A model generated the notes under the pieces. The model searched no databases. It saw nothing but the letters and a program-made list of their open reading frames with translations, and was not told the origin of the DNA. Of a stretch of DNA of 64,000 nucleotides, positions 1 to 64,000 are shown piece by piece; the stretch's first letter is position 1; the number at the start of each line of letters is the position of its first letter. This stretch comes from Sulfuriferula sp. (lineage in GTDB: Bacteria > Pseudomonadota > Gammaproteobacteria > Burkholderiales > Sulfuriferulaceae): positions 320 through 64,319 of the forward strand of contig JABFSE010000016.1 of the NCBI GenBank assembly GCA_013140765.1, in the 5' to 3' direction. Made by a program: the position numbers and the translations under genes.

Positions 1-211
1 CGTTGTCCAGTAATCCACGACGTAACGCCCGCGCATCCACTTGAAAATCTGCTCGCCCAAGATTGCGCTTGATGGCGATCTCCCAAAGGCTGGCGGCACT
101 GAATAACAGCTCATTCAACGGGTCTTCAATCAACGCGCGCGCCGCCAGTGTCAACCGATCTGGCGATCCAGCTACCCATAGCAACAAATGCGTATCCAGC
201 AACAATTTCAT
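1..211 (-). CDS. vapC: PIN-domain (VapC-type) toxin, 3' end outside window
   Basis: Manual translation from ATG at 211: MKLLLDTHLLLWVAGSPDRLT...SAASLWEIAIK, the PIN N-terminal LLDTH motif. Start overlaps the antitoxin stop (ATGA). Not in the ORF track. Confidence 0.9.
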   Translation of the reverse strand, partial: MKLLLDTHLLLWVAGSPDRLTLAARALIEDPLNELLFSAASLWEIAIKRNLGRADFQVDARALRRGLLDN

Positions 212-453
212 ACTGCATCACCAAACATCTGTTCGATTTCTGCGCTACCCATGGTGTCGAAATCATCTGGCACGCTAATTTGCCCTGCCATAAATCCCAA
301 TCGATGAATTTGAGCGTTAGTTGGGGCATCCAATCTAACAACTCTGACTAAAGGCTTGCCCGCCTTGGCAATGACAAACTCATCCCCATCAACCGCCTGT
401 GCGATTAGCTTCGACAAGTGGGTTTTGGCTTCGTGTATATTCACCGTTAACAT
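208..453 (-). CDS. Phd/YefM-family antitoxin
   Basis: MLTVNIHEAKTHLSKLI...GDEFVIAKAGKPLVRVV is the Phd/YefM signature. GAGG RBS before ATG at 453 (track start 480). Confidence 0.9.
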   Translation of the reverse strand: MLTVNIHEAKTHLSKLIAQAVDGDEFVIAKAGKPLVRVVRLDAPTNAQIHRLGFMAGQISVPDDFDTMGSAEIEQMFGDAV

Positions 454-553
454 GTTTATCCTCTGGTATTTATCTGGCACTCATTAAGTTGACTAGATCT
501 TGTTAGTTTAACATAGTTGTTGACAATGCCGTAAGTTAGTCAGGGTCAGTGAC

Positions 554-574
554 GATGGGGTCAGTTCTAACATT
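554..574. repeat. Solo copy of GATGGGGTCAGTTCTAACATT element end
   Basis: 20/21 identical to 11577-11597. A partial tandem copy GGGTCAGT lies at 543-550. Confidence 0.7.
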
Positions 575-617
575 ACAACATCATAACAACCCAAAACGCA
601 CTTGTAGCTGAGGCAGA

Positions 618-1976
618 CTAAAATTCCAGATGCGCACGTAAAGCAACGACATCGACGGGGCCGCGATCGGCGTTGTAGGCTGGGTTGCGGATGTGTTGCC
701 AATCTGCGGTCAGGTTTAATTGCTTGGTGGTTTGCCAACGATAAAAGCCTTCGAGTATCAATTCTGGCTGGTAATTTAGCTTACCATCGCCGATAAAGAA
801 CCCTATGCCGCCTGCGGCGAGGTAGCCACGGTGGGCGGCTGATAACGCATTCCGCGCAAACGCTAAACCTATGCTGTCTTGCGCGCTTCCCCATGCGCTA
901 CCTTGTATTAACGCACCTGCTGAAATGGACTGGTCGATTTCGGTGAACGCATACGTTTCGGTTTGCCCATCCGCCCAACCAACACGGGCAAATAGCCCTA
1001 TATCGTCGCTAATCGCTTGCTCTATATTTAGGCCTATGCCAAATTTAATTTGCTCGCCTGTACGCACTGCATTCAAATCAGGTGTGGTATTAGTGGCGGC
1101 GGATAGATTCAAAGCATCGCGATAACGCGACATGATGGCGCGGTTGCGAAAAGCTAATACGCGTATTTTACCAGGCTGACTCGCCCAGGTATGGCTGTGT
1201 TCAACTTCAATTTGGTCGCCAAAATGGGTAAATATATCGGTATCCAAGCTGGTTTGATTGGGTTGAATAGGCTGGATAAATCGCCCCGCTCGTACTGCCC
1301 AATTATCATGATACCACTCCACCGCTGTTCCCCACGAGTAGCCACGGGCATCGGCGGCGTAATCGAATGCGCCTTGGTTCATGATGGACCAATTCATAAA
1401 TTGCGTGCGTGGGTCATGGCTGTAAGCATTGTCGTCAAAAATGTCACTGACGGCTAAATTGCCTATCGTCCATACGAGGCGACGTTTATCTACGTTGCCT
1501 GCCAGCTGATTCATGTCTGATGCTAAGTGCTCGCGCTCACCGCCCATACCCCAAGTTTGGCGTAAAAATAACCGTGCGCGATATAAAGCCATCCGTGAGC
1601 CTGATGTACGCGCCATTTCACCGTTGGTAAAACCACCTAAACCAACTAAATTAGACAATGGCACGCCTTGCGATAACTCAGGATTAAAGTAAATCTCGCC
1701 ACCCGTCCAAGGGCGAAAGCCAAACGCCGCCGTTGCGGTAAATGAATAGCTTTTTTCATGCGCGGTACTTAAACTATTTGCGCCTGTATAAGCCGCTGGA
1801 AAAGCATCTTTGAATTGCCAGACGTAAGTCGATTGAAATTTAGCGTTATATGCCTCGGTGTCATCGGCATAGCTACTCATTGATGTAATACCACCTAGCA
1901 ATATCAGCGCACGGACAGGAAAACGGAGAAATTGCATACAATTCATACACCAAGACAAATGTATGAATTGTAACAA
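618..1976 (-). CDS. OprB-family carbohydrate-selective / high-affinity Mn2+-type outer-membrane porin
   Basis: Signal peptide, beta-strand-rich body, DPRTQFMNWSIM..GAFDYAADARGYSWG motif, C-terminal NPAYNADRGPV...LRAHLEF ending in Phe. True start probably 1946 or 1937. Confidence 0.8.
   Translation of the reverse strand: MLQFIHLSWCMNCMQFLRFPVRALILLGGITSMSSYADDTEAYNAKFQSTYVWQFKDAFPAAYTGANSLSTAHEKSYSFTATAAFGFRPWTGGEIYFNPELSQGVPLSNLVGLGGFTNGEMARTSGSRMALYRARLFLRQTWGMGGEREHLASDMNQLAGNVDKRRLVWTIGNLAVSDIFDDNAYSHDPRTQFMNWSIMNQGAFDYAADARGYSWGTAVEWYHDNWAVRAGRFIQPIQPNQTSLDTDIFTHFGDQIEVEHSHTWASQPGKIRVLAFRNRAIMSRYRDALNLSAATNTTPDLNAVRTGEQIKFGIGLNIEQAISDDIGLFARVGWADGQTETYAFTEIDQSISAGALIQGSAWGSAQDSIGLAFARNALSAAHRGYLAAGGIGFFIGDGKLNYQPELILEGFYRWQTTKQLNLTADWQHIRNPAYNADRGPVDVVALRAHLEF
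1937..1972. promoter_or_regulatory. Perfect 13-bp inverted repeat at the porin start
   Basis: TACAATTCATACA-N10-TGTATGAATTGTA read directly. Confidence 0.55.
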
Positions 1977-2030
1977 AAGATAGAATTAGCTTTATGAAGA
2001 TTTAATGAAAAGAGGGTGTTGTGTTATTGA

Positions 2031-2360
2031 TTAAGCGAAGCCACAAAAAACATCGCGCATCAGGCTAATTAGGCGCAATGTACGCGTATCGCCAACGCGG
2101 TAATAGACTTTATTGGCATCTTTACGTGTGCGTAACACGCCTTTGTCACGCAAAATTGCCAAATGTTGGGAAATGTTGCTTTGCGATGTGCCCACTAGAT
2201 CAACAATATCCTGCACGCTGACCTCCTTATCACCCAGCACGCATAAAATCTTCAATCGCAAAGGATGCGACATCGCCTTCATCGCACGCGATGCTTGCTC
2301 TATGTGCTCATCTTTGTCGATTAAATCTATCTGTTCGAGGTTAAGTGCGGTATCTTGCAT
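2031..2360 (-). CDS. ArsR/SmtB-family regulator, BigR/SqrR-like two-Cys type
   Basis: AMSHPLRLKILC...SQSNISQHLAILR winged HTH. Cys40 and Cys106. Confidence 0.9.
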   Translation of the reverse strand: MQDTALNLEQIDLIDKDEHIEQASRAMKAMSHPLRLKILCVLGDKEVSVQDIVDLVGTSQSNISQHLAILRDKGVLRTRKDANKVYYRVGDTRTLRLISLMRDVFCGFA

Positions 2361-2483
2361 AGCGTCACATTATGAATATGAATTTATTATTATAATGCAA
2401 CGCCAATTAAAATATAATAAAATTGTCATGTTAAAATAAATATACTCTTAGCAATTACACCACGCACGCAGAAAGACCACACC

Positions 2484-4019
2484 GTGACCCCAGCCTTACT
2501 GATTATTCTCGATGGATTCGGTTGTCGTAAATGCAACACCGACAACGCTATTGCGCAAGCTCATAAACCTAATTGGGATAAGTATTGGCAAAACTATCCG
2601 CACACGCTCATACAAGCGTCTGAATCTGCCGTTGGTTTGCCATCTGGGCAGATGGGCAATTCGGAAGTTGGGCATCTGAATATAGGTGCAGGTCGTGTGG
2701 TTTATCAAGAATTCACTCGCATTGATTTAGCCATTAAAGGCACGTCATTTTTTACCAACGTCGCGCTCAAACGTGCTGTTGACTTGGCCGTCAGTAACGG
2801 TCGCGCCCTGCACATATTGGGCTTGCTGTCCGATGGCGGCGTACACAGCCACGAACGCCACATCCACGCCATGCTTGCTATGGCGGCACAAGCTGGGTTG
2901 AAAAAAGTTTATGTGCACGCATTTTTAGATGGTCGCGACACCGCACCTAAGAGTGCCGAGCTATACCTCAACAACCTGCAAGCCAAAATCGACGAGCTGC
3001 AAACAGGGCAAATCGCCTCCATCATTGGTCGCTACTATGCCATGGATAGAGACAACCGCTGGGCGCGTGTGCAAACCGCATACGATTTAATCACGCAAGG
3101 CAAGGCTGATTTTAGTGCGCCCGATGCGCTATCAGGCTTAACCCTCGCTTACGCACGCGGCGAAACGGATGAGTTTGTCAAAGCTACCAGCATTGTTCCC
3201 GCAGGCACACAAGCGGTACGCGTAGAAGACGGCGATAGCATCATATTCATGAATTTCCGCTCTGACCGCGCACGGCAGATTTCACGTCCGTTTATCGAGC
3301 CTGATTTTGCTGAGTTTCCGCGCGACTACTTCCCTAAAATTGCTGATTTTTGCACTTTAACAGGCTACAGCGATGATTTTAATGTCTCGGTTGCTTTCCC
3401 GCCCGAAAAAATCCGTAATGGTTTTGGCGAACACGTTGCCCAATTAGGCTTAACCCAATTACGCATCGCTGAAACGGAAAAATATCCACACGTTACTTTC
3501 TTCTTTAACGGCGGCGAAGAAACTGTTTACGAAGGTGAAGAACGCATCATGGTTCCCTCGCCTGACGTTGCCACCTACGACATGAAGCCTGAAATGAGCG
3601 CGTTTGAAGTCACCGATAAACTCATAGCCGCCATCGAACGCAAGCACTTCAATGTCATTATTTGTAATTATGCTAATGCTGATATGGTTGGGCATACGGG
3701 TGATTTGCAAGCGGCTATCAAAGCGATCGAAGCCTTAGATGTATGCCTAGGTCGCGTGATTCCTGCCATGCTTGCCAGTGGCGGCGAGGTGTTGATTACG
3801 GCTGATCATGGCAACGCTGAGTTGATGCTCGATGAGGTAACGCGTCAGGCTTACACCGCGCACACCACCAACCTCGTGCCGCTACTGTATATCGGTCACC
3901 GCGCGGCGCAATTAACCGACGCAGGCGCGTTAGAAGACGTCAGTCCAACCTTGCTGAATATCATGGGTGTCAAACAGCCTGAAGAAATGACGGGCAAATC
4001 ACTCATACAGTACGAGTGA
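2484..4019 (+). CDS. gpmI: 2,3-bisphosphoglycerate-independent phosphoglycerate mutase
   Basis: LIILDGFG, GQMGNSEVGHLNIGAGR, AETEKYPHVTFF, ADMVGHTG, TADHGNAE motifs. Confidence 0.98.
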   Translation: MTPALLIILDGFGCRKCNTDNAIAQAHKPNWDKYWQNYPHTLIQASESAVGLPSGQMGNSEVGHLNIGAGRVVYQEFTRIDLAIKGTSFFTNVALKRAVDLAVSNGRALHILGLLSDGGVHSHERHIHAMLAMAAQAGLKKVYVHAFLDGRDTAPKSAELYLNNLQAKIDELQTGQIASIIGRYYAMDRDNRWARVQTAYDLITQGKADFSAPDALSGLTLAYARGETDEFVKATSIVPAGTQAVRVEDGDSIIFMNFRSDRARQISRPFIEPDFAEFPRDYFPKIADFCTLTGYSDDFNVSVAFPPEKIRNGFGEHVAQLGLTQLRIAETEKYPHVTFFFNGGEETVYEGEERIMVPSPDVATYDMKPEMSAFEVTDKLIAAIERKHFNVIICNYANADMVGHTGDLQAAIKAIEALDVCLGRVIPAMLASGGEVLITADHGNAELMLDEVTRQAYTAHTTNLVPLLYIGHRAAQLTDAGALEDVSPTLLNIMGVKQPEEMTGKSLIQYE

Positions 4020-5266
4020 GCTTTAACGCGTTAATTTGCATTATTGCGTGCGCTTTCAGTTTGAATGCGCACGCTGTTGACGCGCCTGATTTAGCAGGCA
4101 TACACGCCAAAATAGAACAGCTACGTCAACAGAATCAAGCCGCCGAAATCAGCCGCAATCAAGCCAGCGATGCCTTGCAACAATCAGAGCGCACGATTAG
4201 CGATGCCAATCGTAGCCTGTATGACCTCGACCAACAGCGCGGTGATTTAGAGCAACGACTCGCTCAATTACGCAACCAAGGCGGCAATACTCGCACCGCG
4301 ATTGCTCGTCAACAGGCAGCACTTGCAGAACTCATGCGCCAGCAATACTTTTCAGGTGCTAACGATGCGAGTAAGTTGCTGCTCAATGACACTAACCCCA
4401 ATCAAACCACACGCAATTTAACTTATTTGCACTACATCAGTCTAGCGCGTAATCAGCTTATTAACGACTTACAGCGCAATCTCACACAGCTAGACCAACT
4501 CACTGCCGAACAACAAATACAACAAGCACAATTAGAAAAATTACGACTACAACGCGCCCAACAACGCCAACTATTAGAAACCGAGCGCAATAAAAAACAA
4601 CAAATTGTCAAACAACTAGGCTCGCAAATCCAGCAACAACGCCAACAAATCGCCACGCTAGAGCAAGATGAAAAGCGCATGACCAAGCTCATGCAGGAAC
4701 TCGCCGCCGCACGTAAAAAAGCAGAAGCAGAAGCCGCCGCGCGTGCCGCTAAAGCCGCTAAAGAAGCGACAGCACTCGCCGCCCGCAACGAAAAATCAGC
4801 GCAAAAATCCGCCCAAAAACCACGCGCCAGCCAGCCCGAACGTAGCATACGCCAGCCTTACACCCCAGACATCGGACTAGGTCAGCTCAAAGGTCGCCTC
4901 ATCATGCCCGCACACGGGGAACTAATCCACCGTTTTGGCACTCAACGTGAGCAAGGTGCTGTCTGGAAGGGCTTGTTTATCAAAGCCGCATCAGGTCAGC
5001 CAGTACATGCGGTTGCCGCTGGTCAAGTTGTTTTTTCTGACTGGATGCGTGGCTTTGGTAACCTCATCATCATCGACCACGGCGGCGGTTATATGAGCCT
5101 ATACAGCAATAATGAAACCCTGTATAAACAGACTGGTGCAAGTGTTAAAGCAGGCGATACCGTCGCCAGCGTTGGTAACACAGGCGGCAATAGTGAAACA
5201 GGTTTATATTTTGAATTACGCTATCAAAGTCAGGCATTTGACCCTTACCCTTGGTTGGCGAAATAA
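4016..5266 (+). CDS. envC: Murein hydrolase activator EnvC (coiled coil plus degenerate M23)
   Basis: Signal peptide, long coiled coil, C-terminal WKGLFI...IIDHGGGYMSLY...LYFELR. Lies between gpmI and ctpA. Confidence 0.9.
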   Translation: MSFNALICIIACAFSLNAHAVDAPDLAGIHAKIEQLRQQNQAAEISRNQASDALQQSERTISDANRSLYDLDQQRGDLEQRLAQLRNQGGNTRTAIARQQAALAELMRQQYFSGANDASKLLLNDTNPNQTTRNLTYLHYISLARNQLINDLQRNLTQLDQLTAEQQIQQAQLEKLRLQRAQQRQLLETERNKKQQIVKQLGSQIQQQRQQIATLEQDEKRMTKLMQELAAARKKAEAEAAARAAKAAKEATALAARNEKSAQKSAQKPRASQPERSIRQPYTPDIGLGQLKGRLIMPAHGELIHRFGTQREQGAVWKGLFIKAASGQPVHAVAAGQVVFSDWMRGFGNLIIIDHGGGYMSLYSNNETLYKQTGASVKAGDTVASVGNTGGNSETGLYFELRYQSQAFDPYPWLAK

Positions 5267-5283
5267 TAAAGGAAAAATCCGCA

Positions 5284-6732
5284 ATGCAAGTACGCAATAA
5301 ACTACAAAAAATCGGCTTAGTCACCACAGGTATCGCCATTGGTGTGGCAATTTCCCTGAATCTCCCTGCTATCGCCGACCGCGAAGCCACGCAACCGTTA
5401 CCGCTAGATGAATTACGCGCATTCACCGAAGTGTTTGGCAAAATAAAAAGCGACTACGTCGAGCCTGTCGAAGATAAAAAGCTCATTAACCAAGCCATTA
5501 ACGGCATGTTGTCAGGGCTAGATCCGCATTCAGCGTATATGGATGCTGATGCGTTCAAAGACTTGCAAGTCGGTACACAAGGCGAGTTTGGCGGCTTAGG
5601 GATAGAAGTCGGCATGGAAGACGGCTTTGTCAAAGTCGTCTCGCCCATAGAAGATACGCCAGCACAAAAAGCAGGCTTAAAAAGCGGCGATTTAATCATC
5701 AAACTCGACGATGTGCCCGTCAAAGGCATGACTATCAACGATGCCGTCAAACGTATGCGTGGCAAACCTGGTGCACCGATTACGCTGACAGTGGTGCGTA
5801 AAGGTATGGGCAAGCCATTTAATGTCACTTTGATACGCGCTATTATCAAAGTAAAAAGCGTGAAACTAAAACTGTTAGAGTCTAATTTCGGTTATGTGCG
5901 CATCACCCAATTCCAAGAGCACACAGGTGAAAACTTGGTTGAGGCAATCAACACGCTGCTAAAAGAAAACAAAGCGCCGCTCAAAGGCTTGGTGCTGGAT
6001 TTACGTAACGATCCAGGTGGTTTATTAAATAGCGCAGTGGGCGTATCCGCCGCTTTCCTCAAGCCCAACAGCTTGGTGGTTTACACCGACGGACGTGCTG
6101 AAGATTCCAAAATGCACCTCACCGCCACCCCTGATTTCTACTTGCGCGGCAATCAGGCAGACTACATTAAAGACCTGCCCGACTGGATTAAAACCATCCC
6201 TATCGTGGTATTAGTCAACAGCGGCTCGGCTTCTGCCTCTGAAATCGTTGCGGGCGCATTGCAAGACCAAAAACGCGCCATCATCATGGGCACGCAAACT
6301 TTTGGTAAAGGCTCGGTACAAACCATATTGCCGCTAGGTAATGGGACTGGCATCAAGCTCACTACGGCGCGTTACTTTACCCCTAGTGGTCGCTCCATCC
6401 AAGCCAAAGGCATCACGCCTGATATCGTGGTTGAAGAAGCTAAAGTGGTCGGCAATAGTGAAGAAGACGGCTTTGGCGTGCGTGAGGCTGATTTAGAAAA
6501 TCACTTAGCTAATCCGAATAGCCCCAATACGGCCAGCACACCTACGCCGCCCAAAATTGTCGCGCCTGAAAAACCAGCAGATAAAACTGGCAAAACACGC
6601 AAATTAGAACCAGGTGAAATCGTCTCCAAAGATGATTTCCAGCTCAATCAGGCATTAGGTTTGCTCAAAGGGATTAACATCCTTAACCCGAACAGTGCAT
6701 CCGCGCCTGTAGTAGCAACACCCGTGAAATAA
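5284..6732 (+). CDS. ctpA: S41 carboxy-terminal processing protease
   Basis: GLDPHSAY, PDZ domain, DLRNDPGGLL, SASASEIVAGALQD, TFGKGSVQ. Start ATG 5284 chosen (track 5251). Confidence 0.93.
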   Translation: MQVRNKLQKIGLVTTGIAIGVAISLNLPAIADREATQPLPLDELRAFTEVFGKIKSDYVEPVEDKKLINQAINGMLSGLDPHSAYMDADAFKDLQVGTQGEFGGLGIEVGMEDGFVKVVSPIEDTPAQKAGLKSGDLIIKLDDVPVKGMTINDAVKRMRGKPGAPITLTVVRKGMGKPFNVTLIRAIIKVKSVKLKLLESNFGYVRITQFQEHTGENLVEAINTLLKENKAPLKGLVLDLRNDPGGLLNSAVGVSAAFLKPNSLVVYTDGRAEDSKMHLTATPDFYLRGNQADYIKDLPDWIKTIPIVVLVNSGSASASEIVAGALQDQKRAIIMGTQTFGKGSVQTILPLGNGTGIKLTTARYFTPSGRSIQAKGITPDIVVEEAKVVGNSEEDGFGVREADLENHLANPNSPNTASTPTPPKIVAPEKPADKTGKTRKLEPGEIVSKDDFQLNQALGLLKGINILNPNSASAPVVATPVK

Positions 6733-6733
6733 T

Positions 6734-7492
6734 ATGCAAGATGCTGACCTGCTCCGCTATAGCCGCCATATCCTGCTACACGATATAGGCATAGCAGGTC
6801 AGCAAGCGATACTGGATGCGCGTGTATTGATAGTGGGCGCAGGTGGGCTGGGATCGCCTATCGCCCTCTACCTCGCCGCCAGCGGGGTCGGTTACATCAG
6901 CATTGCCGATAACGATACGGTCGATGTCAGCAATTTACAACGCCAAATCATACACCCAGATGAATCTGTGGGGCTAAACAAAGCGCAATCCGCCGCCGCT
7001 ACATTGCAACACCTTAACCCGCATGTACAAATCAATGCCATTAGCGCACGTTTATCGGGTGATGCGTTGGCACTGCAAGTTGCCAGTCATGACATTGTCA
7101 TAGACGCAACTGACAATTTCGCCACTCGTCATGCCATCAATCGTGCCTGCGTTATACATCGCAAGCCACTGGTTTCAGGCGCGGCGGTACGTTTTGACGG
7201 CCAAGTAACGGTATTTGATTTACGCACCGAGCACAGCCCTTGCTACCACTGCCTGTACCCAGATAACGGTGCGGAAGATGAAATCCGATGTACTGAAAAT
7301 GGCGTTTTTTCACCGCTAGTCGGCATCATCGGCGCAACCCAAGCCGCCGAGGCTCTCAAACTTATTAGCAACATAGGTACTAGCCTGAACGGGCGGCTAC
7401 TATTATTAGACGCGTTCGATATGCAATGGCGTAGCATCAAGCTCAAACGTGACCCGCAGTGCGCCGTGTGCGGAACCACGACCATCATTTAG
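6734..7492 (+). CDS. moeB: MoeB/ThiF-family adenylyltransferase
   Basis: RYSRHILL, GAGGLGS, DVSNLQRQ and two CxxC motifs (CYHC, CAVC). Confidence 0.88.
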   Translation: MQDADLLRYSRHILLHDIGIAGQQAILDARVLIVGAGGLGSPIALYLAASGVGYISIADNDTVDVSNLQRQIIHPDESVGLNKAQSAAATLQHLNPHVQINAISARLSGDALALQVASHDIVIDATDNFATRHAINRACVIHRKPLVSGAAVRFDGQVTVFDLRTEHSPCYHCLYPDNGAEDEIRCTENGVFSPLVGIIGATQAAEALKLISNIGTSLNGRLLLLDAFDMQWRSIKLKRDPQCAVCGTTTII

Positions 7493-7493
7493 A

Positions 7494-8676
7494 TCAACCA
7501 TAACGCTGCAAACCCAAATCATCCGCATTGATAGCAGGGGCGTTCCCTGCAATTAAATCTGCCAATACGTGCGCCGATCCACAAGACATCGTCCAGCCTA
7601 GCGTGCCATGCCCCGTATTTAACCAAAGATTAGTAAATTGTGTGCGTCCAATAATAGGCGTGCCATCGGGGGTCATCGGGCGTAAGCCTGTCCAGAAACT
7701 GGCGGCAGGTATATCGCCACCATGTGGAAACAAATCCCCCAACACCATCTCCAAAGTCGCACGGCGGCGTGGGTTGAGGCGTAAATCAAAGCCCGCTAAC
7801 TCCGCCATACCGCCGACACGAATACGTTGGTCAAAACGGGTAATAGCGACTTTATAAGTTTCATCCATCACCGTGGAGACAGGAGCCGCCGCCGCATCCG
7901 TAATCGGCACGGTAAGCGAGTAGCCTTTAACGGGGTAAACAGGGATATTGACCCCCAATGCACCTAACATAGCACGCGAATAGCTCGCCATTGCCACCAC
8001 AAAATGATCGCCCATAATCGGCTGATTATCAGTCACAACACCTGTTATTTTATCGCCCTGCATCAAGCAATGTTGCACCGTCGTATCATAACAAAACACC
8101 ACGCCTAGCTTTTTAGCGGCGACGGCAAGTTGTTCGGTAAATAACTGGCAATCGCCTGTTTCATCATTAGGCAAGCGTAATCCGCCGACTAGCTTGTCCT
8201 TCACTCGCGCCAACGCAGGCTCGGCATGGATACAGCCAGCTTGATCCAGCAAATTAAATGACTCGCCGCACTCAGCTAATACAGCCATATCTTTTGCCGC
8301 CGCATCTAATTGCTGTTGAGTGCGAAACAGCTGTAACGTGCCTTGTGTGCGCTGTTCGTACACGATGCCTGTTTCTGCGCGTAATTCTCGCAGCATGTCA
8401 CGGCTATAGCTGGCTAAACGCACCATGCGCGATTTATTAGTGGCATAACGCGATGAACTACAGTTGCGCAACATCATCCCCACCCATTGCCACTGCCACA
8501 GCGAGCCATCCCAGCGTATCGATAACGGCGCATGACGCTGAAACAACCACTTTACCGCTTTGAGCGGAACCCCAGGTGCTGCCCAAGGTGAGGCATAGCC
8601 TGGGGAAACCTGCCCGTGCTAAATAATAGGCACTGGTGATACCTATCACCCCACCGCCCAACACGACAACCCGCAT
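7494..8676 (-). pseudogene. dadA: D-amino acid dehydrogenase, frameshifted by an internal deletion
   Basis: ATG 8676 gives [23 protein letters not shown]. The sequence continues in another frame as [31 protein letters not shown], so about 22 residues are missing. The C-terminal ORF 7494-8546 has GLRPMTPDG and [11 protein letters not shown]. Confidence 0.88.
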
Positions 8677-8725
8677 GAGACCTCCCCTCAACACTACTAC
8701 GGCGACATTTCCTGAACTGCGCTCG

Positions 8726-9340
8726 CTACATCGGACAAATATCTCGATACAAAGCATAACCACGTTGCGCCTTGCTGATAGAATCGGGCGTGAGCTTGAT
8801 ATTGCTCGCCAACACCTGCGCGAGTGCATGGAGTTGTTGCGCATCACCTTGTTTTAGCTCTAACTCCAGCTCGCAAATAGGCGCATCCCGTCCTAAACTC
8901 TGCACCAGCCCTACATCTAACGCCAACTCAATTTGCGCCCCTTGAAAACTCAGTAACCACGTATCGCGCCAAAAATCAGTTTGAAAAATAGGCGTGAGTT
9001 GTTGCGTTACCGCAGGACTGAGTAATTGCGTCACCACAGGCTCGGTATATAAGCTAGGATTCGGGTGTTGACTAGGTAAATCAACTTCCCACTCAGGCCG
9101 TATGTGTAAACCATGCACCGCCTGCCCACCGATTTTAACGGTTTGTATCCAGCGCGTTCCTGCTAAACGCACCCGCAAAGCCGCACGTTGGTTCATCAAC
9201 GTCAGCGCAGGGGTGTCATAATAAATACTGATTAAACGCCCACCTTGCGCTACACTCGCAGTAGCTAACAAAGGATGCGCCAAAAACAGTGCAATATCCG
9301 CCGCCGCTATGTTTAATTTAAGCTCTATCTCATTTGTCAT
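8726..9340 (-). CDS. CYTH-domain protein (triphosphate tunnel metalloenzyme)
   Basis: N-terminal EIELKL (ExExK), YYDTP, LRVR, QTVK, ELELELK, SKAQRGY. Start MTNEIELKL at 9340. Confidence 0.88.
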   Translation of the reverse strand: MTNEIELKLNIAAADIALFLAHPLLATASVAQGGRLISIYYDTPALTLMNQRAALRVRLAGTRWIQTVKIGGQAVHGLHIRPEWEVDLPSQHPNPSLYTEPVVTQLLSPAVTQQLTPIFQTDFWRDTWLLSFQGAQIELALDVGLVQSLGRDAPICELELELKQGDAQQLHALAQVLASNIKLTPDSISKAQRGYALYRDICPM

Positions 9341-9397
9341 TTTATTGTCACAATTTTGCCATATCATCAATCTTATTTACCCTCAAGTGTATAACAG

Positions 9398-11458
9398 ATG
9401 AACGCCCTGCCTACTGATCATTTTCTCAATCGCGAATTAAGTTTGCTGGCATTTAACGAACGTGTACTGGCGCAAGCCCAAAACACCAGCGTGCCCTTGT
9501 TAGAGCGACTCAAATTCATTTGTATTGTCAGTAGCAACATGGATGAATTTTTTGAAGTCCGTGTCGCAGGCTTAAAAGAACGTGCCGCCATTGAGCCGCA
9601 CCACACCACACCCGACGGTATGACCGCCAAGCAAACCATGCACGCCGCCGAACCACGTATTCGCACGCTGATAGACAAACAGTATGAAATCCTCAATAGC
9701 GATATTCTGCCTAAATTAGCCTTGGAAGGCGTGCGTTTTTTACGTCGCAATCACTGGAATGAAGCCCAAGCGGCATGGGTACGGGCTTATTTTTTCCGTG
9801 AACTCATGCCAGTATTAACCCCTATAGGCTTAGATCCATCGCACCCATTCCCACGGGTACTCAACAAAAGTCTGAATTTTGCCGTTGAGCTGGCAGGACG
9901 CGATGCGTTTGGACGCAGCTCAGGTGCCGCCATCGTTCAGGCTCCGCGCTCATTGCCACGCGTCATCCAAATGCCCGAGGAAATCGCAGGCTGTGAATAC
10001 GGCTTCGTGTTCCTATCATCCATATTGCACGCCCACGTCAACGAACTATTTTCGGGCATGCAAGTTGAAGGTTGCTACCAATTCCGCGTCACGCGCAATT
10101 CCGAACTATTTGTGGACGAAGAAGAAATCAAAAACCTGCGTGATGCACTCAAAGGCGAGCTATCACAACGCAATTTCGGCGACGCAGTTCGTTTAGAAGT
10201 TGCCGACAGTTGCTCTACCGAGATGATAGACTTTTTGCTAGGTCAATTTGGACTCAAACACGCAGATTTATATCAAGTAAATGGCTTGGTCAACCTAGTG
10301 CGCTTAATGCAGATTCCCGACCAAGTTGATAAACCCGAGCTGAAGTTTTTACCCTATTTACCCAGCACACCTGCGGCACTGAGCAAATTCGACGATATTT
10401 TTAGCGTCATCCGCAAAGGTGATGTACTCCTGCACCACCCGTTCCAAAGTTTTCAACCCGTCATCGACTTCATTACCCAAGCCGCCGCCGACCCCAATGT
10501 ACTCGCAATACGCCAAACCGTTTATCGCACAGGCACAGACTCGCAACTCATGGAAGCCCTGATGCGTGCCGCACAATCAGGTAAAGAAGTCACCGTGGTC
10601 GTAGAACTCATGGCGCGTTTTGACGAAGAAGCCAACATCAACTGGGCAGGCAAATTAGAACAAGCAGGTGCGCACGTCGTCTATGGTGTTGTGGGCTATA
10701 AAACACACGCAAAAATGGCATTAGTAGTACGCCGCGAACACAACGAATTACGTCGCTACGTCCACCTAGGCACAGGCAATTACCACGCCCGCACCGCCAG
10801 ACTTTATACTGATTTCGGCCTAATGACATGCCATGACGGCATTTGCAACGATGTCAACGAAGTATTTACCCAGCTCACAGGACTAGGTAGTGCCACCCAC
10901 TTACAACACTTGCTACAATCCCCGTTCAGTATGCACACAGGCATGATAGCCATGATACAGCGCGAAGCAGAACACGCCCGCGCAGGCAAACCCGCACGTA
11001 TCTTCGCAAAAATGAACGCCCTGCTAGAGCCAAAAATCATACTCGCGCTATACGAAGCCTCACAAGCAGGCGTAGAAATAGACCTCGTCATCCGTGGTGC
11101 CTGCGCACTCAAACCTGGGCATCCTGGGCTATCCAGCAACATCCGCCTACGTTCAGTCATAGGTCGATTTTTAGAGCACACCCGCGTCTTCTACTTCCTC
11201 AACGAAGGCGCAGAAAACCTCTACCTATCCAGTGCCGACTGGATGGATCGCAACTTCTTCCGCCGCATAGAAGTCGCCTTCCCCATACTAGACCCGCGCC
11301 TAAAGAAGCGCGTCATCGCTGAAGGCATCAAACCCTACTTAAAAGACAACACCCAAGCATGGGAAATGGACGACACAGGCACATACACCCTACGCCGCCC
11401 CCGCCGCGCCCTACCCATCTCCGCGCAAGCAAGCCTACTAACCAGCCTAACCAAATAA
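9398..11458 (+). CDS. ppk1: Polyphosphate kinase 1
   Basis: NRELSLLAFNERVL, SSNMDEFFEVRV, HPFP, LLHHPF, YVHLGTGNY, SSADWMDRNFFRRIE. Confidence 0.98.
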   Translation: MNALPTDHFLNRELSLLAFNERVLAQAQNTSVPLLERLKFICIVSSNMDEFFEVRVAGLKERAAIEPHHTTPDGMTAKQTMHAAEPRIRTLIDKQYEILNSDILPKLALEGVRFLRRNHWNEAQAAWVRAYFFRELMPVLTPIGLDPSHPFPRVLNKSLNFAVELAGRDAFGRSSGAAIVQAPRSLPRVIQMPEEIAGCEYGFVFLSSILHAHVNELFSGMQVEGCYQFRVTRNSELFVDEEEIKNLRDALKGELSQRNFGDAVRLEVADSCSTEMIDFLLGQFGLKHADLYQVNGLVNLVRLMQIPDQVDKPELKFLPYLPSTPAALSKFDDIFSVIRKGDVLLHHPFQSFQPVIDFITQAAADPNVLAIRQTVYRTGTDSQLMEALMRAAQSGKEVTVVVELMARFDEEANINWAGKLEQAGAHVVYGVVGYKTHAKMALVVRREHNELRRYVHLGTGNYHARTARLYTDFGLMTCHDGICNDVNEVFTQLTGLGSATHLQHLLQSPFSMHTGMIAMIQREAEHARAGKPARIFAKMNALLEPKIILALYEASQAGVEIDLVIRGACALKPGHPGLSSNIRLRSVIGRFLEHTRVFYFLNEGAENLYLSSADWMDRNFFRRIEVAFPILDPRLKKRVIAEGIKPYLKDNTQAWEMDDTGTYTLRRPRRALPISAQASLLTSLTK

Positions 11459-11530
11459 ACTGCACCCCACCCATGTAGCTCGGAATAAAACCCGATTTAC
11501 ATGGTGACTAGCATTACTCATTTACACAAA

Positions 11531-11604
11531 ATACAGCAATGTTAGAACTGACCCCAAAAAACACCCAACCTCTTTAGATGGGTTCAGTTCTAACATTGCT
11601 GTAT
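11531..11604. repeat. 26-bp inverted repeat (1 mismatch) with 22-nt spacer, MITE/REP-like
   Basis: ATACAGCAATGTTAGAACTGACCCCA (11531-11556) and TGGGTTCAGTTCTAACATTGCTGTAT (11579-11604), between convergent ppk1 and folD. Confidence 0.8.
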
Positions 11605-11691
11605 ATTTATTGTTAAAATGTTTGGAAATTCGACCCCACCAAACCGATTTCCACTTGCCGCCATGTTGGTTGAGTCGCCATCAACACAACA

Positions 11692-12552
11692 TCACACGCT
11701 TGCATCTGCCATTACTGCCGCCTGCATGGTGTTTTCTAATAGCATCGCCACCGTCATCGGCCCCACGCCACCTGGCACGGGTGTAATCCAAGCGGCGCGT
11801 TTAGTGGCTGGGCTGAATTCTACATCGCCGCATAAACGACCGTCATTAAGGCGGTTTATGCCCACATCTACGACGGTCGCGCCTAATTTTACCCAGCTAC
11901 CTTTTACTAATTCAGCTTTACCGACGGCCACAACTAATATATCGGCTTGGGAGACAATTTCTGCTAAATTTTTGGTGAAACGGTGGCAAGTGGTGACGGT
12001 GCATCCTGCGAGTAGTAATTCCAAGCCCATTGGTCGTCCAACATGATTAGATGAGCCAACCACGACGGCGTTCAAGCCTTTCAAATCAGGGTGCGCCAGA
12101 TGTAACAAGCGTATCACGCCAAACGGCGTGCATGAGCGCAGTGTGGGCATACGCACGGCCAAACGACCAATGTTATAGGGGTGAAAACCATCCACATCTT
12201 TGTTGGGATGTATGCGCTCTATCACTAACTCCGATGCTATCTGTGGCGGCAAGGGCATTTGCACTAAAATGCCGTGCACGCTAGCGTCTTCATTTAGCTC
12301 ATCTATCAACGCCAACAATTCTGCCTCGCTGGTTGTCTCTGGCAAATTATATGACAATGAACGCACGCCTGCTTTTTCGCAGGCATTGCGTTTATTACGC
12401 ACATAAATGCTCGAAGCTGGATCTGCACCGACTAAAATAACAGCCAGCGTGGGCGTGGACAAGCCAGCAACCACACGCGCATCGACACGTGTGCGGATAT
12501 CAACCAGAATACTTTCGGCGAGTTGTTTCCCATCGAGCAATTGAGCAGACAT
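11692..12552 (-). CDS. folD: Methylenetetrahydrofolate dehydrogenase/cyclohydrolase
   Basis: [33 protein letters not shown]. Start MSAQ at 12552 (track 12564). Confidence 0.97.
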
Positions 12553-12656
12553 AGTTTTCAGCATTTCAAATCAAAGAGGTAATTCGTCTATTTTACTCCG
12601 CCTCTATTCCTGCTGTAAAACACTAAGCTAGATACTTAGTAGAATCGTAAAAATAG

Positions 12657-12685
12657 TTGACAACTCACTAGATGCCCCGTATAGT
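12657..12685 (+). promoter_or_regulatory. sigma70 promoter of the tRNA cluster
   Basis: TTGACA-17 nt-TATAGT followed by GC-rich discriminator GGCGG, 10 nt before tRNA-Pro. Confidence 0.85.
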
Positions 12686-12694
12686 GGCGGTCTT

Positions 12695-12771
12695 CGGGGC
12701 GTAGCGTAGTCTGGTAGCGCGCCTGGTTTGGGACCAGGATGTCGGGAGTTCGAATCTCTCCGCCCCGACCA
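12695..12771 (+). tRNA. tRNA-Pro(UGG)
   Basis: Cloverleaf CGGGGCG...CGCCCCG-ACCA, anticodon loop TTTGGGA, T-loop TTCGAAT. Confidence 0.97.
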
Positions 12772-12846
12772 AGTTTTAAGGTCAATGCTTCAGGTCATCC
12801 GTGACTTCTCAATTTGTCAGGCGGTCATTATCATCGGGTTCATGAG

Positions 12847-12923
12847 CTGCCCGTAGCTCAACCGGATAGAGCACCAGCCTTCTAAGCTGGGGGTTACAGG
12901 TTCGATTCCTGTCGGGCAGACCA
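12847..12923 (+). tRNA. tRNA-Arg(UCU)
   Basis: CTGCCCG...CGGGCAG-ACCA, anticodon arm CCAGC-CTTCTAA-GCTGG. Confidence 0.97.
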
Positions 12924-12931
12924 GTTTCAAC

Positions 12932-13008
12932 GGTGGATGTAGCTCAGTTGGTAGAGTCCCGGATTGTGATTCCGGTTGTCGTGGGTTCGAGCCCCATCAT
13001 TCACCCCA
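12932..13008 (+). tRNA. tRNA-His(GUG)
   Basis: Encoded G-1, C73, anticodon arm CCGGA-TTGTGAT-TCCGG, terminal CCA. Confidence 0.97.
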
Positions 13009-13014
13009 TAAATT

Positions 13015-13048
13015 AAGCACTTAGCGAATTATTGCCTAGGTGCTTTTT
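13015..13048 (+). terminator. Intrinsic terminator after the tRNA cluster, overlapping the zapE stop
   Basis: AAGCACTTAG...CTAGGTGCTT stem followed by a T run. Confidence 0.7.
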
Positions 13049-14117
13049 CATGCGTACAACCATCAACCTGCACCGTTTGCATTTCTGCTAACCGACTCAA
13101 GGTGCGGTCGAACTCCCCTGCTAACAGATGCGCAGGGGCGAGTTGGTTTAAGGTGACAGGGGCGGATATGAGCAACTTCACTTGCGCGTCGTATAGCGCA
13201 TCCACTAGCCATAAAAAACGCCGTGCTTGTGCGCTTAAGTGCGTGTTAAATTGTGGCACATCTGAAATCAGCACCGTGTGAAAAAGCACTGCGAGTGCTA
13301 AGTAATCGGCTTTGCTACGATAATTTCCGCAAATTTCATCAAACGCTAACCAAATAACACCGCCCTGTATATAACGTGTTTGTATGCGTCGATGATGGAT
13401 GGTAATGACGGCGTTTTGCTGGCGTGCTTGCGTTTCAGCTTGCGATAACGTTACAAAAACTGTCATGAGCGTATTTAGACAGGCGGGTTGATTCAGCACG
13501 CGACGGTAATCTCTAGCCCCATCTAGACGACTCACGGTTAAGTTTTGTTGCATTAGCGCGATACATGGCAAAAACTGCTGACGCTGTAGGCCGTGTTGAT
13601 ATAGTTTTTCGGGCTCGCTATTGCTAGTCATGACCAATACAACGCCATGCGCTATTAACCCGCGCAATAAGCCTTGCATTAACATGGCATCGGCAATATC
13701 GGTAATATAAAATTCATCTAAACACAACAACCTAAACTGTTGAGATAGTTGTTTGGATAAACTATCTAAGGGGTTTTTTTGCCCCTGCATTTTTGCCAAT
13801 GTTGCGTGAATTTCTTGCATAAAATGATGAAAATGTACGCGCCGCTTTGCGCTCACAGGCACGCAATTAAAAAGCGCATCCATGATTAAACTCTTGCCTC
13901 GCCCCACCTCACCCCAAATATACAGCCCGCGCACGTGCTTAGTTGGCATCAGCGTTCGCCACCATTGCCAGCCCGTGTAGTGGGTGGCGGTTAATTCATC
14001 ATATAGCCGCTGGCAGTCTGCCAATACGGTAAGTTGAGCCTCATCTAACACCCAGCCACGCGCATCCGCTTGCTGTTGTAGATAATGTTTAATGTCAGAC
14101 GATACGGGTGCTTGCAT
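13029..14117 (-). CDS. zapE: AFG1-like ATPase / cell division protein ZapE
   Basis: GLYIWGEVGRGKS (Walker A), RVHFHHFMQEIH, LLCLDEF, TSN, ARRFLWLVDALYD, RTLSRLAEMQ. Likely start MQAP at 14117. Confidence 0.9.
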   Translation of the reverse strand: MQAPVSSDIKHYLQQQADARGWVLDEAQLTVLADCQRLYDELTATHYTGWQWWRTLMPTKHVRGLYIWGEVGRGKSLIMDALFNCVPVSAKRRVHFHHFMQEIHATLAKMQGQKNPLDSLSKQLSQQFRLLCLDEFYITDIADAMLMQGLLRGLIAHGVVLVMTSNSEPEKLYQHGLQRQQFLPCIALMQQNLTVSRLDGARDYRRVLNQPACLNTLMTVFVTLSQAETQARQQNAVITIHHRRIQTRYIQGGVIWLAFDEICGNYRSKADYLALAVLFHTVLISDVPQFNTHLSAQARRFLWLVDALYDAQVKLLISAPVTLNQLAPAHLLAGEFDRTLSRLAEMQTVQVDGCTHEKAPRQ

Positions 14118-14373
14118 GGGATATATCCGCGCCCTCGCCACACGTTTGCAACCAACGCATAACGGGCGTAACGCGTTGCTGTGGCTCGCGCACTAATTGC
14201 CACAAATCCTGATCAGGCAAATCCAGTAAACGGGCAAATTCGTCTAATTGTGGCGGACTTAAATGCGCTAGATGATGGTGCAAAAAACACGCCAAGACGA
14301 CATCCAGCTCCAACATGCCACGTCGGCAACGCCAGCGTAAACGCGCTATATTATCCGCCTCGCTCGACATCAC
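14095..14373 (-). CDS. sdhE: Succinate dehydrogenase assembly factor 2
   Basis: RLRWRCRRGMLELD and LLDLPDQDLW motifs. Confidence 0.93.
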   Translation of the reverse strand: MMSSEADNIARLRWRCRRGMLELDVVLACFLHHHLAHLSPPQLDEFARLLDLPDQDLWQLVREPQQRVTPVMRWLQTCGEGADISHASTRIV

Positions 14374-15065
14374 ACCGTCCGCTTCACGAGCAAGGTTTTA
14401 ATTTTGCCAATAGCCTGCGTAGGGTTGAGCTCTTTAGGACACACATCGACGCAATTCATAATGCTGTGGCAACGGAATAAACGATAGGGGTCTTCCAGAT
14501 TATCCAATCGCTCATTGACTGCTTGGTCGCGGCTGTCGGCGATGAAGCGATAGGCTTGCAATAAGCCCGCAGGCCCGACGAATTTATTCGGATTCCACCA
14601 GAACGATGGGCACGCGGTGGTGCAACAACCGCATAATATGCACTCATACAAGCCGTCCAGCTTGGCTCTATCCGCAGGCGATTGTAAACGTTCGATTTCT
14701 GGCTCGGGGTCATGGTTAATTAAATAAGGTTGCACTGAACGATAATGTTCGAAAAACTGGCTCATATCCACAATCAAATCCCGTATTACCGGCAAACCCG
14801 TCAACGGACGCAATGTGATGGGTTGCTTTAAGTTGCTCAGTGGCGTGACGCACGCTAGACCATTGCGGCCGTTGATATTCATCCCATCTGAACCACACAC
14901 CCCCTCACGACAAGAGCGGCGCACGCTTAATGTTTCATCTTGCTCTTTAATGAGCAAAATCGCGTCCAACAACATCATGCTGGCGGGATCAATATCCAGC
15001 TCATAGTCCTGCATATAAGGCTTGCTGTCACACTCGGGGTTATAGCGATAAATAGAAAAACGCAT
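14370..15065 (-). CDS. sdhB: Succinate dehydrogenase Fe-S subunit
   Basis: RSCREGVCGSD, CILCGCCTTACP, CHSIMNCVDVCP. Confidence 0.98.
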   Translation of the reverse strand: MRFSIYRYNPECDSKPYMQDYELDIDPASMMLLDAILLIKEQDETLSVRRSCREGVCGSDGMNINGRNGLACVTPLSNLKQPITLRPLTGLPVIRDLIVDMSQFFEHYRSVQPYLINHDPEPEIERLQSPADRAKLDGLYECILCGCCTTACPSFWWNPNKFVGPAGLLQAYRFIADSRDQAVNERLDNLEDPYRLFRCHSIMNCVDVCPKELNPTQAIGKIKTLLVKRTV

Positions 15066-15074
15066 GAGAGTATC

Positions 15075-16838
15075 CTAATAAACGCGTGGTAGCGGCTGAA
15101 AAGCACTGACGGTCAATGGCTTTTGGCGTACAGGCTTGTAATCCAACCTGTGCCCGTCGGCGTGATAAAGCGTATGTTTCATCCATACATCGTCGTTACG
15201 GGCTGGGTAATCATCACGGGCGTGTGCGCCTCGGCTCTCTTGGCGGGCGGCGGCGGACACCATGGTCGCCAAAGCCACTGCCATCAGATTCTCTAATTCC
15301 AACGCCTCGATACGCGCGGTATTAAACACGCGGCTATGATCACGCAATATCACACTGGAGAGTTTGGCGGCAACGGTCTGCATTTGCGCTACACCCGCTT
15401 GTAACACAGCTTCATTGCGAAACACACCGCAATGGCGTTGCATCACCTGACTCATTTCTTCACGTAATTCGGCAACGGTTAAGCCGTCACCTTTCTTATC
15501 CCAACGCGTTAATCGCGCCATGATTTTATCTATCGCCGCCTCAGAAACAGGGCGTGCAATCGGATTATCACGGCAATACGCAATCACATCATTACCCGCC
15601 GCCCGCCCAAATACAATTAAATCCAGCAAGGAGTTACTACCCAAACGATTAGCCCCATGCACCGAGACACAAGCACATTCGCCTATGGCGTAAAGCCCAG
15701 GAACAACTTCTTCAGGTCCAGTACCGAACGGCATGACGACCTGCCCATGCAAATTAGTGGGTATGCCGCCCATCATATAATGCACGGTAGGCACAACAGG
15801 GATAGGCATGGTGGCAAGATCGACATGAGCGAATTTTTTCGCCAAATCGCTAATGCCAGGCAAACGTTGCTGTATCACTTCTGCGCCTAAATGGTCTAAC
15901 TTAAGCAATAAATGATCGCCATGTTCACCGCAACCGCGCCCCTCAAAAATCTCCACCGCCATCGCCCGCGACACCACATCACGACTGGCTAAATCTTTGG
16001 CGTTGGGCGCATAACGCTCCATAAAACGCTCGCCATGCTTATTCACCAAATAACCACCTTCGCCACGCACGCCTTCTGTCACCAGCACCCCTGCGCCATG
16101 TATGCCTGTGGGGTGAAATTGCCAAAACTCCATATCTTCCAACGGTATGCCTGCCCGCAACGCCATCCCCAAGCCATCACCCGTATTGATTAACGCATTT
16201 GTAGTCGCCGCGAAAATCTGCCCCGCACCGCCTGTCGCTAAGATAGTTGCGCGCGCTTCGATAAAAATAGGCTCACCTGATTCTATCCCCAACGCCACCA
16301 CACCTTGCGCGTAGCCATGCGCATCCATCACCAAATCAAGCGCGAAATATTCTTCAAAAAAATGCGTGCGCGCCGCTATGTTGCGCTGATACAAGGTATG
16401 CAACATAGCATGACCCGTGCGGTCAGCCACCGCACAAGTCCGCACCGCAGGCACGCCACCGTAATCTTGCGTCATACCGCCAAAAGCGCGTTGATAAATT
16501 TTACCGTTATCTAGCCTATCGAATGGCATCCCGTAATGCTCTAACTCTATCACCGCCTCATTGGCATGACGGCACATAAATTCTATCGCATCCTGATCGC
16601 CCAGATAATCTGAGCCTTTGACCGTATCGTACATATGCCAATGCCAATTATCCGCGCTGACATTGCCCAAACTCGCCGCAATACCGCCCTGTGCGGATAC
16701 GGTATGCGAACGTGTGGGAAACACCTTAGACACCACAGCCACCTTGAGATTAGCCTCAGCCAATTGCAAAGCCGCCCGCAACCCCGCACCGCCACCGCCG
16801 ATAATCACCGCATCAAAAGTCCGTTTCGCGATACTCAT
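15075..16838 (-). CDS. sdhA: Succinate dehydrogenase flavoprotein subunit
   Basis: [17 protein letters not shown] (covalent-FAD His), [32 protein letters not shown] 16838 overlaps the sdhD stop. Confidence 0.98.
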
Positions 16839-17185
16839 ACCACACCCCACAAAATCTGCACCGCCCAAGCCGCATAAGTCACTAACAGCATTATCACCAA
16901 AACATGCAAAGCCAGACGAAGGCCGGTGGGATGGACATAATCCATAAAAATATCACGCATCCCCACCCAAGCATGGAGCAACAAACTTAACACAAACAGC
17001 AAACCCAACAAGCGCACAGGAAAATACTGAAACCAAGCCCGCCATGCGGCATAATCTAACCTAGGTTGCCATAGCCAATAACCCAGCATACACAAGGTAA
17101 ACACAGCCATAATCAGCGCAGTGACTCGTTGCATCAACCAATCACGCGTACCATAATGCGCCCCACTCACCACTCGCTTTACCAT
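16835..17185 (-). CDS. sdhD: Succinate dehydrogenase hydrophobic anchor
   Basis: [25 protein letters not shown]. Confidence 0.96.
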
Positions 17186-17556
17186 AGCCGCAACCCTATC
17201 AACAAAGTCAGTGTCAGGCTAATTACCAACACCAGCTTGGCACTCCAACGTGCTTGCACCAGCTTCACGCCCCTATCAAAATCCAACGCCAAATAACGCA
17301 ATCCCATGCAAAAATGATGTAAATAAGCCCAAATAAGCGTCAATAACCCCAGCTTACTCAAGGGCGACTGCAAGCCAGCCTGCCACTGCGCAAAGCCTTG
17401 CGCTGATGATAGCGACACTTGCAAACCGTATAACAACACAGGCAATAACAAAAACAACAGCGCACCACTGACACGATGCAAAATCGACACCAAGGCAGGC
17501 AATGGCAGTTTCACTTTAAGCAGATTCAAATCCACGGGACGCGGGCAATTTAGCAT
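17179..17556 (-). CDS. sdhC: Succinate dehydrogenase cytochrome b556 subunit
   Basis: RPVDLNL, SILHRVSG, HHFCMGLRYL. Confidence 0.96.
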   Translation of the reverse strand: MLNCPRPVDLNLLKVKLPLPALVSILHRVSGALLFLLLPVLLYGLQVSLSSAQGFAQWQAGLQSPLSKLGLLTLIWAYLHHFCMGLRYLALDFDRGVKLVQARWSAKLVLVISLTLTLLIGLRLW

Positions 17557-17681
17557 GATGGTTCCAGAGTTCAGCCTATCAATATAACAATACTCGTTAT
17601 ATTACAGAACTCATGCGCTACGCGCTCGACAAACAAGCGGGTAGCTTTAATTCTAGACGGTACAACAATGATGCCCACAAT

Positions 17682-17712
17682 AAAAAACGGGAGCCTAAGC
17701 TCCCGTTTTTTT
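17682..17712. terminator. Intrinsic terminator with A/T runs on both sides
   Basis: AAAAAACGGGAGC-CTAA-GCTCCCGTTTTTTT. Confidence 0.9.
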
Positions 17713-17736
17713 GCTTACTAATTAACTCGTGGTCAA

Positions 17737-17961
17737 TTATTTAGCGGCTGGTGCTGCAGCAGCTGGTGTAGCTGCTTTTTCTTCCATTTTTTTCTCAACT
17801 TTTTTCTTAGCGTGGTGTTTTTTAGCGTGGTGCTTAACAGCTGGTTTAGCAGCTTCAGCAGCAGGTGCTGCAGCGGCAGCGGGCGCGGCATCAGCAGCAA
17901 CAGCAGAGAAAGAAACAGCAGCGAAAGCAGCAACGATCAAAGCGGATAATAATTTGCTCAT
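17737..17961 (-). CDS. Small secreted Ala/Pro/Lys/His-rich protein (Asr-like composition), 74 aa
   Basis: MSKLLSALIVAAFAAVSFSAVA signal peptide, then AAPAAAA and KHHAKKHHAKKK. AAGGA RBS; terminator downstream. Confidence 0.75.
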   Translation of the reverse strand: MSKLLSALIVAAFAAVSFSAVAADAAPAAAAAPAAEAAKPAVKHHAKKHHAKKKVEKKMEEKAATPAAAAPAAK

Positions 17962-18027
17962 TTTGACATCCTTAAAAAGTGGTTTAGTGTGAGTAACATG
18001 ACGCGAAAGCATCGCTGTCAGAGCAAA

Positions 18028-18056
18028 TAACGTCAACCCACTTCATCGCGTTGACA
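18028..18056 (-). promoter_or_regulatory. Candidate ECF-sigma-type promoter
   Basis: Minus strand TGTCAAC-17 nt-CGTTA about 65 nt upstream of the small secreted protein. Resembles the generic ECF -35 AAC / -10 CGT pattern. Confidence 0.35.
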
Positions 18057-18062
18057 CGATAT

Positions 18063-18623
18063 TCAAAAATTTTTCAACTCTTGTACCGATAATGCACGAA
18101 ACTGCCCAGGCATCAATTTATCCAGCGTCCACGCCCCGATTTGCGCACGAATCAAACGTAAAGTAGGAAAGCCCACCTTCGCCGTCATTCGCCGCACCTG
18201 CCGATTTTTCCCTTCGGTAATCGTCAACGCTATCCAACTGGTAGGAATGGCTTGCCGAAAACGCACAGGCGGCGTGCGATCCCATAAATTATCAGGCTCA
18301 CTTATACGCCGTGCCTGCGCTGGCGCACTGACGAAATCACCCAAATCCACACCGTGCATCAACGCAGACAAAGCCGCATCAGTGACCTCGCCCTCAACTT
18401 GCACCCAATAAGTTTTAGGTAATTTATGCTTAGGATGCGCAAGTTGATGTTGCAAGCGTCCATCATCAGTTAAAATAAGCAAACCCTCGCTATCGGTATC
18501 CAGCCGACCAGCGGCGTAAATACCTGCAATAGGGATATAATCTTTTAATGTAGGATGTTTACCATCGGCACTAAACTGGCACACAACGCCAAAAGGCTTA
18601 TTAAATATAATAACTTGTCGCAT
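18063..18623 (-). CDS. rluE: 23S rRNA pseudouridine(2457) synthase
   Basis: FNKPFGVVCQF, AGRLDTDSEGL, ITEGKNRQVRRMTA. Divergent from icd as usual. Confidence 0.92.
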   Translation of the reverse strand: MRQVIIFNKPFGVVCQFSADGKHPTLKDYIPIAGIYAAGRLDTDSEGLLILTDDGRLQHQLAHPKHKLPKTYWVQVEGEVTDAALSALMHGVDLGDFVSAPAQARRISEPDNLWDRTPPVRFRQAIPTSWIALTITEGKNRQVRRMTAKVGFPTLRLIRAQIGAWTLDKLMPGQFRALSVQELKNF

Positions 18624-18658
18624 GGCGGGATTAACTTTACTTTAGATTAGGGAAAACC

Positions 18659-19900
18659 ATGAGCTACCAACATATACACCTGCCGACTACTGGCGAAAAA
18701 ATCACTGTTAATGCGGATGGCACACTCAACGTGCCTGACCAGCCCATTATCCCATTTGTTGAAGGCGATGGCACAGGTGCTGATATTACACCCGTCATGT
18801 GCAAAGTAGTTGATGCCGCTATCAACAAAGCCTATCAAGGCAAACGCAAAATCGCCTGGATGGAAATTTATGCAGGCGAAAAAGCGACTAAAGTCTATGG
18901 CAACGACAGCTGGCTACCTGAGGAAACCTTAACCGCCATGCGTGACTATGTGGTGTCTATTAAAGGACCACTCACCACCCCCACATCAGGCGGCATACGC
19001 TCACTCAACGTTGCCATGCGTCAAAATCTGGACTTGTATATTTGCTTGCGCCCAGTACGTTATTTTGCAGGCGTGCCTAGCCCAGTCAAAACGCCAGAAA
19101 AAGTGGATATGGTGATATTCCGTGAAAACACTGAAGACATCTACGCGGGCATAGAATGGCCAGCTGGCTCACCTGAAGCCCAAAAAGTGATTAAATTTTT
19201 GCAAGAAGAAATGGGCGTTACCAAAATCCGTTTCCCTGACACCTCCGCGATTGGTATCAAACCCGTTTCCATCGAAGGTAGCGAACGCTTAATCCGCAAA
19301 GCCATACAATACGCGATAGACCACAACCGTCGCTCAGTTACACTAGTGCACAAAGGCAATATCATGAAATTCACCGAAGGTGGTTTCAAAAAATGGGGCT
19401 ATGAATTAGCGCAACGCGAATTCGGCGCAGTAGAAATAGACGGCGGCCCTTGGTGTAAGCTTCCTAACGGCATCGTCATCAAAGACGTGATTGCAGATGC
19501 TTTTTTACAACAAATTCTATTAAAGCCTGCTGATTACGATGTCGTCGCTACGCTGAACTTGAATGGCGATTACATTTCTGACGCGCTCGCGGCAGAAGTC
19601 GGCGGCATTGGTATTGCACCAGGTGCTAATTTATCCGACAGCGTTGCTATTTTTGAAGCCACGCATGGCACAGGTCCCGATATTGCAGGCAAAGACCTTG
19701 CCAACCCATTAGCGGCTATTTTATCGGCCGACATGATGTTACGTCACATAGGCTGGGACGAAGCGGCAGATTTAATCGTGGCAGCCATGCAAACAGCCAT
19801 TACCAATAAAACCGTGACCGCTGATTTCGTGCGCTTGATGGAAGGTGCGACCGCATTGTCCTGCTCGGCATTTGGCGACAAAATGATAGAGAATATGTAA
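18659..19900 (+). CDS. icd: Dimeric (E. coli-type) isocitrate dehydrogenase, predicted NAD+-preferring
   Basis: [44 protein letters not shown]. Cofactor loop reads HGTGPDIAG. Confidence 0.97.
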
Positions 19901-19905
19901 TTTTG

Positions 19906-19941
19906 TGTTGCCCTAGCTAATATCAGATTACTAGGGCGACA
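19906..19941. terminator. Hairpin between convergent icd and the CarH-like gene
   Basis: TGTTGCCCTAG...CTAGGGCGACA stem. Confidence 0.6.
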
Positions 19942-19946
19942 TCACC

Positions 19947-20825
19947 TCATTTATCTCTCCACGCTTCAAGCGTAATAGCCAACTCAGTAAACGCACGAAT
20001 AGCTTTAATGCCTACGGGTAACTTAGTACGCGGCACACCCTGCCCTCCTACCCAAATATGAACAGACTCTGGCAATAGGTTGCGTAACTCAGTTAAGCTC
20101 TGTAAGAGCTGATTTTTAGGATAAGCCGCACTACACGATAAACATAAAATATCTGCCTGATGCGCCCTTACCGCAGCGTTGATTTCAACAACAGGGGTTT
20201 GTGCGCCTAAATTCACACAGCTCACCTGATTCAGTGCCAACAATGCCTCGCACATCAACCCGCCTAATGTATGCTCTTCACCAGGCAACGTCGTCAACAA
20301 CACGCTAGGTGCAACTACTTCAAAACCCATCTGACTAATCGCCGATCTTAGCAACGATATAACTTGCTCAGAATAAGCATGCTCCTCAAAAATAGCCAAA
20401 CGACCACGCATCCAAGCATCACCTATCTGCGTATTCATATTAGCAAGACTTTCTGTCACGAAACGCGCCAAACCCTGTTCGATAAGTAAGTTATTAAGGT
20501 AACGATGCAGATCAGCAGTGTGATGCTTTTTCAAAATAGCGATAATTTCAGCATCATTTTCAATACTGACATCTTGGACATTTAGCATCAATGATAAAGC
20601 ACTCATATCCAACGCCATCAACTTACCAGGTCTATGTCCTTGATTCATTAGCCGCTGTACCAGACGTAGCTTCTCCAACTCCATTTGTGAATATAAACGC
20701 TCGCCATGCACATCACGTATGGGTGTTGGAAAGCCGTAGCGACGCTCCCACACGCGCAAAGTGTCCTTACCAACACCCGTATCACGCTCAACGGCGGCTA
20801 TATTAAAGTATGTGTTTTTTTCCAT
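19947..20825 (-). CDS. MerR-HTH plus cobalamin-binding regulator (CarH/LitR-type photoreceptor)
   Basis: LRVWERRYG HTH, W-x9-EH (WMRGRLAIFEEH), E-x-H-x2-G (EEHTLG), LSCS and VGG of the B12 Rossmann domain. Confidence 0.9.
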   Translation of the reverse strand: MEKNTYFNIAAVERDTGVGKDTLRVWERRYGFPTPIRDVHGERLYSQMELEKLRLVQRLMNQGHRPGKLMALDMSALSLMLNVQDVSIENDAEIIAILKKHHTADLHRYLNNLLIEQGLARFVTESLANMNTQIGDAWMRGRLAIFEEHAYSEQVISLLRSAISQMGFEVVAPSVLLTTLPGEEHTLGGLMCEALLALNQVSCVNLGAQTPVVEINAAVRAHQADILCLSCSAAYPKNQLLQSLTELRNLLPESVHIWVGGQGVPRTKLPVGIKAIRAFTELAITLEAWRDK

Positions 20826-20844
20826 TTTATAAAAATACTTTTAT

Positions 20845-20860
20845 TTTTGTCCTAGACAAA
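20845..20860. promoter_or_regulatory. Palindromic operator candidate, site 1
   Basis: TTTTGTCCTAGACAAA, identical to 28627-28642. Confidence 0.75.
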
Positions 20861-20862
20861 TG

Positions 20863-20891
20863 TTGACACCCGTTAATAATTAACCTATTTT
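20863..20891 (+). promoter_or_regulatory. Candidate sigma70 promoter for the gpx-led operon
   Basis: TTGACA (20863-68)-17 nt-TATTTT (20886-91). The -10 is weak. Confidence 0.5.
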
Positions 20892-20908
20892 TAACACATA
20901 CACATCAC

Positions 20909-20923
20909 TTTGACCAAGACAAA
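20909..20923. promoter_or_regulatory. Operator variant, site 2
   Basis: TTTGACCAAGACAAA, 13/15 match to the palindrome core, 2 nt before the gpx ATG. Confidence 0.55.
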
Positions 20924-20925
20924 TC

Positions 20926-21480
20926 ATGAATAGAACCCTAATTGTCGCAACACTCATCAGCGCACTCTACGCACTCCCCAGCATTGCCGCGCCCACTTGC
21001 CCAAAAATTCTCGATTACCGAGTGAATACATTGCAAGAACAAGCTATTGATTTATGTAGCTACGCTGGCAAAGTAGTCGTCGTGGTCAACACAGCCAGCT
21101 ATTGCGGCAATACCCACCAATATGCAGGCTTAGAAGCCTTATATCGCAAAGAAAAAGCGAACGGACTTGTTATTTTAGGATTTCCATCTAACGATTTTGG
21201 TGGGCAAGAGCCGGGCAGTAACAAAGAAATAGCCAAATTTTGCCGCCTGACTTATAGCGTAGCGTTTCCTATGTTTGAAAAATCAGGCGTAACCGCAAAT
21301 AACGCCAATCCGCTATTTAAGCAACTCATTACTATTACGGGACACGCGCCACGATGGAATTTCCACAAATACTTGATTAACCGCAATGGTAATACCGTAA
21401 TTTCATTTGAAAATACGGTTGAACCTAGCGATCCAGAATTTATTAAACAAATCCAAACGATGCTCGCGCAAAAACCATGA
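20926..21480 (+). CDS. Glutathione peroxidase-family protein with signal peptide
   Basis: VVNTASYCG, LGFPSNDFGGQEPG, WNFHKYLI. Confidence 0.93.
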   Translation: MNRTLIVATLISALYALPSIAAPTCPKILDYRVNTLQEQAIDLCSYAGKVVVVVNTASYCGNTHQYAGLEALYRKEKANGLVILGFPSNDFGGQEPGSNKEIAKFCRLTYSVAFPMFEKSGVTANNANPLFKQLITITGHAPRWNFHKYLINRNGNTVISFENTVEPSDPEFIKQIQTMLAQKP

Positions 21481-22739
21481 GATCGATTGCGGTCATAGGC
21501 TCAGGAATTTCAGGGTTATCTGCCGCTTGGCTATTAACGCAGAAATATCATGTGACACTGTATGAAGCAGAAAATCGCCTAGGCGGCCATAGCCATAGCG
21601 TTGATGTATGTTTAGAGGGCAAAACAGCCGCTGTCGATACAGGATTTCTAGTTTGCAACGATCGCACTTATCCTAACTTACTCAACCTATTTGCATTATT
21701 AGGCGTTCCGCTCACCGCCAGTGACATGTCGTTTAGTGTGCAAGTAAGAGACGATAGATTAGCATGGGCTGGCACATCAATCGCCACCTTGTTTGCTGAC
21801 AAACGAAATTTATTACGTCCTGCTTTTTGGCGCATGATTAACGACATTTTGCGTTTCAACCGTCATGCAAGAGCCATCTTAAACCACCCGAATAACGCCG
21901 ACAGCCTAGCCGATTTCCTACACAAAAATCATTATAGCTCAGCGTTTAGCAACTGGTATTTGCTACCCATGGCAGCGGCTATTTGGTCGTGCCCAACACA
22001 ACAAATGCTTAGTTTTCCTGCACTTTCGTTCATTCATTTTTTAGAACAACATGGCTTACTACAAATAACTAATCGTCCACAATGGCTAACTGTCACAGGT
22101 GGCTCACGTCACTATGTACAACGCATTGCCGACACTATTACACATATTTATTTGTCTGAACCTGTACAGCAAATTGAGCGCACGGATAAGGGTGTCAAAA
22201 TCACTAGCCCAATGGGGGTTCGTAATTATGACGAAGTCGTCTTAGCAACACATAGCAACCAAAGTATGGCGATGCTCTGCGACATCAGCGCAGCAGAGTC
22301 ACGCATCCTAAGCGCGATTAAATATCAGCCTAATCATGCAGTCTTGCACACCGACAGCACTATCCTCCCTGCGCAAAAAATGTGGTCAGCATGGAATTTC
22401 CATACTGCTAACGCGTCTCCTGGTGCAACCCCAGTGAGCGTCACCTACTTAATTAACCAACTACAACCACTACCTTTTGACACCCCTGTGATGGTAACGC
22501 TCAACCCTGACACACCGATTGCCGCTGACAAAATCATCCGTAGTTTTGATTATAGCCATCCTATATTTGACCAACATGCTATCGCCGCACAACATCAACT
22601 TGCGCAAATCCAAGGACAACGACACACTTGGTTTTGTGGCGCATGGACAGGTTACGGCTTTCATGAAGACGGCTTAAAATCAGGTATGGCGGTTGCGCAA
22701 GGCTTAGGTGTGTCTATTCCTTGGTTAACGCAACTATGA
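21477..22739 (+). CDS. FAD-dependent amine-oxidase-like oxidoreductase (UfaD-like fatty acid desaturase family)
   Basis: IGSGISGL, EAENRLGGHS, VDTGFLVCNDRTYPNL, WFCGAWTGYGFHEDGLKSG. Confidence 0.85.
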   Translation: MRSIAVIGSGISGLSAAWLLTQKYHVTLYEAENRLGGHSHSVDVCLEGKTAAVDTGFLVCNDRTYPNLLNLFALLGVPLTASDMSFSVQVRDDRLAWAGTSIATLFADKRNLLRPAFWRMINDILRFNRHARAILNHPNNADSLADFLHKNHYSSAFSNWYLLPMAAAIWSCPTQQMLSFPALSFIHFLEQHGLLQITNRPQWLTVTGGSRHYVQRIADTITHIYLSEPVQQIERTDKGVKITSPMGVRNYDEVVLATHSNQSMAMLCDISAAESRILSAIKYQPNHAVLHTDSTILPAQKMWSAWNFHTANASPGATPVSVTYLINQLQPLPFDTPVMVTLNPDTPIAADKIIRSFDYSHPIFDQHAIAAQHQLAQIQGQRHTWFCGAWTGYGFHEDGLKSGMAVAQGLGVSIPWLTQL

Positions 22740-23494
22740 AACCAGAAATCTGCATCGGTCATATCATGCACCGCAGGCATTTACCTGTGGTGCATCAATT
22801 CACTTATCCAACTTATTTTTTGCGCTTCGCTATTGATGATATTAGCCAACTAAAAAACCGCTGGCTATCAATAGATAGTTGGAATTTATTCAGCTTTTAT
22901 CACCGCGATCATGGTGCACGTGATGGTAGCAACCTTGCTATTTGGATACGTCAATTACTCAATGAAAATCACATCCAAAAAGCGAACGGCAAGATTATTC
23001 TACATACCTACCCTCGCATTTTAGGCTATGTATTCAATCCCGTTAGCTTTTGGTTTTGTCATGATACCGAGGGTAATGTGCGTGCAATTTTATGCGAAGT
23101 GAACAACACTTTTAACGAACATCATAGCTACTTGTTAGCGCATGAAGATGAACGTCCGATTGCTGAAAGCGACTGGTTGGCGTGCCGCAAACAATTTCAC
23201 GTATCACCCTTTTTTGCAGTTGATGGTAGCTATCAGTTTCGCTTTCGCTGGACAGGCAATCATTGTCAATTCCAAATCGATCATCACCAACACAGCAATA
23301 AACTCTTAAGCACCACGCTCTCAGGCAACAAGCAGGTATTGACAGCAAAAATACTGATGAAATTATTTTTTACACACGCCTGGATGACATTTGCCGTCAT
23401 TGCCCGCATACATTTACAAGCCTGGCAGATATGGCGCAAAGGGGTGAAATTTCATACCAAACCCACCCCACCAGATAAGGAAATAAGCCGATGA
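22736..23494 (+). CDS. DUF1365 family protein (UfaO-like)
   Basis: GHIMHRR...HQFTY, PRILGYVFNPVSFWFC, EVNNTF, KQFHVSPF, IHLQAWQIWRKG. ATG overlaps the upstream stop. Confidence 0.88.
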   Translation: MKPEICIGHIMHRRHLPVVHQFTYPTYFLRFAIDDISQLKNRWLSIDSWNLFSFYHRDHGARDGSNLAIWIRQLLNENHIQKANGKIILHTYPRILGYVFNPVSFWFCHDTEGNVRAILCEVNNTFNEHHSYLLAHEDERPIAESDWLACRKQFHVSPFFAVDGSYQFRFRWTGNHCQFQIDHHQHSNKLLSTTLSGNKQVLTAKILMKLFFTHAWMTFAVIARIHLQAWQIWRKGVKFHTKPTPPDKEISR

Positions 23495-24714
23495 GCTGCC
23501 CCACAGTGAGCAACACACCTGTAGCATTAAACACACTACCTCGACCTGCACGCATCTTCATAAAACTCTTAGCAGGTATTAAAACAGGGCATCTGACGTT
23601 ACATATGCCAGATGGCAAGCATATTGCATTTGGTGATACTCAAGATCCGCTGCACGCCAATCTGCATCTCAATGACTGGGGCGTGTGCCAAGACATACTT
23701 ACCAGTAGCGATATTGGCTTGGGCGAAAGCTACATTGCTGGACGCTGGTTTAGCAACGACATCCCCGCACTCATTAGCATTGCCATTTACAATAGGAATA
23801 GCTTGGCGCGCGTCATGCGCGGGAATTTATTGAGCCTATTGATTTACCAAATCAAACACAAACTACGCGCCAACACCAAAACGGGAAGTCGTAAAAACAT
23901 ACTCGCGCACTACGATGTAGGTAATGATTTTTATCGACTGTGGCTGGATCGCAGCATGACCTATTCATCCGCCTTATTTGCAGGCGACCGCAAACTTAGC
24001 TTAATTGACGCACAACAAGCAAAATATCAACGAATACTGACACAACTCGATTGCAAACCGTTTCAGTCAGTTCTGGAAATTGGTTGTGGCTGGGGTGGTT
24101 TTGCCGAAATAGCCGCAAATAACCATATTGTTGTGCATGGTGTCACGCTCTCACCCAGTCAACTAGCCTACGCCCAAAGCCGCACGGCACATTACCACGA
24201 GGCGGTTCGTCCCAAACTTAGTTTAACGGATTACCGTGATATACACGGGCAGTTTGATCATATTGTCTCCATAGAAATGTTTGAAGCCGTGGGGGAGCGT
24301 TATTGGTCAGATTACTTTAAGGCCATCAAACGCTTACTCCGACCTCAAGGTAGCGCAGTCGTGCAAACGATTACCATAGCAGATACGCTTTTTAGTCGCT
24401 ATCGACGTAGCACCGACTTTATTCAACAATATGTTTTCCCTGGCGGAATGCTTCCCTCCCTGTCTGTTTTCAAAACCAAGGCCGCTCAGGCTGGACTAAA
24501 AGTCATTGACGCCTATTCATTTGGACTCGACTACGCCGAAACGCTTAAACGCTGGCGAATCGAGTTCCATCAAACCTGGGAACAAGCGCAACGCCAAGGA
24601 TTTGATCAACGTTTTTATCGGCTATGGGATTTTTATCTAGCCTACTGCGAAGCGGGTTTTACGGCGGGTGCAACTAGCGTTTACCAAATAAAACTTATTC
24701 ATGCCGAAAAATAA
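23491..24714 (+). CDS. cfa: Cyclopropane-fatty-acyl-phospholipid synthase family SAM methyltransferase (UfaM-like)
   Basis: NILAHYDVGNDFY, MTYSSA, LEIGCGWGG, SIEMFEAVG, FIQQYVFPGG, WDFYLAYCEAGF. Confidence 0.88.
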   Translation: MSCPTVSNTPVALNTLPRPARIFIKLLAGIKTGHLTLHMPDGKHIAFGDTQDPLHANLHLNDWGVCQDILTSSDIGLGESYIAGRWFSNDIPALISIAIYNRNSLARVMRGNLLSLLIYQIKHKLRANTKTGSRKNILAHYDVGNDFYRLWLDRSMTYSSALFAGDRKLSLIDAQQAKYQRILTQLDCKPFQSVLEIGCGWGGFAEIAANNHIVVHGVTLSPSQLAYAQSRTAHYHEAVRPKLSLTDYRDIHGQFDHIVSIEMFEAVGERYWSDYFKAIKRLLRPQGSAVVQTITIADTLFSRYRRSTDFIQQYVFPGGMLPSLSVFKTKAAQAGLKVIDAYSFGLDYAETLKRWRIEFHQTWEQAQRQGFDQRFYRLWDFYLAYCEAGFTAGATSVYQIKLIHAEK

Positions 24715-24716
24715 TC

Positions 24717-25265
24717 ATGCCGAAAATCCTCCATTACGCCAACAACCTATTGATGATTGGTATTATTATGTTGCTACCTAGCTGCTCTAACACACCAGTC
24801 TCCGCATATCAAAATGAAACGCCCACCTTAGACTTGGCGCAATACTTTAATGGCAAAGTAGATGCTTGGGGCATGTTTCAAGACCGTTCCGGCAAAGTAA
24901 TCAAGCGTTTCCATGTTGTCATTGATGCGCACTGGCAAGGTAATGTGGGCACATTGGACGAACACTTCACCTGGTCAGACAACACCACCAGCCAACGTAT
25001 TTGGACTATCACTAAACTAGATAAACACCACTACCAAGGCACAGCCGCCGATGTAGTCGGAAACGCGCAAGGCGAGGCTTACGGTAACGCACTCCAATGG
25101 CGATATGTGCTACAGCTGCCTGTCGATGATAAAATTTACAACGTAAGCATTGACGACTGGATGTATCAGCTAGATGATTTATCGCTCATGAATCGCTCCA
25201 AAATGAGCAAATTTGGCTTTCATCTGGGCGACATCACGCTCTACTTCAAGAAACGTCCATCATGA
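24717..25265 (+). CDS. DUF3833 family lipoprotein
   Basis: Lipobox-like LLPSC, LDLAQYFNGKVDAWGMFQDRSG, AYGNALQW, DDWMY, KFGF. Confidence 0.82.
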   Translation: MPKILHYANNLLMIGIIMLLPSCSNTPVSAYQNETPTLDLAQYFNGKVDAWGMFQDRSGKVIKRFHVVIDAHWQGNVGTLDEHFTWSDNTTSQRIWTITKLDKHHYQGTAADVVGNAQGEAYGNALQWRYVLQLPVDDKIYNVSIDDWMYQLDDLSLMNRSKMSKFGFHLGDITLYFKKRPS

Positions 25266-26014
25266 GTTTGAACGCAAAAATAACCGACTGGCATGGTAAA
25301 GTCATCTGGATAACGGGCGCATCCACAGGTATAGGTGCGGCATTGGCGCGACAATTATTAAACATAGGTGCTATCGTAATTACCAGCTCACGCACAGCAA
25401 TAACGTTAACTCACGCGAATACTTACCACGTCACCTGCGACACAACTGAACTTGCCAGCCTCGCTCTCGCCACGCAAAAAATAAAATCTCAATTTGGTAC
25501 ACTTGATTTAATTATCGCCAATGCAGGCAATCATGCACCTATGCGTGCAGACGCCATTGATGCTAAATTAGCAGCCCAACTCGTTGACACTAATCTAACA
25601 GGAACAATCAACACCGTAGCCTGCGGATTAACACTATTAAAACCGACAGGCGGTATTGCTATCGTCGCCAGCGTCGCGGGCTATCGCGGACTACCGACAG
25701 GCTTAATTTACGGCGCAACCAAAGCCGCCTTAATTAACTTCACTGAAACGCTGTATTTAGATTTAGCCCCTAAAGGGCATCAAGTCTATTTAATTAACCC
25801 TGGCTTTGTCAAAACGCCGCTCACCGACAAAAATCCCTTTACCATGCCCGCACTGATTAGCCCAGACGAAGCAGCAAAAGCGATTATATTGGGAATGACG
25901 AAAGGTCAGTTTGAAATTCATTTTCCAAAACGCTTTACATGGTTTATGCAAGCACTACGCCATCTACCCTATAGTTGGTATTTCTGGTTAATTCACAAAG
26001 GAACAGGATTATGA
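25262..26014 (+). CDS. Short-chain dehydrogenase/reductase
   Basis: TGASTGIG, NAG, YGATK (YxxxK), PGFVKT. Confidence 0.9.
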   Translation: MSLNAKITDWHGKVIWITGASTGIGAALARQLLNIGAIVITSSRTAITLTHANTYHVTCDTTELASLALATQKIKSQFGTLDLIIANAGNHAPMRADAIDAKLAAQLVDTNLTGTINTVACGLTLLKPTGGIAIVASVAGYRGLPTGLIYGATKAALINFTETLYLDLAPKGHQVYLINPGFVKTPLTDKNPFTMPALISPDEAAKAIILGMTKGQFEIHFPKRFTWFMQALRHLPYSWYFWLIHKGTGL

Positions 26015-26439
26015 ATACCGAAACAATAAACAACTTGATTCATTACTATGAAAACCTTACCCCAGCCGAGGTAGAGAACATGGGCACTTATTACAGCGAC
26101 CTAAGCTATTTCCGCGACCCGTTTAATGAAGTGCACACACTCGCCGCCATACAAGCCATTTTTCGCAAAATGTATCAACAAGTTGACCAGCCCACATTCC
26201 ACATTCAGGATAAATACATGAGCGAACAGGCACTGATATTAACGTGGGACTTTTCTTTTAACTTAAAAATCCCAAGTCGCCCGAATAAACATATACACGG
26301 CTTGAGTCTATTGCGATTTGACGAATCAGGCAAAATAAACTATCACCGTGATTACTGGGATGCAGCCCAAGAACTCTATGAGCAACTACCTGGTATAGGC
26401 GGCATTTTCAGTCTAATGCGTAAAATCATCGCGCATTAA
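26011..26439 (+). CDS. NTF2/SnoaL-like protein
   Basis: YSDLSYFRDPFNEV...HRDYWD. ATG 26011 overlaps the SDR stop; AGGA RBS. Confidence 0.82.
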   Translation: MNTETINNLIHYYENLTPAEVENMGTYYSDLSYFRDPFNEVHTLAAIQAIFRKMYQQVDQPTFHIQDKYMSEQALILTWDFSFNLKIPSRPNKHIHGLSLLRFDESGKINYHRDYWDAAQELYEQLPGIGGIFSLMRKIIAH

Positions 26440-26454
26440 ACTGAGAACCGATAT

Positions 26455-26922
26455 TTAAGTTGCCTTAAACCAACTCAACAATGATTTTTGTGGCTTGTCA
26501 ACTGTAGCGGCATGTTGGATAACTTGCGCAATCTCTTGCACAAAAGCCTCAGCTTGGCTGGGTGTATAGTCATACGGCTGAAATAAACCCATTTCACTGT
26601 ACTTCGACACCAGTTCATTATTTACACCGCTAAACTTCACCTGCTCCATCGACCACGCGGGAAAAGCCCGTGCTGTTATTTCATTATAAGATGCCATCAT
26701 GCAACGACTATGGCGCTTATCCGCGAGTATCCGTAGGTAAGTTTTATTAACGGCTTTGCGTTCGCCTTCTAGGCATTGGAAAAAATGTCGATCCGAATAA
26801 ATCAACACCCCCGTTACATGTTGCGCATGATTATTAACTTTTGACGTTGCCAAAATTTGGAAAATATCGTCGTCACTTAAATCTAAATTGCTGTAACTCA
26901 CATAACTTAATCTCACTAACAT
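26455..26922 (-). CDS. Stand-alone BLUF blue-light photoreceptor
   Basis: RLSYVS (Tyr), NN, VTGVLIY, FFQCLEG (Gln), DKRH, FPAWSM (Trp/Met). ATG 26922 after AAGGA. Confidence 0.92.
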   Translation of the reverse strand: MLVRLSYVSYSNLDLSDDDIFQILATSKVNNHAQHVTGVLIYSDRHFFQCLEGERKAVNKTYLRILADKRHSRCMMASYNEITARAFPAWSMEQVKFSGVNNELVSKYSEMGLFQPYDYTPSQAEAFVQEIAQVIQHAATVDKPQKSLLSWFKAT

Positions 26923-26941
26923 TTCATTTCCTTTACAAACA

Positions 26942-28471
26942 TTACAAAAAACCAATCTTTTCACGCAGCGTTTGCGCACCATCGGTAATACGTTGTTTTT
27001 CTACCTCCGTCATTTTTTTAATGTGTTGGTAAACCATGCCTACTCGTGGGTTATGCGCAAGTAGCGTGCTATGTCTGATATGGAAATCCCAATATAACGC
27101 ATTGTATGGGCACGCCTTATCACCATGCCGTTGTGCTTTATCATAATGACAGCGACCGCAATAATCACTCATACGATGGATATACGCCGCACTCGATATA
27201 TAGGGTTTAGTCGCCAATAAGCCACCATCGGCGAACTGACTCATACCCAATGTATTTGGCAACTCTACCCATTCAAACGCATCTACATACACACCCAAAT
27301 ACCATTGATGTACTGCGACGGGTGATAAGCCACTCAATAGCGCAAAATTACCAATGACCATGAGCCGCTGTATATGGTGTGCATGGGCGTTCTGCAAACT
27401 GTCAGTCAAGGCATGATGCAGGCAAGCCATCTTCGTTTTGCCATCCCAAAACCAAGCAGGCAAATCAGCATGATGCTGAAAAAAATTGTGTTCGACATAC
27501 TGTGGCATTTTTGCCCAGTAAACACCACGCACATACTCACGCCATCCCAAAATTTGTCGAATATAGCCTTCCGCACTCGCAATACTCACCACACCTGCGC
27601 TATAGGCTAGGGCTACGCGCTCAACAACTTCTTGGGGCGTAATCATTTTTACATTAAGCGCAAAAGACAGTAACGAATGAAACAAACGTGCATGATTTTG
27701 GCTCATCGCATCCTGAAAATCTCCAAAATACGGCAAGCTATATTTAGTAAAATTATCTAACTGCACCAAGGCTTCTGCACGATTAACAGGCCAACGAAAA
27801 GCCGTCGCCTGCGGCTCACCAAACGAGCGCACCCCCGCGACAGTAATGGTGTGCCATAAAGCATCGTGATTGTGTATTGGTCGTCTGTCTAATGGCTCAA
27901 CTGGCGAGCCTGACCAGGCTTTTCGATTCGCCTTGTCATGGCTCCACATACCACCTATAGGCTTGTTTTCCTCGTCAAGCAACACACCATGAATACGCCG
28001 CATATGTTGATAAAAATCCGCCATCAACCATTTTTTGCGTTGCTTAAAAAACTGACCAACTTCATCACGCTGCGTATAAAAATGTGCGCTATCAACTTGC
28101 ACTACCTCACAACCAATTTGCTCACCTGCCCGCGCCATTTGTTCATCTAGCCGCCACTCGTCAGGTGATTGGTAGAGCAACAATTGCGCATCATGCGCTT
28201 GCACTAACATAGCTAAATTGCTGATTAGATTTTGCTGATTACGCACATCGTCAATTGCTAAATAATCAACCTCATGACCAGCCATGCGCAACTGATGAGC
28301 AAAATCACGCATCGCTGCAAAAATAGCAATAATTTTTTGCGCATGATGCAAAACATAATCCGTCTCTTGGCGCATCTCCATCATGACATATCTAATTGAC
28401 GGCGATTTCTCGTTAAACCAAGGATGTAGCGGATACAGCTGATCTCCCAGAATTAAGCGCAGTGTCGTCAT
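26942..28471 (-). CDS. Fe-S bacterial cryptochrome / (6-4) photolyase family (PhrB/CryB type)
   Basis: [32 protein letters not shown] and four Cys (MAC, YCGRC, ACP) fitting a 4Fe-4S cluster. Confidence 0.9.
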
Positions 28472-28614
28472 ATTGTTTGGCGAGGCTTAGCATGGCGGCA
28501 GCGTGTTGAACAGTACTTCACCTCGTCCCACGCGCGCGCCCACTTTTTACGCCAGGTAAAAGGCAATCCGCAACTAAGGCAGGTTTTTGTTGGTAGCGGT
28601 CGTGATTTTGTCAT
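28468..28614 (-). CDS. DUF2256 family small Cys-rich protein, 48 aa (absent from ORF track)
   Basis: Manual translation [48 protein letters not shown]. Its stop overlaps the photolyase ATG. Confidence 0.9.
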
Positions 28615-28626
28615 TTAACCATGCAA

Positions 28627-28643
28627 TTTTGTCCTAGACAAAA
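28627..28643. promoter_or_regulatory. Palindromic operator candidate, site 3
   Basis: TTTTGTC-CTA-GACAAAA, with 16 bp identical to site 1. Confidence 0.78.
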
Positions 28644-28663
28644 AACTATATCACTTACATAAT
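28635..28663 (+). promoter_or_regulatory. sigma70 promoter for SDR-DUF3429
   Basis: TAGACA (inside the operator)-17 nt-CATAAT. Confidence 0.6.
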
Positions 28664-28673
28664 CAGTTCTCAA
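28645..28673 (-). promoter_or_regulatory. sigma70 promoter for DUF2256-photolyase-BLUF
   Basis: Minus strand TTGAGA-17 nt-TATAGT. The predicted start site falls inside the operator. Confidence 0.65.
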
Positions 28674-28695
28674 TCTTTATTTATGGACATCAAAC

Positions 28696-29436
28696 ATGCC
28701 AAAAATTGCGTTAGTTACAGGGGCAACAGGCGGATTAGGTCAAGCTATCGCACACCAACTAAATGACGAAGATTGGTTGCTAGTGGTCACAAGCCGAGAT
28801 CAAGAAAAATTAACACAAACGTATGGCACCCAACACCTGCAAATTGTCGCAGACTGCTCAACCTATCAAGGTGCGCGCGATATTTTTGAAGCCACACGAG
28901 CCGCAGGACTCACACCCACCGCATTAGCACATTGCGTCGGCAACGTCAGACTGGGCGCGTTACATAGAATGTCAGAAAAGGACTTTAATGAATGCCTCAG
29001 CGCAAATCTAATCAGCGCGTTTCACACACTGGCGGCGTTTATCGGGCAATTACGCGAAGCCGATACACCAGGTTCGGCGGTATTAGTTTCATCCGCCGCT
29101 GCCCGCATCGGCACACCCAATCATGAAGCAGTTTCAGCCGCAAAAGCAGGCTTAGAAGGGCTGGTGCGTGGCAGTGCGGCAACGGCTGCGACCGCTGGCA
29201 TCCGTGTCAATGCAGTCGCACCTGGCATCATGGATAGCCCCGCCGCAAACAAGGTGCTGGCAAGTGCCAATGCGCGAATTGCCGCAGCCAACCAATATCC
29301 ACTCCCAGGCATAGGCAATACTAAAGAAGTGGCCGATTTGATGTGCTGGCTATTATCAGAAAACGCTGCCCGCGTCACAGGACAAACGTGGGCGATTGAT
29401 GCAGGTTTTTCAGTTATCAGACCACTTGTGAGGTAA
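28696..29436 (+). CDS. Atypical SDR-family oxidoreductase
   Basis: TGATGGLG, VSSAAA, PNHEAVSAAK (no catalytic Tyr), RVNAVAPG, VTGQ. Confidence 0.85.
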   Translation: MPKIALVTGATGGLGQAIAHQLNDEDWLLVVTSRDQEKLTQTYGTQHLQIVADCSTYQGARDIFEATRAAGLTPTALAHCVGNVRLGALHRMSEKDFNECLSANLISAFHTLAAFIGQLREADTPGSAVLVSSAAARIGTPNHEAVSAAKAGLEGLVRGSAATAATAGIRVNAVAPGIMDSPAANKVLASANARIAAANQYPLPGIGNTKEVADLMCWLLSENAARVTGQTWAIDAGFSVIRPLVR

Positions 29437-29441
29437 ACGCA

Positions 29442-29888
29442 ATGAGCGCACAAAATACAGCACCCACAGCCGTCAAATGGCTCAGTTATGGCGGGCTTAT
29501 TCCATTCATCGTACTAGCAACTGCGATAACGCTAAGTCATTATCATCATGCTATATTGGGTTATGCTTTAATGACTTATAGCGTCAGCATTTTGAGTTTT
29601 GTCGGTGCGTTACATTGGGGGTTTGCGATGAATACGCACACGCTTACGCCACTACAACGGAATTTATTATATACATGGAGCACAATACCTGCACTAATTG
29701 CCTGGCTTGCCACATTGTTACCGTTACACCTAGGGTTGATTTTATTACTGAGCACATTTCCAGTGCAATTCTGGCAAGACAAACTACTGAATGCGCATAT
29801 AGCACTCCCTGACTGGTACTTACACTTACGCCTGAGACTAACACTGATTGCCAGTTTGGCTCTATTTATTGCTACGCTAAAACTGTAA
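29442..29888 (+). CDS. DUF3429 family membrane protein
   Basis: LSYGGLIPF, YSVSILSFVGALHWG, PDWYLHLRLRLT. Confidence 0.8.
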   Translation: MSAQNTAPTAVKWLSYGGLIPFIVLATAITLSHYHHAILGYALMTYSVSILSFVGALHWGFAMNTHTLTPLQRNLLYTWSTIPALIAWLATLLPLHLGLILLLSTFPVQFWQDKLLNAHIALPDWYLHLRLRLTLIASLALFIATLKL

Positions 29889-29896
29889 ATATCAAT

Positions 29897-29928
29897 AAAA
29901 AAGGGTGCGAATAAATCGCACCCTTTTT
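29897..29928. terminator. Bidirectional intrinsic terminator
   Basis: AAAAAAGGGTGCGA-ATAAA-TCGCACCCTTTTT between convergent genes. Confidence 0.9.
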
Positions 29929-29944
29929 CAATTCAAGCGACTAA

Positions 29945-30148
29945 TTAAGAAGCTTGGATGTTTGAAGCTTGTTTGCCTTTAGGACCTTGCGATACTTCAA
30001 AGCTAACTTTTTGACCTTCTTTAAGTGTTTTGAAACCACCCATGTTGATTGCAGAGAAGTGTGCAAACAAATCTTCGCTACCATCATCAGGAGTAATAAA
30101 GCCAAAACCTTTAGAATCGTTGAACCATTTAACTGTGCCAGTTGCCAT
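29945..30148 (-). CDS. Cold-shock domain protein (CspA/CspD family)
   Basis: [18 protein letters not shown]...LFAHFSAI (RNP1/RNP2). Divergent from clpS. Confidence 0.96.
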
Positions 30149-30393
30149 TGCTACATTCCTTGATAAAAAATACGCCAAAAACGGCTAATGGATTATTTGA
30201 GAACCAAGATTGCACAACGGCAATACCAGACTTGCTTAAACCTTGATACCAAACTCCAGCACACTTTTTACGCTAGATAATCTTACTTGGCAAGCATTTT
30301 ATATTTTTTTTACTATTTTTTAATCTATGCTTGAATAATTCACACAAAAGCTCAAAATAAAGCCTTAGTAAATTTATCGTGTAATCGCACCAG

Positions 30394-30702
30394 ATGGCAA
30401 TAAAACACAGAGAACATACCGTATTAGCACCTAGCAAGGCGAAATTAAAATCGCCACCCATGTATAAAGTGCTGTTGCTAAATGACGATTACACACCTAT
30501 GGATTTCGTAGTGCATGTATTGCAACATTTTTTTCACAAATCATCTGAACAGGCGACACAAATTATGCTCAAAGTACATACAGAGGGGCGTGGGGTTTGT
30601 GGTTTATATACCGCTGACATGGCTGCGACTAAAGTTGCGCAAGTGTTGGCATTTGCCCGTCAGCATCAACATCCGCTGTTATGCGTGATGGAGGAAAATT
30701 AA
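30394..30702 (+). CDS. clpS: ATP-dependent Clp protease adaptor
   Basis: [34 protein letters not shown]. Confidence 0.97.
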
Positions 30703-32955
30703 ATGATAGCCCAAGAACTCGAAGTCAGCCTGCATTTGGCTTTTATGGATGCGCGACAAAAACGCCACGAATTCATTACCATAGAGCATTTACTCTACGC
30801 CATGCTGGATAATCCATCCGCATCCGAAGTGCTACGTGCTTGCGCTGTCAATATAGAAACACTACGCCAACAACTGAGCGATTTTATTACCGAACACACG
30901 CCCACAGTGGCAGGCACTGAAGACATAGATACCCAGCCCACACTAGGTTTTCAGCGCGTTATTCAACGTGCTATATTGCATGTACAGTCATCGGGCAAAA
31001 AAGAAGTAACAGGCGCGAATGTGCTGGTGGCATTATTCGGTGAAAAAGACGCACATGCCGTATTTTTCTTAACCCAACAAGGTTTAACGCGACTGGATAT
31101 TGTCAATTACCTATCGCATGGCACGAGCAAAACTGAGCAAAGTGAGCCGCCCGCGCCTGAAACCAGCACCAACGAAGAAACCAGCACCCCTTCGGCATTA
31201 GATAGCTATACCAGTAATTTGAATACGCAAGCACTGGCAGGCAAAATAGACCCGCTCATCGGTCGCGCCGAAGAGCTAGAACGGGTGATACAAACTTTAT
31301 GCCGTCGCCGCAAAAACAATCCGCTATTAGTCGGTGAGGCAGGTGTAGGTAAAACTGCCATTGCCGAAGGTTTGGCACGCCGCATTGTTGAGGGCGATAT
31401 TCCCGACATATTAGCGACCAGTATCGTTTACTCTCTCGATATGGGCGCATTGTTAGCGGGCACTAAATATCGCGGTGATTTCGAACAACGCCTCAAAGCG
31501 GTGCTCAAACAGCTACAAGAAAACCCACACGCCATTTTATTTATTGACGAAATCCACACCCTCATAGGGGCAGGCGCGGCATCTGGCGGCACGCTAGATG
31601 CGTCTAACCTGCTCAAGCCCGCATTATCGTCGGGGCAATTAAAGTGCATAGGTGCAACGACTTACACTGAATACCGTGGCATTTTTGAAAAAGATCACGC
31701 ACTCTCGCGTCGCTTCCAAAAAGTCGATGTCAACGAGCCTAGCGTAGAACAAACCATCGCTATTTTGCGCGGCTTAAAATCACGCTTTGAATTGCATCAC
31801 AGCGTTAAATACACCGCATCGGCACTCACCACAGCCGCTGAATTATCCGCCCGCTATATTAACGACAGGCATTTGCCCGATAAAGCCATAGACGTTATCG
31901 ACGAAGCGGGTGCGGCGCAACGTATTTTGCCGAAATCCAAGCAAAAGAAAATTATTACCAAAAAAGAAATCGAAGAAATTATCGCCAAAATCGCGCGCAT
32001 TCCGTCGAAACACGTCAATAGTGACGACAGAGATGCACTCAAGCATTTGGCACGGGATTTGAAAACAGTGGTGTTTGGTCAAGACCCAGCCATAGCAGCA
32101 CTGGCTTCCGCCATCAAAATGGCACGTAGTGGCTTGGGTAACCCACAAAAACCCATAGGCTCGTTCTTGTTCTCAGGCCCTACAGGTGTAGGTAAAACTG
32201 AAGTTGCCAAGCAACTCGCCTACACGATGGGTATCAATTTAATCCGTTTTGACATGTCCGAATACATGGAACGCCATGCCGTGTCGCGCTTAATCGGTGC
32301 GCCACCTGGTTATGTTGGCTTTGACCAAGGCGGCTTATTGACCGAAGCGATTACTAAAACGCCTTACGCAATATTATTGCTAGATGAAATCGAAAAAGCG
32401 CATCCTGATGTGTTTAACGTATTACTACAAGTCATGGATCATGGCACACTCACTGATAATAACGGGCGTAAAGCAGATTTCCGCAATGTCGTTATTATCA
32501 TGACTACCAACGCAGGCGCAGAATCTCTGAGCAAATCGTCAATAGGCTTTACGCTAGGCAAACAAGTCGGCGATGAAATGGCGGAAATCAAACGCACATT
32601 TACGCCCGAATTCCGTAATCGTCTGGATGCCACCATCTCATTTGCGCCACTCTCGCAAGACATCATCTTGCGCGTAGTCGATAAATTCCTCATGCAGTTA
32701 GAAGACCAGCTCCACGAGAAAAAAGTCGATGCGCACTTCACCGACGCACTCAAGGCTTATTTGGGTAAAAAAGGCTTTGACCCACTCATGGGTGCGCGAC
32801 CTATGGCACGGTTGATACAGGACACCATACGGCGAGCACTCGCGGATGAATTGCTATTTGGTCGATTAGCCAACGGTGGCGAAGTAACGGTGGATATAGA
32901 TGAGCAAGAAGAGCTGAAATTAACGTTTACGGAAGAAGAAACACTAACTGTCTAA
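30703..32955 (+). CDS. clpA: ATP-dependent Clp protease ATP-binding subunit
   Basis: Two AAA+ modules: GEAGVGKT / FIDEIH and GPTGVGKT / LLDEIEK. Confidence 0.98.
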
Positions 32956-32961
32956 AACAGC

Positions 32962-33002
32962 AAAAAAGCACGCTGACAGCGCATACTGTCAGCGTGCTTT
33001 TT
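32962..33002. terminator. Bidirectional intrinsic terminator
   Basis: AAAAAAGCACGCTGACAG-CGCATA-CTGTCAGCGTGCTTTTT. Confidence 0.9.
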
Positions 33003-33012
33003 GTATAGCGCA

Positions 33013-35253
33013 TTAACCTACATGGCAATATCCACGCGCCAGCATAATCGCGTACTCATCGGCAGGCACTGGTCGGCTATAGTAATAGCCTTGTAACACA
33101 TCACAACCGTATTTCAATAAGAAATCACGTTGCTGATAGTTTTCTACGCCTTCGGCTACCACCGACAAATTCATCGCATGGGCTAATCGTATTGTTGCCG
33201 TCACTATCGCGGCGGCATCGTCACCGTCATGCTCTAAATCTTGGGTAAAAGAACGATCTATTTTTACCGCATCAATCGGAAAACGCTTCAAATAACTCAA
33301 GCTCGAATAACCCGTACCGAAGTCATCAATAGAAATATAGATTCCCCGTTGCTTCAGCGCAGTCAATGTATCCACCGTTAATTGGGCGTTACTCATGGCG
33401 ACACTTTCCGTTATTTCCAGCTCTAGCAAATTCGCAGGAATTTTCGTGTCATCCAATACCTTATCTATCATCAATAACAAATCTGGCTGTAAAAATTGAC
33501 GCATGGATAAATTCACCGCCACTCTTTGCACAAATAAACCCTGCTCACGCCAACGCTGCATTTGTTCACAGGCTACCCGCAATGTCCACGCACCCACCGG
33601 CAATATCAAACCTATGGATTCCAACACACCGATGAATTTATCAGGCTCGACCAAGCCTTTAGTTGGATGTCGCCAACGTATCAATGCCTCACAACCCACA
33701 ATACGCTCGCTGTTCGTGCTCACCTTAGGCTGATAATATAATTCAAACTGCCCCAACGACAACGCCAAGCGCAATGCATTTTCCAACCGTAGTTGCAGTT
33801 TAGCGTTAATATCCATACTACTATTAAAGAACATAAAACCAGCATTATTCCGCTTTGCCCTATACATCGCCGTATCTGCCTGACGCATCAATTCTTGCGC
33901 CACATTCGTGCGGCTAGATTTACTCAGCTGTTGCGTCACCGTTGCGTTTAATACTGCAATCCCGATACTGCCAGAGACCACATATTCATGCCCATGCAAA
34001 TTAACAGGCGCACGCATCGTATCCAGAATTTTTTGGGCAATAGCCGCAGCCGCATCCCGCGCTTGCAAGCCTGAAATCAATACGGTAAATTCATCCCCAC
34101 CTAAACGCGCAACAAAATCCTCACTACGCACGCTTTTTTTAATGCGCTGGGCAAACTCCTGCAATACCAAATCACCCATATCGTGACCCAAGGTATCGTT
34201 AATGTTCTTGAATCTATCTAAATCCATAAACAACAAAGCAATATCATGCCCATTGCGCTGCGTTACCTCAGCCATTTTTTCTAATTGCGTCAATAACGAA
34301 TTACGGTTAAGCAGACCTGTTAAGCCATCGTGATAAGCTATATCCAAATAACGCTGTTCAGCATGACCATGTTCGGCTAATGCTGCCGCGATTAAAAAAC
34401 CAGGCACGCTGATAATGACCAACACCGTTTGCAAATGCGCAACCTCAGTGTAAGGTATCGCCATTCCCAGCCACCTCGCCTCGCCCAATGTCAAGGCAAC
34501 AGCAATAGAGGCCGACGTTAATACCGTCATTGCCACGCCAAAACCACCTAAACGCAACGCCGCCCACACCACGAATGGAAATAATAAATGAAACTGCGGA
34601 TCAAAATTACGTAGCCCATACCACTGCAAATGCGGCAACACCACGACCAATATCATCAACAACAATAACAACATTGTTTCCGTAATTTGTTCACGCGTAG
34701 GCCTAGCCGCATAACAGGCATAAAACAGCATAATGGCGGGCGCAACCACTAAATTACCCACCATATCACCCAACCACCACACACCTAACGCGCTATATCC
34801 ACTTGAACTCGGCATATCGCCACTCACAATTAGCGCGACCACGCCTATGCCAGCAGCTAACAAGGCAGCCGCAGGTGCCGCCAGCATAGTCAGCTTAACC
34901 ACATCACTGATAGTATCTAATTGCGGACGAAACGTTTTATAGCTATTCAATAACAACCAAGCCAGCAAAGCAGCTAGGCTATCACCCACACCAAAAATAC
35001 TCGCCACGGGCAACGATAATGTAGCCACATTAGCCAGTAATTCACCGACAAAAATACCAGGCCAATAACGCCGCCCAAACAACACCAGCACCGCAATACT
35101 CGCACCACTGGCAGGCCAAATAGCACTGACATTGCCATGCACAAAAGGCGCTATCCACAAACCAAATTTTGCCAAACCTAGGTTAATTAGCGCAAACGCA
35201 ACCACCCCCCACCAATAGCGAGGCTGATGCAAATAGGCTGGTAAGCGCATCAT
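33013..35253 (-). CDS. MASE1-GGDEF-EAL c-di-GMP enzyme
   Basis: MASE1-like SAIWPASG...WPG membrane region, GGDEF with RxxD I-site (RSED), EAL and DDFGTGYSS intact. Start 35253 or 35250 (track 35265). Confidence 0.92.
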   Translation of the reverse strand: MMRLPAYLHQPRYWWGVVAFALINLGLAKFGLWIAPFVHGNVSAIWPASGASIAVLVLFGRRYWPGIFVGELLANVATLSLPVASIFGVGDSLAALLAWLLLNSYKTFRPQLDTISDVVKLTMLAAPAAALLAAGIGVVALIVSGDMPSSSGYSALGVWWLGDMVGNLVVAPAIMLFYACYAARPTREQITETMLLLLLMILVVVLPHLQWYGLRNFDPQFHLLFPFVVWAALRLGGFGVAMTVLTSASIAVALTLGEARWLGMAIPYTEVAHLQTVLVIISVPGFLIAAALAEHGHAEQRYLDIAYHDGLTGLLNRNSLLTQLEKMAEVTQRNGHDIALLFMDLDRFKNINDTLGHDMGDLVLQEFAQRIKKSVRSEDFVARLGGDEFTVLISGLQARDAAAAIAQKILDTMRAPVNLHGHEYVVSGSIGIAVLNATVTQQLSKSSRTNVAQELMRQADTAMYRAKRNNAGFMFFNSSMDINAKLQLRLENALRLALSLGQFELYYQPKVSTNSERIVGCEALIRWRHPTKGLVEPDKFIGVLESIGLILPVGAWTLRVACEQMQRWREQGLFVQRVAVNLSMRQFLQPDLLLMIDKVLDDTKIPANLLELEITESVAMSNAQLTVDTLTALKQRGIYISIDDFGTGYSSLSYLKRFPIDAVKIDRSFTQDLEHDGDDAAAIVTATIRLAHAMNLSVVAEGVENYQQRDFLLKYGCDVLQGYYYSRPVPADEYAIMLARGYCHVG

Positions 35254-35265
35254 TGCCAATATCAA

Positions 35266-35520
35266 CTAAGCAACATCGGCCTGTGCAATATGCGCCTGCA
35301 CTGCACTTAACGCATCTTGCAAAGTATCTTCACTCAATTCATTCAGCGACTCAGCCAATACTTCAGCCGCATTCAGGCTGGTTTCTGGCAATTTCGCACT
35401 GTCCATTTCAGCGACGAATACTGCCGCCGCACCGCTCACGCGTAGCAAACTATCGCGCTCGCGCATTAACATTTCAACCTCGTTACGCAGCATTGCAACT
35501 TCTTGTTGTGTTTGTGGCAT
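35266..35520 (-). CDS. Hypothetical acidic helical protein, 84 aa
   Basis: AAGGA RBS and tight spacing to both neighbours. No family recognised. Confidence 0.75.
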   Translation of the reverse strand: MPQTQQEVAMLRNEVEMLMRERDSLLRVSGAAAVFVAEMDSAKLPETSLNAAEVLAESLNELSEDTLQDALSAVQAHIAQADVA

Positions 35521-35538
35521 GTTGTTATCCTTATAAAA

Positions 35539-36654
35539 TCAGGTAAATAAAGTTAATACGCCCGTATAACCATACAAGCGATTATGTGAAATCTCGCCAT
35601 TGGCAAAGAACCCGACCAAGGGCACATCGCCCAAGACTTGTTGTATCAAGGCTAATTCGGCAGACTTAGCACCGAATAAACTTTCGCCCCGACCCAAGCA
35701 TGAATAATACACCGCACCACGTGGTCGTGCTGTTAAACGTGACTGCACGTCTGCCAGCATCGCTAACATATCCGCCTCTGCCGCAACCGCATCTCGTCGG
35801 CAAAACAACACCTCGGCCGCAGGTGGTATCACCTCACTAATCGCCACCAATCTATCCGTGGTATCCGCGCCGATTAAATTACGCACCAAATAATCACGAC
35901 TATCACAACCGGGGATGCTCAACGCCGCAAAAATATAACCCGCCGCACGACTCAAATCACGCGACAAAATCTCACCTATATCTTCGTACAACACATCTAA
36001 TGCAGGACGACCATCTAGCGTAATCAATATATTTTCCTGACTAGCCGTGACAACATGACGCGGGCCTATCGGCGTAACCCCTTGCGTCAAGCGAGTCACC
36101 ACGGCGACCGCCTCAGTAAACATCACCCCAGACAAGCCACCATGCACCACCTCATCCGCCACCTGCAACGACTGAAACCGCGAGCTACTTATACCACCCG
36201 TAATAAACCCAGTTACCATGCCCGCCGCTGTCGCTGTAATCAACTCAGGAATCTCGGCATTACGCGCATCGCCATGCACCAACGCGTAATAGGCAGGCTG
36301 TCCATGCACGGTAAATCCATCCAAATCTACAGCGACGCGATCCTCCTCCGTGACGGGCACAAATACCCGAAACGCATGTTCAGGAAATTCGCCCAACATC
36401 ACCACGACCGCCGATTCATCGAGATACTCATGCCCCGTCACGCACACGCCTATCCCTACCGAACCGACCCAATGCGCGACACCAGTCTGCTCACGCAACT
36501 GTGCCAGCATATCGCTCAAGCGATTCGCGTATAAATCAGTCACATAAATAAAGCCCAGATTTGCCGCCGCCGACACAGGTTGCAATTGCCGCACGCAATC
36601 CTGCACCGCCTCCATCCATTGCCCGATATTTGAGTGCGCATAGCCGAATGCCAT
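35539..36654 (-). CDS. FIST-N/FIST-C domain sensory protein
   Basis: GSVGIGVC, GGISS, TQGVTPIG, DYLVRNLIG, YYSCLGRG, GFFANGEI. Start MAFG at 36654. Confidence 0.88.
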   Translation of the reverse strand: MAFGYAHSNIGQWMEAVQDCVRQLQPVSAAANLGFIYVTDLYANRLSDMLAQLREQTGVAHWVGSVGIGVCVTGHEYLDESAVVVMLGEFPEHAFRVFVPVTEEDRVAVDLDGFTVHGQPAYYALVHGDARNAEIPELITATAAGMVTGFITGGISSSRFQSLQVADEVVHGGLSGVMFTEAVAVVTRLTQGVTPIGPRHVVTASQENILITLDGRPALDVLYEDIGEILSRDLSRAAGYIFAALSIPGCDSRDYLVRNLIGADTTDRLVAISEVIPPAAEVLFCRRDAVAAEADMLAMLADVQSRLTARPRGAVYYSCLGRGESLFGAKSAELALIQQVLGDVPLVGFFANGEISHNRLYGYTGVLTLFT

Positions 36655-36656
36655 AT

Positions 36657-37331
36657 TTATGCCGTCCTTGTCCAATTCGCATCTAACACCTTACGCATAC
36701 GCGCCGCCGCTTGCGGGCTGACACCAGGCACTTGCGCCAAGGTCTCAACATCTGCCGCAAACACGGCCGCCGCACCACCCAAATGATTCAACAATGCCTT
36801 TGCCATCGCCTCATTCACACCAGGCAAACCTTCGACCAAATAACGCTGACCATTCATAGGGTCAAACGGCTTACCATTACGCATCACCACAGGATGCCCC
36901 ATGCCGTGCTGTGCCTGATGCGCCATGGTATAAACAATTTCAGCGGTAAAGCCTGCACTAGGGCTAGGCACCAAAGGCACGCCTTGCATCACCGTCAACC
37001 ACGCGATTGCCTCGCGTATTGCCATCGGGTCAGTATGAAAACGCCCACCATAAATATCGCCTTCGACAATATAAATCACTTGGTCATAACTGGATTTGAG
37101 CTTGCCGACCTCGCTCATTAAACGCTTATCCATAATCGCCAAACTAAAATCTGTCGCCGACTTACGCTCCACCACCACGCCAGTCCCTAAATCGTAATCA
37201 CCACTATCCAACTCCGCCAACTGCAATGACAAACCCTTACAACTAGCAGGATAATCATGCCAATGTTGCAACACTGCCGATTTTTGTTCACGCGGATGAT
37301 AAGTAATCGTTGTTATTGCATCAGCCATCAT
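36657..37331 (-). CDS. ERCC4/XPF-type nuclease with tandem helix-hairpin-helix domain
   Basis: GDY-x8-ERKSATD catalytic motif, YIVEG, and C-terminal LPGV...VPGV (HhH)2. Confidence 0.85.
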   Translation of the reverse strand: MMADAITTITYHPREQKSAVLQHWHDYPASCKGLSLQLAELDSGDYDLGTGVVVERKSATDFSLAIMDKRLMSEVGKLKSSYDQVIYIVEGDIYGGRFHTDPMAIREAIAWLTVMQGVPLVPSPSAGFTAEIVYTMAHQAQHGMGHPVVMRNGKPFDPMNGQRYLVEGLPGVNEAMAKALLNHLGGAAAVFAADVETLAQVPGVSPQAAARMRKVLDANWTRTA

Positions 37332-37380
37332 CTATATACTCATTATTAAGTTAAAATTTCATTTTACGGAGTTACCCGCC

Positions 37381-37752
37381 ATGCGCCTATCGCTATTTAT
37401 ATTTACCCTGTTATCCATTAACGCACTCGCCGACACCGACCTCACAGGTACGCCTGTAGAATGGCGAGGTCAAATCACCCAACAATACCGCGCAGGCGAC
37501 GACACCTGCTTTGAATTAACGCGTAACACCCAACCACGCAACTTCACCACCTGCGTCTATGGCTATTATGATGCCACGCAATACGGCGCAGGCAAATGGT
37601 TAAACGTTGCGGGCTTATTAGCCGCCAACAGCACCCGCATTAGCGCGGCGCAAATCACCCTCACCGACGCACCATTACCCGCATACAGAGCCCCCATGGG
37701 CTATGGTTACCCACGTTATTACCAATACGACCCATTCTATCGCTATTACTAA
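37381..37752 (+). CDS. Slp-like exported protein
   Basis: Signal peptide, VEWRGQI...TCFE, GYYDATQYGAGKWLNVAG, aromatic Y/P-rich tail. No lipobox Cys. Confidence 0.5.
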   Translation: MRLSLFIFTLLSINALADTDLTGTPVEWRGQITQQYRAGDDTCFELTRNTQPRNFTTCVYGYYDATQYGAGKWLNVAGLLAANSTRISAAQITLTDAPLPAYRAPMGYGYPRYYQYDPFYRYY

Positions 37753-37804
37753 TCCAGCACATTTGCGGTATCCTTAGCCGTTTGTTAATACACGTTTGCA
37801 CATC

Positions 37805-38872
37805 ATGGGATTATTCGATTTTTTAGGCTTTAACAAATTACCTGCTGGCGTTACCAATGCCACCTTAGTCGTTACCGATGCCGCCACTTTGGCACGCGCC
37901 GAACAATTTATCAACGCCTTGCAAAATAAGTTTCGCAACGTCGCCATCGCACTGACAGACGCAACCGCCACGCCGCCTGCGCTACCGCACTTACAACTGC
38001 CAGACGACCTCACCGCCGCCGCACAGCGCATCACCAAATCGCAACCGCAACGGCTCATCATATTAGGCTTGGGTGAACAACATCTGCCCCTAGCACAGGC
38101 CGCAACGTGCCCACGCTACTGGCTCAACGCACGTGATGCCAATATCGCCCTAGCGGGCTGTGCGCTCATCAGCACCAGCAATGCTGATACACACATTACA
38201 GGCGCATTAGCCTTAGGCGATGCGTTGGTCGATTTAACCAGCTTGCCACACATCGCCAGCGATACCGAGATTTGCCTGCGCTTCAAAGAACAACACGAAA
38301 GCGAGCGTTGGCTAGGCTATTTTGCCGCCACAGGCGAAGACGAAGAAGATACCGCCTACGCCCTCTTCAGCCGCGCCATACGCCACAAAATGGGCATGAT
38401 GCTACTCGCCCCACGCGATCCAGCACGTTGCGAACCCGTCTATCGCGAATCCATACGCTACCGCTTGCAAACCATACGCCATGCCCGCTTTTCCACCTCA
38501 TTCGTCCCCTTAAAAACCCGCGTTTACTACATAGAACACGCCGAGCCTATTGCCAGCTTATACGGCTGTGTTGATTTCGTCGTCGTCGGCGCAACACTCA
38601 ACCAAAACGCCAAAAACACGCCCGACATCATCACCCCCATCCTCCATAACCGCCCCGTCATCGTCGGCACAGCACACCGTGAAAACCCACTACTCGCCGC
38701 CGCCATTACCGCAGGTATCGTTTGGGCGGGTGAAGATAACGAACAAATTTTCACCCACATCAAAACCATCATCGACACCCCAGAGCTAGGACAACAACGT
38801 GCCGAAAAAGCGCGTGCATGGCTAAATTTACAAGTCGGTGCAATGACGCGCGTGCTGGAAAAAATCACCTGA
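37805..38872 (+). CDS. Divergent WaaA/KdtA (Kdo transferase)-like glycosyltransferase
   Basis: Aligns by eye to WaaA: WLNAR, ATGEDEE, LLAPRDPAR, LYGCVDFVVVGATL, PVIVG, C-terminal GAMTRVL. Confidence 0.6.
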   Translation: MGLFDFLGFNKLPAGVTNATLVVTDAATLARAEQFINALQNKFRNVAIALTDATATPPALPHLQLPDDLTAAAQRITKSQPQRLIILGLGEQHLPLAQAATCPRYWLNARDANIALAGCALISTSNADTHITGALALGDALVDLTSLPHIASDTEICLRFKEQHESERWLGYFAATGEDEEDTAYALFSRAIRHKMGMMLLAPRDPARCEPVYRESIRYRLQTIRHARFSTSFVPLKTRVYYIEHAEPIASLYGCVDFVVVGATLNQNAKNTPDIITPILHNRPVIVGTAHRENPLLAAAITAGIVWAGEDNEQIFTHIKTIIDTPELGQQRAEKARAWLNLQVGAMTRVLEKIT

Positions 38873-38873
38873 C

Positions 38874-39212
38874 ATGCACCTCACCGCACTCAATGAATTT
38901 GATTTTCATCCCAGTTTAAGCCATAGCGCGGGGGTGAGCTTAGTGCTATTTACTGCGCCGCATTGCGGCAGTTGTAAAGCATGGTTACGGCTATTACAAA
39001 CGCTAGACACGCCGCTAATACAACATACCTACAGCGTTGATGTACAAATTGCCACCGCGCTGGCGCGAGAGTACGATGTATTTCATTTGCCCAGTTTGTT
39101 CTTGTTTGTGCATGGCCAATTCCATGCCCCATTACAAGCCGAAGCCAATCTCAACGCACTGATACAGGCAATCACCCATGCCCTTAACGCGCAGCCACAC
39201 GAAGAGCCATGA
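38874..39212 (+). CDS. Thioredoxin-family protein
   Basis: FTAPHCGSCK (CxxC), YDVFHLPSLFLF. Confidence 0.85.
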   Translation: MHLTALNEFDFHPSLSHSAGVSLVLFTAPHCGSCKAWLRLLQTLDTPLIQHTYSVDVQIATALAREYDVFHLPSLFLFVHGQFHAPLQAEANLNALIQAITHALNAQPHEEP

Positions 39213-39736
39213 ATATAGATGAACTAGGCATCGCCAGCCTAACCCGCTTTATCGCCTCCCCCAACTGCGATTTTCGTGCGCAAACAGCAGACATACGCCT
39301 TATCGTTATCCACAATATCTCATTACCGCCCAGCCAATTTGGCGGCATGGGCATTATTGAATTATTCACCAACCAACTCCATCCTGAGCAACACCTTTAC
39401 TACGCTGACATCGCACATTTACGCGTCTCCTCCCATTTCCTAATACGGCGCGATGGCGAGTTAATCCAATTCGTCCCCTGTAGCAAACGCGCTTGGCACG
39501 CGGGCTTATCTAACTGGCAAGGCTGGGATAGGTGTAATGATTTTTCTGTGGGAATAGAACTAGAAGGCGATGACTATAGTGCATTTACCGACGCGCAATA
39601 TCAACAACTCAACGCGCTGATTATCGCTTTGCAAAGCCGCTACCCCAACACCGCACTAACAGGACATAGCGACATTGCCCCAGGGCGTAAAACAGACCCA
39701 GGTCCTTATTTTGATTGGTCTAGGCTGAAAATATAA
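39209..39736 (+). CDS. ampD: 1,6-anhydro-N-acetylmuramyl-L-alanine amidase
   Basis: IVIHNISLPP, VSSHFLIRRDG, AWHAG, SVGIELEG, GHSDIAPGRKTDPG. Confidence 0.96.
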   Translation: MNIDELGIASLTRFIASPNCDFRAQTADIRLIVIHNISLPPSQFGGMGIIELFTNQLHPEQHLYYADIAHLRVSSHFLIRRDGELIQFVPCSKRAWHAGLSNWQGWDRCNDFSVGIELEGDDYSAFTDAQYQQLNALIIALQSRYPNTALTGHSDIAPGRKTDPGPYFDWSRLKI

Positions 39737-39815
39737 GATTGTGGCAACGCAAAGGCATGAATTCAATCACACCAAACTTGCGAATACAGAAGTTCAACAA
39801 GTGGCGTAAAGCAAT

Positions 39816-39850
39816 AAAAAAGGCTAATAACTGATTAAGTTATTAGCCTT
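39816..39850 (-). terminator. Terminator downstream of tRNA-Asp
   Basis: AAGGCTAATAAC-TGATTAA-GTTATTAGCCTT with an A run on the left (U tract on the minus strand). Confidence 0.8.
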
Positions 39851-39857
39851 AGTATGT

Positions 39858-39934
39858 TGGCGGAGCGGACGGGACTCGAACCCGCGACCCCCGGCGTGAC
39901 AGGCCGGTATTCTAACCAACTGAACTACCACTCC
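39858..39934 (-). tRNA. tRNA-Asp(GUC)
   Basis: Reverse complement GGAGTGG...CCGGC-CTGTCAC-GCCGG...CCGCTCC-GCCA. Confidence 0.97.
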
Positions 39935-39991
39935 TTAACTAGCCCTAAGGCTAGAAATTAAACGGGTTGCATCACTGCAACCCGCTAAGAT

Positions 39992-40067
39992 TGGCGTCCC
40001 CAACGAGATTCGAACTCGTGTTATCGCCGTGAAAGGGCGGTGTCCTAGGCCTCTAGACGATGGGGAC
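39992..40067 (-). tRNA. tRNA-Glu(UUC)
   Basis: Reverse complement GTCCCCA...CCGCC-CTTTCAC-GGCGA...TGGGGAC-GCCA. Confidence 0.96.
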
Positions 40068-40083
40068 CGTATTTACTACAGCC

Positions 40084-40281
40084 TTACATTGTATCAGATT
40101 CTTCAGACTTTGAAAACTGGGTCATGGTGACACCAGTTAATAAAGCCGCAAAACCTGCTGGTATCATGGCAATCCAAATACTGGCTTCGCCATACTTTAC
40201 CAAATCCATAAAACCAAAAATCAAGCCGATTACGGTTAAAAACAAGCCTAACCAAACCAGTATTACGCCAATTTTATGCAT
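40084..40281 (-). CDS. Small two-TM membrane protein, 65 aa
   Basis: Two hydrophobic helices. Lies between a consensus promoter and tRNA-Glu. Confidence 0.7.
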   Translation of the reverse strand: MHKIGVILVWLGLFLTVIGLIFGFMDLVKYGEASIWIAMIPAGFAALLTGVTMTQFSKSEESDTM

Positions 40282-40349
40282 TTGCTAATCCAATGTTTTA
40301 GCTATCTTGTGCGTAACCAAACTGACTGCTACACAACTCGAGAAGCAAG

Positions 40350-40377
40350 ATTATACCGTCTTAAATATCGCTGTCAA
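40350..40377 (-). promoter_or_regulatory. Consensus sigma70 promoter
   Basis: Minus strand TTGACA-16 nt-TATAAT. Confidence 0.85.
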
Positions 40378-40380
40378 GGC

Positions 40381-40761
40381 TTATCGTTGATGCCAACGTA
40401 AACGAACACGCAAATGACGATAATTAACCGTGCTTAGGCTATCAGGCAAGAGCGTCAGCGCATATCGTTGCCCCAACGCATCTTGCCACACTGCTACGGT
40501 TAAAGGTGCGGTGATGAACGCGCTCACTAACGCCACTTGCATCCATATAGTGCCGCACAATAGCCGATAGCCCTGCTCGTCAATCGCAATCGCGCTGATA
40601 CGCAATACGCGCAACTTTTGCAGGTAATAATAAGCACTGCCTAATAACACCAAAATGCCCCAGCGTGCACCCTGCACATCGACCAACCAGATCGCAAACA
40701 CGGCTAACAAATGCGCGACCATCACTATCCACCATAAATAACGGGAAGTTTGTAGCGGCAC
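40381..40761 (-). CDS. YgfX-family inner-membrane protein
   Basis: Two N-terminal TM helices and C-terminal LLPDS...YRHLRVRLRW. Confidence 0.65.
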   Translation of the reverse strand: MPLQTSRYLWWIVMVAHLLAVFAIWLVDVQGARWGILVLLGSAYYYLQKLRVLRISAIAIDEQGYRLLCGTIWMQVALVSAFITAPLTVAVWQDALGQRYALTLLPDSLSTVNYRHLRVRLRWHQR

Positions 40762-40782
40762 ATTCAGAACAGTCGCGTTAAT

Positions 40783-41178
40783 TTACTCACCCCAGCGATA
40801 TTGATGGCAGAATTGCGGCAGTCTGGCAGGCATTTCATCATGCTCAAAAAACCGATCTGCGCGATTTAATCTCGCTTGATCGCGCTCATCTTCACAACCA
40901 CCAAAGCAGAATATCGCTACATTCAGCATTAGCTCCATACGGATTTTGCGTATCGCGTCCTGCGGGTCAAAATCGTCGGTTAAAGATTCCAAATCTAGAA
41001 ACACAAAACGATATAGCAGCACTTGTTCAAAACCACCCAAGCTATCTAAATCCAACGTAGCTACCATTTCCCAGCCTTCAGGCACGACAGCTTGAACGCT
41101 GGCTTGCAATGCGCTGTCATGGGTCATCAAAATAAATTTCTTTTGTAATCTTGCCGCAATAGTCGGTGTAGTCATCAT
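40783..41178 (-). CDS. Hypothetical protein, atypical receiver-like fold
   Basis: Pattern FILM...FVFLDL...IFCFGG...ADRFF. Start MMTT at 41178 (track 41223). Confidence 0.6.
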   Translation of the reverse strand: MMTTPTIAARLQKKFILMTHDSALQASVQAVVPEGWEMVATLDLDSLGGFEQVLLYRFVFLDLESLTDDFDPQDAIRKIRMELMLNVAIFCFGGCEDERDQARLNRADRFFEHDEMPARLPQFCHQYRWGE

Positions 41179-41180
41179 TA

Positions 41181-42179
41181 TTATTCGGGGAAATAAGCGG
41201 TCAATAAAATACGTTGCGCCCATAACTGCGCTACGTCTGAGGATAAATAAGCCGCTAACTGAGCACTAATTGCCTGCTCGGTATTCGCAATGCCCATTAA
41301 AACGGCTTCAGGCAGATGGGGTGCGGTGGAGATAGCCAAGCGCGTGATTTCCCGATGATGCGTCAAGACGCGCACACTATCTCCGCCGAAATCCTGTTCA
41401 GTCAAAAAGCTACGCGCATGGATTTTAATGCCATGCGCCACTAATCGCTTAGCACGCCCTGCTTCCGCCAGCAGTTCGGGGCGGTACTCGTCGCGCGCAA
41501 CCCGCTCATCCAGCGTCAGCATAGCCTGCTCCCAACGCCAATCAAACCAAGTCGCACCCGCACGTCTAAACATCAATGACAACCAAGCCACGCTGGGCGG
41601 TTCGGCATAATCCGACCAGCTCGTCATGGCTGTTGCCAAAGCGGTACGCAACCAGTCGCGGTAACCTGCCGATGGCGCGGCAATGAGCTGGACAAATTCA
41701 TCGACGGGAAAATGCAACAAAAAGCTCGCGCCTATCAGCCCCGCGTTACCTATCGTTGCCGCACCGCTCCCTGCCAATTTTTTGCCATGCAGCCACACAT
41801 CTTGCTCAACCAAGCACGCGTCCCAGCCCATGCCTGCATACACTGCCAACATCGGTGCCAAGGCATACTCATACCAGTCGGCGGGGCGCGACGGCAAGCG
41901 ACCACGCGGCGCAATGAGCACCCAGCATATTTGTTGCCTATCCAGCCACACGCCACCGCCACCTAAGGGGCGACGTATCACAGGCACGGGCAAATCGCTT
42001 ACTAATTCAGCGGCAAGCGACTGATGTTGCCCCAAACAAAAATGTGCTGCGGGCTGCCCCCAGACCACGACAGGGTCATCGTCCGCCTGCATCGCTTCTG
42101 CCACCCCCGCGTAGGTGGCGTGAAAATCGTCTGCGTTGCACTCGCCTAAATCTATCCAGCGGGCTTTTAGTTGCTGGAT
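41181..42179 (-). CDS. Lipoate-protein ligase family protein (sulfur-oxidiser sLpl-like); start codon anomalous
   Basis: CLGQHQ, RRPLGGGGVWLD, DVWLHGKKLAGSGA. An in-frame N-terminus WIDLG...FHATYAG extends 25 codons above the track GTG (42104) with no ATG/GTG/TTG. Confidence 0.75.
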   Translation of the reverse strand: MQQLKARWIDLGECNADDFHATYAGVAEAMQADDDPVVVWGQPAAHFCLGQHQSLAAELVSDLPVPVIRRPLGGGGVWLDRQQICWVLIAPRGRLPSRPADWYEYALAPMLAVYAGMGWDACLVEQDVWLHGKKLAGSGAATIGNAGLIGASFLLHFPVDEFVQLIAAPSAGYRDWLRTALATAMTSWSDYAEPPSVAWLSLMFRRAGATWFDWRWEQAMLTLDERVARDEYRPELLAEAGRAKRLVAHGIKIHARSFLTEQDFGGDSVRVLTHHREITRLAISTAPHLPEAVLMGIANTEQAISAQLAAYLSSDVAQLWAQRILLTAYFPE

Positions 42180-42583
42180 GGTGCATCTCCCGTAGCGGGT
42201 GCATCCGCACCGTCTTTGAAGAATTTAACAAAATAAAAGTCACGGCGATTCAATGTTTCGTACTCTTGCGCCCGTGCCGACATACCCGCACGCATGATTT
42301 CAGATAGATACTGACCTTGCTCTGCATCCAAAATATGGATTTCGTTGATTAAATCTTCATCCACATCAACAAAGTGTGCGGCAAAACCTTCAGGCGGCTG
42401 CACATAGAGCAACCAAGATTGACACGTGTCATCTTCTGCATCCAGCGGGCTCATGACGATTTTACCTAGCCAAGCCAAACGCGCCGCTTGATTAAAATAG
42501 CGTATATCGAGCTTTTTGCCTTTTTTATACTTATTCAACTCATTCTTAATTGAACCTACATCGGTCACTTTAATTGATTTCAT
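42167..42583 (-). CDS. Hypothetical protein, 138 aa
   Basis: GAGA RBS-like site, operon spacing, normal composition. No family recognised. Confidence 0.75.
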   Translation of the reverse strand: MKSIKVTDVGSIKNELNKYKKGKKLDIRYFNQAARLAWLGKIVMSPLDAEDDTCQSWLLYVQPPEGFAAHFVDVDEDLINEIHILDAEQGQYLSEIMRAGMSARAQEYETLNRRDFYFVKFFKDGADAPATGDAPSSN

Positions 42584-42598
42584 TTTTCATCTCTCATT

Positions 42599-43405
42599 TT
42601 AACGGTGCAACAATACTTCCAATACAAAACGACTACCCACGTATGCCAATAGCAACATCACAAAGCCCAGCCAAGTCCAGCGTACCGCCAGCTTGCCACG
42701 CCAACCACGCAAGCGTCGCCCACCTAGCAATATCGCATAAATCACCCAAGACAGAACAGCAAATATGGTTTTATGATTGAATTCGGCCGGCTTATGAAAA
42801 ATCTCCTCTGAGAACATCACACCCGTTAATAGCGTTAAGGTCAAGAGCGTAAAACCCAACCCCAGCAAGCGAAATAACAAGCTCTCCAAAGTCAGCAACG
42901 GTGGTAAATTGCTGGCTAATTTACTATCATGAACATGGTGTAACCGTCGCTCAACGACCGACATCAAGGTCGCGTGCAAAGCGGCAATGGTTAATAAACT
43001 ATAAGCCAAAATAGCAATTAACAAGTGCATACGAAAAGCGAGTAGCTCGGTATTCGCCAGCAAATGCGTCGCAGGCACGACCAAGGGCATCCACACGGCC
43101 ACAGCGGCTATCGCTGCTAAAGGCGCATTTAACGCCTCCATGCGCGAATGAAAACTGCTCAGCCAGTAAATCAGCACCGCCAAGCCTGCTATCATGGAAA
43201 TCACATTGCCCACGCCTAATTGCACGCCGTCTGGCACTATCGTAGTTGCGCTCAACAAGACAATATGCACAACCAGCGGGAACAACAACACATAGCCCTC
43301 CCAACGGGCAATAGGCATAACCCCACGCCAACGCGTGCGCCAAAAACGCCAGCTAACGACGGCATACAGTAAACTTACGAGAGGATAAAGCCAGTTGATA
43401 CTCAT
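42599..43405 (-). CDS. CcsA/YpjD-type cytochrome c assembly-family membrane protein
   Basis: Eight TM helices, HKTIFAVLSW, GWRGK, LAYVGSRFVLE. Divergent from ffh as usual. Confidence 0.88.
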   Translation of the reverse strand: MSINWLYPLVSLLYAVVSWRFWRTRWRGVMPIARWEGYVLLFPLVVHIVLLSATTIVPDGVQLGVGNVISMIAGLAVLIYWLSSFHSRMEALNAPLAAIAAVAVWMPLVVPATHLLANTELLAFRMHLLIAILAYSLLTIAALHATLMSVVERRLHHVHDSKLASNLPPLLTLESLLFRLLGLGFTLLTLTLLTGVMFSEEIFHKPAEFNHKTIFAVLSWVIYAILLGGRRLRGWRGKLAVRWTWLGFVMLLLAYVGSRFVLEVLLHR

Positions 43406-43485
43406 CTGAGGTAAAATAGACGAATTGCGAAAAGCAAAGTTTACATCATATCCTCAACCTTTTGGCGAACTATGGAACATTACGT

Positions 43486-44829
43486 ATGTTAGAAAATCTC
43501 ACCACACGCCTCGCCTCGGTCATCAAGAACATACGCGGTCAAGCGCGTTTAAGCGAAGACAACATCCAAGATGCTCTGCGTGAAGTACGCATGGCACTGC
43601 TGGAAGCCGACGTGGCGCTACCCGTAGTCAAAGACTTCATCGCTGATGTCAAACAAAAAGCACTCGGCGTAGAAGTGCTACAAAGCCTCACCCCTGGACA
43701 AGCCCTCATCGGCGTGGTGCACAATGAGCTAACCCGCTTAATGGGCGGCGAACACGTCGGCATCAACCTTGCAACCACACCCCCTGCGATTATTTTGATG
43801 GCGGGTTTACAAGGCTCAGGCAAAACCACCAGTAGCGGCAAACTCGCCAAACTACTCACTGAGCAAATGAAGAAAAAAGTGTTGCTAGTCAGTTGCGACG
43901 TTTACCGTCCTGCTGCTATCGAGCAATTAAAAACGCTGGCCGCCCAACTAGGCGTGGACTTTTTCCCCTCAACAGAAACACAAAAACCGCTAGACATAGC
44001 CCTCGCCGCACAAGACTTTGCCAAAAAGCATTATCACGATGTACTCATTGTCGATACCGCAGGTCGTCTGGGCATTGATGAAGCCATGATGAACGAGATT
44101 AGCGAATTACATCGTTCACTCAGTCCGATAGAAACGCTCTTCGTCGTCGATGCCATGCAGGGGCAAGATGCCATTAACACCGCCCGCGCATTCAACGACA
44201 CGCTACCGCTCACTGGCGTTATCCTCACCAAGCTAGACGGTGATTCACGCGGCGGCGCGGCATTATCCGTACGCCACGTCACAGGCATCCCGATTAAATT
44301 CATTGGTGTGGGTGAAAAACTCACGGGGCTAGAAGCCTTCCACCCAGAACGTATGGCTTCACGCGTGCTGGGCATGGGCGACGTATTATCTTTAATCGAA
44401 GACGCACAACGCAACGTTGACCATGCTGAAGCCGCCCGTTTTGCCGAGAAAATCAAAAAAGGCAAAGGCTTTGATTTAGAAGACTTCAAAGCGCAAATCC
44501 AACAAATGCGTAAAATGGGCGGCATTTCCGCACTCATGGACAAGCTCCCAGGGGCAGCGGGTGCTGCGATACCCGCAGGCGCAGATGAAAAAGCCGTCAA
44601 CCGCATCGAAGGCATTATCAACGCCATGACAGCACTCGAACGCGCTAAACCCGAAATCCTCAAAGCCTCACGCAAACGCCGTATTGCAACAGGCGCAGGC
44701 GTATCCGTACAAGAAGTGAATCGCCTGCTCAAACAATTTGAACAAGCACAAAAAATGATGAAAATGATGTCCAAAGGCGGCATGGCAAAAATGATGCGCG
44801 GCATGAAAGGCATGATGCCAGGCATGTGA
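43486..44829 (+). CDS. ffh: Signal recognition particle protein
   Basis: GLQGSGKTT, DTAGR, TKLDGD and Met-rich M domain. Confidence 0.98.
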   Translation: MLENLTTRLASVIKNIRGQARLSEDNIQDALREVRMALLEADVALPVVKDFIADVKQKALGVEVLQSLTPGQALIGVVHNELTRLMGGEHVGINLATTPPAIILMAGLQGSGKTTSSGKLAKLLTEQMKKKVLLVSCDVYRPAAIEQLKTLAAQLGVDFFPSTETQKPLDIALAAQDFAKKHYHDVLIVDTAGRLGIDEAMMNEISELHRSLSPIETLFVVDAMQGQDAINTARAFNDTLPLTGVILTKLDGDSRGGAALSVRHVTGIPIKFIGVGEKLTGLEAFHPERMASRVLGMGDVLSLIEDAQRNVDHAEAARFAEKIKKGKGFDLEDFKAQIQQMRKMGGISALMDKLPGAAGAAIPAGADEKAVNRIEGIINAMTALERAKPEILKASRKRRIATGAGVSVQEVNRLLKQFEQAQKMMKMMSKGGMAKMMRGMKGMMPGM

Positions 44830-44865
44830 TAGCCATAGTGCTTATTGAGACTACGCAAAAAACCC

Positions 44866-44951
44866 TTGTCCACGAAAGATACTAAAAACACGAACAAAAG
44901 CAACAGCAATACAGCAAACCTTTTCGTGTCTTTCGTGCTTTTCGTGGATAA
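44866..44951. repeat. Imperfect inverted element built from CACGAAA-like units
   Basis: Left arm TTGTCCACGAAAGATACTAAAAACACGAACAAAAG; right arm CTTTTCGTGTCTTTCGTGCTTTTCGTGGATAA. Confidence 0.75.
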
Positions 44952-44970
44952 AGAATTTATGGTGCTTTAT

Positions 44971-45249
44971 ATGCTCAACTACTACATCTACTATCGCGTA
45001 TTAACCGACGACACTGAAACTGAGCGGCAAGTTCGTGGGATGCAAGCCAAATTGCGCTGTCGCACTGGTGTATCAGGCGCACTGCTTAAACGCCAAGATG
45101 ACGCATTAACGTGGATGGAAATTTATACCAACGTTGTCGATGCCAGCACGTTTAATACCGCACTCCAACGCACATTGAACGAATTTGACATTGCCATGTT
45201 TATCAATGGCAATCGTATCACTGAATGCTTTATCAATGAGGCCATTTGA
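44971..45249 (+). CDS. DUF4936-like small protein
   Basis: YYIYYRV...LLKRQDDALTWMEIY...RITECF. The track extension to 44845 only reads through the repeat. Confidence 0.7.
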   Translation: MLNYYIYYRVLTDDTETERQVRGMQAKLRCRTGVSGALLKRQDDALTWMEIYTNVVDASTFNTALQRTLNEFDIAMFINGNRITECFINEAI

Positions 45250-45261
45250 AAGACTACAAGA

Positions 45262-46125
45262 ATGCCTAGACAAAACAGAGCAAAATCAAGATCAAAGCAA
45301 CTTATCGCGACCGCTTGGAAAACTCCCGCCTTCATCGCCTTTATACTATTATTCATCATTCACTACGGTTTTCCACTTTGGACAACCGACAATCCAATCC
45401 GCCACGCCATCACTGTAGCAATTAGACCTTTTGGTTTATTTGCTGCCGCTCTTTTTGCAACCGTTGCGCTCATAAATTTTATTCGGGCAGAAATTAGAAG
45501 CAAATGTTCGTCTAGACGTATAATTGATGATGACCTTGGCAAACTCAAACCAACGCATTCAAAACCTGATACATGGTCGCTAGCGTTATTAAAACAAATC
45601 GAATGGAAGCGGTTTGAGGAGTTATGCGCCGCTTATTTTCGCGAATTGGGTCTTCGTGCAGAAACCATAAAATGTGGTGCTGATGGTGGCGTGGACGTAA
45701 AACTGTTTCGAGGTGACGCGTCTGAGCCTCATTCCATCCTGCAGTGCAAAGCTTGGAATTCACGGTATGTCGGCGTTAAGCCAGTACGAGAGCTGTTTGG
45801 CGTGATGGCTCATCAAAAAATCCGCAGTGGTATTTTTTTAACCACCAGCACTTACACTGAAGACGCACTCACGTTTGCAAAAGAGCATCCAATTTTTCTA
45901 ATTGATGGGGAAAAGTTTTTTAACATGATTGGTAAGCTAAGTCACGAAGCCCAACAGAAATTACTTGCCGTTGCAACTGAAGGCGATTACCTAGTACCAT
46001 CTTGCCCATCATGCGGCATTAAAATGATCGAACGAAAAGGACCTAAAAGCCGTTTTTGGGGATGCTCAAATTATCCAAAATGCAAACTAACATTTGCAAT
46101 GCGCGATACGTCTCTCGGAACGTGA
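45262..46125 (+). CDS. Membrane-anchored Mrr-like restriction endonuclease with C4 zinc ribbon
   Basis: Two N-terminal TM segments, WKRFEEL, GADGGVD...QCK, CPSCG...FWGCSNYPKC. Confidence 0.85.
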   Translation: MPRQNRAKSRSKQLIATAWKTPAFIAFILLFIIHYGFPLWTTDNPIRHAITVAIRPFGLFAAALFATVALINFIRAEIRSKCSSRRIIDDDLGKLKPTHSKPDTWSLALLKQIEWKRFEELCAAYFRELGLRAETIKCGADGGVDVKLFRGDASEPHSILQCKAWNSRYVGVKPVRELFGVMAHQKIRSGIFLTTSTYTEDALTFAKEHPIFLIDGEKFFNMIGKLSHEAQQKLLAVATEGDYLVPSCPSCGIKMIERKGPKSRFWGCSNYPKCKLTFAMRDTSLGT

Positions 46126-46154
46126 AAACGTAAATCAGTTCATCACGCATATAC

Positions 46155-46565
46155 ATGACTTTTTATAAGGTACTGAACATGAGAAAATTACTGAAAATTA
46201 TGCTACTAATTATTACCACATGGGTATTTATAAGCATATTTATAACTGAAATAAACAGCAAAAATTCAATACCATTGGTAAATAAGCCTATGCAATTACT
46301 ATCAAATGGCATTGCTCACGTAGCAGCTAACACCACTAATAATGTATATGAAAAAATGACTGCTAATCAGGCACTGCGTATCCAAGAGAATAATGATTTA
46401 ATACAACGCAAAAAACGTTTAGCATCATTATCGGGATGCTCTACAAACGCAAAACGGACAAACTGCAAATGCTTTGATAAATTTGGCAGTATAGAATCCA
46501 TTTTGAATAAGGAGCAATGCCTTGCTGTAGTTGATAGAGGCTTAGCAGCACTAAATGATTTCTAA
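46155..46565 (+). CDS. AT-rich hypothetical protein with N-terminal membrane anchor
   Basis: Hydrophobic N-terminus and four C-terminal Cys. Visibly AT-rich. Start could be 46179. Confidence 0.6.
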   Translation: MTFYKVLNMRKLLKIMLLIITTWVFISIFITEINSKNSIPLVNKPMQLLSNGIAHVAANTTNNVYEKMTANQALRIQENNDLIQRKKRLASLSGCSTNAKRTNCKCFDKFGSIESILNKEQCLAVVDRGLAALNDF

Positions 46566-46573
46566 GCCACCGC

Positions 46574-47407
46574 TCACTGCCGCGCATGGCGCAAATTTGG
46601 CGGCAAACCGCCCACACTAAAATTCGTCCGCCAAGGGTTAATATCCAAGCCACCACGGCGCGTGTAGCGGGCGTAAACTGATAATTTCATCGGTTGACAG
46701 TGGCGCATAATATCGACAAAAATGCGCTCCACGCACTGCTCATGGAATTCATTGTGATTACGGAAACCTATCAAATAGCGCAATAAACCTTCGGCATTGA
46801 TAGCCGCCCCCACATAATGTATCTGCACCGTTGCCCAGTCAGGCTGACCCGTAACTAGGCAATTTGACTTGAGCAAATGCGATAAATAGGTTTGGGTGAC
46901 GGTTTCGGTGCCATCTACCCGCAATAAATCGGGGTTGGGTGTATAGCTATCCACGTCTATATCCAAACGGTCTAGCAACTCACCTGCCATCTCGCCCATA
47001 GACAACGCCCCAAAATCATCAGGCAAGGTTAATTGTACTTGGACATGCCCGCCAACAGCCGCGCTCACATCCGCGCGTAATTGCGCCACTAATTGCTCAT
47101 GACTGGCTAGACGGGTTTGATTATACGAATTCAAATACAGTTTGAACGACTTCGATTCTATGATGTTAGGCGTATCCGCAGACACAATAAACATCGCAAT
47201 CGCTACCTGCGGCTTACCTCGCGCATTAAGCCAAGACAGCTCGTAAGCATTCCAAATATCCGCACCCATGAAAGGCAAATCAGCCGTCAAACCGATTTCA
47301 TCGCGTTTAGTCTGGCGCGGAATAGGAAATAGCAAGCTGGGGTCATATTCTGTTTTATAGCAAACGGGCTGACCCAGCACACTTGCTGTCAGGGGTAGTG
47401 TTGTCAT
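46574..47407 (-). CDS. queF: NADPH-dependent 7-cyano-7-deazaguanine reductase
   Basis: [53 protein letters not shown]. Confidence 0.96.
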
Positions 47408-48333
47408 AGCGCGTAAGGTAAATTTTGCAAACTTAGCACCGCGCCATCCAAAGATTTAAGATGCAACGACTCAGCCGCCACACTGCTAATCTGCATCACC
47501 GCCAACGCGTCCCAGCCACCAGCTGGCGCGGCTTCAGCATTGACTATCATGCCCATCGCCTGCCCTTCCATATCGGCACTGTAAATCTCATCACCCGCCG
47601 CCATCGCTTCATCGCTATGCACTAAATACATACGTCGTTTTAATTTACCCAGATATTGCGTGCGGGCAACAATTTCTTGCCCTGTATAGCAACCTTTTTG
47701 AAAATTAACGCTATTGGTCAAATCGAAATTAACCATCTGCGGCACGAATTGCTCTTGTGTTGCGGCGGTGATAGTAGGAACGCCTGCTTGAATTGCCAGC
47801 CAATGCCAGTGACTCGTCGTCGTAGCCTCTGCATAAACAGCGAGTTTTGCTAATATCGTCGCCTTATCGGCCATCGGTACACTGAGTTGATAACGTGATT
47901 GCGATAAACGTATCACGCTCACGCCTGCCACATGCTGCACTTGCATATCCGTATCTAACACGCAAGCAAACGCTTGATTGATAACCTCAGCCGCATTTTG
48001 TCCAGCGCACCCTAATTGCGCATATTCCGCACGCGCATCCCGCGCTTTAACTTTAGAACGCAAAATATACATAGATAAGCGTTTCTGCAAACTAGCTTGC
48101 AGTTCGGCAGGCAATTGCATTAAATAACAACCATCTTGTTGCCACAACATAAAGCTACCGAGCAAACGCCCTTTTGGCGAGCACAGTCCGCTGTATTGCG
48201 CCTGTCCTGCATCTAGCTTACGCGCATCATTTGTTAGCTGACCTTGTAAAAAGTTTACCGTATCGTCGCCCGCAAAGGCAATCAGACCCACATCAGTCAA
48301 ATCCACAACGCACGCCGTATTCATTGTTGTCAT
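47404..48333 (-). CDS. ygfZ: Folate-binding Fe-S cluster repair / tRNA-modifying protein
   Basis: [21 protein letters not shown] signature. Confidence 0.93.
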
Positions 48334-48406
48334 ATATCGTTAAGTCATTGTAATAAAGTGAACACTATTCTACCTAAAAAAACACCAGATAAAAAACGTA
48401 AGCAAC

Positions 48407-48436
48407 AAAAAAGCCGACCATCAGGTCGGCTTTTTT
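48407..48436. terminator. Intrinsic terminator
   Basis: AAAAAAGCCGACC-ATCA-GGTCGGCTTTTTT. Confidence 0.9.
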
Positions 48437-48454
48437 GCAAACAAGAATAAATTC

Positions 48455-48691
48455 TTATTTAGCAGCTGGAGCAGCAGCGTCAGCTGGCGCAGCAGCAGGT
48501 GCAGCAGCGTCGGCTGGAGCAGCAGCAGGTGCAGCTTCAGCAGGAGCAGCTGGAGCAGCAGCAGGCGCTTCAGCAGCAGGTGCAGCAGCAGCTGGTGCAG
48601 CAGCGTCAGCAGGAGCAGCAGCTTCTTCTTTTTTACCACAAGCAGTTAAAGTTAAAGCCATCAAAGCAGCGATCAGTAAAGAACGGGTCAT
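48455..48691 (-). CDS. Ala/Pro-rich small lipoprotein, 78 aa
   Basis: Lipobox LTAC, then repeats of PADAAA/PAAEA. GGAG RBS. Confidence 0.85.
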   Translation of the reverse strand: MTRSLLIAALMALTLTACGKKEEAAAPADAAAPAAAAPAAEAPAAAPAAPAEAAPAAAPADAAAPAAAPADAAAPAAK

Positions 48692-48942
48692 TATGTGAAT
48701 CTCCAAAAAAATTAAAATACACTAAAAAATCCAAATGCACACACCCTGTATGAAGTGTGAACGTGGACAAACGAAGAATCTATTCGTTCGTGTGAAAATT
48801 ATACGCATTATTTTTTATTTGTGTACATCAGTTATTAAATTTTTTCGCATATTAGCAACACTACACCATGATAAAATACGCAGAACAGTCGAGATTTACA
48901 TTTTTTAACCATTTCAAACCCAACCCACTGAGGATGCTTACC

Positions 48943-50190
48943 ATGTTTAGTCACCACAATACGATAGCCGTCACCGACCCAGACTTATGGAAAACCATGG
49001 AAGACGAACGCATTCGTCAAGAAGATCACATCGAACTCATCGCTTCTGAAAACTACACCAGCACCGCCGTCATGGAAGCGCAAGGCTCAGTGCTCACTAA
49101 TAAATACGCCGAAGGCTACCCTGGCAAACGCTATTACGGCGGCTGTGAATATGTCGATGTAGCAGAGCAATTAGCTATCGATCGTGTTAAGCAGTTATTT
49201 GGTGCTGAATACGCTAACGTCCAACCGCACTCAGGCTCGCAAGCCAATGCCGCTGTTTACTTGGCTGTGCTCAAGCCTGGCGATACCATATTAGGCATGT
49301 CATTAGCCCATGGTGGTCACTTGACGCACGGGGCATCGGTGAATTTTTCAGGTAAATTATTTAACGCGATTGCTTACGGTTTGCACCCAGAAACCGAAGA
49401 AATTGACTATGACGAAGTTGCTCGCTTGGCATTAGAACACAAACCTAAAATGATAGTTGCAGGTGCGTCAGCCTATTCATTAGTCATAGATTGGCAGCGT
49501 TTCCGTGAAATTGCGGATAGCGTAGGCGCATATCTCTTCGTTGATATGGCACATTACGCAGGCTTAGTCGCCGCTGGTGTTTACCCTAGCCCTGTAGGCA
49601 TTGCCGATTTCGTCACCTCCACCACGCACAAAACCTTGCGCGGTCCACGCGGCGGCTTGATACTATCGCGGGCTGAATTTGAAAAAGCGTTGAACTCCAG
49701 CATTTTCCCTAGCACCCAAGGCGGTCCGTTGATGCACGTCATTGCCGCCAAGGCAATTGCATTCAAAGAAGCCATGAGCGACGATTTCAAAACCTATCAA
49801 ACACAAGTGATAGCCAACGCACGCATTATGGCCGACACCCTAATCAAACGCGGCTTACGCATCGTTTCTGGGCGCACCGACTCGCACCTGTTCTTAGTCG
49901 ATTTGCAAGCCAAAAACATCACTGGCAAGGACGCTGAAGCGGCATTAGGTTTGGCACACATTACCGTCAATAAAAACGCGATACCGAACGACCCACAAAA
50001 ACCATTTGTGACCTCAGGTATTCGTATCGGCACTGCGGCAATGACCACACGCGGCTTTGGCGCGACAGAAGCAGAACAACTAGCGCATTTAATCGCCGAT
50101 GTGTTAGACGCGCCTACCGATGCGGCAGTGCTTGCACGCGTTGCAACTGACGCGCAAGCCATGTGCAACCGTTATCCTGTTTATGGTTAA
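48943..50190 (+). CDS. glyA: Serine hydroxymethyltransferase
   Basis: [47 protein letters not shown] before 48943. Confidence 0.98.
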
Positions 50191-50199
50191 TCTAACCCA

Positions 50200-50658
50200 A
50201 TGAAATGTCCTTTTTGCAATTCGTTTGATACCCATGTATTAGACTCCCGCGTTACCGAAACAGGTGACGCGGTACGCAGGCGGCGGCGTTGTGCCGCTTG
50301 TGATAAACGTTTTACCACCTATGAGACAGTAGAGCTACGTTTGCCGCAAGTCGTCAAAACCAATGCAAGTCGCGAAGAGTTTTCACCCGAAAAACTACGC
50401 GAAGGCTTTCGTCGCGCCTTGCATAAACGCCCTGTACCAACGGAATATGTCGATCAAGAAATCCACCAAATAGTGCAACACGTACTCGCATTAGGTGAGC
50501 GTGAAATACCTGCACGACAAGTCGGCGAAATGGTCATGCACGCGCTTAAACGCTTGGACAAAATAGCTTACATACGCTTTGCGTCAGTTTACAAAAGTTT
50601 TCAGGATGTCGATGATTTCCGCGACATGCTCAGAGATTTAGACAAGCTCGACAAATGA
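50200..50658 (+). CDS. nrdR: Transcriptional repressor NrdR
   Basis: MKCPFC...[18 protein letters not shown] cone, AYIRFASVY. Confidence 0.97.
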
Positions 50659-51752
50659 ACGCTTGGTCAGATGCTGATTACCGCTACATGGCACACGCGC
50701 TACAACTCGCGGAGCGTGGTTTATACACCACCGCGCCCAATCCCCGCGTCGGTTGTGTCATCGTTAACAACGATCAAATCGTAGGTCAAGGCTGGCATCA
50801 ACGCGCAGGCGAAGCGCACGCCGAGGTATTCGCATTACAAGCCGCAGGCGAGCAAGCACGTGGCGCGACGGTGTATGTCACACTAGAGCCTTGCAGTCAC
50901 TTCGGGCGCACCCCACCTTGTGCTGACACGCTTATCCGTGCAGGCATAGCACGTGTGGTGGTTGCCATGCAAGACCCTAATCCGCAAGTCGCGGGGAATG
51001 GTTTGGCACGTTTACTAGCGGCGGGCATAGCTACCAGCAGTGGGCTATTAGCAACACAAGCATCCGAACTCAATCGCGGCTTTATTCAGCGCATGACGTA
51101 CAATCGCCCTTGGGTGACGATTAAAACCGCATCTAGTCTAGACGGTAAAACAGCTTTATCATCAGGCGAGAGTAAATGGATTACGGGCGCACCCGCGCGT
51201 TTGGACGTGCACAAGCTCCGCGCCCGCTCATGCGCTATACTCACAGGCATAGGCACGGTATTGGCAGACGATCCCAAGCTCAATGTGCGCGACATCGCCA
51301 CTACCCGCCAGCCGTTAAAAATCATCGTTGACACGCATTTGCGCACGCCCATACACGCAACAATTTTGCAACAATCAGGCACTATCATTGCGCATAATTG
51401 CACCGATTTAGCAAAGCAATCCGCTTTAATCGTGGCAGGGGCTGAGTTATTGCACATTAGTCACACCCCGCAACAAGTGCATTTACCCAGCCTCATGACT
51501 TTGCTGGCGCAACGCGGTATCAATGAAATCATGACTGAAGCGGGGGCTACACTCAATGCGGCGTTAATTGAAGCTGATTTAGTCGATACTTGGGTGATGT
51601 ATATGGCATCGACCTTGCTTGGTCAAGACGCACGAGGCTTGTTTAATTTGCCGCAACCTACTAGCATGGCGGCACGACGGCAATTAAACATTACAGACAC
51701 GCGCCTGATAGGGCGTGATTTACGCATTACTTCGCACTTTACGAAAGACTAG
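50655..51752 (+). CDS. ribD: Riboflavin biosynthesis deaminase/reductase
   Basis: PNPRVGC, HAE, TLEPCSH..TPPC, SLDGK. Confidence 0.97.
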
Positions 51753-51755
51753 ACC

Positions 51756-52763
51756 ATGCTTTGGGTAGAACTACTAGGATATTTAATCCTCATTTTGATT
51801 GCGGCAGAAGTATTCGTCAACGCGTTGGAGCACTTGGGCGAAAAGCTCAATATCTCCGAGGGTGTGACAGGCTCGCTATTTGCCGCTGTCGGCACAGCAT
51901 TGCCAGAAACCTTAGTACCTGTGCTCGCTATTTTCGCAGGCACGTCTAACGCCGCAGTCAATCAAGAAATAGGCGTAGGCGCAATTTTAGGCGCACCGCT
52001 GATGTTAGCGACGCTCTCGCTCTCTTTACTCAGCTTTGCCGTGTTACGTAAACGCGGCGTAACAGGCACTTATACGCCTGAACGGACAGGATTAACACGC
52101 GACCTTAATTTTTTCTTAGTCGCATTTAGCCTCGCTTGCCTAGCCATGTTCGTACCCCACGACAACAGCACCATACGCGCCGCCTTATCATTTGGCATGG
52201 TCTTTATTTACTTTATTTACATCATGGTGACTTTACGCGCATCAGCGGCGTTAGTTGAGGACGGCCACGGTACAGAAGCAGCCAGCATTATGTTTTTAAG
52301 CCGCATCGGCATACCGACCAACATGCCCACCATTATCATTCAGCTAGTTCTGGGCTTAGCTTTGCTGGTATTGGGTGCTGAGGGCTTTATACACGGTATT
52401 GAACTCGCCGCACCCATCATCGGCATTTCTGCACTCATGCTGTCGTTAATGATAGTGCCGATTGCGACTGAACTACCTGAAAAGGTCAACAGTATTTTGT
52501 GGATACGCCGCGACAAAGACACCTTGGCATTTGGCAATATCACAGGGGCGATGGTGTTTCAAGGCACATTATTACCTGCTATTGGTATTAGCTTAACACC
52601 GTGGACAGCGCAACCTGCGGTGTTCTTAGGTATCGTTATCACCCTCATTGCCGCCGTTTGGCTACGTATCATGCTGGCGATAGGCGGCTTGAAGGTATGG
52701 CATTTATGGCTTAACGGTTCGCTCTATGTGTTGTATTTAGGGTTGATGCTATTCTATATTTAA
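51756..52763 (+). CDS. Sodium:calcium antiporter family protein
   Basis: Two alpha repeats GTALPE and ATELPE, about 10 TM helices. Confidence 0.85.
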   Translation: MLWVELLGYLILILIAAEVFVNALEHLGEKLNISEGVTGSLFAAVGTALPETLVPVLAIFAGTSNAAVNQEIGVGAILGAPLMLATLSLSLLSFAVLRKRGVTGTYTPERTGLTRDLNFFLVAFSLACLAMFVPHDNSTIRAALSFGMVFIYFIYIMVTLRASAALVEDGHGTEAASIMFLSRIGIPTNMPTIIIQLVLGLALLVLGAEGFIHGIELAAPIIGISALMLSLMIVPIATELPEKVNSILWIRRDKDTLAFGNITGAMVFQGTLLPAIGISLTPWTAQPAVFLGIVITLIAAVWLRIMLAIGGLKVWHLWLNGSLYVLYLGLMLFYI

Positions 52764-54074
52764 CCGCTCTAAGCGATACCGTAGTGCGCGAAAAGTAATA
52801 CCCAATAATTTCGCCGCTGCGGTTTTGTTATAACGCGTTTGCGTCAACGCTTCCTCAATCGCTACCCGCTCCAAGCCATCCAAATAATCCTGCAACGGCC
52901 ATTTAGCGCCTGCTACGCGTGGCAATGCTGGCTCGTCTTCTATCGGCACTAAATGTAAATCTGCCACGTCCAGCACTGCGCTAGATGCCAATGCTAATGC
53001 CCGCTCTAATATATTTTCCAGCTCGCGCACGTTACCAGGAAAATCATACAATGCCAGTGCTTTGACCGCCGCTGGCGTTAATCGCGGCGGCGCAACACCT
53101 GCTTCGTTTGCTAAACGCAATAACAACGTCTGCGCCATTTCTGCCACATCTTCACGCATTTCACGCAATGCTGGCATTTTCAAGCTAATCACATTCAAGC
53201 GATAAAACAAATCCTGCCGAAAACGCCCCAGCTCCACACATTGCAATAAATTTTGATGGGTCGCGCTAATAATACGTACATCTACTGGCTCTTCCACGCT
53301 GTTGCCTAATTTGCGCACTTTCTTTTCTTGTATGACGCGCAACAGTTTTACTTGCATTAACAATGGCAAATCGGCCACTTCATCCAAAAATATTGTGCCG
53401 CCTTGAGCCGCTTGAAAAAAGCCATCACGCTCGCTATCCGCGCCTGTAAACGCACCTTTTTTATAACCAAAAAATTCCGATTCCATCAAATTTTCAGGTA
53501 TCGCACCGCAGTTGACGGCAACGAATGGCATCGCCGCACGATTGCTTTGCTGGTGTATCAATCGCGCCGCCAACTCTTTACCACTACCCGATTCACCCGT
53601 AATGTAAACAGGTGCTTGCGTGCGTGCTAATTTTGCAATCAACTCCCGCGCTTGTTGCATCGCAGGTGAAGTACCGACCAAACCGTGCATACTCAGTTTA
53701 TCCAACGCAGGCGTTTGCAAAGCCGATTTCACCAATGCCCGCAATTGCTCCAGCGTCACAGGCTTATTGATATAGTCAAACGCGCCCGCCTTGAGCGCGA
53801 CAACCGCATTATCGGTATTGCCATGCGCGGTGAACACCGCCACTGGCAAAGTTGGCTGTACTTGTTGAATATGACGAATAATCTCCAACCCATCGCCATC
53901 AGGTAGGCGCATATCGGTCAAACACAGCGCAAAATGCTGTTCGGCTATCAACGCCTTGGCACTACCAACATTATCAGCTTTAGTGACATCCAAACCCATG
54001 CGTAATAAGCTGATTTCCAACAGCTCTAAAATATCGGCTTCATCGTCTATGATAAGCACATTATGCGTCAACAT
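52749..54074 (-). CDS. pilR: sigma54-dependent response regulator PilR
   Basis: Receiver domain, GESGSGKE, ESEFFGYKKGAFTGA, FRQDLFYRLNV, Fis-type HTH. Confidence 0.92.
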   Translation of the reverse strand: MLTHNVLIIDDEADILELLEISLLRMGLDVTKADNVGSAKALIAEQHFALCLTDMRLPDGDGLEIIRHIQQVQPTLPVAVFTAHGNTDNAVVALKAGAFDYINKPVTLEQLRALVKSALQTPALDKLSMHGLVGTSPAMQQARELIAKLARTQAPVYITGESGSGKELAARLIHQQSNRAAMPFVAVNCGAIPENLMESEFFGYKKGAFTGADSERDGFFQAAQGGTIFLDEVADLPLLMQVKLLRVIQEKKVRKLGNSVEEPVDVRIISATHQNLLQCVELGRFRQDLFYRLNVISLKMPALREMREDVAEMAQTLLLRLANEAGVAPPRLTPAAVKALALYDFPGNVRELENILERALALASSAVLDVADLHLVPIEDEPALPRVAGAKWPLQDYLDGLERVAIEEALTQTRYNKTAAAKLLGITFRALRYRLERLNIE

Positions 54075-55660
54075 CTTGCCTCCAAACAGCTGATTCTAAA
54101 ATGACCACCCATACCTGGCACGTACTCCAAACTGGCTTGATTCGCCAGACACAATTCTTTAGAAATATACAAACCCAAGCCCGTTCCCGTACTCACAGTG
54201 GTAAAAAATGGCTCAAATAATTGCGTTAAATTTTCAGGTTTAACGCCCGCACCATCATCTTGCACATCAATAGTCACCACGTTTCTTGTTTGCGCTACCG
54301 TAATAAAAACGCTACCTGGTTGTTGCTGAGAATGACGTACCGCGTTCAATAATAAATTACTCATCACCTGCCACAAATGCGCTGAATCAAAGCTAATCGC
54401 CAAAGCTGGCAGACAAGTCCATTGTATCCAAGTTACGTCCAATTGATGCGCTTGCCTAAATTCATCGACTAACTTGGTTAAAAAAACAAACAGCACAACA
54501 CGCTCAACTTGCGCACGGTCACGCCGATTCAACGCCATCACATCAGTCACTAAATGGTTAATACGCTGGGTATTATTGAGCACGATTTCCAACAAACGCT
54601 GTTGCGTTTTATTCGCTTGCGCATCTTCTTGCAGTATTTCAGTCGCATGGCTAATTGCCGCCAGCGGATTACGAATTTCGTGGGCGATATTGGCGGTCAA
54701 ACGCCCCAACGCCGCGAGTTTGATTTGTTGCGCCTGCGCGTTAATGTGCGTCATGTCTTCAAGCACCAACACTGCACCCATGACGCGCTTATCCGTCACC
54801 GCGATAAAACGAGGCAAATACTGCCCATCCATATTGCCTAGCGTGACAGGCGGAAAGCTCAACAAGGGGTTTTTGCGCCATTGCGACAAATAATCCAGTA
54901 ATACAGGCACGCTGGATAAATCCACATTAGCCGCCCCCAGCAACACCAACGCCCGCTGATTCGCTTGACGTATGCCGCTCTCACCGTCAAGCACCACCAC
55001 CCCATCCTGCATATCATCAATCACCAACTGATTGATTTGCGCCATATTTTCCAAATCCACCGCGCGTGCACTGGCCAACGCCTCACTCACACGCAGACGT
55101 TGTGCCAACACTTGCGCGATACCTGCTGTCACAAAAAAGACGATACCCAACAAACCAGCTTGCGCATAATCGCCAGCGGCTTGTTGCCCATTAAGCGTGC
55201 TCAAAGTTTGCACCAACAACACGCCAAATACGGCAATAGCCGCGTGGAACAAAGCAATTCGTCCCTGCGCCACTAAACCACTTGAAGCTACCGTCACTAC
55301 CAACAGCAAGCCTAAGCCACTGCGCACGCCACCCACCGACATCATCATCAACACCACCATTACGATGTCAGTCAGCACCTGCATGTTAAGCTGCACATTA
55401 AAAGAAGGTCGGCGCAGGCTAATCGTCATGATAAATAACGCCGCCAACCCTAAGTATATCGTGCTATAAACCGCAAACATCACCGTACTGGCGTGTTCAA
55501 AACGCAGGTTATTACTATCCAAATAGGTCGATAGCAAAAACACACCCGAGATAATTAAGCGATATAGATTAAGATAATGTAACGACTTCCAGCCACGCAC
55601 GACGTGGTCACTGGCGTCAGCCGCAGGATAGGCAAAAAAAGGATGTTGGAATAGACTCAC
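54068..55660 (-). CDS. pilS: Sensor histidine kinase PilS
   Basis: Six TM helices, AHEIRNPL, NLLLNA, DDGAG, FEPFFTT, GTGLGL. Confidence 0.9.
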   Translation of the reverse strand: MSLFQHPFFAYPAADASDHVVRGWKSLHYLNLYRLIISGVFLLSTYLDSNNLRFEHASTVMFAVYSTIYLGLAALFIMTISLRRPSFNVQLNMQVLTDIVMVVLMMMSVGGVRSGLGLLLVVTVASSGLVAQGRIALFHAAIAVFGVLLVQTLSTLNGQQAAGDYAQAGLLGIVFFVTAGIAQVLAQRLRVSEALASARAVDLENMAQINQLVIDDMQDGVVVLDGESGIRQANQRALVLLGAANVDLSSVPVLLDYLSQWRKNPLLSFPPVTLGNMDGQYLPRFIAVTDKRVMGAVLVLEDMTHINAQAQQIKLAALGRLTANIAHEIRNPLAAISHATEILQEDAQANKTQQRLLEIVLNNTQRINHLVTDVMALNRRDRAQVERVVLFVFLTKLVDEFRQAHQLDVTWIQWTCLPALAISFDSAHLWQVMSNLLLNAVRHSQQQPGSVFITVAQTRNVVTIDVQDDGAGVKPENLTQLFEPFFTTVSTGTGLGLYISKELCLANQASLEYVPGMGGHFRISCLEARC

Positions 55661-55875
55661 TGGCGAGCAGAGAACTCGTCATGGTGCAGGGCACTACAAA
55701 ACCACACGCCCGTACCAGACACCGCCTCACTTTGCGGCAAATGCACACCACAATGCGCACAACGCACCATATTTTCAGTCGGCTTAACGCGTGGCTTAGT
55801 TTGGCGCGGCGCGGGCTTACGCCACCACCAATACAATGCGCCGCCCACCAATAACAACAATAACAATTTAGCCAT
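55657..55875 (-). CDS. PP0621-family small protein
   Basis: N-terminal TM, MVRCAHCGVHLP..EA...FCS..H. Confidence 0.85.
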   Translation of the reverse strand: MAKLLLLLLVGGALYWWWRKPAPRQTKPRVKPTENMVRCAHCGVHLPQSEAVSGTGVWFCSALHHDEFSARQ

Positions 55876-56843
55876 TAACTACTCCGACTAACAGAAAACT
55901 CAGCCAAACGTATCAACATTTGCTTATGCTCACTCTCAGGCAAACCAGCAATCGCCGCCACTGCCAAGCTAACCTCAGCTTGCGCCTGTGCCCGCGTATA
56001 ATCCAATGCCCCACTAGACAGCACCGCCGCCAGCACTTCATCAAACACCTCAACACCGCCATTCTCTATCGCATGACGCACTAACTTAGCTTGCGCTGGC
56101 GTGCCGTGTTGCAACAAATATAACAACGGCAAGGTCGGCTTGCCCTCGACTAAATCATCACCGACATTTTTACCGATTTCCTCATGGCTGCCCGCGTAAT
56201 CGAGCACATCATCAATCAACTGAAATGCCGTACCTAAGTGCATACCATAATTAGCCAACGCTTGCTCAGTCACACTATCCGTCCCTGCCAATATGCCGCC
56301 TAAGCGCATTGCCGCCTCAAATAATTTAGCTGTTTTATAGCGTATCACCTGTAAATAATCCGCTTCGCTAATGTCCGCATCGTTACAATTCATCAACTGC
56401 AACACCTCACCTTCAGCGATAACATTAGTCGCATCAGACAACACTTCCATCACTCGCATTTGCCCCACGCCAACCATCATTTGGAACGCACGCGAATACA
56501 AAAAATCACCGACCAATACACTCGCCGCATTGCCAAATAACGCATTCGCGGTATCGCGCCCGCGCCGCATATCAGATTCGTCCACCACATCATCATGCAG
56601 CAAAGTCGCCGTATGGATAAATTCCACCACCGCCGCCAGTTCCAAATGATGCTCACCCTGATACGCTACCGCACCCGCCGACAGCAATACCAAAGCAGGG
56701 CGCAAACGCTTGCCGCCACTACTAATAATATACTCAGCCACTTGGCTTACTAACACCACTTCGGTATGCAACCGCGCACGAATTACCGCATCGACACGAC
56801 GCATATCTGCGTCTAAAAAAGCCTGAATTGACTGCATCATCAC
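55875..56843 (-). CDS. ispB: Octaprenyl diphosphate synthase
   Basis: GGKRLRP, HDDVVDESDMRRG, FQLIDDVLD, GKPTLP. Confidence 0.95.
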   Translation of the reverse strand: MMMQSIQAFLDADMRRVDAVIRARLHTEVVLVSQVAEYIISSGGKRLRPALVLLSAGAVAYQGEHHLELAAVVEFIHTATLLHDDVVDESDMRRGRDTANALFGNAASVLVGDFLYSRAFQMMVGVGQMRVMEVLSDATNVIAEGEVLQLMNCNDADISEADYLQVIRYKTAKLFEAAMRLGGILAGTDSVTEQALANYGMHLGTAFQLIDDVLDYAGSHEEIGKNVGDDLVEGKPTLPLLYLLQHGTPAQAKLVRHAIENGGVEVFDEVLAAVLSSGALDYTRAQAQAEVSLAVAAIAGLPESEHKQMLIRLAEFSVSRSS

Positions 56844-56926
56844 TAACCGTTATAAAATATAATTACATGGTAGGCAGGCATAACCGCTTAGTCAAGCACA
56901 CCCCATTTCATGGTGATAACTTAGAT

Positions 56927-56955
56927 TTGACGTTTCCTATTGATTTCTATATAAT
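56927..56955 (+). promoter_or_regulatory. sigma70 promoter for rplU-rpmA
   Basis: TTGACG-17 nt-TATAAT. Confidence 0.8.
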
Positions 56956-56996
56956 TATACGTCTCATTTTGAGCAATTAGAAATTTGGAGTTTACT

Positions 56997-57308
56997 ATGT
57001 ATGCGGTCATAAAAACTGGTGGCAAGCAGTATCGCGTTGTCACTGGCGAAAAAATTAAAGTAGAACAGATCACCGCGGACGTAGGCAGCGAAATTGTGTT
57101 AGATCAAGTGTTTATGGTTGCCAATGGCGACGATATCAAGATCGGCGCACCGCTAGTCAACGGCGCAAAGGTAACAGCTACGGTGGTATCACACGGTCGT
57201 CACGACAAGGTCAAGATTTTCAAAATGCGCCGTCGTAAGCACTACCAAAAACACCAAGGTCATCGTCAAAATTACACCGAAATCCAGATCAGCGGCATTT
57301 CAGCTTAA
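56997..57308 (+). CDS. rplU: 50S ribosomal protein L21
   Basis: [12 protein letters not shown]...GHRQ. Confidence 0.99.
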
Positions 57309-57319
57309 GGAGCTAAAAC

Positions 57320-57583
57320 ATGGCACACAAGAAAGCAGGCGGTAGTTCACGTAACGGCCGCGACTCGCACTCGAAACGCTTAGGCGTTAAACGCTACGGT
57401 GGTCAATTAGTGGCTGCTGGTAACATCATTATTCGTCAACGTGGCACAGAATTCCACGCAGGCGAAAACGTAGGCATGGGCAAGGATCACACCTTGTTCG
57501 CTACCGTTGAAGGCACTGTGCAATTTGCCATCAAAGGCGCGTTCAAACGCAGAACAGTTAGCATTATTCCTGTTGCCGCGTAA
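57320..57583 (+). CDS. rpmA: 50S ribosomal protein L27
   Basis: [16 protein letters not shown]. Confidence 0.99.
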
Positions 57584-57602
57584 AGCAATTAGTAGCACAC
57601 TC

Positions 57603-57630
57603 AAGCCCTATCTCAGGATAGGGCTTTTTT
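57603..57630 (+). terminator. Intrinsic terminator after rpmA
   Basis: AAGCCCTATC-TCAG-GATAGGGCTT followed by a T run. Confidence 0.85.
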
Positions 57631-57655
57631 ATATTTATCGCCACACACACCGTAA

Positions 57656-58744
<1,089 letters not shown>

Positions 58745-58746
58745 GC

Positions 58747-59865
58747 ATGAATTCGGCATTACAATCCGCGCAACGCATCGTCATCAAAGTTGGCAGCGCT
58801 ATCGTCACTAACGATGGGCGCGGCTTGGATCATACCGCGCTGGCTAATTGGTCACAGCAAATCGCACAACTCATGGCGATGGGCAAAGAAGTCGTCTTAG
58901 TATCCAGCGGTGCGGTCGCCGAGGGGATGCAGCGACTAGGCTGGGAAACACGCCCGAGCACCATACATGAGCTACAAGCCGCCGCCGCTGTTGGGCAAAT
59001 GGGCTTAGTACACGCCTACGAAACCAGCTTTCGCGCCCACCAAATCGGCACGGCACAGGTGCTGCTCACCCACGAAGATTTAGCCGATCGTACTCGTTAT
59101 CTCAACGCATTATCAACACTGCGCACCTTGTTATCATTAAAAATAGTACCCATCATCAATGAAAACGATACCGTCGTCACTGATGAAATCCGCTTTGGTG
59201 ATAACGATACGCTAGGCGCACTGGTCACCAATTTAATTGAAGCCGATGTATTAGTGATTTTAACCGATCAAGCAGGCTTATACACCGCCGACCCGCGCAC
59301 GGATAAAAACGCCACATTGGTCAGCGAAGCACAGGCAGGCGATATTAGTTTAGAAAAAATGGCAGGTGGCGCAGGCACTGGCATTAGTCGAGGCGGCATG
59401 TTGACTAAAATCCTCGCCGCCAAACGCGCCGCTCGCAGTGGGGCGCACACCATTATCGCATCGGGGCGCGAAGCTAACGTATTGCTCAGATTAGCGCAGG
59501 GCGAACGCATAGGCACACAGCTCATCGCAACCAGCACCCCGCTATCAGCGCGTAAAACATGGCTCGCCGACCATTTACAAGTACGCGGCAAGCTCATCAT
59601 CGACGCAGGCGCAACGCTCGCCATACAGATGGGCGGCAAGAGCCTATTACCCATAGGCGTGACTGCGGTAGAAGGCGAGTTTTTGCGCGGCGAAGTCGTT
59701 GCCTGCGTCACTACCGACGGCACTATTATTGCACGCGGTTTAGTCAACTACGCCGCCAACGAAGTACGTAAAATCATAGGATTAGCCACACACCAAATTG
59801 AAGCCAGCCTAGGTTACATAGACGATGCAGAGCTGATACACAGAGACAACCTAGTTACATTATAA
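58747..59865 (+). CDS. proB: Glutamate 5-kinase
   Basis: [33 protein letters not shown] domain. Confidence 0.98.
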
Positions 59866-59913
59866 GCTAGGACACTGTGCGCTACTTTTGTGAGTGCTGC
59901 TCGTGGGCAATAA

Positions 59914-60525
59914 TCACTTGCTCGCAATTTCCGCATTTGGCATATAAGTCCAATGTTTTTTCCAAGCCGCCAGCACCATATTAGGATACTCAGGTTTTCC
60001 CAAACTGCCGTTATATCGCCCTAAAGCACGATATAAATCGCCATGTTCGATATTCACATACAGCCGTAATATATTACAGCCATAACGCAAATTGGTGCGC
60101 AAATGGAATAAATCGTCGTCGGATGTGCCTATGGTTTTAGTCCAAAACGGCATCACCTGCATGTAGCCACGCGCCGCCACGCTAGATACAGCATATTTCT
60201 TAAACCCTGATTCCACTTCTATCAAACCTAGCACTAATTCTGGGTCTAATCCTGCTCGCGTGGCTTCATAGTAAGCCGTTTTCAAAAAATCCATGCGCTG
60301 ACCATCATCAGGAAAACGCTTTACCAACCGCTTAGACATTTCCGCCAACCAAGCACGTCCTGCACTATCCGTCAAAACAACCGAATTAGACACAGGCGTA
60401 TCAGACACCGCCTTGCTTAATGCCGCACGCACACTCGCCGACATCTCCTCATAAAGCTGACCGCCTGCCTGCGCAGGCAGTGACAACGCCATAAGCAAAG
60501 CGAATGTAGGGGCAAACATTTTCAT
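59914..60525 (-). CDS. Lytic transglycosylase (SLT domain)
   Basis: [27 protein letters not shown]. Confidence 0.92.
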
Positions 60526-62225
60526 TTTGCGAATAAATCCTTAACAAAATCATAGCTAGTAGCCAATGATACCGCAGTTGCCGCCGCATCACGACGACCT
60601 TGATATTCCAGCATACCCTCTTTTAAGCCACGCTCACCAATCACTATGCGGTGCGGAATACCTATTAACTCCATATCGGCAAACATCACCCCTGGGCGTT
60701 CATTCCTATCATCGAGCAACACATCCACCCCCGCAGCACTTAATTCGGCATAGAGCTTGTCAGCCACCTCACGCACCTGCTCGCTCTTCTGGTAACCCAC
60801 AGGCACGATAGCCAGACTAAATGGAGCAAGTGCTAATGGCAAAGTCATACCTCGCGCATCAAAATTCTGCTCGATTGCCGCCGCCACAATACGCGACACA
60901 CCTATACCATAACAGCCCATTTCTACCGTTTGCGACTTACCCTGCTCATCCAAATACTGACACGCCATCGCCGCTGAATAATTAGTACGCAATTGGAAAA
61001 TATGCCCGACTTCGATACCGCGACACATTGCCAGCACACCCTTACCGTCAGGACTGACATCACCTGCGACGGCATTACGAATATCCGCCAACTCAGGCAA
61101 AGGCAAATCACGCAAGAAATTCACACCCGTCAAATGATAACCTGCAACATTCGCCCCGCATACAAAATCTGCTATCACCGCGACGCTACGATCAGCGACG
61201 ATGCGCACATTCAACCCTACAGGACCGATAGAGCCAGACGCACAGCCTGCTACTTCACGCACACGCGCGTCACTGGCAAAACGTATCTCGTCCACGCCCA
61301 GCAGTTTCGCCGCCTTGATTTCATTAAGCTGATGGTCGCCACGCACTAAAAATGCCACCACATCATCACCCTGCTCGACCAGCAAAGTTTTGACTAAGCG
61401 CGTTGCAGGCACACCTAAAAACGCCGCGACTTCTTCTATGCTGTGCTGATTAGGTGTCGCTATTTTTTCCATGTCCGCACTGGGCGCTGGCAACACGCCA
61501 TTGGGCGCAACCGCTTCGGCCAGCTCAACGTTAGCCGCATAGTCTGAGTCTGGGCAATAAGCAATCGCATCCTCACCCGAATCTGCCAACACATGAAACT
61601 CATGCGAACCTGAGCCGCCAATCGCACCCGTATCCGCCGCCACAGCGCGGAACTCCAGCCCTAAGCGGGTAAAAATATGACTATAAGCGGCGTACATGGT
61701 TTGGTAAGTTTGTTGCAAACTAGCAAAATCAGCATGGAAAGAATACGCATCTTTCATCATAAACTCACGCGCCCGCATCACCCCGAAACGCGGGCGGATT
61801 TCATCGCGGAACTTAGTTTGCACCTGATAAAAGTTCAGCGGCAACTGGCGATAACTCTTGATTTCGCGCCGCGCAATATCGGTAATCACCTCTTCGTGCG
61901 TAGGACCGAAACAAAATTCACGCTCATGCCTGTCTTTAATTTTAAGCATCTGCGGGCCGAATTTATCCCAACGTCCTGTTTCTTGCCACAACTCCGCAGG
62001 CTGTACTGCAGGCATCAATAACTCCAACGCACCTGCGCGGTTCATTTCCTCACGCACCACCGCCTCAACCTTGCGTAACACGCGCAAACCCAGCGGCATC
62101 CAAGTATATAAACCCGATCCTAAACGCTTAATAAATCCCGCCCGCAACATCAAACGGTGGCTAACTAATTCAGCTTCTTGAGGTGCTTCTTTTAACGTCG
62201 ATAAGAAAAATTGTGAAACGCGCAT
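60522..62225 (-). CDS. proS: Proline--tRNA ligase
   Basis: [23 protein letters not shown], editing insertion, [18 protein letters not shown]. Confidence 0.99.
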
Positions 62226-62298
62226 GGTTAAACTGTCCAGTTATTCGTAAAATAGCTAATTTTAACCCAGAAACTGATATTTCCTCACGAAAGCTAAC

Positions 62299-63078
62299 AT
62301 GCGATTTTTTAACCGCCGTATTCACAAAGCCGTTTCTGATTTAGATACCGTGGAAATCAGCGAACAAAATGGTGTGCGTTACCTGCATTTAGGCAATGAC
62401 ACGGTGCAATCCGCCATGCGTATCAATCAGCCGCACCATTTGGAATTAGCTTATACGCAGGCCATGATGGGGTTTTTACTATTCACTGACGCGCCGCCCG
62501 CAAGCACATTACTCATCGGCTTAGGCGGTGGTTCGCTGGCAAAATTTATCCGCCATCATTTCCCGCTTACTTATATCACCGCAGTCGAAATCAACGCCAA
62601 AGTCATACAGGCTGCCCACCAATTTTTTTACCTGCCAGTAGCCGATGCGCGACTCAATATCGTACTCGCTGATGCCGCAGAATTCATCACCACCGCCCCA
62701 CAATACGATAGCATCATGCTCGATGGCTTTGATGCAGGCTTCCAAGTCACCAGCCTTGCCAGCGAAAGTTTTTACAGCGAATGCCGACGCGCACTCACGT
62801 CCACAGGCGTGCTATGTGTCAACTTATGGGCGAGCGATCCACAATTTGATGCTTATTTACAACGCCTGTCCGACGTATTTGACCAACAAGTTATCTGCCT
62901 GCCCATAGAGCAACGCGGCAACGTCATCATATTCGCTTTCGCAGATAAATTACGCTATCAACCGCTACGAAAACTACAGCAACGCGCCCTTGCACTCAAT
63001 GCCAGCCTCAACTTGCCCTACTCAGACCTTCTGGCACATATCCGTAACCAAAGCGAAAACGAGAAAATCATTCCCTAG
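62299..63078 (+). CDS. Spermidine synthase-like SAM-dependent protein
   Basis: VRYLHLG..TVQSAM, IGLGGGS, VEIN, DSIMLDGF. Confidence 0.8.
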   Translation: MRFFNRRIHKAVSDLDTVEISEQNGVRYLHLGNDTVQSAMRINQPHHLELAYTQAMMGFLLFTDAPPASTLLIGLGGGSLAKFIRHHFPLTYITAVEINAKVIQAAHQFFYLPVADARLNIVLADAAEFITTAPQYDSIMLDGFDAGFQVTSLASESFYSECRRALTSTGVLCVNLWASDPQFDAYLQRLSDVFDQQVICLPIEQRGNVIIFAFADKLRYQPLRKLQQRALALNASLNLPYSDLLAHIRNQSENEKIIP

Positions 63079-63160
63079 CTCAAATCACAAATCAGTATTC
63101 CCCCCAAAGTAGCCAGTTTCTGCTATATTCTCAGGATAATAATTTTTAATGAGGAACACT

Positions 63161-63556
63161 ATGGAAAACTTGTTTTCAGAAGATTGGGGTGCACGCTTCA
63201 GCAAAAAATGGAACAGTAGCGATGAGATAGTCACGCAATTGGCTGCGGCTGATTTTGATGCCGTTGTTGCATTTGGTTACCTTGATGCACCAAATCCTAG
63301 CGTTTTTATTCATATCCAGCAAGGTCGCATTACCGCCACAACACCTTACGCACATGCGCCTGCTACCACAGCCGACTGGGACTTGCGTGCGAAACCTGAA
63401 CAATGGCTAAAATGGCGCGGCAATGGTCCTGGCATTACTGGGCTAGGTGTCGCTGTCGCCAGCCGCCAATTGCAATTCGTCACTGGCGACTACCGCCGCA
63501 TGATACGCCAGCCATTATTAGCGGGCCCTTTCCTCAAGTTTTTTGCATTTTTATAA
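63161..63556 (+). CDS. SCP2-like lipid-binding fold protein
   Basis: LFSEDWGARF...WDLRAKPEQW...LQFVTGDY...AGPF. GAGGA RBS. Family recognised from memory only. Confidence 0.55.
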   Translation: MENLFSEDWGARFSKKWNSSDEIVTQLAAADFDAVVAFGYLDAPNPSVFIHIQQGRITATTPYAHAPATTADWDLRAKPEQWLKWRGNGPGITGLGVAVASRQLQFVTGDYRRMIRQPLLAGPFLKFFAFL

Positions 63557-63572
63557 TACGGCATCGACTCAA

Positions 63573-63627
63573 ATACGCGGAGCACAAAAAAGCCAGCATC
63601 AAGCTGGCTTTTTTGTGCTCCGCGTAT
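63573..63627. terminator. Bidirectional terminator, 25-bp perfect stem
   Basis: ATACGCGGAGCACAAAAAAGCCAGC-ATCAA-GCTGGCTTTTTTGTGCTCCGCGTAT. Confidence 0.9.
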
Positions 63628-63633
63628 AGCGAA

Positions 63634-64000
63634 TTACGATTTTTTCTTCGCGTCTATCATTTTTTCTATCATAGGGCCTAAAATCAACTCCATCGCGTAG
63701 CCCATTTTAGGACCAGGCACAACTAAGGTATTAGAGCGCGACATGAATGAATTAGGTATCATATTCAACAGATTAGGGAAATCCACACCCTTACGTTCCT
63801 TGAAGCGAATAATAATCAAGCTCTCATCAGGCGTAGGAATATCACGCGTAATAAAAGGATTAGACGTATCCACAGTAGGTACACGCTGGAAATTCACATC
63901 GGTACGTGAAAACTGTGGCGTGATGTAGTTCACATAATCAGGCATACGACGCATGATGGTGTCCACAATCACATCTGCCGCATAGCCGCGCTCTGCACCG
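63634..64000 (-). CDS. prk: Phosphoribulokinase, C-terminal part (5' end outside window)
   Basis: ERGY...RRMPDYVNYITPQFSRTDVNFQRVPTVDTSNPFI...GPKMGYAMELI. Confidence 0.95.
   Translation of the reverse strand, partial: GAERGYAADVIVDTIMRRMPDYVNYITPQFSRTDVNFQRVPTVDTSNPFITRDIPTPDESLIIIRFKERKGVDFPNLLNMIPNSFMSRSNTLVVPGPKMGYAMELILGPMIEKMIDAKKKS

Follow-up and report, generated by a model that had tools for sequence, protein, structure and literature searches.

Might a bacterium without photosynthesis carry a complete defence against light, sensor included, under a single regulator? The question is raised by a block of about 10 kb (about 19,904 to 29,886) in the genome of a Sulfuriferula species, within the 64,000-nucleotide stretch of DNA analysed here (the window). 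The original prediction had placed in this block a light-defence regulon wired to a B12-type photoreceptor, and its positions for all 14 genes, for a shared 16-bp palindrome and for both boundary hairpins are borne out. We read the block, with a probability of about 0.72, as a self-contained photoprotection island that was horizontally acquired and is governed by one class I LitR/CarH repressor. In this non-photosynthetic sulfur bacterium, a B12-dependent light-sensing repressor would probably switch on lipid protection, photorepair and a flavin sensor.

Genomic setting

The block has been inserted precisely between icd and cspD, which stand directly beside each other in all 24 other genomes of the genus that are readable across the junction. 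A hairpin marks each boundary:

19905-19942: left boundary hairpin, between the 3' ends of icd and litR (-20.4 kcal/mol, z = -5.9)
29898-29928: right boundary hairpin (-19.6 and -22.9 kcal/mol on the two strands, z about -9 and -8)

The left hairpin, which has no U-tract, belongs to the island; it is missing at the empty sites of relatives, where a different hairpin stands. The right hairpin is the resident bidirectional terminator of cspD, found at the empty sites of relatives as well and identical in sequence in three genomes that lack the island (G009, G021 and G024). The converging ends of the SnoaL-like and BLUF genes have no hairpin between them.

The host had been taken for a non-phototroph, and this holds: neither a reaction centre (Photo_RC) nor a rhodopsin was found in the genome, and the same rhodopsin search over the order matched in another genome. 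ChrR (TIGR02451) had no match in the genome either, with a control match in Caulobacter, so that no alternative singlet-oxygen regulator of the ChrR type is present. AdoCbl supply is provided for by a cluster of a TonB receptor, CobO-BtuR and CobB, which includes a corrinoid adenosyltransferase.

The regulator

19947-20825, minus strand: litR/carH, 292 aa, MerR-family photoreceptor repressor of class I (AdoCbl-type), Pfam MerR_1 and B12-binding

Judged by its signature motifs, all of which are present, the regulator is a class I (adenosyl-B12) LitR/CarH. It shares the architecture of the proteins of Thermus thermophilus, Bacillus megaterium, Myxococcus xanthus and Streptomyces, namely a MerR domain, a four-helix bundle with Wx9EH, and a Rossmann B12 domain with ExHxxG...SxS...GG. 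The MerR_1 domain covers residues 8-64 (E=9e-12, Pfam) and aligns with the DNA-binding domains of CarH and CarA, while residues 5-264 match CarH in the PDB (5c8d/3whp, E=3e-27), with a full-length alignment to Thermus CarH (5c8d). The Wx9EH motif (W138-x9-E148-H149) aligns with the Thermus segment AWHRGEIGVAEEH. The cobalamin motif with its His lower ligand runs E183-E-H185-T-L-G188, x41, S-C-S, x27, G-G, and thus reads SxS where the consensus ExHx2Gx41SxV/Tx22-27GG has SxV/T. Against the NCBIfam CarH equivalog the protein scores 122 bits, far below the cut-off of 400 bits. As far as sequence goes, the B12 motifs, the CarH alignment and a conserved palindrome support the claim that the gene set is wired to a cobalamin sensor.

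It is conceivable that this LitR is not a light sensor, but reports B12 availability or works independently of B12 in the manner of Myxococcus CarA, with the block answering mainly to oxidative stress. CarA needs no B12 despite keeping the B12 motif (PMC8156234), and a peroxidase and lipid modification would also be useful against non-photic oxidants. However, CarA lacks Wx9EH, whereas the present LitR and 40 of 40 checked orthologues covering the B12 domain keep both Wx9EH and the His ligand motif; moreover, a light-driven photolyase and a BLUF sensor make sense as outputs only in light. We regard this explanation as very unlikely, and continue with LitR as a light-sensing repressor.

Operators and promoters

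The two divergent control regions contain the following elements:

20845-20860: operator palindrome A, TTTTGTCCTAGACAAA, 20 nt upstream of the litR ATG, abutting the rightward -35
20863-20891, plus strand: candidate sigma70 promoter of the gpx-lipid operon, -35 TTGACA (20863-68), 17-nt spacer, -10 TATTTT (20886-91)
20908-20923: operator palindrome B, CTTTGACCAAGACAAA, spaced 63 bp from A, its end 2 nt short of the gpx ATG
28627-28642: operator palindrome C, TTTTGTCCTAGACAAA, single site in the 81-bp divergent DUF2256-SDR region

Palindromes A and C are exact copies, one in each divergent region, and no other exact copy occurs in the 2.18-Mb genome. Four matches with at most 3 mismatches lie in the window, a number reached by none of 100 window shuffles. 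Site B is imperfect with respect to the full palindrome (TTGAC/GACAA); only three stretches of the genome match the 15-mer core with 2 mismatches, and B is among them. One palindrome had been proposed as common to both divergent units; the same 16-mer does stand in both, but the left region holds two palindromes rather than one. No partner was present at plus or minus 63 bp of site C.

According to the promoter scan and the metagenome consensus described below, the palindromes lie against or across predicted -35 boxes and leaders. A candidate rightward -35 (TAGACA) falls within site C, and a candidate leftward -10 (TATAGT) lies immediately upstream of it. No convincing placement was obtained in this genome for litR's own promoter. 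An autoregulated repressor whose operator overlaps sigma70 promoters, as predicted here, would resemble CarH and class I LitR. The operator itself is of another kind: Thermus and Bacillus CarH bind tandem 11-bp direct repeats (nAnnTnnACAn), of which characterised operators have 3-4 (PMC8156234), whereas a palindrome of 13-16 bp, paired 63 bp apart or single, is found here and no tandem 11-bp direct repeats were seen at these operators. The CarH binding mode therefore cannot simply be transferred.

Conservation of the operator and the core

Among 15 genomes of the order, about 10 have the same palindrome core upstream of a litR orthologue (40-62% identity), and at 10-11 of 17 related loci the litR orthologue is accompanied by a further site spaced exactly 63 (or 64) bp away. 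By pattern scan, the 63-bp pair occurs in at least 120 metagenome stretches; among 80 that were fetched, the site has litR beside it in 64, a UfaD-like gene in 42 and gpx in 27. The consensus of 45 unique metagenome loci places between the palindromes, after palindrome A and 3 nt, TTGACA, 17 nt and TAnttTA, with the flanking start codons abutting the palindromes. The litR ATG, 20 nt from A in this genome, is adjacent in most metagenome loci.

These distributions bear on the possibility that the palindrome serves another, unlinked regulator, or that the units are regulated independently and share the 16-mer through common descent or promoter-region recombination. The 16/16 identity of A and C could indeed reflect a recent duplication. 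Yet in 64 of the 80 metagenome loci, and in different families too, what the motif tracks is litR and no other gene; the remainder of the genome lacks it; it stands at promoters unlinked to litR in a relative (G030); and the block encodes no further regulator. Either arrangement is highly improbable, and LitR remains our preferred reader of the palindrome.

LitR, the dual operator and a cluster of furan-fatty-acid type form a core that is found widely and is similar to the class II LitR regulon of Pseudomonas. The original prediction, for which this exact combination was not known to be characterised, overshoots in respect of novelty, since the LitR and lipid core is very common and a closely analogous class II regulon has been characterised (PMC9758184). 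The unusual part is the second unit, in which DUF2256, an Fe-S (6-4) photolyase and a PixD-like BLUF protein face an atypical SDR and DUF3429 behind another operator copy.

The gpx-lipid operon

Rightward from the paired operator lie seven genes:

20926-21480, plus strand: gpx, glutathione-peroxidase-family peroxidase (Pfam GSHPx, E=4.5e-33)
21477-22739, plus strand: FAD amine-oxidase-family protein, UfaD-like fatty-acyl desaturase (Pfam Amino_oxidase)
22721-23494, plus strand: DUF1365 protein, UfaO-like, of the oxygen-dependent furan-ring-forming family (Pfam DUF1365, E=1e-78)
23491-24714, plus strand: CMAS-family SAM methyltransferase, UfaM-like, cyclopropane/methyl fatty-acid synthase (Pfam CMAS, E=2e-79)
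24717-25265, plus strand: DUF3833 protein (Pfam)
25262-26014, plus strand: SDR of the lipid operon (Pfam)
25975-26439, plus strand: SnoaL-like protein (Pfam)

Both gpx (by tblastn) and the CMAS gene are sole copies, with no paralogue elsewhere in the genome. The CMAS, amine-oxidase and DUF1365 families (Pfam), adjacent and translationally coupled, correspond to the gene set of the bacterial furan fatty acid pathway (UfaM/UfaD/UfaO). A role of the UfaD family in furan fatty acid synthesis has been described, UfaO is a DUF1365 protein, and the same three Ufa-type genes are clustered in R. palustris (PMC7380195). The UfaD-like gene is conserved beside litR in relatives and metagenome loci, where DUF3833, SDR and SnoaL-like also recur in the same order as a conserved tail of the lipid operon. 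Six lipid-modification genes had been counted; three of them (amine oxidase, DUF1365 and CMAS) fall in families with a demonstrated lipid role (PMC7380195), while the other three do not. Because deletion of the CMAS-like RSP1089 (RSP1091-1087 operon) of R. sphaeroides left the fatty-acid profile unchanged (PMC7380195), the lipid product here is uncertain.

The photolyase-BLUF and SDR arms

The second unit comprises five genes on two strands:

28468-28614, minus strand: DUF2256 small zinc-ribbon-like protein, first gene of the leftward operon (Pfam DUF2256, E=5e-21)
26942-28471, minus strand: Fe-S bacterial cryptochrome/photolyase, FeS-BCP/CryPro (Pfam DPRP)
26455-26922, minus strand: short PixD-like BLUF photoreceptor, 155 aa (Pfam BLUF, E=2e-29)
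28696-29436, plus strand: atypical SDR (Pfam adh_short_C2)
29442-29888, plus strand: DUF3429 protein (Pfam DUF3429, E=2e-30)

DUF2256 overlaps the photolyase start by 4 nt, and the pair recurs at three other loci (L034, L132 and L168). The photolyase matches 7ykn (E=1.6e-140) and PhrB 4dja (E=2e-120) in the PDB and keeps the four Cys ligands of the [4Fe-4S] cluster (Cys350, Cys438, Cys441 and Cys454), so that it is probably a (6-4) photolyase.

The BLUF start was moved from 26982 to the ATG at 26922, as the homologues all begin with MLVRL and an AGGA lies 6-7 nt upstream. Its best PDB matches are TePixD and Slr1694; the photocycle Tyr, Gln, Trp and Met positions are kept, and the segments RLSYVS, FFQCLEG and AWSM align with those of TePixD. 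Starting 19 nt past the photolyase stop with its own Shine-Dalgarno sequence, BLUF reads as an output of the operator-controlled operon, as had been proposed. The same photolyase-then-BLUF layout occurs on a metagenome contig (81% identity), and in Gallionellaceae BLUF orthologues lie in the litR operon behind the same operator.

The SDR was rightly called atypical, as it has NHEAVSAAK where FabG-type structures have YxxxK, with the catalytic Tyr replaced by Val. In G030 its orthologue also stands directly behind an operator copy, in an operon with a cryptochrome-like gene and DUF3429 whose satellite promoter is unlinked to litR, and the litR operon of that genome includes DUF2256 and FeS-BCP; the arrangement litR-DUF2256-FeS-BCP is found in L132 and L168 as well. 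Most relatives that have FeS-BCP show no exact operator near it, which makes the photolyase arm of the regulon variable.

Proposed mechanism

By analogy with the family's known mechanism, AdoCbl-loaded LitR oligomers would bind the palindrome TTGTC-N3-GACAA in the dark. At litR-gpx, palindromes A and B, 63 bp or six helical turns apart, would bracket the rightward promoter, A against its -35 and B in the leader near the gpx start codon, and transcription of litR itself would have to cross both. At DUF2256-SDR, the single palindrome would cover the rightward -35 and the leftward start region. UV-to-green light would photolyse the Co-C bond, upon which the LitR oligomer would fall apart and free four transcription units. 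These would be litR itself; gpx with the UfaD/UfaO/UfaM-type pathway to furan or methylated fatty acids and three accessory genes, whose products would scavenge membrane singlet oxygen and lipid peroxides; DUF2256, the Fe-S (6-4) photolyase and BLUF, providing DNA photorepair and a flavin blue-light sensor with a putative partner; and the atypical SDR with DUF3429.

BLUF could be input as well as output, if in its blue-light-excited state it bound LitR or its DNA-binding domain as an anti-repressor. The regulon would then stay on in blue light despite fresh AdoCbl-LitR, which amounts to a switch that has two chromophores and feeds back positively. Removal of MerR-family repressors from DNA by flavin photoreceptors has precedents in BluF-BluR of E. 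coli and in short LOV with class II LitR of Pseudomonas (PMC9758184); two different gene layouts tie the BLUF subfamily to class I LitR, and it has a conserved C-terminal SLLSWFK tail as a candidate partner-binding site, and the cyclase and 101-aa protein that accompany BLUF in Gallionellaceae are missing from this genome. However, class I LitR senses light unaided, BLUF is nearby in only 1 of 80 dual-operator loci (a weak 29% match), 5 of 8 distinct BLUF orthologue contexts (L063-L067) have no LitR or operator nearby, and in Gallionellaceae a neighbouring class III cyclase suggests itself more readily as the BLUF partner. We consider an input role unlikely. Distinctly unlikely, in our view, is the fuller scheme in which LitR bridges the palindromes six helical turns apart and induces BLUF, which acts back as the blue-light anti-repressor. 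BLUF is thus kept here as an output.

Relation to known systems

Unlike the outputs of CarH systems, those of this regulon are not carotenoid genes but a furan-fatty-acid-type cluster, a peroxidase, an Fe-S photolyase and BLUF. Gene content overlaps strongly with that under class II LitR (PplR/PmlR with a short LOV protein) in Pseudomonas putida and P. mendocina, which includes a photolyase, ufaM-type lipid genes, an FAD oxidoreductase, an SDR, a CryB-type Fe-S cryptochrome and hypothetical proteins. Class II LitR represses this regulon (phrB, ufaM, cryB, SDR, FAD oxidoreductase) by occupying each promoter twice, at the -35 and again in the leader that separates the transcription start from the ATG (PMC9758184), much as A and B are predicted to be placed here. 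Its site (TGTACA-N12-TGTACA) differs from the present palindrome, and it lacks the B12 Rossmann domain and is switched by the separate LOV protein, whereas the present LitR carries B12 chromophore motifs and is accompanied by BLUF instead of LOV.

The sigmaE-ChrR regulon of Rhodobacter sphaeroides (RSP1091-1087, UfaM) and Vibrio cholerae likewise contains UfaD, UfaO, a CMAS-type methylase, photolyases and a peroxidase (PMC7380195, PMC5241685). There, an ECF sigma/anti-sigma pair responds to singlet oxygen; here ChrR is absent and the promoters look sigma70-type, and the comparison drawn in the original prediction is apt, but as an analogy only. The BLUF protein resembles E. coli BluF-BluR (YcgF-YcgE), a precedent for BLUF acting on a MerR repressor, and PixD-type short BLUFs in its kept photocycle residues; unlike BluF, it has no EAL domain, and its gene lies among the outputs of a B12 photoreceptor regulon.

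Implications

If confirmed, the island would mean that in Betaproteobacteria-type lineages membrane-lipid chemistry and DNA photorepair come under AdoCbl photoreceptors, replacing the textbook carotenoid response. The palindrome pair at 63-bp spacing, of which there are at least 120 natural variants, offers a defined operator grammar for testing how CarH tetramers read DNA beyond tandem direct repeats; bridging of two palindromes by LitR, if true, would be a DNA-binding mode not described for CarH. The BLUF sensor within a B12 regulon is a candidate link between two photoreceptor classes, and a two-chromophore switch, if true, would let a 10-kb cassette that passes between chemolithotrophs tell colours apart and respond with hysteresis. 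Being compact and carrying its own regulator, such a cassette could find further use as a B12/green-light-controlled expression module. For the biology of these bacteria, the island indicates that photoprotection, complete with sensing and response, can travel as a single 10-kb unit into an intergenic site between housekeeping genes.

Gene content and cofactor residues of the island

Pfam and PDB searches bore out every gene name that the original prediction had assigned to this block, and tblastn of the organism's own genome with all island genes returned no second copies. The island (about 19,904-29,886) comprises the following genes.

19947-20825, minus strand, left end: litR, encoding a MerR + B12-binding protein
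Plus strand, divergent from litR: gpx, glutathione-peroxidase family, heading the lipid operon
Plus strand, following gpx in this order: UfaD-like FAD amine-oxidase, UfaO-like DUF1365, UfaM-like CMAS methyltransferase, DUF3833, SDR and SnoaL-like genes
Stop at 26455, revised start ATG at 26922: BLUF gene, in the same unit as the photolyase and DUF2256
26942-28471: Fe-S bacterial cryptochrome/photolyase, in the DUF2256 unit, converging on the lipid operon
28468-28614: DUF2256, in the unit converging on the lipid operon from the right
Divergent from DUF2256: SDR with Val at the catalytic Tyr position
In a unit with the Tyr-to-Val SDR, divergent from DUF2256: DUF3429

From gpx to the SnoaL-like gene, the genes overlap or are separated by a few bases throughout. 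The BLUF start was moved to ATG 26922, as homologues all open with MLVRL and an AGGA lies 6-7 nt upstream; the resulting gap of 19 nt from the photolyase stop argues that both are transcribed together.

On all sequence criteria the regulator belongs to class I LitR/CarH, with both motifs, W138-x9-EH and E183-x-H-x2-G-x41-SxS-x27-GG, intact. The photolyase, whose best structural match is the FeS-BCP (6-4) photolyase 7ykn (E=1.6e-140), possesses Cys350, Cys438, Cys441 and Cys454, and the BLUF protein matches PixD at the Tyr, Gln, Trp and Met positions. The cofactor and photocycle residues are unbroken in all three light-using proteins. The BLUF subfamily also has a conserved C-terminal tail, K-S-L-L-S-W-F-K (26455-26480), which might serve to dock a partner or to anchor the protein in the membrane.

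The two convergent operons end 15 nt apart (SnoaL stop at 26439, BLUF stop at 26455), and no foldable hairpin was detected in this gap. When both are induced, transcription collision or antisense RNA should be expected between the lipid and photolyase-BLUF operons.

A paired palindromic operator

The palindrome TTTTGTCCTAGACAAA occurs in exact copies at 20845-20860 (site A) and 28627-28642 (site C), and its core has no further copy at ≤1 mismatch in the 2.18-Mb genome. A 15-mer scan of the genome returned three matches at 2 mismatches, one of which (site B, 20908-20923) lies exactly 63 bp from site A. This spacing is no accident: the pair recurs beside litR in relatives and in metagenomes. Of 17 loci examined around litR orthologues, within the genus and in further families of the order (Gallionellaceae included), 10-11 show a partner to the main palindrome at 63 or 64 bp. 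Scanning metagenome contigs for the paired pattern yielded at least 120 stretches; among the 80 fetched, the pair was accompanied by a litR orthologue in 64, a UfaD-like gene in 42 and gpx in 27, and every LitR from these loci that covers the B12 domain keeps both B12 motifs (40/40).

A consensus built from 45 unique loci, oriented by litR, has a fixed order: the litR start codon a few bases from A, TTGACA 3 nt past A, a 17-nt spacer, TAnttTA, and B, with the first downstream gene beginning 0-3 nt beyond B. The window matches it in its candidate -35 (TTGACA at 20863) and candidate -10 (TATTTT at 20886), and departs from it in that the litR ATG lies 20 nt from A. The DUF2256-SDR control region has one palindrome only; a candidate -35 for rightward transcription (TAGACA-17-CATAAT) falls within site C, which itself follows immediately after a candidate leftward -10 (TTGAGA-17-TATAGT). 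As for litR's own promoter, the sole scan match, AGGACA-18-TAAAAT, was discarded because it overlaps the litR start codon; in the metagenome consensus there are hints of a litR promoter that reads leftward and has its -35 close to site B, a pattern which the window matches poorly.

Tandem 11-bp repeats of the Thermus type (nAnnTnnACAn) were also considered as the operator. By eye, across both control regions, the sole full match is AATGTTGACAC, adjoining site A, and none was seen at the second control region; these repeats were ruled out as the conserved element, the palindrome being conserved instead. The palindromic operator sequence occurs in no relevant context in the literature searched.

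Two other occurrences of such sequences were recorded. In Gallionellaceae loci the coding region of litR keeps a further palindrome, TTGTCCAAGACAA, lying some 400 bp within it (L060, 5511; L062, 5508); this may be an internal operator or may be kept merely since the coding sequence is conserved. A 2.4-kb metagenome contig (L162, Ga0123355_10266885, 262-2277) carries four copies of the dual palindrome and no litR match, and these may form a tandem repeat that has nothing to do with LitR.

Reach of the regulon

The core arrangement, litR divergent from (gpx)-UfaD-DUF1365-CMAS-...-DUF3833-SDR-SnoaL, is conserved across the order, and the accessory arm is variable among relatives. One genome (G030) places DUF2256 and FeS-BCP within the litR operon, an arrangement of litR-DUF2256-FeS-BCP also found in two metagenome loci, and has an unlinked operator copy directly before an operon of SDR, cryptochrome-like protein and DUF3429. 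A LitR-only scan of the genome collection returned just two high-GC Burkholderiales loci, and the palindrome is missing from both. In one genome of the genus (G003, contig C141; L037/L015), the litR orthologue has an in-frame TAA and the adjacent CMAS and DUF3833 matches are fragmentary, so this cluster may be decaying or poorly assembled.

Within the organism's own genome, the 15-mer scan at ≤3 mismatches found no convincing regulon members outside the block. The only classical CPD photolyase (contig C31, 12.3-15.9 kb; L057) was ruled out as a member, having no LitR operator nearby and, as its nearest operator-like match, a 3-mismatch site about 6 kb off. Upstream of it lies the gene for a ferric-reductase-like (MsrQ-type) membrane protein, and after it come those for a response regulator of the OmpR type and a FecR/LysM protein.

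BLUF as a minority member

The contigs that carry BLUF orthologues (55-81% identity) were examined. On the metagenome contig with the closest one (L059, 81%), photolyase and then BLUF face the SnoaL and SDR ends, as in the window. A Gallionellaceae litR operon with the same operator in front encodes a lipocalin, a class III cyclase, a 101-aa protein, BLUF (fifth gene) and CIA30. In five other contexts the neighbours are a peroxidase, CIA30, epimerase or photolyase, and both operator and LitR are missing nearby. By these contexts, BLUF is a recurrent yet minority member of the LitR regulon.

On three Gallionellaceae-type contigs (L060, 5130-8999; L062, 5025-9029; L067, 6053-9055), a class III nucleotidyl cyclase and the conserved 101-aa protein precede the BLUF orthologue, and the set lies inside the litR operon in two of them (L060, L062). 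It looks like a split photoactivated cyclase module, possibly controlled by B12 and blue light. The cyclase, 101-aa protein, lipocalin and CIA30 have no homologue in the organism's own genome by tblastn.

Origin of the island and its host

The site is spanned by contigs of 24 other genomes of the genus, and each of them has cspD-clpS-clpA directly after icd. By alignment with these empty sites, the left junction falls just past the stop codon of icd, and the right one lies at CAATAAAAAAGGG. With the insertion, icd lost its own hairpin and gained one carried in by the island; the hairpin on the right was already resident, being the terminator of cspD. A litR-lipid cluster is also present in a close relative (G021), elsewhere on the chromosome; its proteins are just 61-80% identical, compared with 93-97% for icd, ClpS and ClpA. 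FeS-BCP is missing from all other genomes of the genus searched, and the island has a G+C of about 0.44-0.46, versus 0.48-0.50 outside. Because of the empty sites and their junctions, the divergent G021 cluster, the absence of FeS-BCP from the genus and the G+C shift, we conclude that the complete module was acquired horizontally or relocated; no integrase or target duplication was seen at the island. The insertion point is just beyond the terminator of a cold-shock gene, which together with its leader is covered by a match to the cspA thermoregulator of Rfam (90.7 bits, 29895-30277, minus strand).

The host is probably a sulfur-oxidising chemolithotroph, since ClpS points to Sulfuriferula thiophila as the closest named relative (83% identity). 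Its description as a non-phototroph holds: hidden phototrophy was ruled out, as neither a rhodopsin nor a photosynthetic reaction centre (Photo_RC) was found in the genome, and the repeat rhodopsin search over the order matched another genome, as a positive control. Control of the block by sigmaE-ChrR was likewise ruled out, the genome having no ChrR. A TonB receptor/CobO-BtuR/CobB cluster is present and can supply adenosylcobalamin.

Comparison with known systems and proposed mechanism

The claim that the combination is new was overstated for the core: the litR-lipid core is common in the census of relatives and metagenome loci, and the regulon content nearly equals that of the Pseudomonas class II LitR regulon and of the Rhodobacter and Vibrio sigmaE-ChrR systems. 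The A/B pair itself resembles the two-site arrangement shown by footprint for the class II LitR of P. mendocina (PMC9758184). What is specific to the window is the palindromic, 63-bp-spaced operator grammar, which goes without mention in the literature searched, the BLUF and FeS-BCP arm behind an identical operator copy, and the fact that the module can be shown to have been inserted as a whole. Nothing in that literature combines CarH, photolyase and cyclopropane.

The best-supported model extends the CarH paradigm (PMC8156234) to a new regulon with a new operator grammar; its steps beyond sequence recognition we infer. In the dark, AdoCbl-LitR oligomers would occupy the palindromes. With A and B on one helix face and the promoter between them, the 63-bp pair would fit bridging by a dimer-of-dimers. 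Light would break the Co-C bond and free four transcription units, whose predicted outputs would be membrane protection through furan or methylated fatty acids (candidate product) and a peroxidase (PMC7380195), DNA repair through (6-4) photorepair, and, further, a BLUF sensor.

Follow-up and report, generated by a model that had tools for sequence, protein, structure and literature searches.

A probable B12-dependent, CarH-type light regulator beside lipid-modification and photolyase-like genes in Sulfuriferula sp.

Proteins of the CarH type, in wide use as green-light tools, are the only photoreceptors known to employ vitamin B12. All of the characterised members that we know of govern carotenoid genes. 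In a 64-kb stretch of Sulfuriferula sp. DNA (the window, by which we mean the whole stretch that was analysed), a regulator of the MerR family carries the motifs of these proteins next to genes of lipid modification, peroxide defence and photolyase type. The locus therefore raises two questions: whether the regulator (P0001) is a photoreceptor that depends on adenosylcobalamin (AdoCbl), and what it would govern in place of carotenoid genes.

The regulator and its cobalamin-binding site

From its N- to its C-terminus, the regulator is laid out as a MerR winged-helix head, a linker, a bundle of four helices, and a Rossmann B12-binding module. Its gene and the parts that bear on its function are as follows.

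19947-20825, minus strand: carH/litR-type gene, a stop-free open reading frame for 292 amino acids (Pfam, phmmer, AlphaFold2 and Foldseek)
20634-20804, minus strand: MerR-type DNA-binding domain, residues 8-64 (Pfam PF13411, MerR_1, E 9e-12)
20736-20756, minus strand: recognition-helix motif R24-V-W-E-R-R-Y30 (RxWERRY), read from the translation
20379-20414, minus strand: W138-x9-E148-H149 of the four-helix bundle, in register with Thermus W131/E141/H142 (phmmer)
20037-20306, minus strand: Rossmann B12-binding module, residues 174-263 (PF02310)
20262-20279, minus strand: E183-E-H185-T-L-G188, with His185 the predicted lower axial ligand, read from the translation
20130-20138, minus strand: S230-C-S232, read from the translation
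20043-20048, minus strand: G260-G261, read from the translation

The motifs that an earlier note on this DNA had pointed out (RxWERRY, W-x9-EH and E-x-H-x2-G...SxS...GG) were all found in the 292-aa translation. In the Rossmann module they are spaced as ExHx2G-x41-SxS-x27-GG, which fits the published pattern that defines CarH, D/ExHx2G/P-x41-SxT/V-x22-27-GG (PMC9304148, PMC8156234), the sole deviation being a Ser for the Thr or Val of SxT/V; the same Ser occupies this position in 47 of 48 homologues. A second signature, that of light-responsive cobalamin-binding domains (GxxW / EH / GxxH / GxxxP, from SignatureFinder; PMC11796333), is likewise complete, as G135-D-A-W138, E148-H149, G182-E-E-H185, and G207-A-Q-T-P211. 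The note's view that these motifs define CarH proteins holds for P0001 in sequence, in spacing and in predicted fold, and its statement that every CarH motif is kept needs one qualification: all of the AdoCbl-binding motifs are kept, but the semi-conserved His that follows the Trp is Met139. That His (H132 in Thermus) is not an AdoCbl-binding motif, and is semi-conserved, not defining.

Profile searches place the protein in the family at varying strength. PF02310 matches at 33.3 bits, narrowly above its cut-off of 32.1; PF02607, which is matched in most homologues, gave no Pfam match in P0001; and the best NCBIfam match is NF052513 (TransRegCarH), at 122.5 bits against a cut-off of 400, so that P0001 falls outside that narrow equivalog group. 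When compared with PDB sequences by phmmer, residues 5-264 align with full-length Thermus CarH (3whp/5c8d, E 3e-27), with Thermus W131, E141, H142 and H177 in register and no gap from H177 to G199; identity to Thermus CarH is about 28%, and the residue equivalences used throughout rest on this alignment, the key segment of which is ungapped. The head also matches the DNA-binding domain entry 2jml (E 3e-10). In an AlphaFold2 model built from an alignment (mean pLDDT 89.1), a poorly ordered linker (residues 84-90) joins the winged-helix head to four long helices, after which comes a Rossmann module of five strands; the helices that carry Wx9EH (residues 119-139 and 145-165) are modelled with pLDDT above 80. 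A Foldseek search of the PDB gave Thermus CarH for every one of its best 50 chains, with E 1.4e-17 over the full length; the cobalamin-binding domain superposes on that of Thermus CarH with a target TM of 0.83-0.84 and an rmsd of 2.5-2.8 A, the chains 5c8a_A and 9s0h_B giving 0.83 and 2.5 A.

At least 6950 database proteins match P0001 at E <= 1e-10, the closest named one being from Sulfuriferula nivalis (61% identity). In a conservation alignment of 48 homologues (45-82% identity), where mean column identity is 51%, the residues G135, W138, E148, H149, E183, H185, G188, G207, P211, S230, G260 and G261 are invariant (48/48), as are R24, W26, E27, R29 and Y30 of the recognition helix, while G182 is retained in 32. 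We also examined 80 further loci from species genomes of Burkholderiales, Rhodocyclales, Nitrosomonadales, Gallionellaceae and others: RxWERRY is present in all 80, and the three motifs are complete, always with the x27 spacing, in 79 of these betaproteobacterial loci. The Pfam match, the register in the phmmer alignment, the invariance among the 48 homologues and the recurrence at 79 of 80 loci together argue that the motif set is not due to chance. Relatives occur in more than 590 species genomes, and of 300 genomes sampled evenly from the same GTDB class, 13 gave a match at E <= 1e-20; the family is common yet patchy. Cultured relatives that carry this locus include isolates of Noviherbaspirillum soli, Aromatoleum diolicum, Rubrivivax gelatinosus, Polaromonas and Dechloromonas.

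Two signature motifs are known to define CarH homologues, several hundred of which have been recognised in different bacterial taxa (PMC8156234), and a database screen has identified 1561 cobalamin-binding-domain sequences that bear the signature (PMC11796333). As a protein, P0001 is an ordinary, well-preserved member of the CarH family.

Neighbouring genes, candidate operators and cofactor supply

The regulator is flanked by three transcription units that we predict to be its targets; O3, named in the sixth line, is one of the candidate operators listed further below.

20926-26439, plus strand: predicted target operon 1, divergent from the regulator (Pfam), with genes for a glutathione peroxidase (gpx), a flavin amine-oxidase-type enzyme (AmOx), DUF1365, a CFA-synthase-like methylase (CMAS), DUF3833, an SDR and a SnoaL-like protein
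26455-28614, minus strand: predicted target operon 2 (Pfam and small-ORF reading)
28468-28614, minus strand: 48-aa ORF, putatively DUF2256-like (small ORF)
26942-28471, minus strand: DPRP-family photolyase-related protein, Fe-S photolyase-like (PF04244)
26455-26982, minus strand: short BLUF protein with no effector domain (PF04940)
28696-29888, plus strand: predicted target operon 3, running rightward from the O3 region (ORFs)
28696-29436, plus strand: SDR of operon 3 (ORF)
29442-29888, plus strand: membrane protein of operon 3 (ORF)

A lipid-modification output, which the earlier note had predicted, is supported by a conserved palindrome in the control region between the regulator and gpx, and by synteny: the AmOx/DUF1365/CMAS operon lies divergent from the regulator in 61 of the 80 relatives (by domain, AmOx in 61, DUF1365 in 60 and CMAS in 58), together with SDR (49), DUF3833 (46), SnoaL (41) and GSHPx (35). 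Most of the loci without AmOx/DUF1365/CMAS are short contigs. At the level of domain families, this trio corresponds to UfaD/UfaO/UfaM, the enzymes with which bacteria make furan fatty acids (PMC7380195). The DNA-repair output proposed alongside it finds support in this genome only, from a palindrome identical to O1 at the control region of the DUF2256/photolyase-like/BLUF operon; the link to DNA repair rests on this sharing of an operator, a DPRP gene being found within 10 kb of the regulator in only 9 of the 80 loci (and a BLUF gene in 3).

Three candidate operators were recognised in the window, scored as the 15-bp palindrome TTTGTC-N3-GACAAA (maximum 12).

20846-20860, unstranded: operator candidate O1, TTTGTCCTAGACAAA, palindrome 12/12
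20909-20923, unstranded: operator candidate O2, TTTGACCAAGACAAA, palindrome 11/12
28628-28642, unstranded: operator candidate O3, identical to O1, palindrome 12/12, in the second divergent control region

These are the only sites that score 11 or more in the 64-kb window. Around them, the 16-mer TTTTGTCCTAGACAAA has identical copies at 20845 and 28627 and an 81%-identical copy at 20908. The half-site of the palindrome contains TnnACA, which we take to be the core of the consensus for CarH repeats. In the 2.18-Mb genome there are four exact copies of the palindrome core TTGTC-N3-GACAA, of which the two outside O1 and O3 are intragenic (in a ribosomal-protein operon and in a sensor gene); these two were considered as pointing to extra members of the regulon and were judged to be chance occurrences. 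Among related loci, 70 of 79 have a palindrome of at least 10/12 in the 300 nt upstream of the regulator, a score that only 12 of 1448 control windows (0.8%) from the same loci attain; in many of the loci two sites stand 63 or 74 bp apart, or about six or seven helical turns.

The sites are closely fitted to promoter-like sequences. O1 abuts the -35 hexamer TTGACA (20863-20868) of a rightward promoter-like site, TTGACA-17-TATTTT, and itself holds a -35-like hexamer, TAGACA; O2, 63 bp from O1, sits between the TTGACA-17-TATTTT site and the gpx start codon (20926), which it immediately precedes. O3, located 14 nt upstream of the start of the 48-aa ORF, overlaps promoter-like hexamers on both strands, the first hexamer of a rightward TAGACA-17-CATAAT being inside it. 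The promoter-like spacers in the O1 and O3 regions measure 16-18 bp, and those that belong to hexamers overlapped by the sites have the normal length of 16-17 bp. As far as can be read from sequence, this layout fits repression by promoter occlusion, with autoregulation, through candidate operators, and does not fit the spacer remodelling expected of classical MerR activators. That the two palindromes, at a distance of 63 bp, are in phase points to a promoter bracketed by a pair of dimers or by a single tetramer.

With these neighbours and sites, what the regulator would switch on in light is most likely a set of genes for membrane-lipid protection, a peroxidase and photolyase-type proteins, and not carotenoid genes.

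A scan of the genome (2.18 Mb, 100% complete, 40 contigs) bears on carotenoids and on the supply of cofactor. Its only two SQS_PSY genes stand side by side, with an amine-oxidase gene after them; the pair was considered as carotenoid genes and is read instead, from gene order alone, as an hpnCDE-like squalene cluster. Since the sole SQS_PSY cluster is hpnCDE-like, carotenoid genes are probably absent. Only two proteins with a B12-binding domain are encoded, P0001 and a MetH-sized ORF. The genome has one cobalamin riboswitch (119.6 bits), directly 3' of which stand genes for a BtuB-type TonB receptor (btuB) and an adenosyltransferase, then cobB, cbiB and cobD, with cobQ and cobU further along; the corrinoid adenosyltransferase is of the CobA/CobO type (256 bits against a cut-off of 185). 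With btuB, the adenosyltransferase and the late cob genes the cell can import or salvage corrinoids and adenosylate them, so that AdoCbl, the form that CarH proteins need, should be available to it.

Proposed mechanism, alternatives and significance

We consider it likely that P0001 is a repressor of the CarH or class I LitR type, that with AdoCbl it keeps its own gene and the three adjacent transcription units repressed in the dark, and that light inactivates it. The mechanism is modelled by homology on the CarH proteins of Thermus, Myxococcus and Bacillus. In the dark the protein would bind AdoCbl, with His185 as the lower axial ligand and with W138, E148 and H149 capping the adenosyl group as in Thermus CarH, and this binding would drive assembly of a head-to-tail oligomer. 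Seated on TTTGTC-N3-GACAAA palindromes that overlap or flank the promoters, the oligomer would block RNA polymerase at the regulator gene, the gpx-lipid operon, the DUF2256/photolyase-like/BLUF operon and the SDR operon. Near-UV to green light would break the Co-C bond, upon which the oligomer would dissociate or lose its affinity for DNA and the genes would be expressed. We infer cobalamin binding, light sensitivity, repression and oligomeric state by analogy with these homologues; a search of the searchable literature returned no experiments on P0001 or on members of its clade. A caution comes from some Cystobacter CarH homologues that, with their motifs intact, self-interact regardless of B12 or light in two-hybrid assays (PMC9304148); motifs alone do not guarantee every CarH behaviour.

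Of the other readings that we weighed, one holds that the repressor is B12-independent, either CarA-like or like a class II or III LitR, and takes its light input from a partner such as the short BLUF protein. A LOV protein does inactivate class II LitR in Pseudomonas mendocina (PMC9758184), the BLUF gene is 5.6 kb away behind an operator identical to O1, and the equivalent of His132 is missing from P0001; but CarA is without the Trp of Wx9EH and class II proteins are without the Rossmann B12 module (PMC9304148, PMC9758184), both of which P0001 has and its clade keeps invariant. Where CarA retains the B12 motif and the EH and has lost the Trp and flanks of Wx9EH, here the Trp and the x9 spacing are invariant, and where a class II LitR consists of the four-helix bundle only, followed by an unrelated C-terminal region, here the PF02310 module is present with His185. 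That the clade as a whole has kept the cofactor site unchanged speaks for selection on the binding of the cofactor, and we regard the B12-independent reading as very improbable. BLUF as an obligatory partner, or as the light input of the whole clade, was set aside in view of the few loci that have a BLUF gene nearby.

If the cofactor is bound, the protein might still sense cobalamin and not light, as a reporter of B12 status or with B12 as a structural or redox cofactor, photolysis then being physiologically irrelevant. The B12-binding module itself and the corrinoid import and salvage under riboswitch control in the host are what one would expect of such a sensor. The Wx9EH cap, however, is specific to light-responsive cobalamin-binding domains and missing from those of the MetH type (PMC8156234, PMC11796333), and the predicted regulon is made up of photo-oxidative-stress and photolyase-family genes without any B12-related gene, those of the host lying elsewhere under the riboswitch; a pure B12 sensor is accordingly very improbable. 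The lowest probability goes to a classical MerR activator, which would stay on the DNA and remodel an over-long spacer on a signal such as oxidative stress. It would share with P0001 a MerR-family head and palindromic sites, both found in classical MerR proteins (PMC8156234), but the spacers here are of 16-18 bp and no palindrome sits inside a 19-20-bp spacer, each of them overlapping or abutting the -35 hexamer or being placed downstream of the start, and the AlphaFold2 model has a CarH-type cobalamin-binding domain in place of a coiled coil and a metal or drug pocket; we think such an activator highly improbable.

Within the preferred reading of an AdoCbl-dependent, light-inactivated repressor, we tentatively raise a more specific possibility, to which we give clearly less credence than to its absence. 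The betaproteobacterial clade may be a distinct subtype of AdoCbl photoreceptor that has no bis-His light state and in this genus is perhaps a natural dimer (Gln at the Gly192 position); it might bind, perhaps by looping the DNA, at paired palindromes in helical phase (63 or 74 bp) on either side of a bidirectional promoter, and place a furan- or cyclopropane-type fatty-acid pathway, a peroxidase and, here, Fe-S photolyase-like and BLUF proteins under green-light and B12 control. Were this so, the locus would be a B12-gated photo-oxidative-stress regulon in a non-pigmented bacterium, and the natural variants of the clade (no His132, an altered oligomer interface, palindromic operators) could help to show what fixes the light signal and how such proteins read DNA.

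P0001 and several hundred betaproteobacterial relatives with the same gene neighbourhood would widen the physiological output of B12 photoreception to membrane-lipid protection and peroxide defence, and here also to photolyase-family and BLUF genes, in hosts that are probably carotenoid-free. The lipid and photolyase output is not new in kind, because B12-independent classes of the LitR/CarH family are known to place the same gene set under the control of light (PMC9758184, PMC5241685), and current understanding is not overturned. The modest novelty lies in a class I-like, B12-type regulator of Betaproteobacteria that synteny and operator tie to genes other than those of carotenoids, that has paired, palindromic candidate operators and that lacks His132. 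In the literature that we searched we found no earlier description of a betaproteobacterial B12-type LitR governing these genes, although one may exist.

Comparison with known CarH and LitR systems

By both sequence and fold the closest solved structure is that of Thermus thermophilus CarH (=LitR, class I; PDB 5C8A/5C8D/5C8E/5C8F, 3WHP), which shares with P0001 the three-part architecture and, in register, RxWERRY, Wx9EH, ExHxxG...SxX...GG and GxxxP; by analogy, AdoCbl-dependent repression in the dark and light-driven derepression would be expected of P0001 as well. The two differ at several positions that matter for the light state and for assembly. In the bis-His light state of Thermus CarH the upper ligand is His132, without which most of the protein stays tetrameric after illumination (PMC10442372); the counterpart of this His in P0001 is Met139, which implies that P0001 would be without a bis-His light state. 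The position is held by Met, Leu or Ser in the 48 homologues (31, 12 and 5, respectively), and His is absent from it in 128 clade members, where the residues are M/L/S/E/V/I/A/R/T. The Thermus Arg176-Asp201 pair, a salt bridge in the head-to-tail dimer network, corresponds to Glu184/Gln209 (E/Q/K with Q/E clade-wide). Of the two Thermus interface glycines one is not retained: Gly192, at the dimer-dimer interface, is Gln200 in P0001, a Gln shared with one other homologue, the remaining 46 of 48 having Gly. The G192Q change turns Thermus CarH predominantly dimeric (PMC8221060); by analogy Gln200 may favour a dimer, and the dark-state oligomer of P0001 is uncertain. The DNA sites and targets also differ. 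Wherever a CarH operator has been mapped, it consists of 11-bp direct repeats in tandem and not of palindromes (PMC9304148), a common feature that does not belong to the family definition, three such repeats forming the Thermus operator, whereas the candidate sites of P0001 are 15-bp palindromes in in-phase pairs; and Thermus CarH targets carotenoid genes, whereas the predicted targets here are the peroxidase/lipid-modification and photolyase-like/BLUF operons.

The CarH proteins of Myxococcus xanthus, other myxobacteria and Bacillus megaterium have the same motif pair and are often autoregulated from divergent promoters; unlike P0001, they control carotenogenesis through direct-repeat operators, and many of them have the His after the Trp and the acid-Arg pair, both of which are missing from the betaproteobacterial clade. 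Oligomeric state varies among CarH proteins, from tetramers to the natural dimers of Cystobacter (PMC9304148), and a dimeric P0001 would thus fall inside the known range.

CtMerR (PDB 8JBS/8JBT), like other proteins identified through the SignatureFinder signature, resembles P0001 in that its cobalamin-binding domain is light-responsive, carries GxxW/EH/GxxH/GxxxP and has a residue other than His at the 132 position, where known members vary (PMC11796333). In CtMerR this residue is Arg, and the light state is stabilised without bis-His, via a Glu-water contact (PMC11796333). Its photochemistry is a likely precedent for that of P0001, although the two match over the cobalamin-binding domain only (E 1.6e-4) and differ, as Arg and Met, at the 132 position.

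The DNA-binding head of P0001 is of the same family as those found in the class II LitR of Pseudomonas putida and P. mendocina and in the MerR-like VCA0056 of Vibrio cholerae (Vibrio LitRs are assigned to class IV). The genes that these regulators place under light induction, namely a photolyase or cryptochrome, genes of the CFA- or furan-fatty-acid-synthase type and their own gene (PMC9758184, PMC5241685), are of the kinds predicted here. These proteins are without a functional B12 module and receive light through partners (LOV) or by other means, whereas P0001 retains the full AdoCbl site.

Spacing of the candidate operators and the genes behind them

Across the set of 80 related betaproteobacterial loci, candidate operators that occur as pairs within the 300 nt upstream of the regulator gene are spaced either 63-64 bp or 74 bp apart. 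The two spacings differ by approximately one helical turn, which suggests that the helical phase of paired operators is under constraint.

In most of these loci a gap of about 2.3 kb separates the CFA-synthase-like methylase (CMAS) gene from the DUF3833 gene, whereas in the window the two genes directly adjoin (24714/24717). The extra length means that one or two genes absent from the Sulfuriferula genome are present at this point in the relatives.

The same candidate palindrome that stands at the regulator also precedes a predicted operon uniting the DPRP photolyase-related gene with the following gene:

26455-26982, minus strand: short BLUF protein gene (175 aa, no effector domain)

If this arrangement holds, a B12 light sensor would control a flavin blue-light sensor. 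The pairing of a BLUF gene with the regulator is rare among the relatives (3 of 80 loci).

Cobalamin and squalene genes elsewhere in the genome

Two regions, on contigs C19 and C6:

C19:16174 to about 28729: riboswitch-headed B12 gene set
C6:147044-149972: SQS_PSY gene pair and amine-oxidase-type gene

The only cobalamin riboswitch in the whole genome (C19:16174-16357) is followed by btuB, a gene for a 186-aa membrane protein, a CobA-type adenosyltransferase gene, cobB, cbiB and cobD, with cobQ and cobU a few kb beyond cobD; these genes look like a late-pathway or salvage set, not one for de novo synthesis. On C6 the two SQS_PSY genes (270 and 277 aa) lie side by side, followed by a 435-aa amine-oxidase-type gene, and by gene order alone the trio reads as hpnC-hpnD-hpnE, for squalene synthesis. 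Because this pair is the genome's only representative of the phytoene/squalene-synthase family, carotenoid synthesis is probably absent.

The 3' end of the regulator gene and residue Q200

19903-19940: inverted repeat GCCCTAG...CTAGGGC
20226-20228: residue Q200 of P0001, the CarH-type regulator

The repeat lies within the 46-nt gap between an isocitrate-dehydrogenase-like gene (18659-19900) and the stop codon of the convergent regulator gene, and is probably a terminator hairpin common to both. Gln200 takes the position of Gly192 in Thermus CarH, a position held by Gly in 46 of 48 family sequences; Thermus CarH with an engineered Gly192-to-Gln substitution (G192Q) forms dimers in place of tetramers (PMC8221060).

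Follow-up and report, generated by a model that had tools for sequence, protein, structure and literature searches.

What reads the palindromic element that is repeated in the two divergent control regions of this Sulfuriferula locus? In the window, i.e. the whole 64,000-nucleotide stretch that was analysed, the 16-bp sequence TTTTGTCCTAGACAAA occurs as exact copies at 20845-20860 and 28627-28642, and CTTTGACCAAGACAAA at 20908-20923 has a 15-bp core with 13/15 identity to the other two sites. The identical pair and the variant had been described in a sequence-only reading, which placed all copies in intergenic DNA, on or next to promoter elements. Both statements were borne out: all three sites are intergenic, and predicted promoter hexamers overlap or adjoin them. 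The sites are as follows.

20845..20860 (core 20846-20860, TTTGTCCTAGACAAA), no strand assigned: predicted operator O1, regulator-proximal, exact copy
20908..20923 (core 20909-20923, TTTGACCAAGACAAA), no strand assigned: predicted operator O2, regulator-distal, 13/15 variant
28627..28642 (core 28628-28642), no strand assigned: predicted operator O3, alone in the second divergent control region, exact copy

O1 lies 20 bp upstream of the ATG of a regulator gene (20825), and the end of O2 is 2 bp before the ATG of a glutathione peroxidase gene (20926); the core of O2 starts 63 bp past that of O1. O3 is located 13 bp upstream of a DUF2256 ATG (28614) and 53 bp upstream of an SDR ATG (28696). No partner of O3 was found by the weight matrix at +/-63 or 64 bp. 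The identity between O1 and O3 is confined to the 16 bp, with unlike flanks, and therefore the two are not parts of a duplicated segment.

The element is rare. Four matches with at most three mismatches are present in the window versus 0.53 expected from shuffles, none of which reached four, and the exact TTTGTC-N3-GACAAA core is found only at the two window places in the whole 2.18-Mb genome. With a weight matrix made from orthologous sites, O1 (about 24.2-24.4), O2 (about 21.8-22.2) and O3 (24.2) are the top three matches in the 2.18-Mb genome, while the fourth scores 17.3. The best three matches are all intergenic, and those at 17.3 and below are all within long open reading frames. Across the genome, three sites score at least 20 versus 0.28 expected by chance, and two score at least 24 versus 0.014. 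Beyond the window, no genome site that could mark a further regulon member scores above chance.

The candidate for reading these sites is the product of the neighbouring gene.

19947..20825, minus strand: regulator gene, 292 aa, MerR-type winged helix plus B12-binding domain, CarH/LitR class I-like (Pfam)

Residues 8-64 match Pfam MerR_1 (E 9e-12), and this DNA-binding domain aligns with those of CarH (5C8D) and CarA (2JML). The Pfam B12-binding match is 33.3 bits, with a cut-off of 32.1; together with the CarH alignment it indicates a C-terminal four-helix bundle followed by a Rossmann-fold B12-binding module. Thermus thermophilus CarH (3WHP/5C8D) gives a full-length alignment, continuous over residues 5-264 (E 3e-27), in which WMRGRLAIFEEH and GEEHTLG of the regulator align with W131/E141/H142 and H177 of CarH. 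Possession of both the Wx9EH motif (adenosyl cap) and the ExHxxG motif (lower-axial His) defines CarH homologues (PMC8156234); here Wx9EH and the lower-axial His of ExHxxG are invariant across 51 orthologues. The residue after the Trp is Met, whereas in Thermus CarH it is the His that forms the bis-His photoproduct. The regulator scores 122.5 bits against the NCBIfam CarH equivalog NF052513 (TransRegCarH), far below its cut-off of 400 bits. It is a subfamily related to but separate from the CarH equivalog, with a putative chromophore and a putative oligomeric state. The genome also carries a cobalamin riboswitch and a CobA/BtuR adenosyltransferase, which lend indirect support to a putative AdoCbl dependence.

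The link between this protein and the element is seen in relatives. The motif TTTGTC-YWR-GACAAA recurs 5' of orthologous regulators, within this order as well as in further orders of its class. G4 and C6 of the element are invariant, as are their mirror positions G10 and C12. Within the order, the regulators with the motif show 40-62% identity and come from low-GC as well as high-GC genomes, and the regulator branch is present in about a third of the sampled genomes. In other orders the motif was found in six of nine genomes bearing a regulator homologue. Motif and regulator gene go together in different genera, families and orders; in two distant high-GC relatives, the motif was not found in the stretch examined. 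Within the genus, the exact 13-mer occurs in 3/3 genomes with a full regulator, each time beside the gene, and in 2/23 genomes without it. Eight extra motif sites in relatives were inspected: four are intragenic and look like chance, and four, in high-GC DNA, are intergenic or ambiguous in position.

At the 28 two-copy loci, counted with a permitted spacing of 55-74 bp, the copies are only 63 bp (17 loci) or 64 bp (11 loci) apart, and proximal and distal sites bracket a compact, predicted bidirectional promoter. In relatives, a conserved -35 TAGTCA lies within the distal site with TAnAAT 17 bp further (position +30/31), and at 23 of the 28 loci a gap of 2-4 bp separates a bottom-strand TTGACA from the proximal site. 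This 63/64-bp pairing around a bidirectional promoter, which the sequence-only reading missed, is the more distinctive feature of the system. A direct-repeat reading of TAGACA (20853) and TTGACA (20863), 10 bp apart, was tried and rejected. In relatives their distance varies from 10 to 12 bp with the palindrome pair fixed at 63/64 bp, and therefore TTGACA is best read as a -35 element, not as a third repeat.

The predicted promoters and the units that they would serve are listed here.

20863..20893, no strand assigned: predicted bidirectional promoter core between O1 and O2 (scan and analogy)
-35 TTGACA 20863-20868 and -10 TATTTT 20886-20891, plus strand: first control region, predicted rightward promoter (consensus scan)
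-10 TAAAAA 20893-20888 and -35 TTGGTC 20917-20912 inside O2, minus strand: first control region, predicted leftward promoter (by eye)
28635..28663, plus strand: second control region, predicted rightward promoter TAGACA (inside O3)-17-CATAAT, 10/12 matches
28673-28645, minus strand: second control region, predicted leftward promoter TTGAGA-17-TATAGT, predicted start inside O3
20926..26439, plus strand: predicted target operon 1 (Pfam)
26455..28614, minus strand: predicted target operon 2 (Pfam), made up of DUF2256 (28471-28614), photolyase-related DPRP (26942-28471) and BLUF (26455-26982)
28696..29888, plus strand: predicted target unit 3 (Pfam), SDR (28696-29436) and DUF3429 membrane protein (29442-29888)

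In the first region O1 abuts the -35 of the rightward promoter. The consensus scan gave no match for the minus-strand promoter there, and its elements are assigned by analogy with the conserved TAnAAT and TAGTCA of relatives. In the second region O3 overlaps both the rightward -35 TAGACA, downstream of which unit 3 lies, and the region in which transcription from the leftward promoter is predicted to start. Operon 1 encodes a glutathione peroxidase, an FAD amine-oxidase-like protein (UfaD-like), a DUF1365 protein (UfaO-like) and a CFA-synthase-like methyltransferase, followed by DUF3833, SDR and SnoaL-like proteins. It resembles the furan-fatty-acid operon RSP1091-1087 of R. sphaeroides (PMC7380195), and its gene order, divergent from the regulator, is kept in three other lineages (G021, G029 and G049). 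The DPRP gene is directly behind the regulator gene in several relatives. No motif is present upstream of the closest homologues (50-61% identity) of this photolyase-related gene, and O3 is therefore specific to this lineage.

Overall, it is probable that TTTGTC-YWR-GACAAA is the operator of the adjacent MerR-type, B12-binding repressor, which would be loaded with AdoCbl in the dark and released by light. This is the part of the CarH-family proposal that stood, as a predicted operator, on co-occurrence with the regulator and on promoter position. What we infer is the binding, the repression, the dependence on B12 and on light, the oligomeric state and the start sites of transcription, and the assumed CarH mechanism is taken from the literature (PMC8156234, PMC9304148). 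In the dark, an AdoCbl-loaded oligomer would sit on O1 and O2, whose centres are separated by 63 bp, roughly six turns of the helix. The bidirectional promoter between them would be compact, with overlapping -10 elements, and each site would cover or abut the -35 of one promoter and fall in the early transcribed region of the other. The regulator gene and the operon for glutathione peroxidase and furan-fatty-acid-like functions would therefore be shut off. The single O3 would cover the -35 of the SDR-DUF3429 promoter as well as the start region of the DUF2256/photolyase-related/BLUF promoter. Upon illumination, the Co-C bond would be photolysed, the oligomer would fall apart and the sites would be vacated, switching on four units: the regulator gene, operon 1, operon 2 and the SDR-DUF3429 pair.

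Against this reading, adjacent DNA-binding domains of the CarH tetramer from T. thermophilus face apart and read direct repeats (PMC8156234), whereas the predicted site here is a 15-bp inverted repeat. Tentatively, and with considerable doubt, the proteobacterial CarH-like subfamily may read the 15-bp inverted repeat with two domains, an AdoCbl-dependent tetramer bridging two repeats 63/64 bp apart. The whole bidirectional promoter would then be clamped or looped, and both divergent promoters would be freed together by light; the distal site would double as the -35 of the regulator and the ribosome-binding region (TAGGA) of the divergent gene. If true, this would be a binding mode new for B12 photoreceptors.

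The regulator shares its two-domain build with CarH/class I LitR of T. thermophilus and Bacillus megaterium (5C8D/5C8E/5C8F, 3WHP). An operator overlapping the -35 and a half-site with an ACA core (TAGACA = TnnACA) are also common to both, and by analogy dark repression relieved by light is the expected action. CarH operators, however, consist of three or four tandem 11-bp direct repeats, nAnnTnnACAn, in one contiguous site (PMC9304148, PMC8156234). Tandem repeats of this type are absent here: what is conserved is an inverted repeat of 15 bp, mostly in two copies 63/64 bp apart, and the palindromic arrangement given in the sequence-only reading does differ from that of the CarH sites characterised in the literature examined. 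The targets differ too, being lipid, peroxidase and photolyase genes instead of carotenoid genes.

The geometry of O1 and O2 is that of class II LitR (PplR1 of P. putida, PmlR2 of P. mendocina), a proteobacterial repressor of photolyase, ufaM (furan-fatty-acid) and related light-inducible genes, which has a pair of sites at each promoter, the first covering the -35 and the second lying between start and ATG (PMC9758184). Class II LitR keeps the four-helix bundle, lacks the Rossmann B12 domain and the His, and needs a LOV partner, whereas the regulator here has a Rossmann B12-binding domain with the His. The class II site TGTACA-N12-TGTACA, with the consensus T(G/A)TACA-N12-TGTA(C/T)A (PMC9758184), is also different from TTTGTC-YWR-GACAAA.

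At the Myxococcus xanthus carB promoter, the CarA/CarH operator is bipartite and read cooperatively by two dimers; it was initially described as inverted repeats overlapping the -35 and is now described as tandem 11-bp repeats (PMC9304148). Those two sites adjoin or overlap in a stretch of about 55 bp, whereas the palindromes here are separate and six helical turns apart. The promoter core itself resembles the symmetric bidirectional promoters of Warman, Grainger and colleagues, with overlapping opposite-strand -10 hexamers and two flanking -35s, and the inferred starts, about 17-18 bp apart, fall in the commonest bidirectional class (PMC12825309). What sets the present module apart is that a predicted operator for one photoreceptor-type repressor stands on both flanks, and that the whole arrangement is conserved across orders. 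The pairing of a local repressor gene with its target operon is familiar from the acrR/acrAB promoter.

Since the N-terminal domain of the regulator is MerR-type, and typical MerR dimers bind (pseudo)palindromes (PMC8156234), it could instead be a classical activator that distorts the promoter. This is unlikely: MerR activators bind between over-spaced -35 and -10 hexamers (PMC12825309), whereas the predicted sites here coincide with the -35, adjoin it or lie past the start, the predicted spacers are of the optimal 16-18 bp, and the characterised CarH/LitR members are all repressors (PMC9758184, PMC8156234). The protein-site link being a predicted one, and the operon under O3 encoding a BLUF photoreceptor, the sites could also belong to another factor, such as a BLUF partner or a general oxidative-stress regulator, with the CarH-like neighbour coincidental. 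We regard this as equally improbable, since the motif accompanies the regulator gene in different orders and at different GC contents, irrespective of the neighbours (e.g. a PAS/MCP-like gene in G009); genomes of the genus that lack the regulator have it no more often than chance predicts, and most loci that carry it have no BLUF gene.

The early parts predicted for the two divergent transcripts include O2 and O1, and a 6-bp stem can form, so that an RNA hairpin in the 5' leaders, acting in stability, attenuation or processing, was considered in place of a DNA site. It was rejected as very unlikely on its weak fold (-3.4 kcal/mol, equalled by 10 of 200 shuffles) and the absence of compensatory change: across 57 orthologous sites there is none, conservation in the stem is of the sequence itself, and 23 of the sites have T.T at pair 5-11; moreover, O3 is upstream of the rightward start. 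A functionless chance repeat, or a duplicated or mobile remnant, would suit the low copy number but is scarcely credible given two sites versus 0.014 expected, both less than 8 kb from the regulator, unrelated flanks and conservation across orders.

The light-released repressor remains the preferred reading, and its operator had been called a previously undescribed architecture. That claim is not established: the motif is widespread rather than peculiar to this genome, palindromic or inverted readings exist for Myxococcus CarA/CarH, and class II LitR of Pseudomonas uses TGTACA-N12-TGTACA (PMC9758184). For PhrR of Halomonas sp. HL-48, Romine et al. (2017, PNAS) reportedly describe a light-sensitive regulator of MerR type that binds B12 and, in Proteobacteria, acts on genes for photolyase, folate and ubiquinone and on cfa-type genes, its operators having been predicted by comparative genomics. 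The gene content here would fit such PhrR-type regulators. No description of the motif was found in full-text literature searches, and the PhrR work may contain it. In the literature examined, the layout is unlike any CarH-type site tested so far, and a prior description is neither shown nor excluded.

CarH proteins constitute a distinct family of photoreceptors and serve as optogenetic components. To our knowledge, what is known of their DNA reading, structurally and biochemically, all comes from direct-repeat operators of Thermus, Bacillus and myxobacteria. In a large proteobacterial branch, a short inverted repeat accompanied by a second copy in strict phase would widen the known operator range, and it would offer a compact, well-defined operator/promoter module for testing. 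The operator also marks a predicted light regulon without carotenoid genes, comprising genes for furan-fatty-acid-type lipid remodelling, the glutathione peroxidase, the DUF2256/photolyase-related/BLUF set and the SDR-DUF3429 pair. Several proteins annotated without function would thereby be tied, in a testable manner, to light damage.

The 16-mer TTTTGTCCTAGACAAA occurs exactly at 20845-20860 (site O1, proximal to the regulator gene) and at 28627-28642 (site O3, in the second divergent control region), so that the sequence-only reading, which had placed an identical element in both divergent control regions, was correct on this point. A related site, CTTTGACCAAGACAAA, is found at 20908-20923 (O2, distal to the regulator gene). 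The genes around these operator candidates are as follows.

19947-20825, minus strand, regulator ORF encoding a MerR-type helix-turn-helix and a B12-binding domain (292 aa)
20926-26439, divergent from the regulator, operon for glutathione peroxidase (gpx), FAD amine-oxidase-like (UfaD-like) protein, DUF1365 protein, CFA-synthase-like methyltransferase (CFAS), DUF3833 protein, SDR and SnoaL-like protein
26455-28614, minus strand, unit for DUF2256 protein (28471-28614), photolyase-related protein (DPRP) and BLUF protein, on one side of the second control region
28696-29888, plus strand, SDR and DUF3429 protein, on the other side of the second control region

With up to 3 mismatches, the window contains 4 matches, one of which is the second exact copy read on the reverse strand, versus 0.53 expected from shuffles. 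The similarity of the two exact copies ends at 16 bp and therefore they do not form a duplicated segment. Across the assembly (2.18 Mb, 40 contigs, 48.6% GC), the exact core TTTGTC-N3-GACAAA is present at the same two places only. When the assembly was scanned with a weight matrix built from the sites upstream of orthologous regulators, the three window sites took ranks 1, 2, and 3 with scores of 24.2, 24.2, and 21.8, while the next match scored 17.3 and lay, as did everything lower, inside long reading frames. By genome base composition, 0.28 sites are expected at scores of at least 20 and 0.014 at scores of at least 24, versus 3 and 2 seen; column-permuted matrices gave a mean of 0.23 sites. 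Therefore, the motif is not frequent in unrelated or coding places.

Comparative genomics gives good support to the proposal that the palindrome is the operator of a CarH-family protein, since the motif recurs upstream of orthologous regulators, in both AT-rich and GC-rich genomes and at 40-62% protein identity. The consensus of these sites is TTTG(T/a)C-Y-W-R-G(A/t)CAAA, in which G4, C6, G10, and C12 are invariant. Few genomes of the class outside the order have the regulator (about 9 of 398), and the same palindrome is present at 6 of 9 such loci. The exact 13-mer TTGTCYWRGACAA was found in all three genus genomes with a complete regulator gene, each time adjoining the gene, versus 2 of 23 genus genomes without it, with the reversed pattern as control matching at similar or higher rates everywhere in the genus genomes. 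A reading of the element as RNA structure was rejected: no compensatory stem change was seen at any position among 57 orthologous sites, 23 of the 57 have T.T at stem pair 5-11, and the hairpin energy is just -3.4 kcal/mol. Conservation of the element is therefore at the level of DNA sequence and not of RNA structure.

To describe the arrangement of the sites, the best pair upstream of each regulator was sought, with 55 to 74 bp allowed between its two members. The outcome is the most striking of the analysis: the spacing was 63 bp in 17 loci and 64 bp in 11 loci, with no other distances; in the window, 63 bp separate the O1 core (20846) from the O2 core (20909). In the aligned paired intervals, the distal site holds a -35-like TAGTCA, which is followed after a 17-bp spacer by TAnAAT (+30/31 from the distal-site start), and in 23 of 28 loci the bottom strand carries TTGACA at 2-4 bp from the proximal site. 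These conserved features suggest divergent promoters with overlapping -10 hexamers, whose predicted starts would be about 17-18 bp apart, and the arrangement matches the symmetric bidirectional promoter type of Warman and Grainger (PMC12825309). Relative to one promoter, each paired operator is predicted to cover or adjoin the -35; relative to the other, it would fall about 10-35 nt inside the transcribed region. The corresponding elements between O1 and O2 are listed below.

20863 (TTGACA), plus strand, predicted promoter TTGACA-17-TATTTT from a consensus scan, predicted start near 20898
20893-20888 (TAAAAA), minus strand, putative promoter with TTGGTC inside O2, read by analogy with relatives, predicted start near 20881

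Start to start, TTGACA and the proximal site are 8, 9, or 10 bp apart, while the pair spacing stays at 63/64 bp, and combinations yielding 62 or 65 bp were not seen among the paired loci. This constancy gives a weak hint, among loci that are phylogenetically related, that the repressor itself and not promoter geometry alone fixes the spacing. In many relatives the start codon of the divergent gene follows 1-4 nt past the distal operator, the centre of which reads TAGGA in the mRNA at Shine-Dalgarno distance, and so the distal site may double as a ribosome-binding region; the centre of O2 in the window is CAAGA, a weak Shine-Dalgarno match (20908-20928). O3 is unpaired. Its right half, TAGACA, forms the -35 of a predicted TAGACA-17-CATAAT promoter directed at the SDR gene, with a predicted start near 28670, and the start of a predicted leftward TTGAGA-17-TATAGT promoter, near 28638, would fall inside it.

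Residues 5-264 of the regulator align to Thermus thermophilus CarH/LitR (3WHP, 5C8D) with an E value of 3e-27, and its WMRGRLAIFEEH and GEEHTLG match the Wx9EH and lower-axial His motifs, respectively, of the CarH alignment. It scores 122.5 bits against the NCBIfam CarH equivalog, well under the cut-off of 400, and thus belongs to a separate subfamily. In Thermus CarH, the Trp of Wx9EH is followed by a His, which supplies the upper ligand once the bis-His photoproduct has formed (PMC8156234). The window regulator has Met at this position; of 51 orthologues, 39 have Met, Val, or Ala and only 2 have His. Therefore, judging from these residues, the lit state of the subfamily may differ from that of Thermus CarH. 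Two features of contig C19, outside the window, bear on the cofactor.

C19:16174-16357, cobalamin riboswitch
C19:19042-19548, CobA/BtuR-type adenosyltransferase, 2.7 kb downstream of the riboswitch

A PduO-type enzyme was not found in the genome. With the riboswitch and the CobA/BtuR-type enzyme, a supply of adenosylcobalamin (AdoCbl) in the host is plausible. This region of C19 resembles a locus for B12 uptake or salvage.

Characterised CarH proteins recognise three or four contiguous 11-bp direct repeats, nAnnTnnACAn, whereas the window sites are inverted and bipartite; both share the ACA core in the half-site, the right half in the window being TAGACA. Pseudomonas class II LitR, a protein without the B12 Rossmann domain of the window regulator, has sites that differ in sequence (TGTACA-N12-TGTACA), although their geometry is similar, in that a first site covers the -35 and a second follows the start. 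PhrR of Halomonas (Romine 2017) is probably the closest functional relative. It is plausible that the palindromic, bipartite architecture is undescribed relative to the experimentally characterised members of the CarH family.

It is quite probable that the palindrome is the operator of the regulator and works as a light-relieved repression site. By CarH homology, AdoCbl-bound regulator would oligomerise in the dark and occupy O1, O2, and O3 (PMC8156234, PMC9304148), and so keep RNA polymerase off four promoters. Light from the near-UV to the green would cut the Co-C bond, whereupon the oligomer would dissociate and the genes be turned on. Binding, repression, chromophore, and oligomeric state are all transferred here by analogy. 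Two winged-helix domains would have to read an inverted repeat with ACA cores just 8 bp apart, while in the Thermus CarH tetramer neighbouring domains are turned in opposite directions, on direct repeats (PMC8156234). The fixed six-turn spacing suggests a bridge between two palindrome-bound units, a novel arrangement that is less likely than not.

The outputs of such a switch would be peroxide and lipid protection via gpx and furan-fatty-acid-type enzymes, the DPRP protein, presumably for DNA photorepair, BLUF as a second photoreceptor, and the repressor itself, giving negative autoregulation. The central genes of the 20926-26439 operon mirror the Rhodobacter sphaeroides RSP1091-1087 operon, whose products RSP1091 (UfaD) and RSP1090 (UfaO, a DUF1365 protein) synthesise a furan fatty acid, which singlet oxygen consumes (PMC7380195). 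The divergent arrangement of regulator and operon is retained in a congener and two other families, and in several genomes the regulator gene is immediately followed by the photolyase-related gene. The nearest homologues of DPRP (50-61% identity) belong to other families; the operator was not found at these, nor was the gene found in the three congeners among the matches listed. The DUF2256-DPRP-BLUF/SDR-DUF3429 block may be an acquired module that was drawn into the regulon via a consensus operator copy. The BLUF ORF as listed (26455-26982) shares 41 nt (26942-26982) with the end of the DPRP ORF, and its Pfam match starts at residue 22; the actual start is probably an internal Met near 26922.

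In congener G009 (locus L055, C2:174000-192000), a perfect 63-bp pair (sites 11776 and 11839) faces a 555-aa gene, the start of whose product is PAS-domain chemoreceptor-like, in place of the lipid operon, which suggests light-controlled taxis in this species. Extra intergenic consensus sites in relatives G305 (C256, locus L046, site 3005) and G049 (C1, locus L050, site 2983) each directly follow TATAGT, a -10-like hexamer; one has a second MerR-like ORF and a gene for a small secreted protein as neighbours, and the other is upstream of a protein resembling a cyclic-nucleotide-binding one. Both may be further regulon members. Regulator homologues are frequent across the order (in 143 of 401 genomes sampled) but patchy in the genus (4 of 27), a distribution which suggests that the light module as a whole has repeatedly been lost or transferred laterally.

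Follow-up and report, generated by a model that had tools for sequence, protein, structure and literature searches.

The window that we analysed, 64,000 nucleotides of Sulfuriferula sp. DNA, contains an array of four genes encoding an ERCC4 nuclease, a FIST protein (FIST1), a small protein (p84), and a MASE1-GGDEF-EAL enzyme (Table 1). ORF calling and Pfam placed all four on the minus strand, in this order and with the boundaries given in a preliminary description of the same DNA, and reading of the sequence confirmed the gaps of 2, 18, and 12 nt. The TAA of the ERCC4 gene is separated by AT from the ATG of FIST1, the TGA of FIST1 is followed by 18 nt containing AAGGA and then by the ATG of p84, and the TAG of p84 stands 12 nt before the ATG of the MASE1 protein. 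For the latter, the ORF finder proposed a TTG start that abuts the p84 stop codon, but the ATG listed in Table 1 agrees better with the orthologues.

Table 1. Features of the four-gene array and its flanks
Feature	Position	Strand	Basis or remark
Bidirectional intrinsic terminator	32963..33002	.	Common to the array and the convergent clpA
MASE1-GGDEF-EAL membrane protein, 746 aa from ATG at 35253	33013..35253	-	Pfam
p84, uncharacterised 84-aa helical protein	35266..35520	-	ORF and AlphaFold2 model
FIST1, stand-alone FIST_N+FIST_C, 371 aa	35539..36654	-	Pfam; ATG 2 nt past ERCC4 stop
Short XPF/Hef-type nuclease, ERCC4 + C-terminal (HhH)2, 224 aa	36657..37331	-	Pfam, PDB matches
Divergent intergenic region, 49 nt	37332..37380	.	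ERCC4 versus Slp-like 123-aa gene

The array ends, as had been described, at a terminator: a hairpin (33002-32963; 18-bp stem, 4-nt loop) with a T-run on the minus strand lies 10 nt past the last stop codon. The other terminator-like sites found on the operon strand inside the array were stems of 5-13 pairs within coding sequence. With a single strand, short gaps, no internal terminator, and one strong terminator at the end, the genes have the operon-like layout attributed to them earlier and are probably co-transcribed as one mRNA. Upstream of the array, non-coding space is limited to the 49-nt divergent region, and the promoter must therefore be in or near it. This region contains no convincing sigma-70 match, and promoter-like sites across the array were not more frequent than in shuffled sequences; we claim no promoter. 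A search of positions 32500-38000 against Rfam found no riboswitch or sRNA, the sub-threshold matches being on the terminator only.

In the product of the first gene, Pfam recognised an ERCC4 domain (4e-19; 69.3 bits for a cut-off of 24) and an HHH_5 domain (2.6e-9, residues 167-214). A sequence search of the PDB returned Aeropyrum XPF (2bhn/2bgw) and Pyrococcus Hef (1j22) at about 1e-19; the protein aligned with A. pernix XPF over residues 29-221 and with the (HhH)2 domain of Hef (1x2i) over residues 160-220, and it carries the tandem C-terminal helix-hairpin-helix of the short XPF form. The catalytic GDXnERKX3D motif is present (GDYDLGTGVVVERKSATD, at residue 44) and was conserved in 14 Sulfuriferula sequences and two outgroups; all 14 of the Sulfuriferula sequences examined have GDY...ERKSATD. 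The protein is predicted to be a structure-specific (flap/fork) endonuclease of the XPF/Hef type. It resembles A. pernix XPF and the nuclease domain of Pyrococcus Hef in its GDXnERKX3D core, its (HhH)2, and its size of about 220 aa, but differs from these archaeal proteins in that it is found in a bacterial host, has no PCNA partner, belongs to a patchy family, and in Sulfuriferula heads a signalling operon. The gene was present in 25 of the 27 genomes of the Sulfuriferula family, versus a true ERCC4 domain in only 16 of the 301 genomes of the order. A contig scan with a single ERCC4 protein yielded one locus, whose ERCC4 protein is identical to that of genome G316, and the ERCC4 tree left its root unresolved. 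PADLOC linked none of the four proteins of the array to a defence system, and a reading of the array as a defence island was therefore dropped.

FIST1 is presumed to be a cytoplasmic sensor. Its FIST (3e-26) and FIST_C (4.8e-23) domains cover residues 39-364 of a 378-aa ORF with no other domain. No NCBIfam model matched it, and a PDB sequence search gave only a weak match to FBXO22 (E=0.008). The invariant residues in an alignment of the family include C20, H127, C285, and C319, which are candidate haem ligands. FIST1 had been taken for a protein of the NosP type. It does have the stand-alone FIST_N + FIST_C architecture of NosP, but not the genetic context. NosP genes share an operon with those of a response regulator and a partner histidine kinase (NahK/NosK), whereas neither an HK nor a REC gene was found in the array or its flanks, beside FIST1 orthologues in four other contexts, or in the Thiobacillus-type trio and PilZ context described below. 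Of the 301 genomes of the order, 91 have an orthologue of FIST1; most of these genes are solitary, as were those in all four contexts that we looked up. Genes with redox or stress functions (DJ-1, OsmC, Hsp33, Hsp15, MsrB, GST, AhpD-like CMD) are frequent beside the solitary FIST1 copies. A second, unrelated FIST family (FIST2) was found right after the gene for the HhH enzyme nth, in the arrangement nth-FIST2-DUF1841. This arrangement is widely conserved at other sites of the genomes studied: all 30 loci that we inspected, which represent at least 11 families, have it.

The small protein p84 matched no family in Pfam, NCBIfam, or PADLOC. Its AlphaFold2 model consists of three helices (pLDDT 91), and a fold search against the PDB returned generic helical bundles only (best E=1.2), with nothing at E<1. 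Betaproteobacteria carry it as a conserved resident gene; within the order it was detected in 120 of 301 genomes (49 of 142 genera), and an alignment of 28 homologues has 17 invariant columns. It occurs in 72 genomes without FIST1; FIST1 and p84 are both present in 48 genomes of the order, and in about 40 of these the two genes lie apart.

The last protein of the array contains MASE1 (1e-31), GGDEF (7e-46), and EAL (8e-74) domains according to Pfam. The GGDEF site and the RxxD I-site are intact (RSED-x5-GGDEF at 376-389), as are the EAL residues (EALIR 522, EITE 613, DDFGTG 643, KID 664, EGVE 701, QGY 721), which makes it potentially a bifunctional c-di-GMP synthase/phosphodiesterase. It is the only MASE1 protein of the genome at E<=1e-10 and is encoded by one of 15 GGDEF genes.

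Conservation of the array was determined in 27 species genomes of the Sulfuriferula family. ERCC4 and p84 were adjacent and on the same strand in every genome in which both could be placed, and FIST1, found in 20 genomes, was always exactly between them. The ERCC4-FIST1 junction measured -4 to +5 nt in 8 of 8 species (ATGA overlaps, abutting codons, or gaps of 2-5 nt) and the FIST1-p84 gap 11-30 nt in the species examined; the p84-MASE1 gap reached 76-91 nt in some species, which leaves room for a separate promoter. In six species, ERCC4 was present and FIST was nowhere in the genome; their ERCC4-p84 gaps were of -1 to 74 nt, and no FIST remnant was found in them. A full-length MASE1-GGDEF-EAL gene followed p84 in 15 of the 20 genomes with FIST1, versus none of the six complete genomes without it. 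Genomes G310, G316, and G320 have kept FIST1 and lost the full-length MASE1 enzyme, with a 3' deletion remnant in G320. Since FIST1 persists in at least three species after loss of the MASE1 gene, the DGC/PDE cannot be its sole partner. The content of the p84-clpA slot varies, some species having rfb-like genes there, and 12 of 14 mapped Sulfuriferula loci have the Slp-like gene as divergent neighbour. Because order and tight spacing were kept in other Sulfuriferula species, whose proteins have diverged to 49-90% identity, the arrangement is more than chance for this genome.

Further evidence for a link between FIST and c-di-GMP was obtained in other lineages. FIST, p84, and MASE1-GGDEF-EAL genes, without ERCC4, were found in the same order and on the same strand in a 'Thiobacillus sp.' MAG (G238) and in 14 metagenome contigs. 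In the FIST tree, this Thiobacillus-like lineage forms a clade apart from Sulfuriferula. The MASE1 domains of the two lineages share 30% identity, similar to paralogues, so their orthology is not established. In a third family, p84 and FIST are separated by the gene of a c-di-GMP receptor, a YcgR-type PilZN-PilZ protein. Thus, a sensor/c-di-GMP module is conserved in separate lineages, and the FIST/c-di-GMP link suggested by the preliminary description is supported. Conservation of the neighbourhood did not extend to the nuclease, which was unlinked outside Sulfuriferula: none of nine ERCC4 loci from there had a FIST, p84, or MASE1 gene within about 8 kb, and these genes were likewise absent from three further contexts. 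The condition that the preliminary description had set against its own reading, unlinked genes in other genomes, holds for ERCC4 but not for the remaining three. At such loci, ERCC4 was solitary or had as neighbours ThiF, TRAP transporter genes, a DpdA island, or Cas4-Cas1; at one of them, an unrelated GGDEF-EAL gene of the PAS type lay about 4 kb away. No ERCC4+FIST module was found to be conserved across separate lineages. Presence/absence co-occurrence in the 301 genomes gave odds ratios of 1.7-5.6, which are confounded by phylogeny and were not counted as evidence.

The explanation that we favour, and to which we would give an even chance, is that the array is a single transcription unit with two histories, a kinase-less FIST/p84/MASE1 module and an added nuclease. 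The unit that recurs is the kinase-less FIST/p84/MASE1 c-di-GMP module, while the ERCC4 nuclease is probably a lineage-specific addition at the 5' end, a passenger. A soluble FIST sensor, probably with p84, would act on the membrane-bound MASE1-GGDEF-EAL enzyme and so shift it towards making or degrading c-di-GMP, in response to a small-molecule or redox cue in the cytoplasm. The homodimeric XPF/Hef-type nuclease would have been inserted once, at the promoter-proximal end, in the Sulfuriferula ancestor; now translationally coupled to FIST1, it would be expressed in common with the signalling genes and function without needing them. A counterpoint to the proposed module is that most FIST1 orthologues lie away from any c-di-GMP gene. 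To our knowledge, FIST is among the least understood bacterial sensor domains, and the only stand-alone FIST proteins studied so far, those of the NosP type, signal through a histidine kinase. The kinase-less cassette of FIST, small protein, and MASE1-GGDEF-EAL enzyme would offer a compact, testable three-protein system in which to ask how FIST transmits a signal and what MASE1 domains receive. It also provides a first functional lead for p84, a protein that about one in three of the genera sampled from the order possess.

A possible but rather doubtful alternative is that there is no functional unit at all. ERCC4, FIST1, and the MASE1 enzyme would have accumulated by insertion beside a resident housekeeping gene, p84, and then been inherited, each gene working alone and the common transcript being incidental. 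Such a history would agree with the independent and mostly unlinked occurrence of the four genes across the order, the solitary FIST1 orthologues, the piecemeal gain or loss of FIST1 and the MASE1 gene within the genus, and the rfb-like genes in the variable p84-clpA slot. It would not predict the same trio, in the same order around p84, in a second lineage with a different FIST clade, the PilZ receptor amid p84 and FIST in a third, or the restriction of the MASE1 enzyme within the genus to genomes with FIST1. By our own estimate, two specific genes would fall within about 1.5 kb of each other by chance in about 1e-3 of cases per genome.

The preliminary description had proposed either that nitrosative or DNA stress feeds into biofilm signalling or that the nuclease joined the operon by chance fusion. 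The first proposal, in which FIST1 would sense nitrosative or oxidative (DNA-damaging) stress and control both the XPF-type nuclease and c-di-GMP turnover, and thereby tie DNA repair to biofilm signals, we consider unlikely. The tight ERCC4-FIST1 junction in all FIST-bearing species examined argues for it, as do the conservation of FIST2 directly after another HhH repair enzyme and the redox or stress genes beside solitary FIST1 genes. Yet the linkage is confined to one genus, so that a single event suffices, six species have ERCC4 with no FIST in the genome, the Thiobacillus-type module exists without ERCC4, and no CTGT-N8-ACAG LexA box was seen in the 49-nt region (inspected by eye only). 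Moreover, E. coli nth lies within the redox rsx operon, and the neighbours of nth therefore need not be repair genes. Chance fusion fits better, since ERCC4 belongs to the unit only in Sulfuriferula and the outside ERCC4 loci examined are free of FIST and p84. The ERCC4-FIST1 junction is nevertheless the tightest of the array and is kept genus-wide, and it could reflect more than hitch-hiking. A functional tie between the two would be unexpected, and the evidence points the other way; the layout of a repair enzyme heading a signalling operon calls for caution, as it can stem from one lineage-specific insertion.

In a broader form of the same idea, which we hold to be quite improbable, FIST proteins would be dedicated partners of helix-hairpin-helix DNA-repair enzymes, and ERCC4-FIST1 and nth-FIST2-DUF1841 would be instances of one principle. 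A redox, NO, or damage signal read by FIST would then tune a nuclease or glycosylase and, in Sulfuriferula, would also pass via p84 to the MASE1 enzyme, so that DNA damage would bear on whether cells form a biofilm or live as motile cells. Still less probable is that ERCC4 and p84 form the true functional pair, with p84 as accessory subunit or inhibitor and FIST1 and the DGC/PDE as later insertions: the two genes do stay together on one strand wherever placeable in Sulfuriferula, with or without FIST1 and as close as -1 to 74 nt without it, but p84 occurs in far more genomes of the order than ERCC4 (120 versus 16 of 301), lies on a different contig in all five outside genomes that have both, and has neighbours elsewhere (patatin, Trx-TPR, DUF3025) that include no nuclease.

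The kinase-less module that we favour has counterparts among known systems. Solo FIST-FIST_C proteins are known to feed c-di-GMP enzymes (PMC8846402, PMC12570481), in the NosP-NahK/NosK-regulator systems of Pseudomonas aeruginosa (PA1975), Legionella (NosP-NahK-NarR), and Burkholderia pseudomallei (nosRPK). As in these, the array combines the gene of a c-di-GMP-metabolising protein with that of a stand-alone FIST_N+FIST_C protein of about 370 aa, and in Legionella the output protein, NarR, is likewise of the GGDEF-EAL type (PMC8846402, PMC12570481). Unlike them, it has no histidine kinase or receiver domain, its output enzyme carries a MASE1 membrane domain, p84 stands between sensor and enzyme, and FIST1 belongs to a mostly solitary family with its own invariant Cys3/His set. 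The proposed wiring would match that of H-NOX, a soluble sensor also encoded beside a GGDEF(-EAL) enzyme (Shewanella woodyi H-NOX/SwDGC, Legionella Hnox1-Lpg1057), which acts directly on this DGC/PDE partner without a phosphorelay (PMC8846402); the array differs by its sensor fold (FIST, not HNOB), its MASE1-anchored enzyme, and its extra small protein. It would also be akin to the action of RdcA/RdcB on DgcE in Escherichia coli, in which a system of two soluble partners gives direct input to the MASE1 domain (PMC6510439). These are, however, a dynamin-like GTPase and an accessory protein rather than FIST and p84, and DgcE differs from the array enzyme by its PAS domains and its degenerate EAL domain. 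Finally, CdpA resembles the proposed module in that it ties FIST sensing to c-di-GMP hydrolysis (PMC8846402), but does so in a single polypeptide, whereas the Sulfuriferula array uses separate genes.

The four genes lay head to tail on one strand (see table), with gaps of 2, 18 and 12 nt from 5′ to 3′ as read from the sequence, and this spacing suggests that they are co-transcribed. The preliminary description of the array was accurate, its strand, order, spacing and terminal hairpin all being found again. On the upstream side, only 49 nt separated ERCC4 from a divergent Slp-like gene. The plus-strand block to which this gene belongs was conserved in the genome holding the window (G000) and in G226; its 358-aa protein showed a weak likeness to the C-terminal half of KdtA (Kdo transferase) and had no Pfam match. 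Searches of the array region against the PADLOC defence models and against Rfam gave no match.

Features of the array and of the block upstream of it
Feature	Position	Strand	Remarks
ERCC4 + helix-hairpin-helix protein, 224 aa	36657-37331	minus	Pfam, NCBIfam
FIST_N+FIST_C protein, 371 aa	35539-36654	minus	ATG 2 nt past ERCC4 stop; Pfam, NCBIfam
p84, 84 aa	35266-35520	minus	no family match in Pfam, NCBIfam
MASE1-GGDEF-EAL protein, 746 aa	33013-35253	minus	Pfam, NCBIfam
Hairpin, 18-bp + T-run	33002-32963		3′ of last array stop; common to convergent clpA gene
Slp-like 123-aa lipoprotein, 358-aa protein, 112-aa thioredoxin, AmpD-type amidase	37381-39736	plus	

Judged from their motifs, the enzymes of the array all look active. 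The nuclease contained the ERCC4 motif GDY...ERKSATD and aligned over its full length with Aeropyrum pernix XPF and with the Pyrococcus Hef nuclease domain (E about 1e-19). The RxxD I-site and the GGDEF, EALIR, DDFGTG, KID, EGVE and QGY motifs were present in the MASE1-GGDEF-EAL protein.

The names that close homologues carry place the genome in Sulfuriferula. The GTDB family of this genus comprises 27 species genomes, all from a single genus. ERCC4 was found in 25 of them and p84 in 26, and the two were neighbours on the same strand in every genome where both could be placed. FIST was present in 20 genomes, invariably between ERCC4 and p84. Six near-complete genomes (G040, G094, G304, G306, G307 and G308) had no FIST genome-wide at E<=1e-20; in these, p84 directly followed ERCC4 (gap −1 to 74 nt), and no FIST remnant was visible in the ERCC4-p84 gaps of FIST-less species. 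In a tree of ERCC4, the FIST-less species grouped together weakly and the root was not resolved; FIST may have been gained once or lost once within the genus. A full-length MASE1-GGDEF-EAL orthologue followed p84 in 15 genomes, every one of which had FIST. In G320, only a 3′ remnant of the enzyme gene (residues 693-734, about 40 last codons; L049 8433-8559) was left after p84; this deletion scar shows that the species lost the enzyme recently. In G310 and G316, the slot after p84 was filled by other genes, rfb-like in G316. The ERCC4-FIST junction measured −4 to +5 nt, ATGA overlaps included, and the FIST-p84 gap 11-30 nt (eight FIST-bearing species each); the p84-MASE1 gap was short in two species (12-15 nt) and longer in three (76-91 nt). 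FIST was in two frames in one Sulfuriferula genome (G311:C45:31492-32630) and on one Thiobacillus-type contig (L192 605-1698), which may reflect a frameshift, a pseudogene or an assembly error.

We then considered each gene outside the genus, in a sample of the order (301 genomes, 142 genera). True ERCC4-domain matches were patchy (16 genomes), and neither FIST nor p84 was found within about 8 kb of ERCC4 at any of nine loci outside the genus. At one of these loci, a GGDEF-EAL gene of an unrelated, PAS type lay about 4 kb from ERCC4. In three further contexts, from metagenomes, ERCC4 stood by itself, either convergent with TRAP transporter genes or inside a DpdA island. Distant homologues (27-29% identity) in G235 (L032 8171-11557) and G104 (L034 6278-9212) adjoined a Cas4-Cas1 fusion, cas2 and a CRISPR array. 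A ThiF-family gene lay directly 5′ of ERCC4 in G113 (L027 7644-9062), and another directly 3′ of p84 in a different betaproteobacterial MAG (L038 6001-7079); these positions may be left over from an older neighbourhood that ERCC4 and p84 shared.

The p84 gene was found in 120 of the 301 genomes and in 49 genera, well conserved and nearly always single-copy, a distribution far wider than that of the array FIST family (FIST1). Its family is unannotated and consists of small helical proteins (about 80-100 aa) with an invariant E21-R22, a G30-A-A-A33 core and an L59-N60 motif. The AlphaFold2 model comprised three helices (pLDDT 91), and a search with this fold gave no informative match. Outside the array, p84 typically neighboured a Trx-TPR gene, DUF3025, an alpha/beta hydrolase or patatin; arrangements unrelated to the array included p84-patatin-TerC-Usp in Nitrosomonas and, elsewhere, p84 divergent from the Trx-TPR gene and DUF3025. 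FIST1 orthologues (40-57% identity) occurred in 91 genomes and were solitary in most, including all four contexts that we looked up. Neighbours of solitary FIST1 were often related to redox or stress (DJ-1 and TerB; an AhpD-like CMD-Rieske protein; GST; Hsp33, Hsp15 and MsrB), and none of the four contexts had a histidine kinase or c-di-GMP gene beside it. C20, H127, C285 and C319 were invariant in the family and are candidate ligand or redox residues.

Cross-checking the coordinates of FIST1 and p84 matches across the 301 genomes disclosed adjacency outside the genus in three genomes. In G238, FIST, p84 and a 735-aa MASE1-GGDEF-EAL protein with all enzyme motifs intact followed each other on one strand, in a cluster that was without ERCC4 and started divergently from an alpha/beta-hydrolase gene; the FIST protein there has the NCBI accession MBW8458530.1 and comes from a 'Thiobacillus sp.' MAG. 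G056 and G107, which belong to a third family, have the gene for a YcgR-type PilZN-PilZ c-di-GMP receptor between p84 and FIST1. A p84-centred scan of metagenome contigs yielded 80 loci, comprising 14 with the Thiobacillus-type trio (FIST at 78-91% identity to the G238 protein), 4 of the Sulfuriferula type and 62 with p84 alone within the available flank. Recent transfer of a cassette between Sulfuriferula and the Thiobacillus-type lineage is unlikely from the sequences, because their FIST1 proteins formed distinct clades (99/100 and 98/100, respectively, with solitary-FIST1 clades intermixed and the backbone not resolved) and because p84 of the trio lineage matched Sulfuriferula p84 at 55-57%, lower than many solitary p84 genes. 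When the order was searched with the MASE1 domain, p84 had a MASE1 neighbour only in Sulfuriferula and G238; the two domains shared 30% identity, no closer than paralogues, a level that does not establish the enzymes as orthologues. Each enzyme was nevertheless its genome's sole MASE1 protein at the search threshold.

The recurrent unit is thus FIST-p84-(c-di-GMP protein), with ERCC4 as a member in one genus only. The interpretation in the preliminary description is supported in part: the link between FIST and c-di-GMP recurred outside the genus, but the nuclease had joined it in Sulfuriferula alone. On the most economical account, the resident gene is p84, and the FIST sensor and the MASE1-GGDEF-EAL enzyme were repeatedly kept or assembled around it; this speaks in favour of the three working together. 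As for the nuclease, it is most likely a passenger specific to one lineage; its gene would have entered at the 5′ end by a single insertion in the ancestor of Sulfuriferula and been inherited since. A functional tie between nuclease and sensor is possible, since theirs was the tightest junction of the array and was maintained across protein divergence to about 71% identity.

The NosP paradigm has a stand-alone FIST protein that controls the histidine kinase of a neighbouring gene (PMC12570481). In contrast, the module had no kinase, either in the array or beside any FIST1 orthologue examined, and the earlier assignment of the array FIST to the NosP type is therefore unsupported by its context. 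We infer that FIST, with p84 as an accessory, may act directly on the MASE1-GGDEF-EAL protein. H-NOX proteins, which act on DGC/PDE partners, offer a precedent for direct sensor action (PMC8846402), and RdcA/RdcB, which target the MASE1 domain of DgcE, one for input via MASE1 (PMC6510439). The MASE1 enzyme cannot be the only output of FIST1, because FIST1 is mostly solitary and survives in Sulfuriferula species without the enzyme. The kinase-less module would represent a new form of an already known sensor-to-c-di-GMP wiring.

A second FIST gene of G000, outside the window (C10:53327-54412; locus L048 6904-9066), encodes a 362-aa FIST_N+FIST_C protein of an unrelated family (FIST2), 28% identical to the window FIST over the C-terminal half and devoid of the C20, H127, C285 and C319 set. 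This gene and the end of nth (endonuclease III) share 4 nt, and DUF1841 comes next. FIST2 was found in 56 of the 301 genomes. The nth-FIST2-DUF1841 trio was present in all of the best 30 loci, which span at least 11 GTDB families of the order and in which FIST2 identity falls as low as 48%. Our literature search found no paper naming DUF1841, nor one naming FIST together with endonuclease III. This conservation is the main support for a bolder idea, that FIST proteins are partners of HhH repair enzymes; however, E. coli nth is a member of the redox rsx operon, so that neighbours of nth need not be repair-related.

G000 (2.18 Mb) is also the smallest near-complete genome of the genus. It had one GGDEF-EAL match to the window protein at E<=1e-100, compared with 7-14 in relatives of about 3 Mb, and still contained 15 GGDEF-domain genes.
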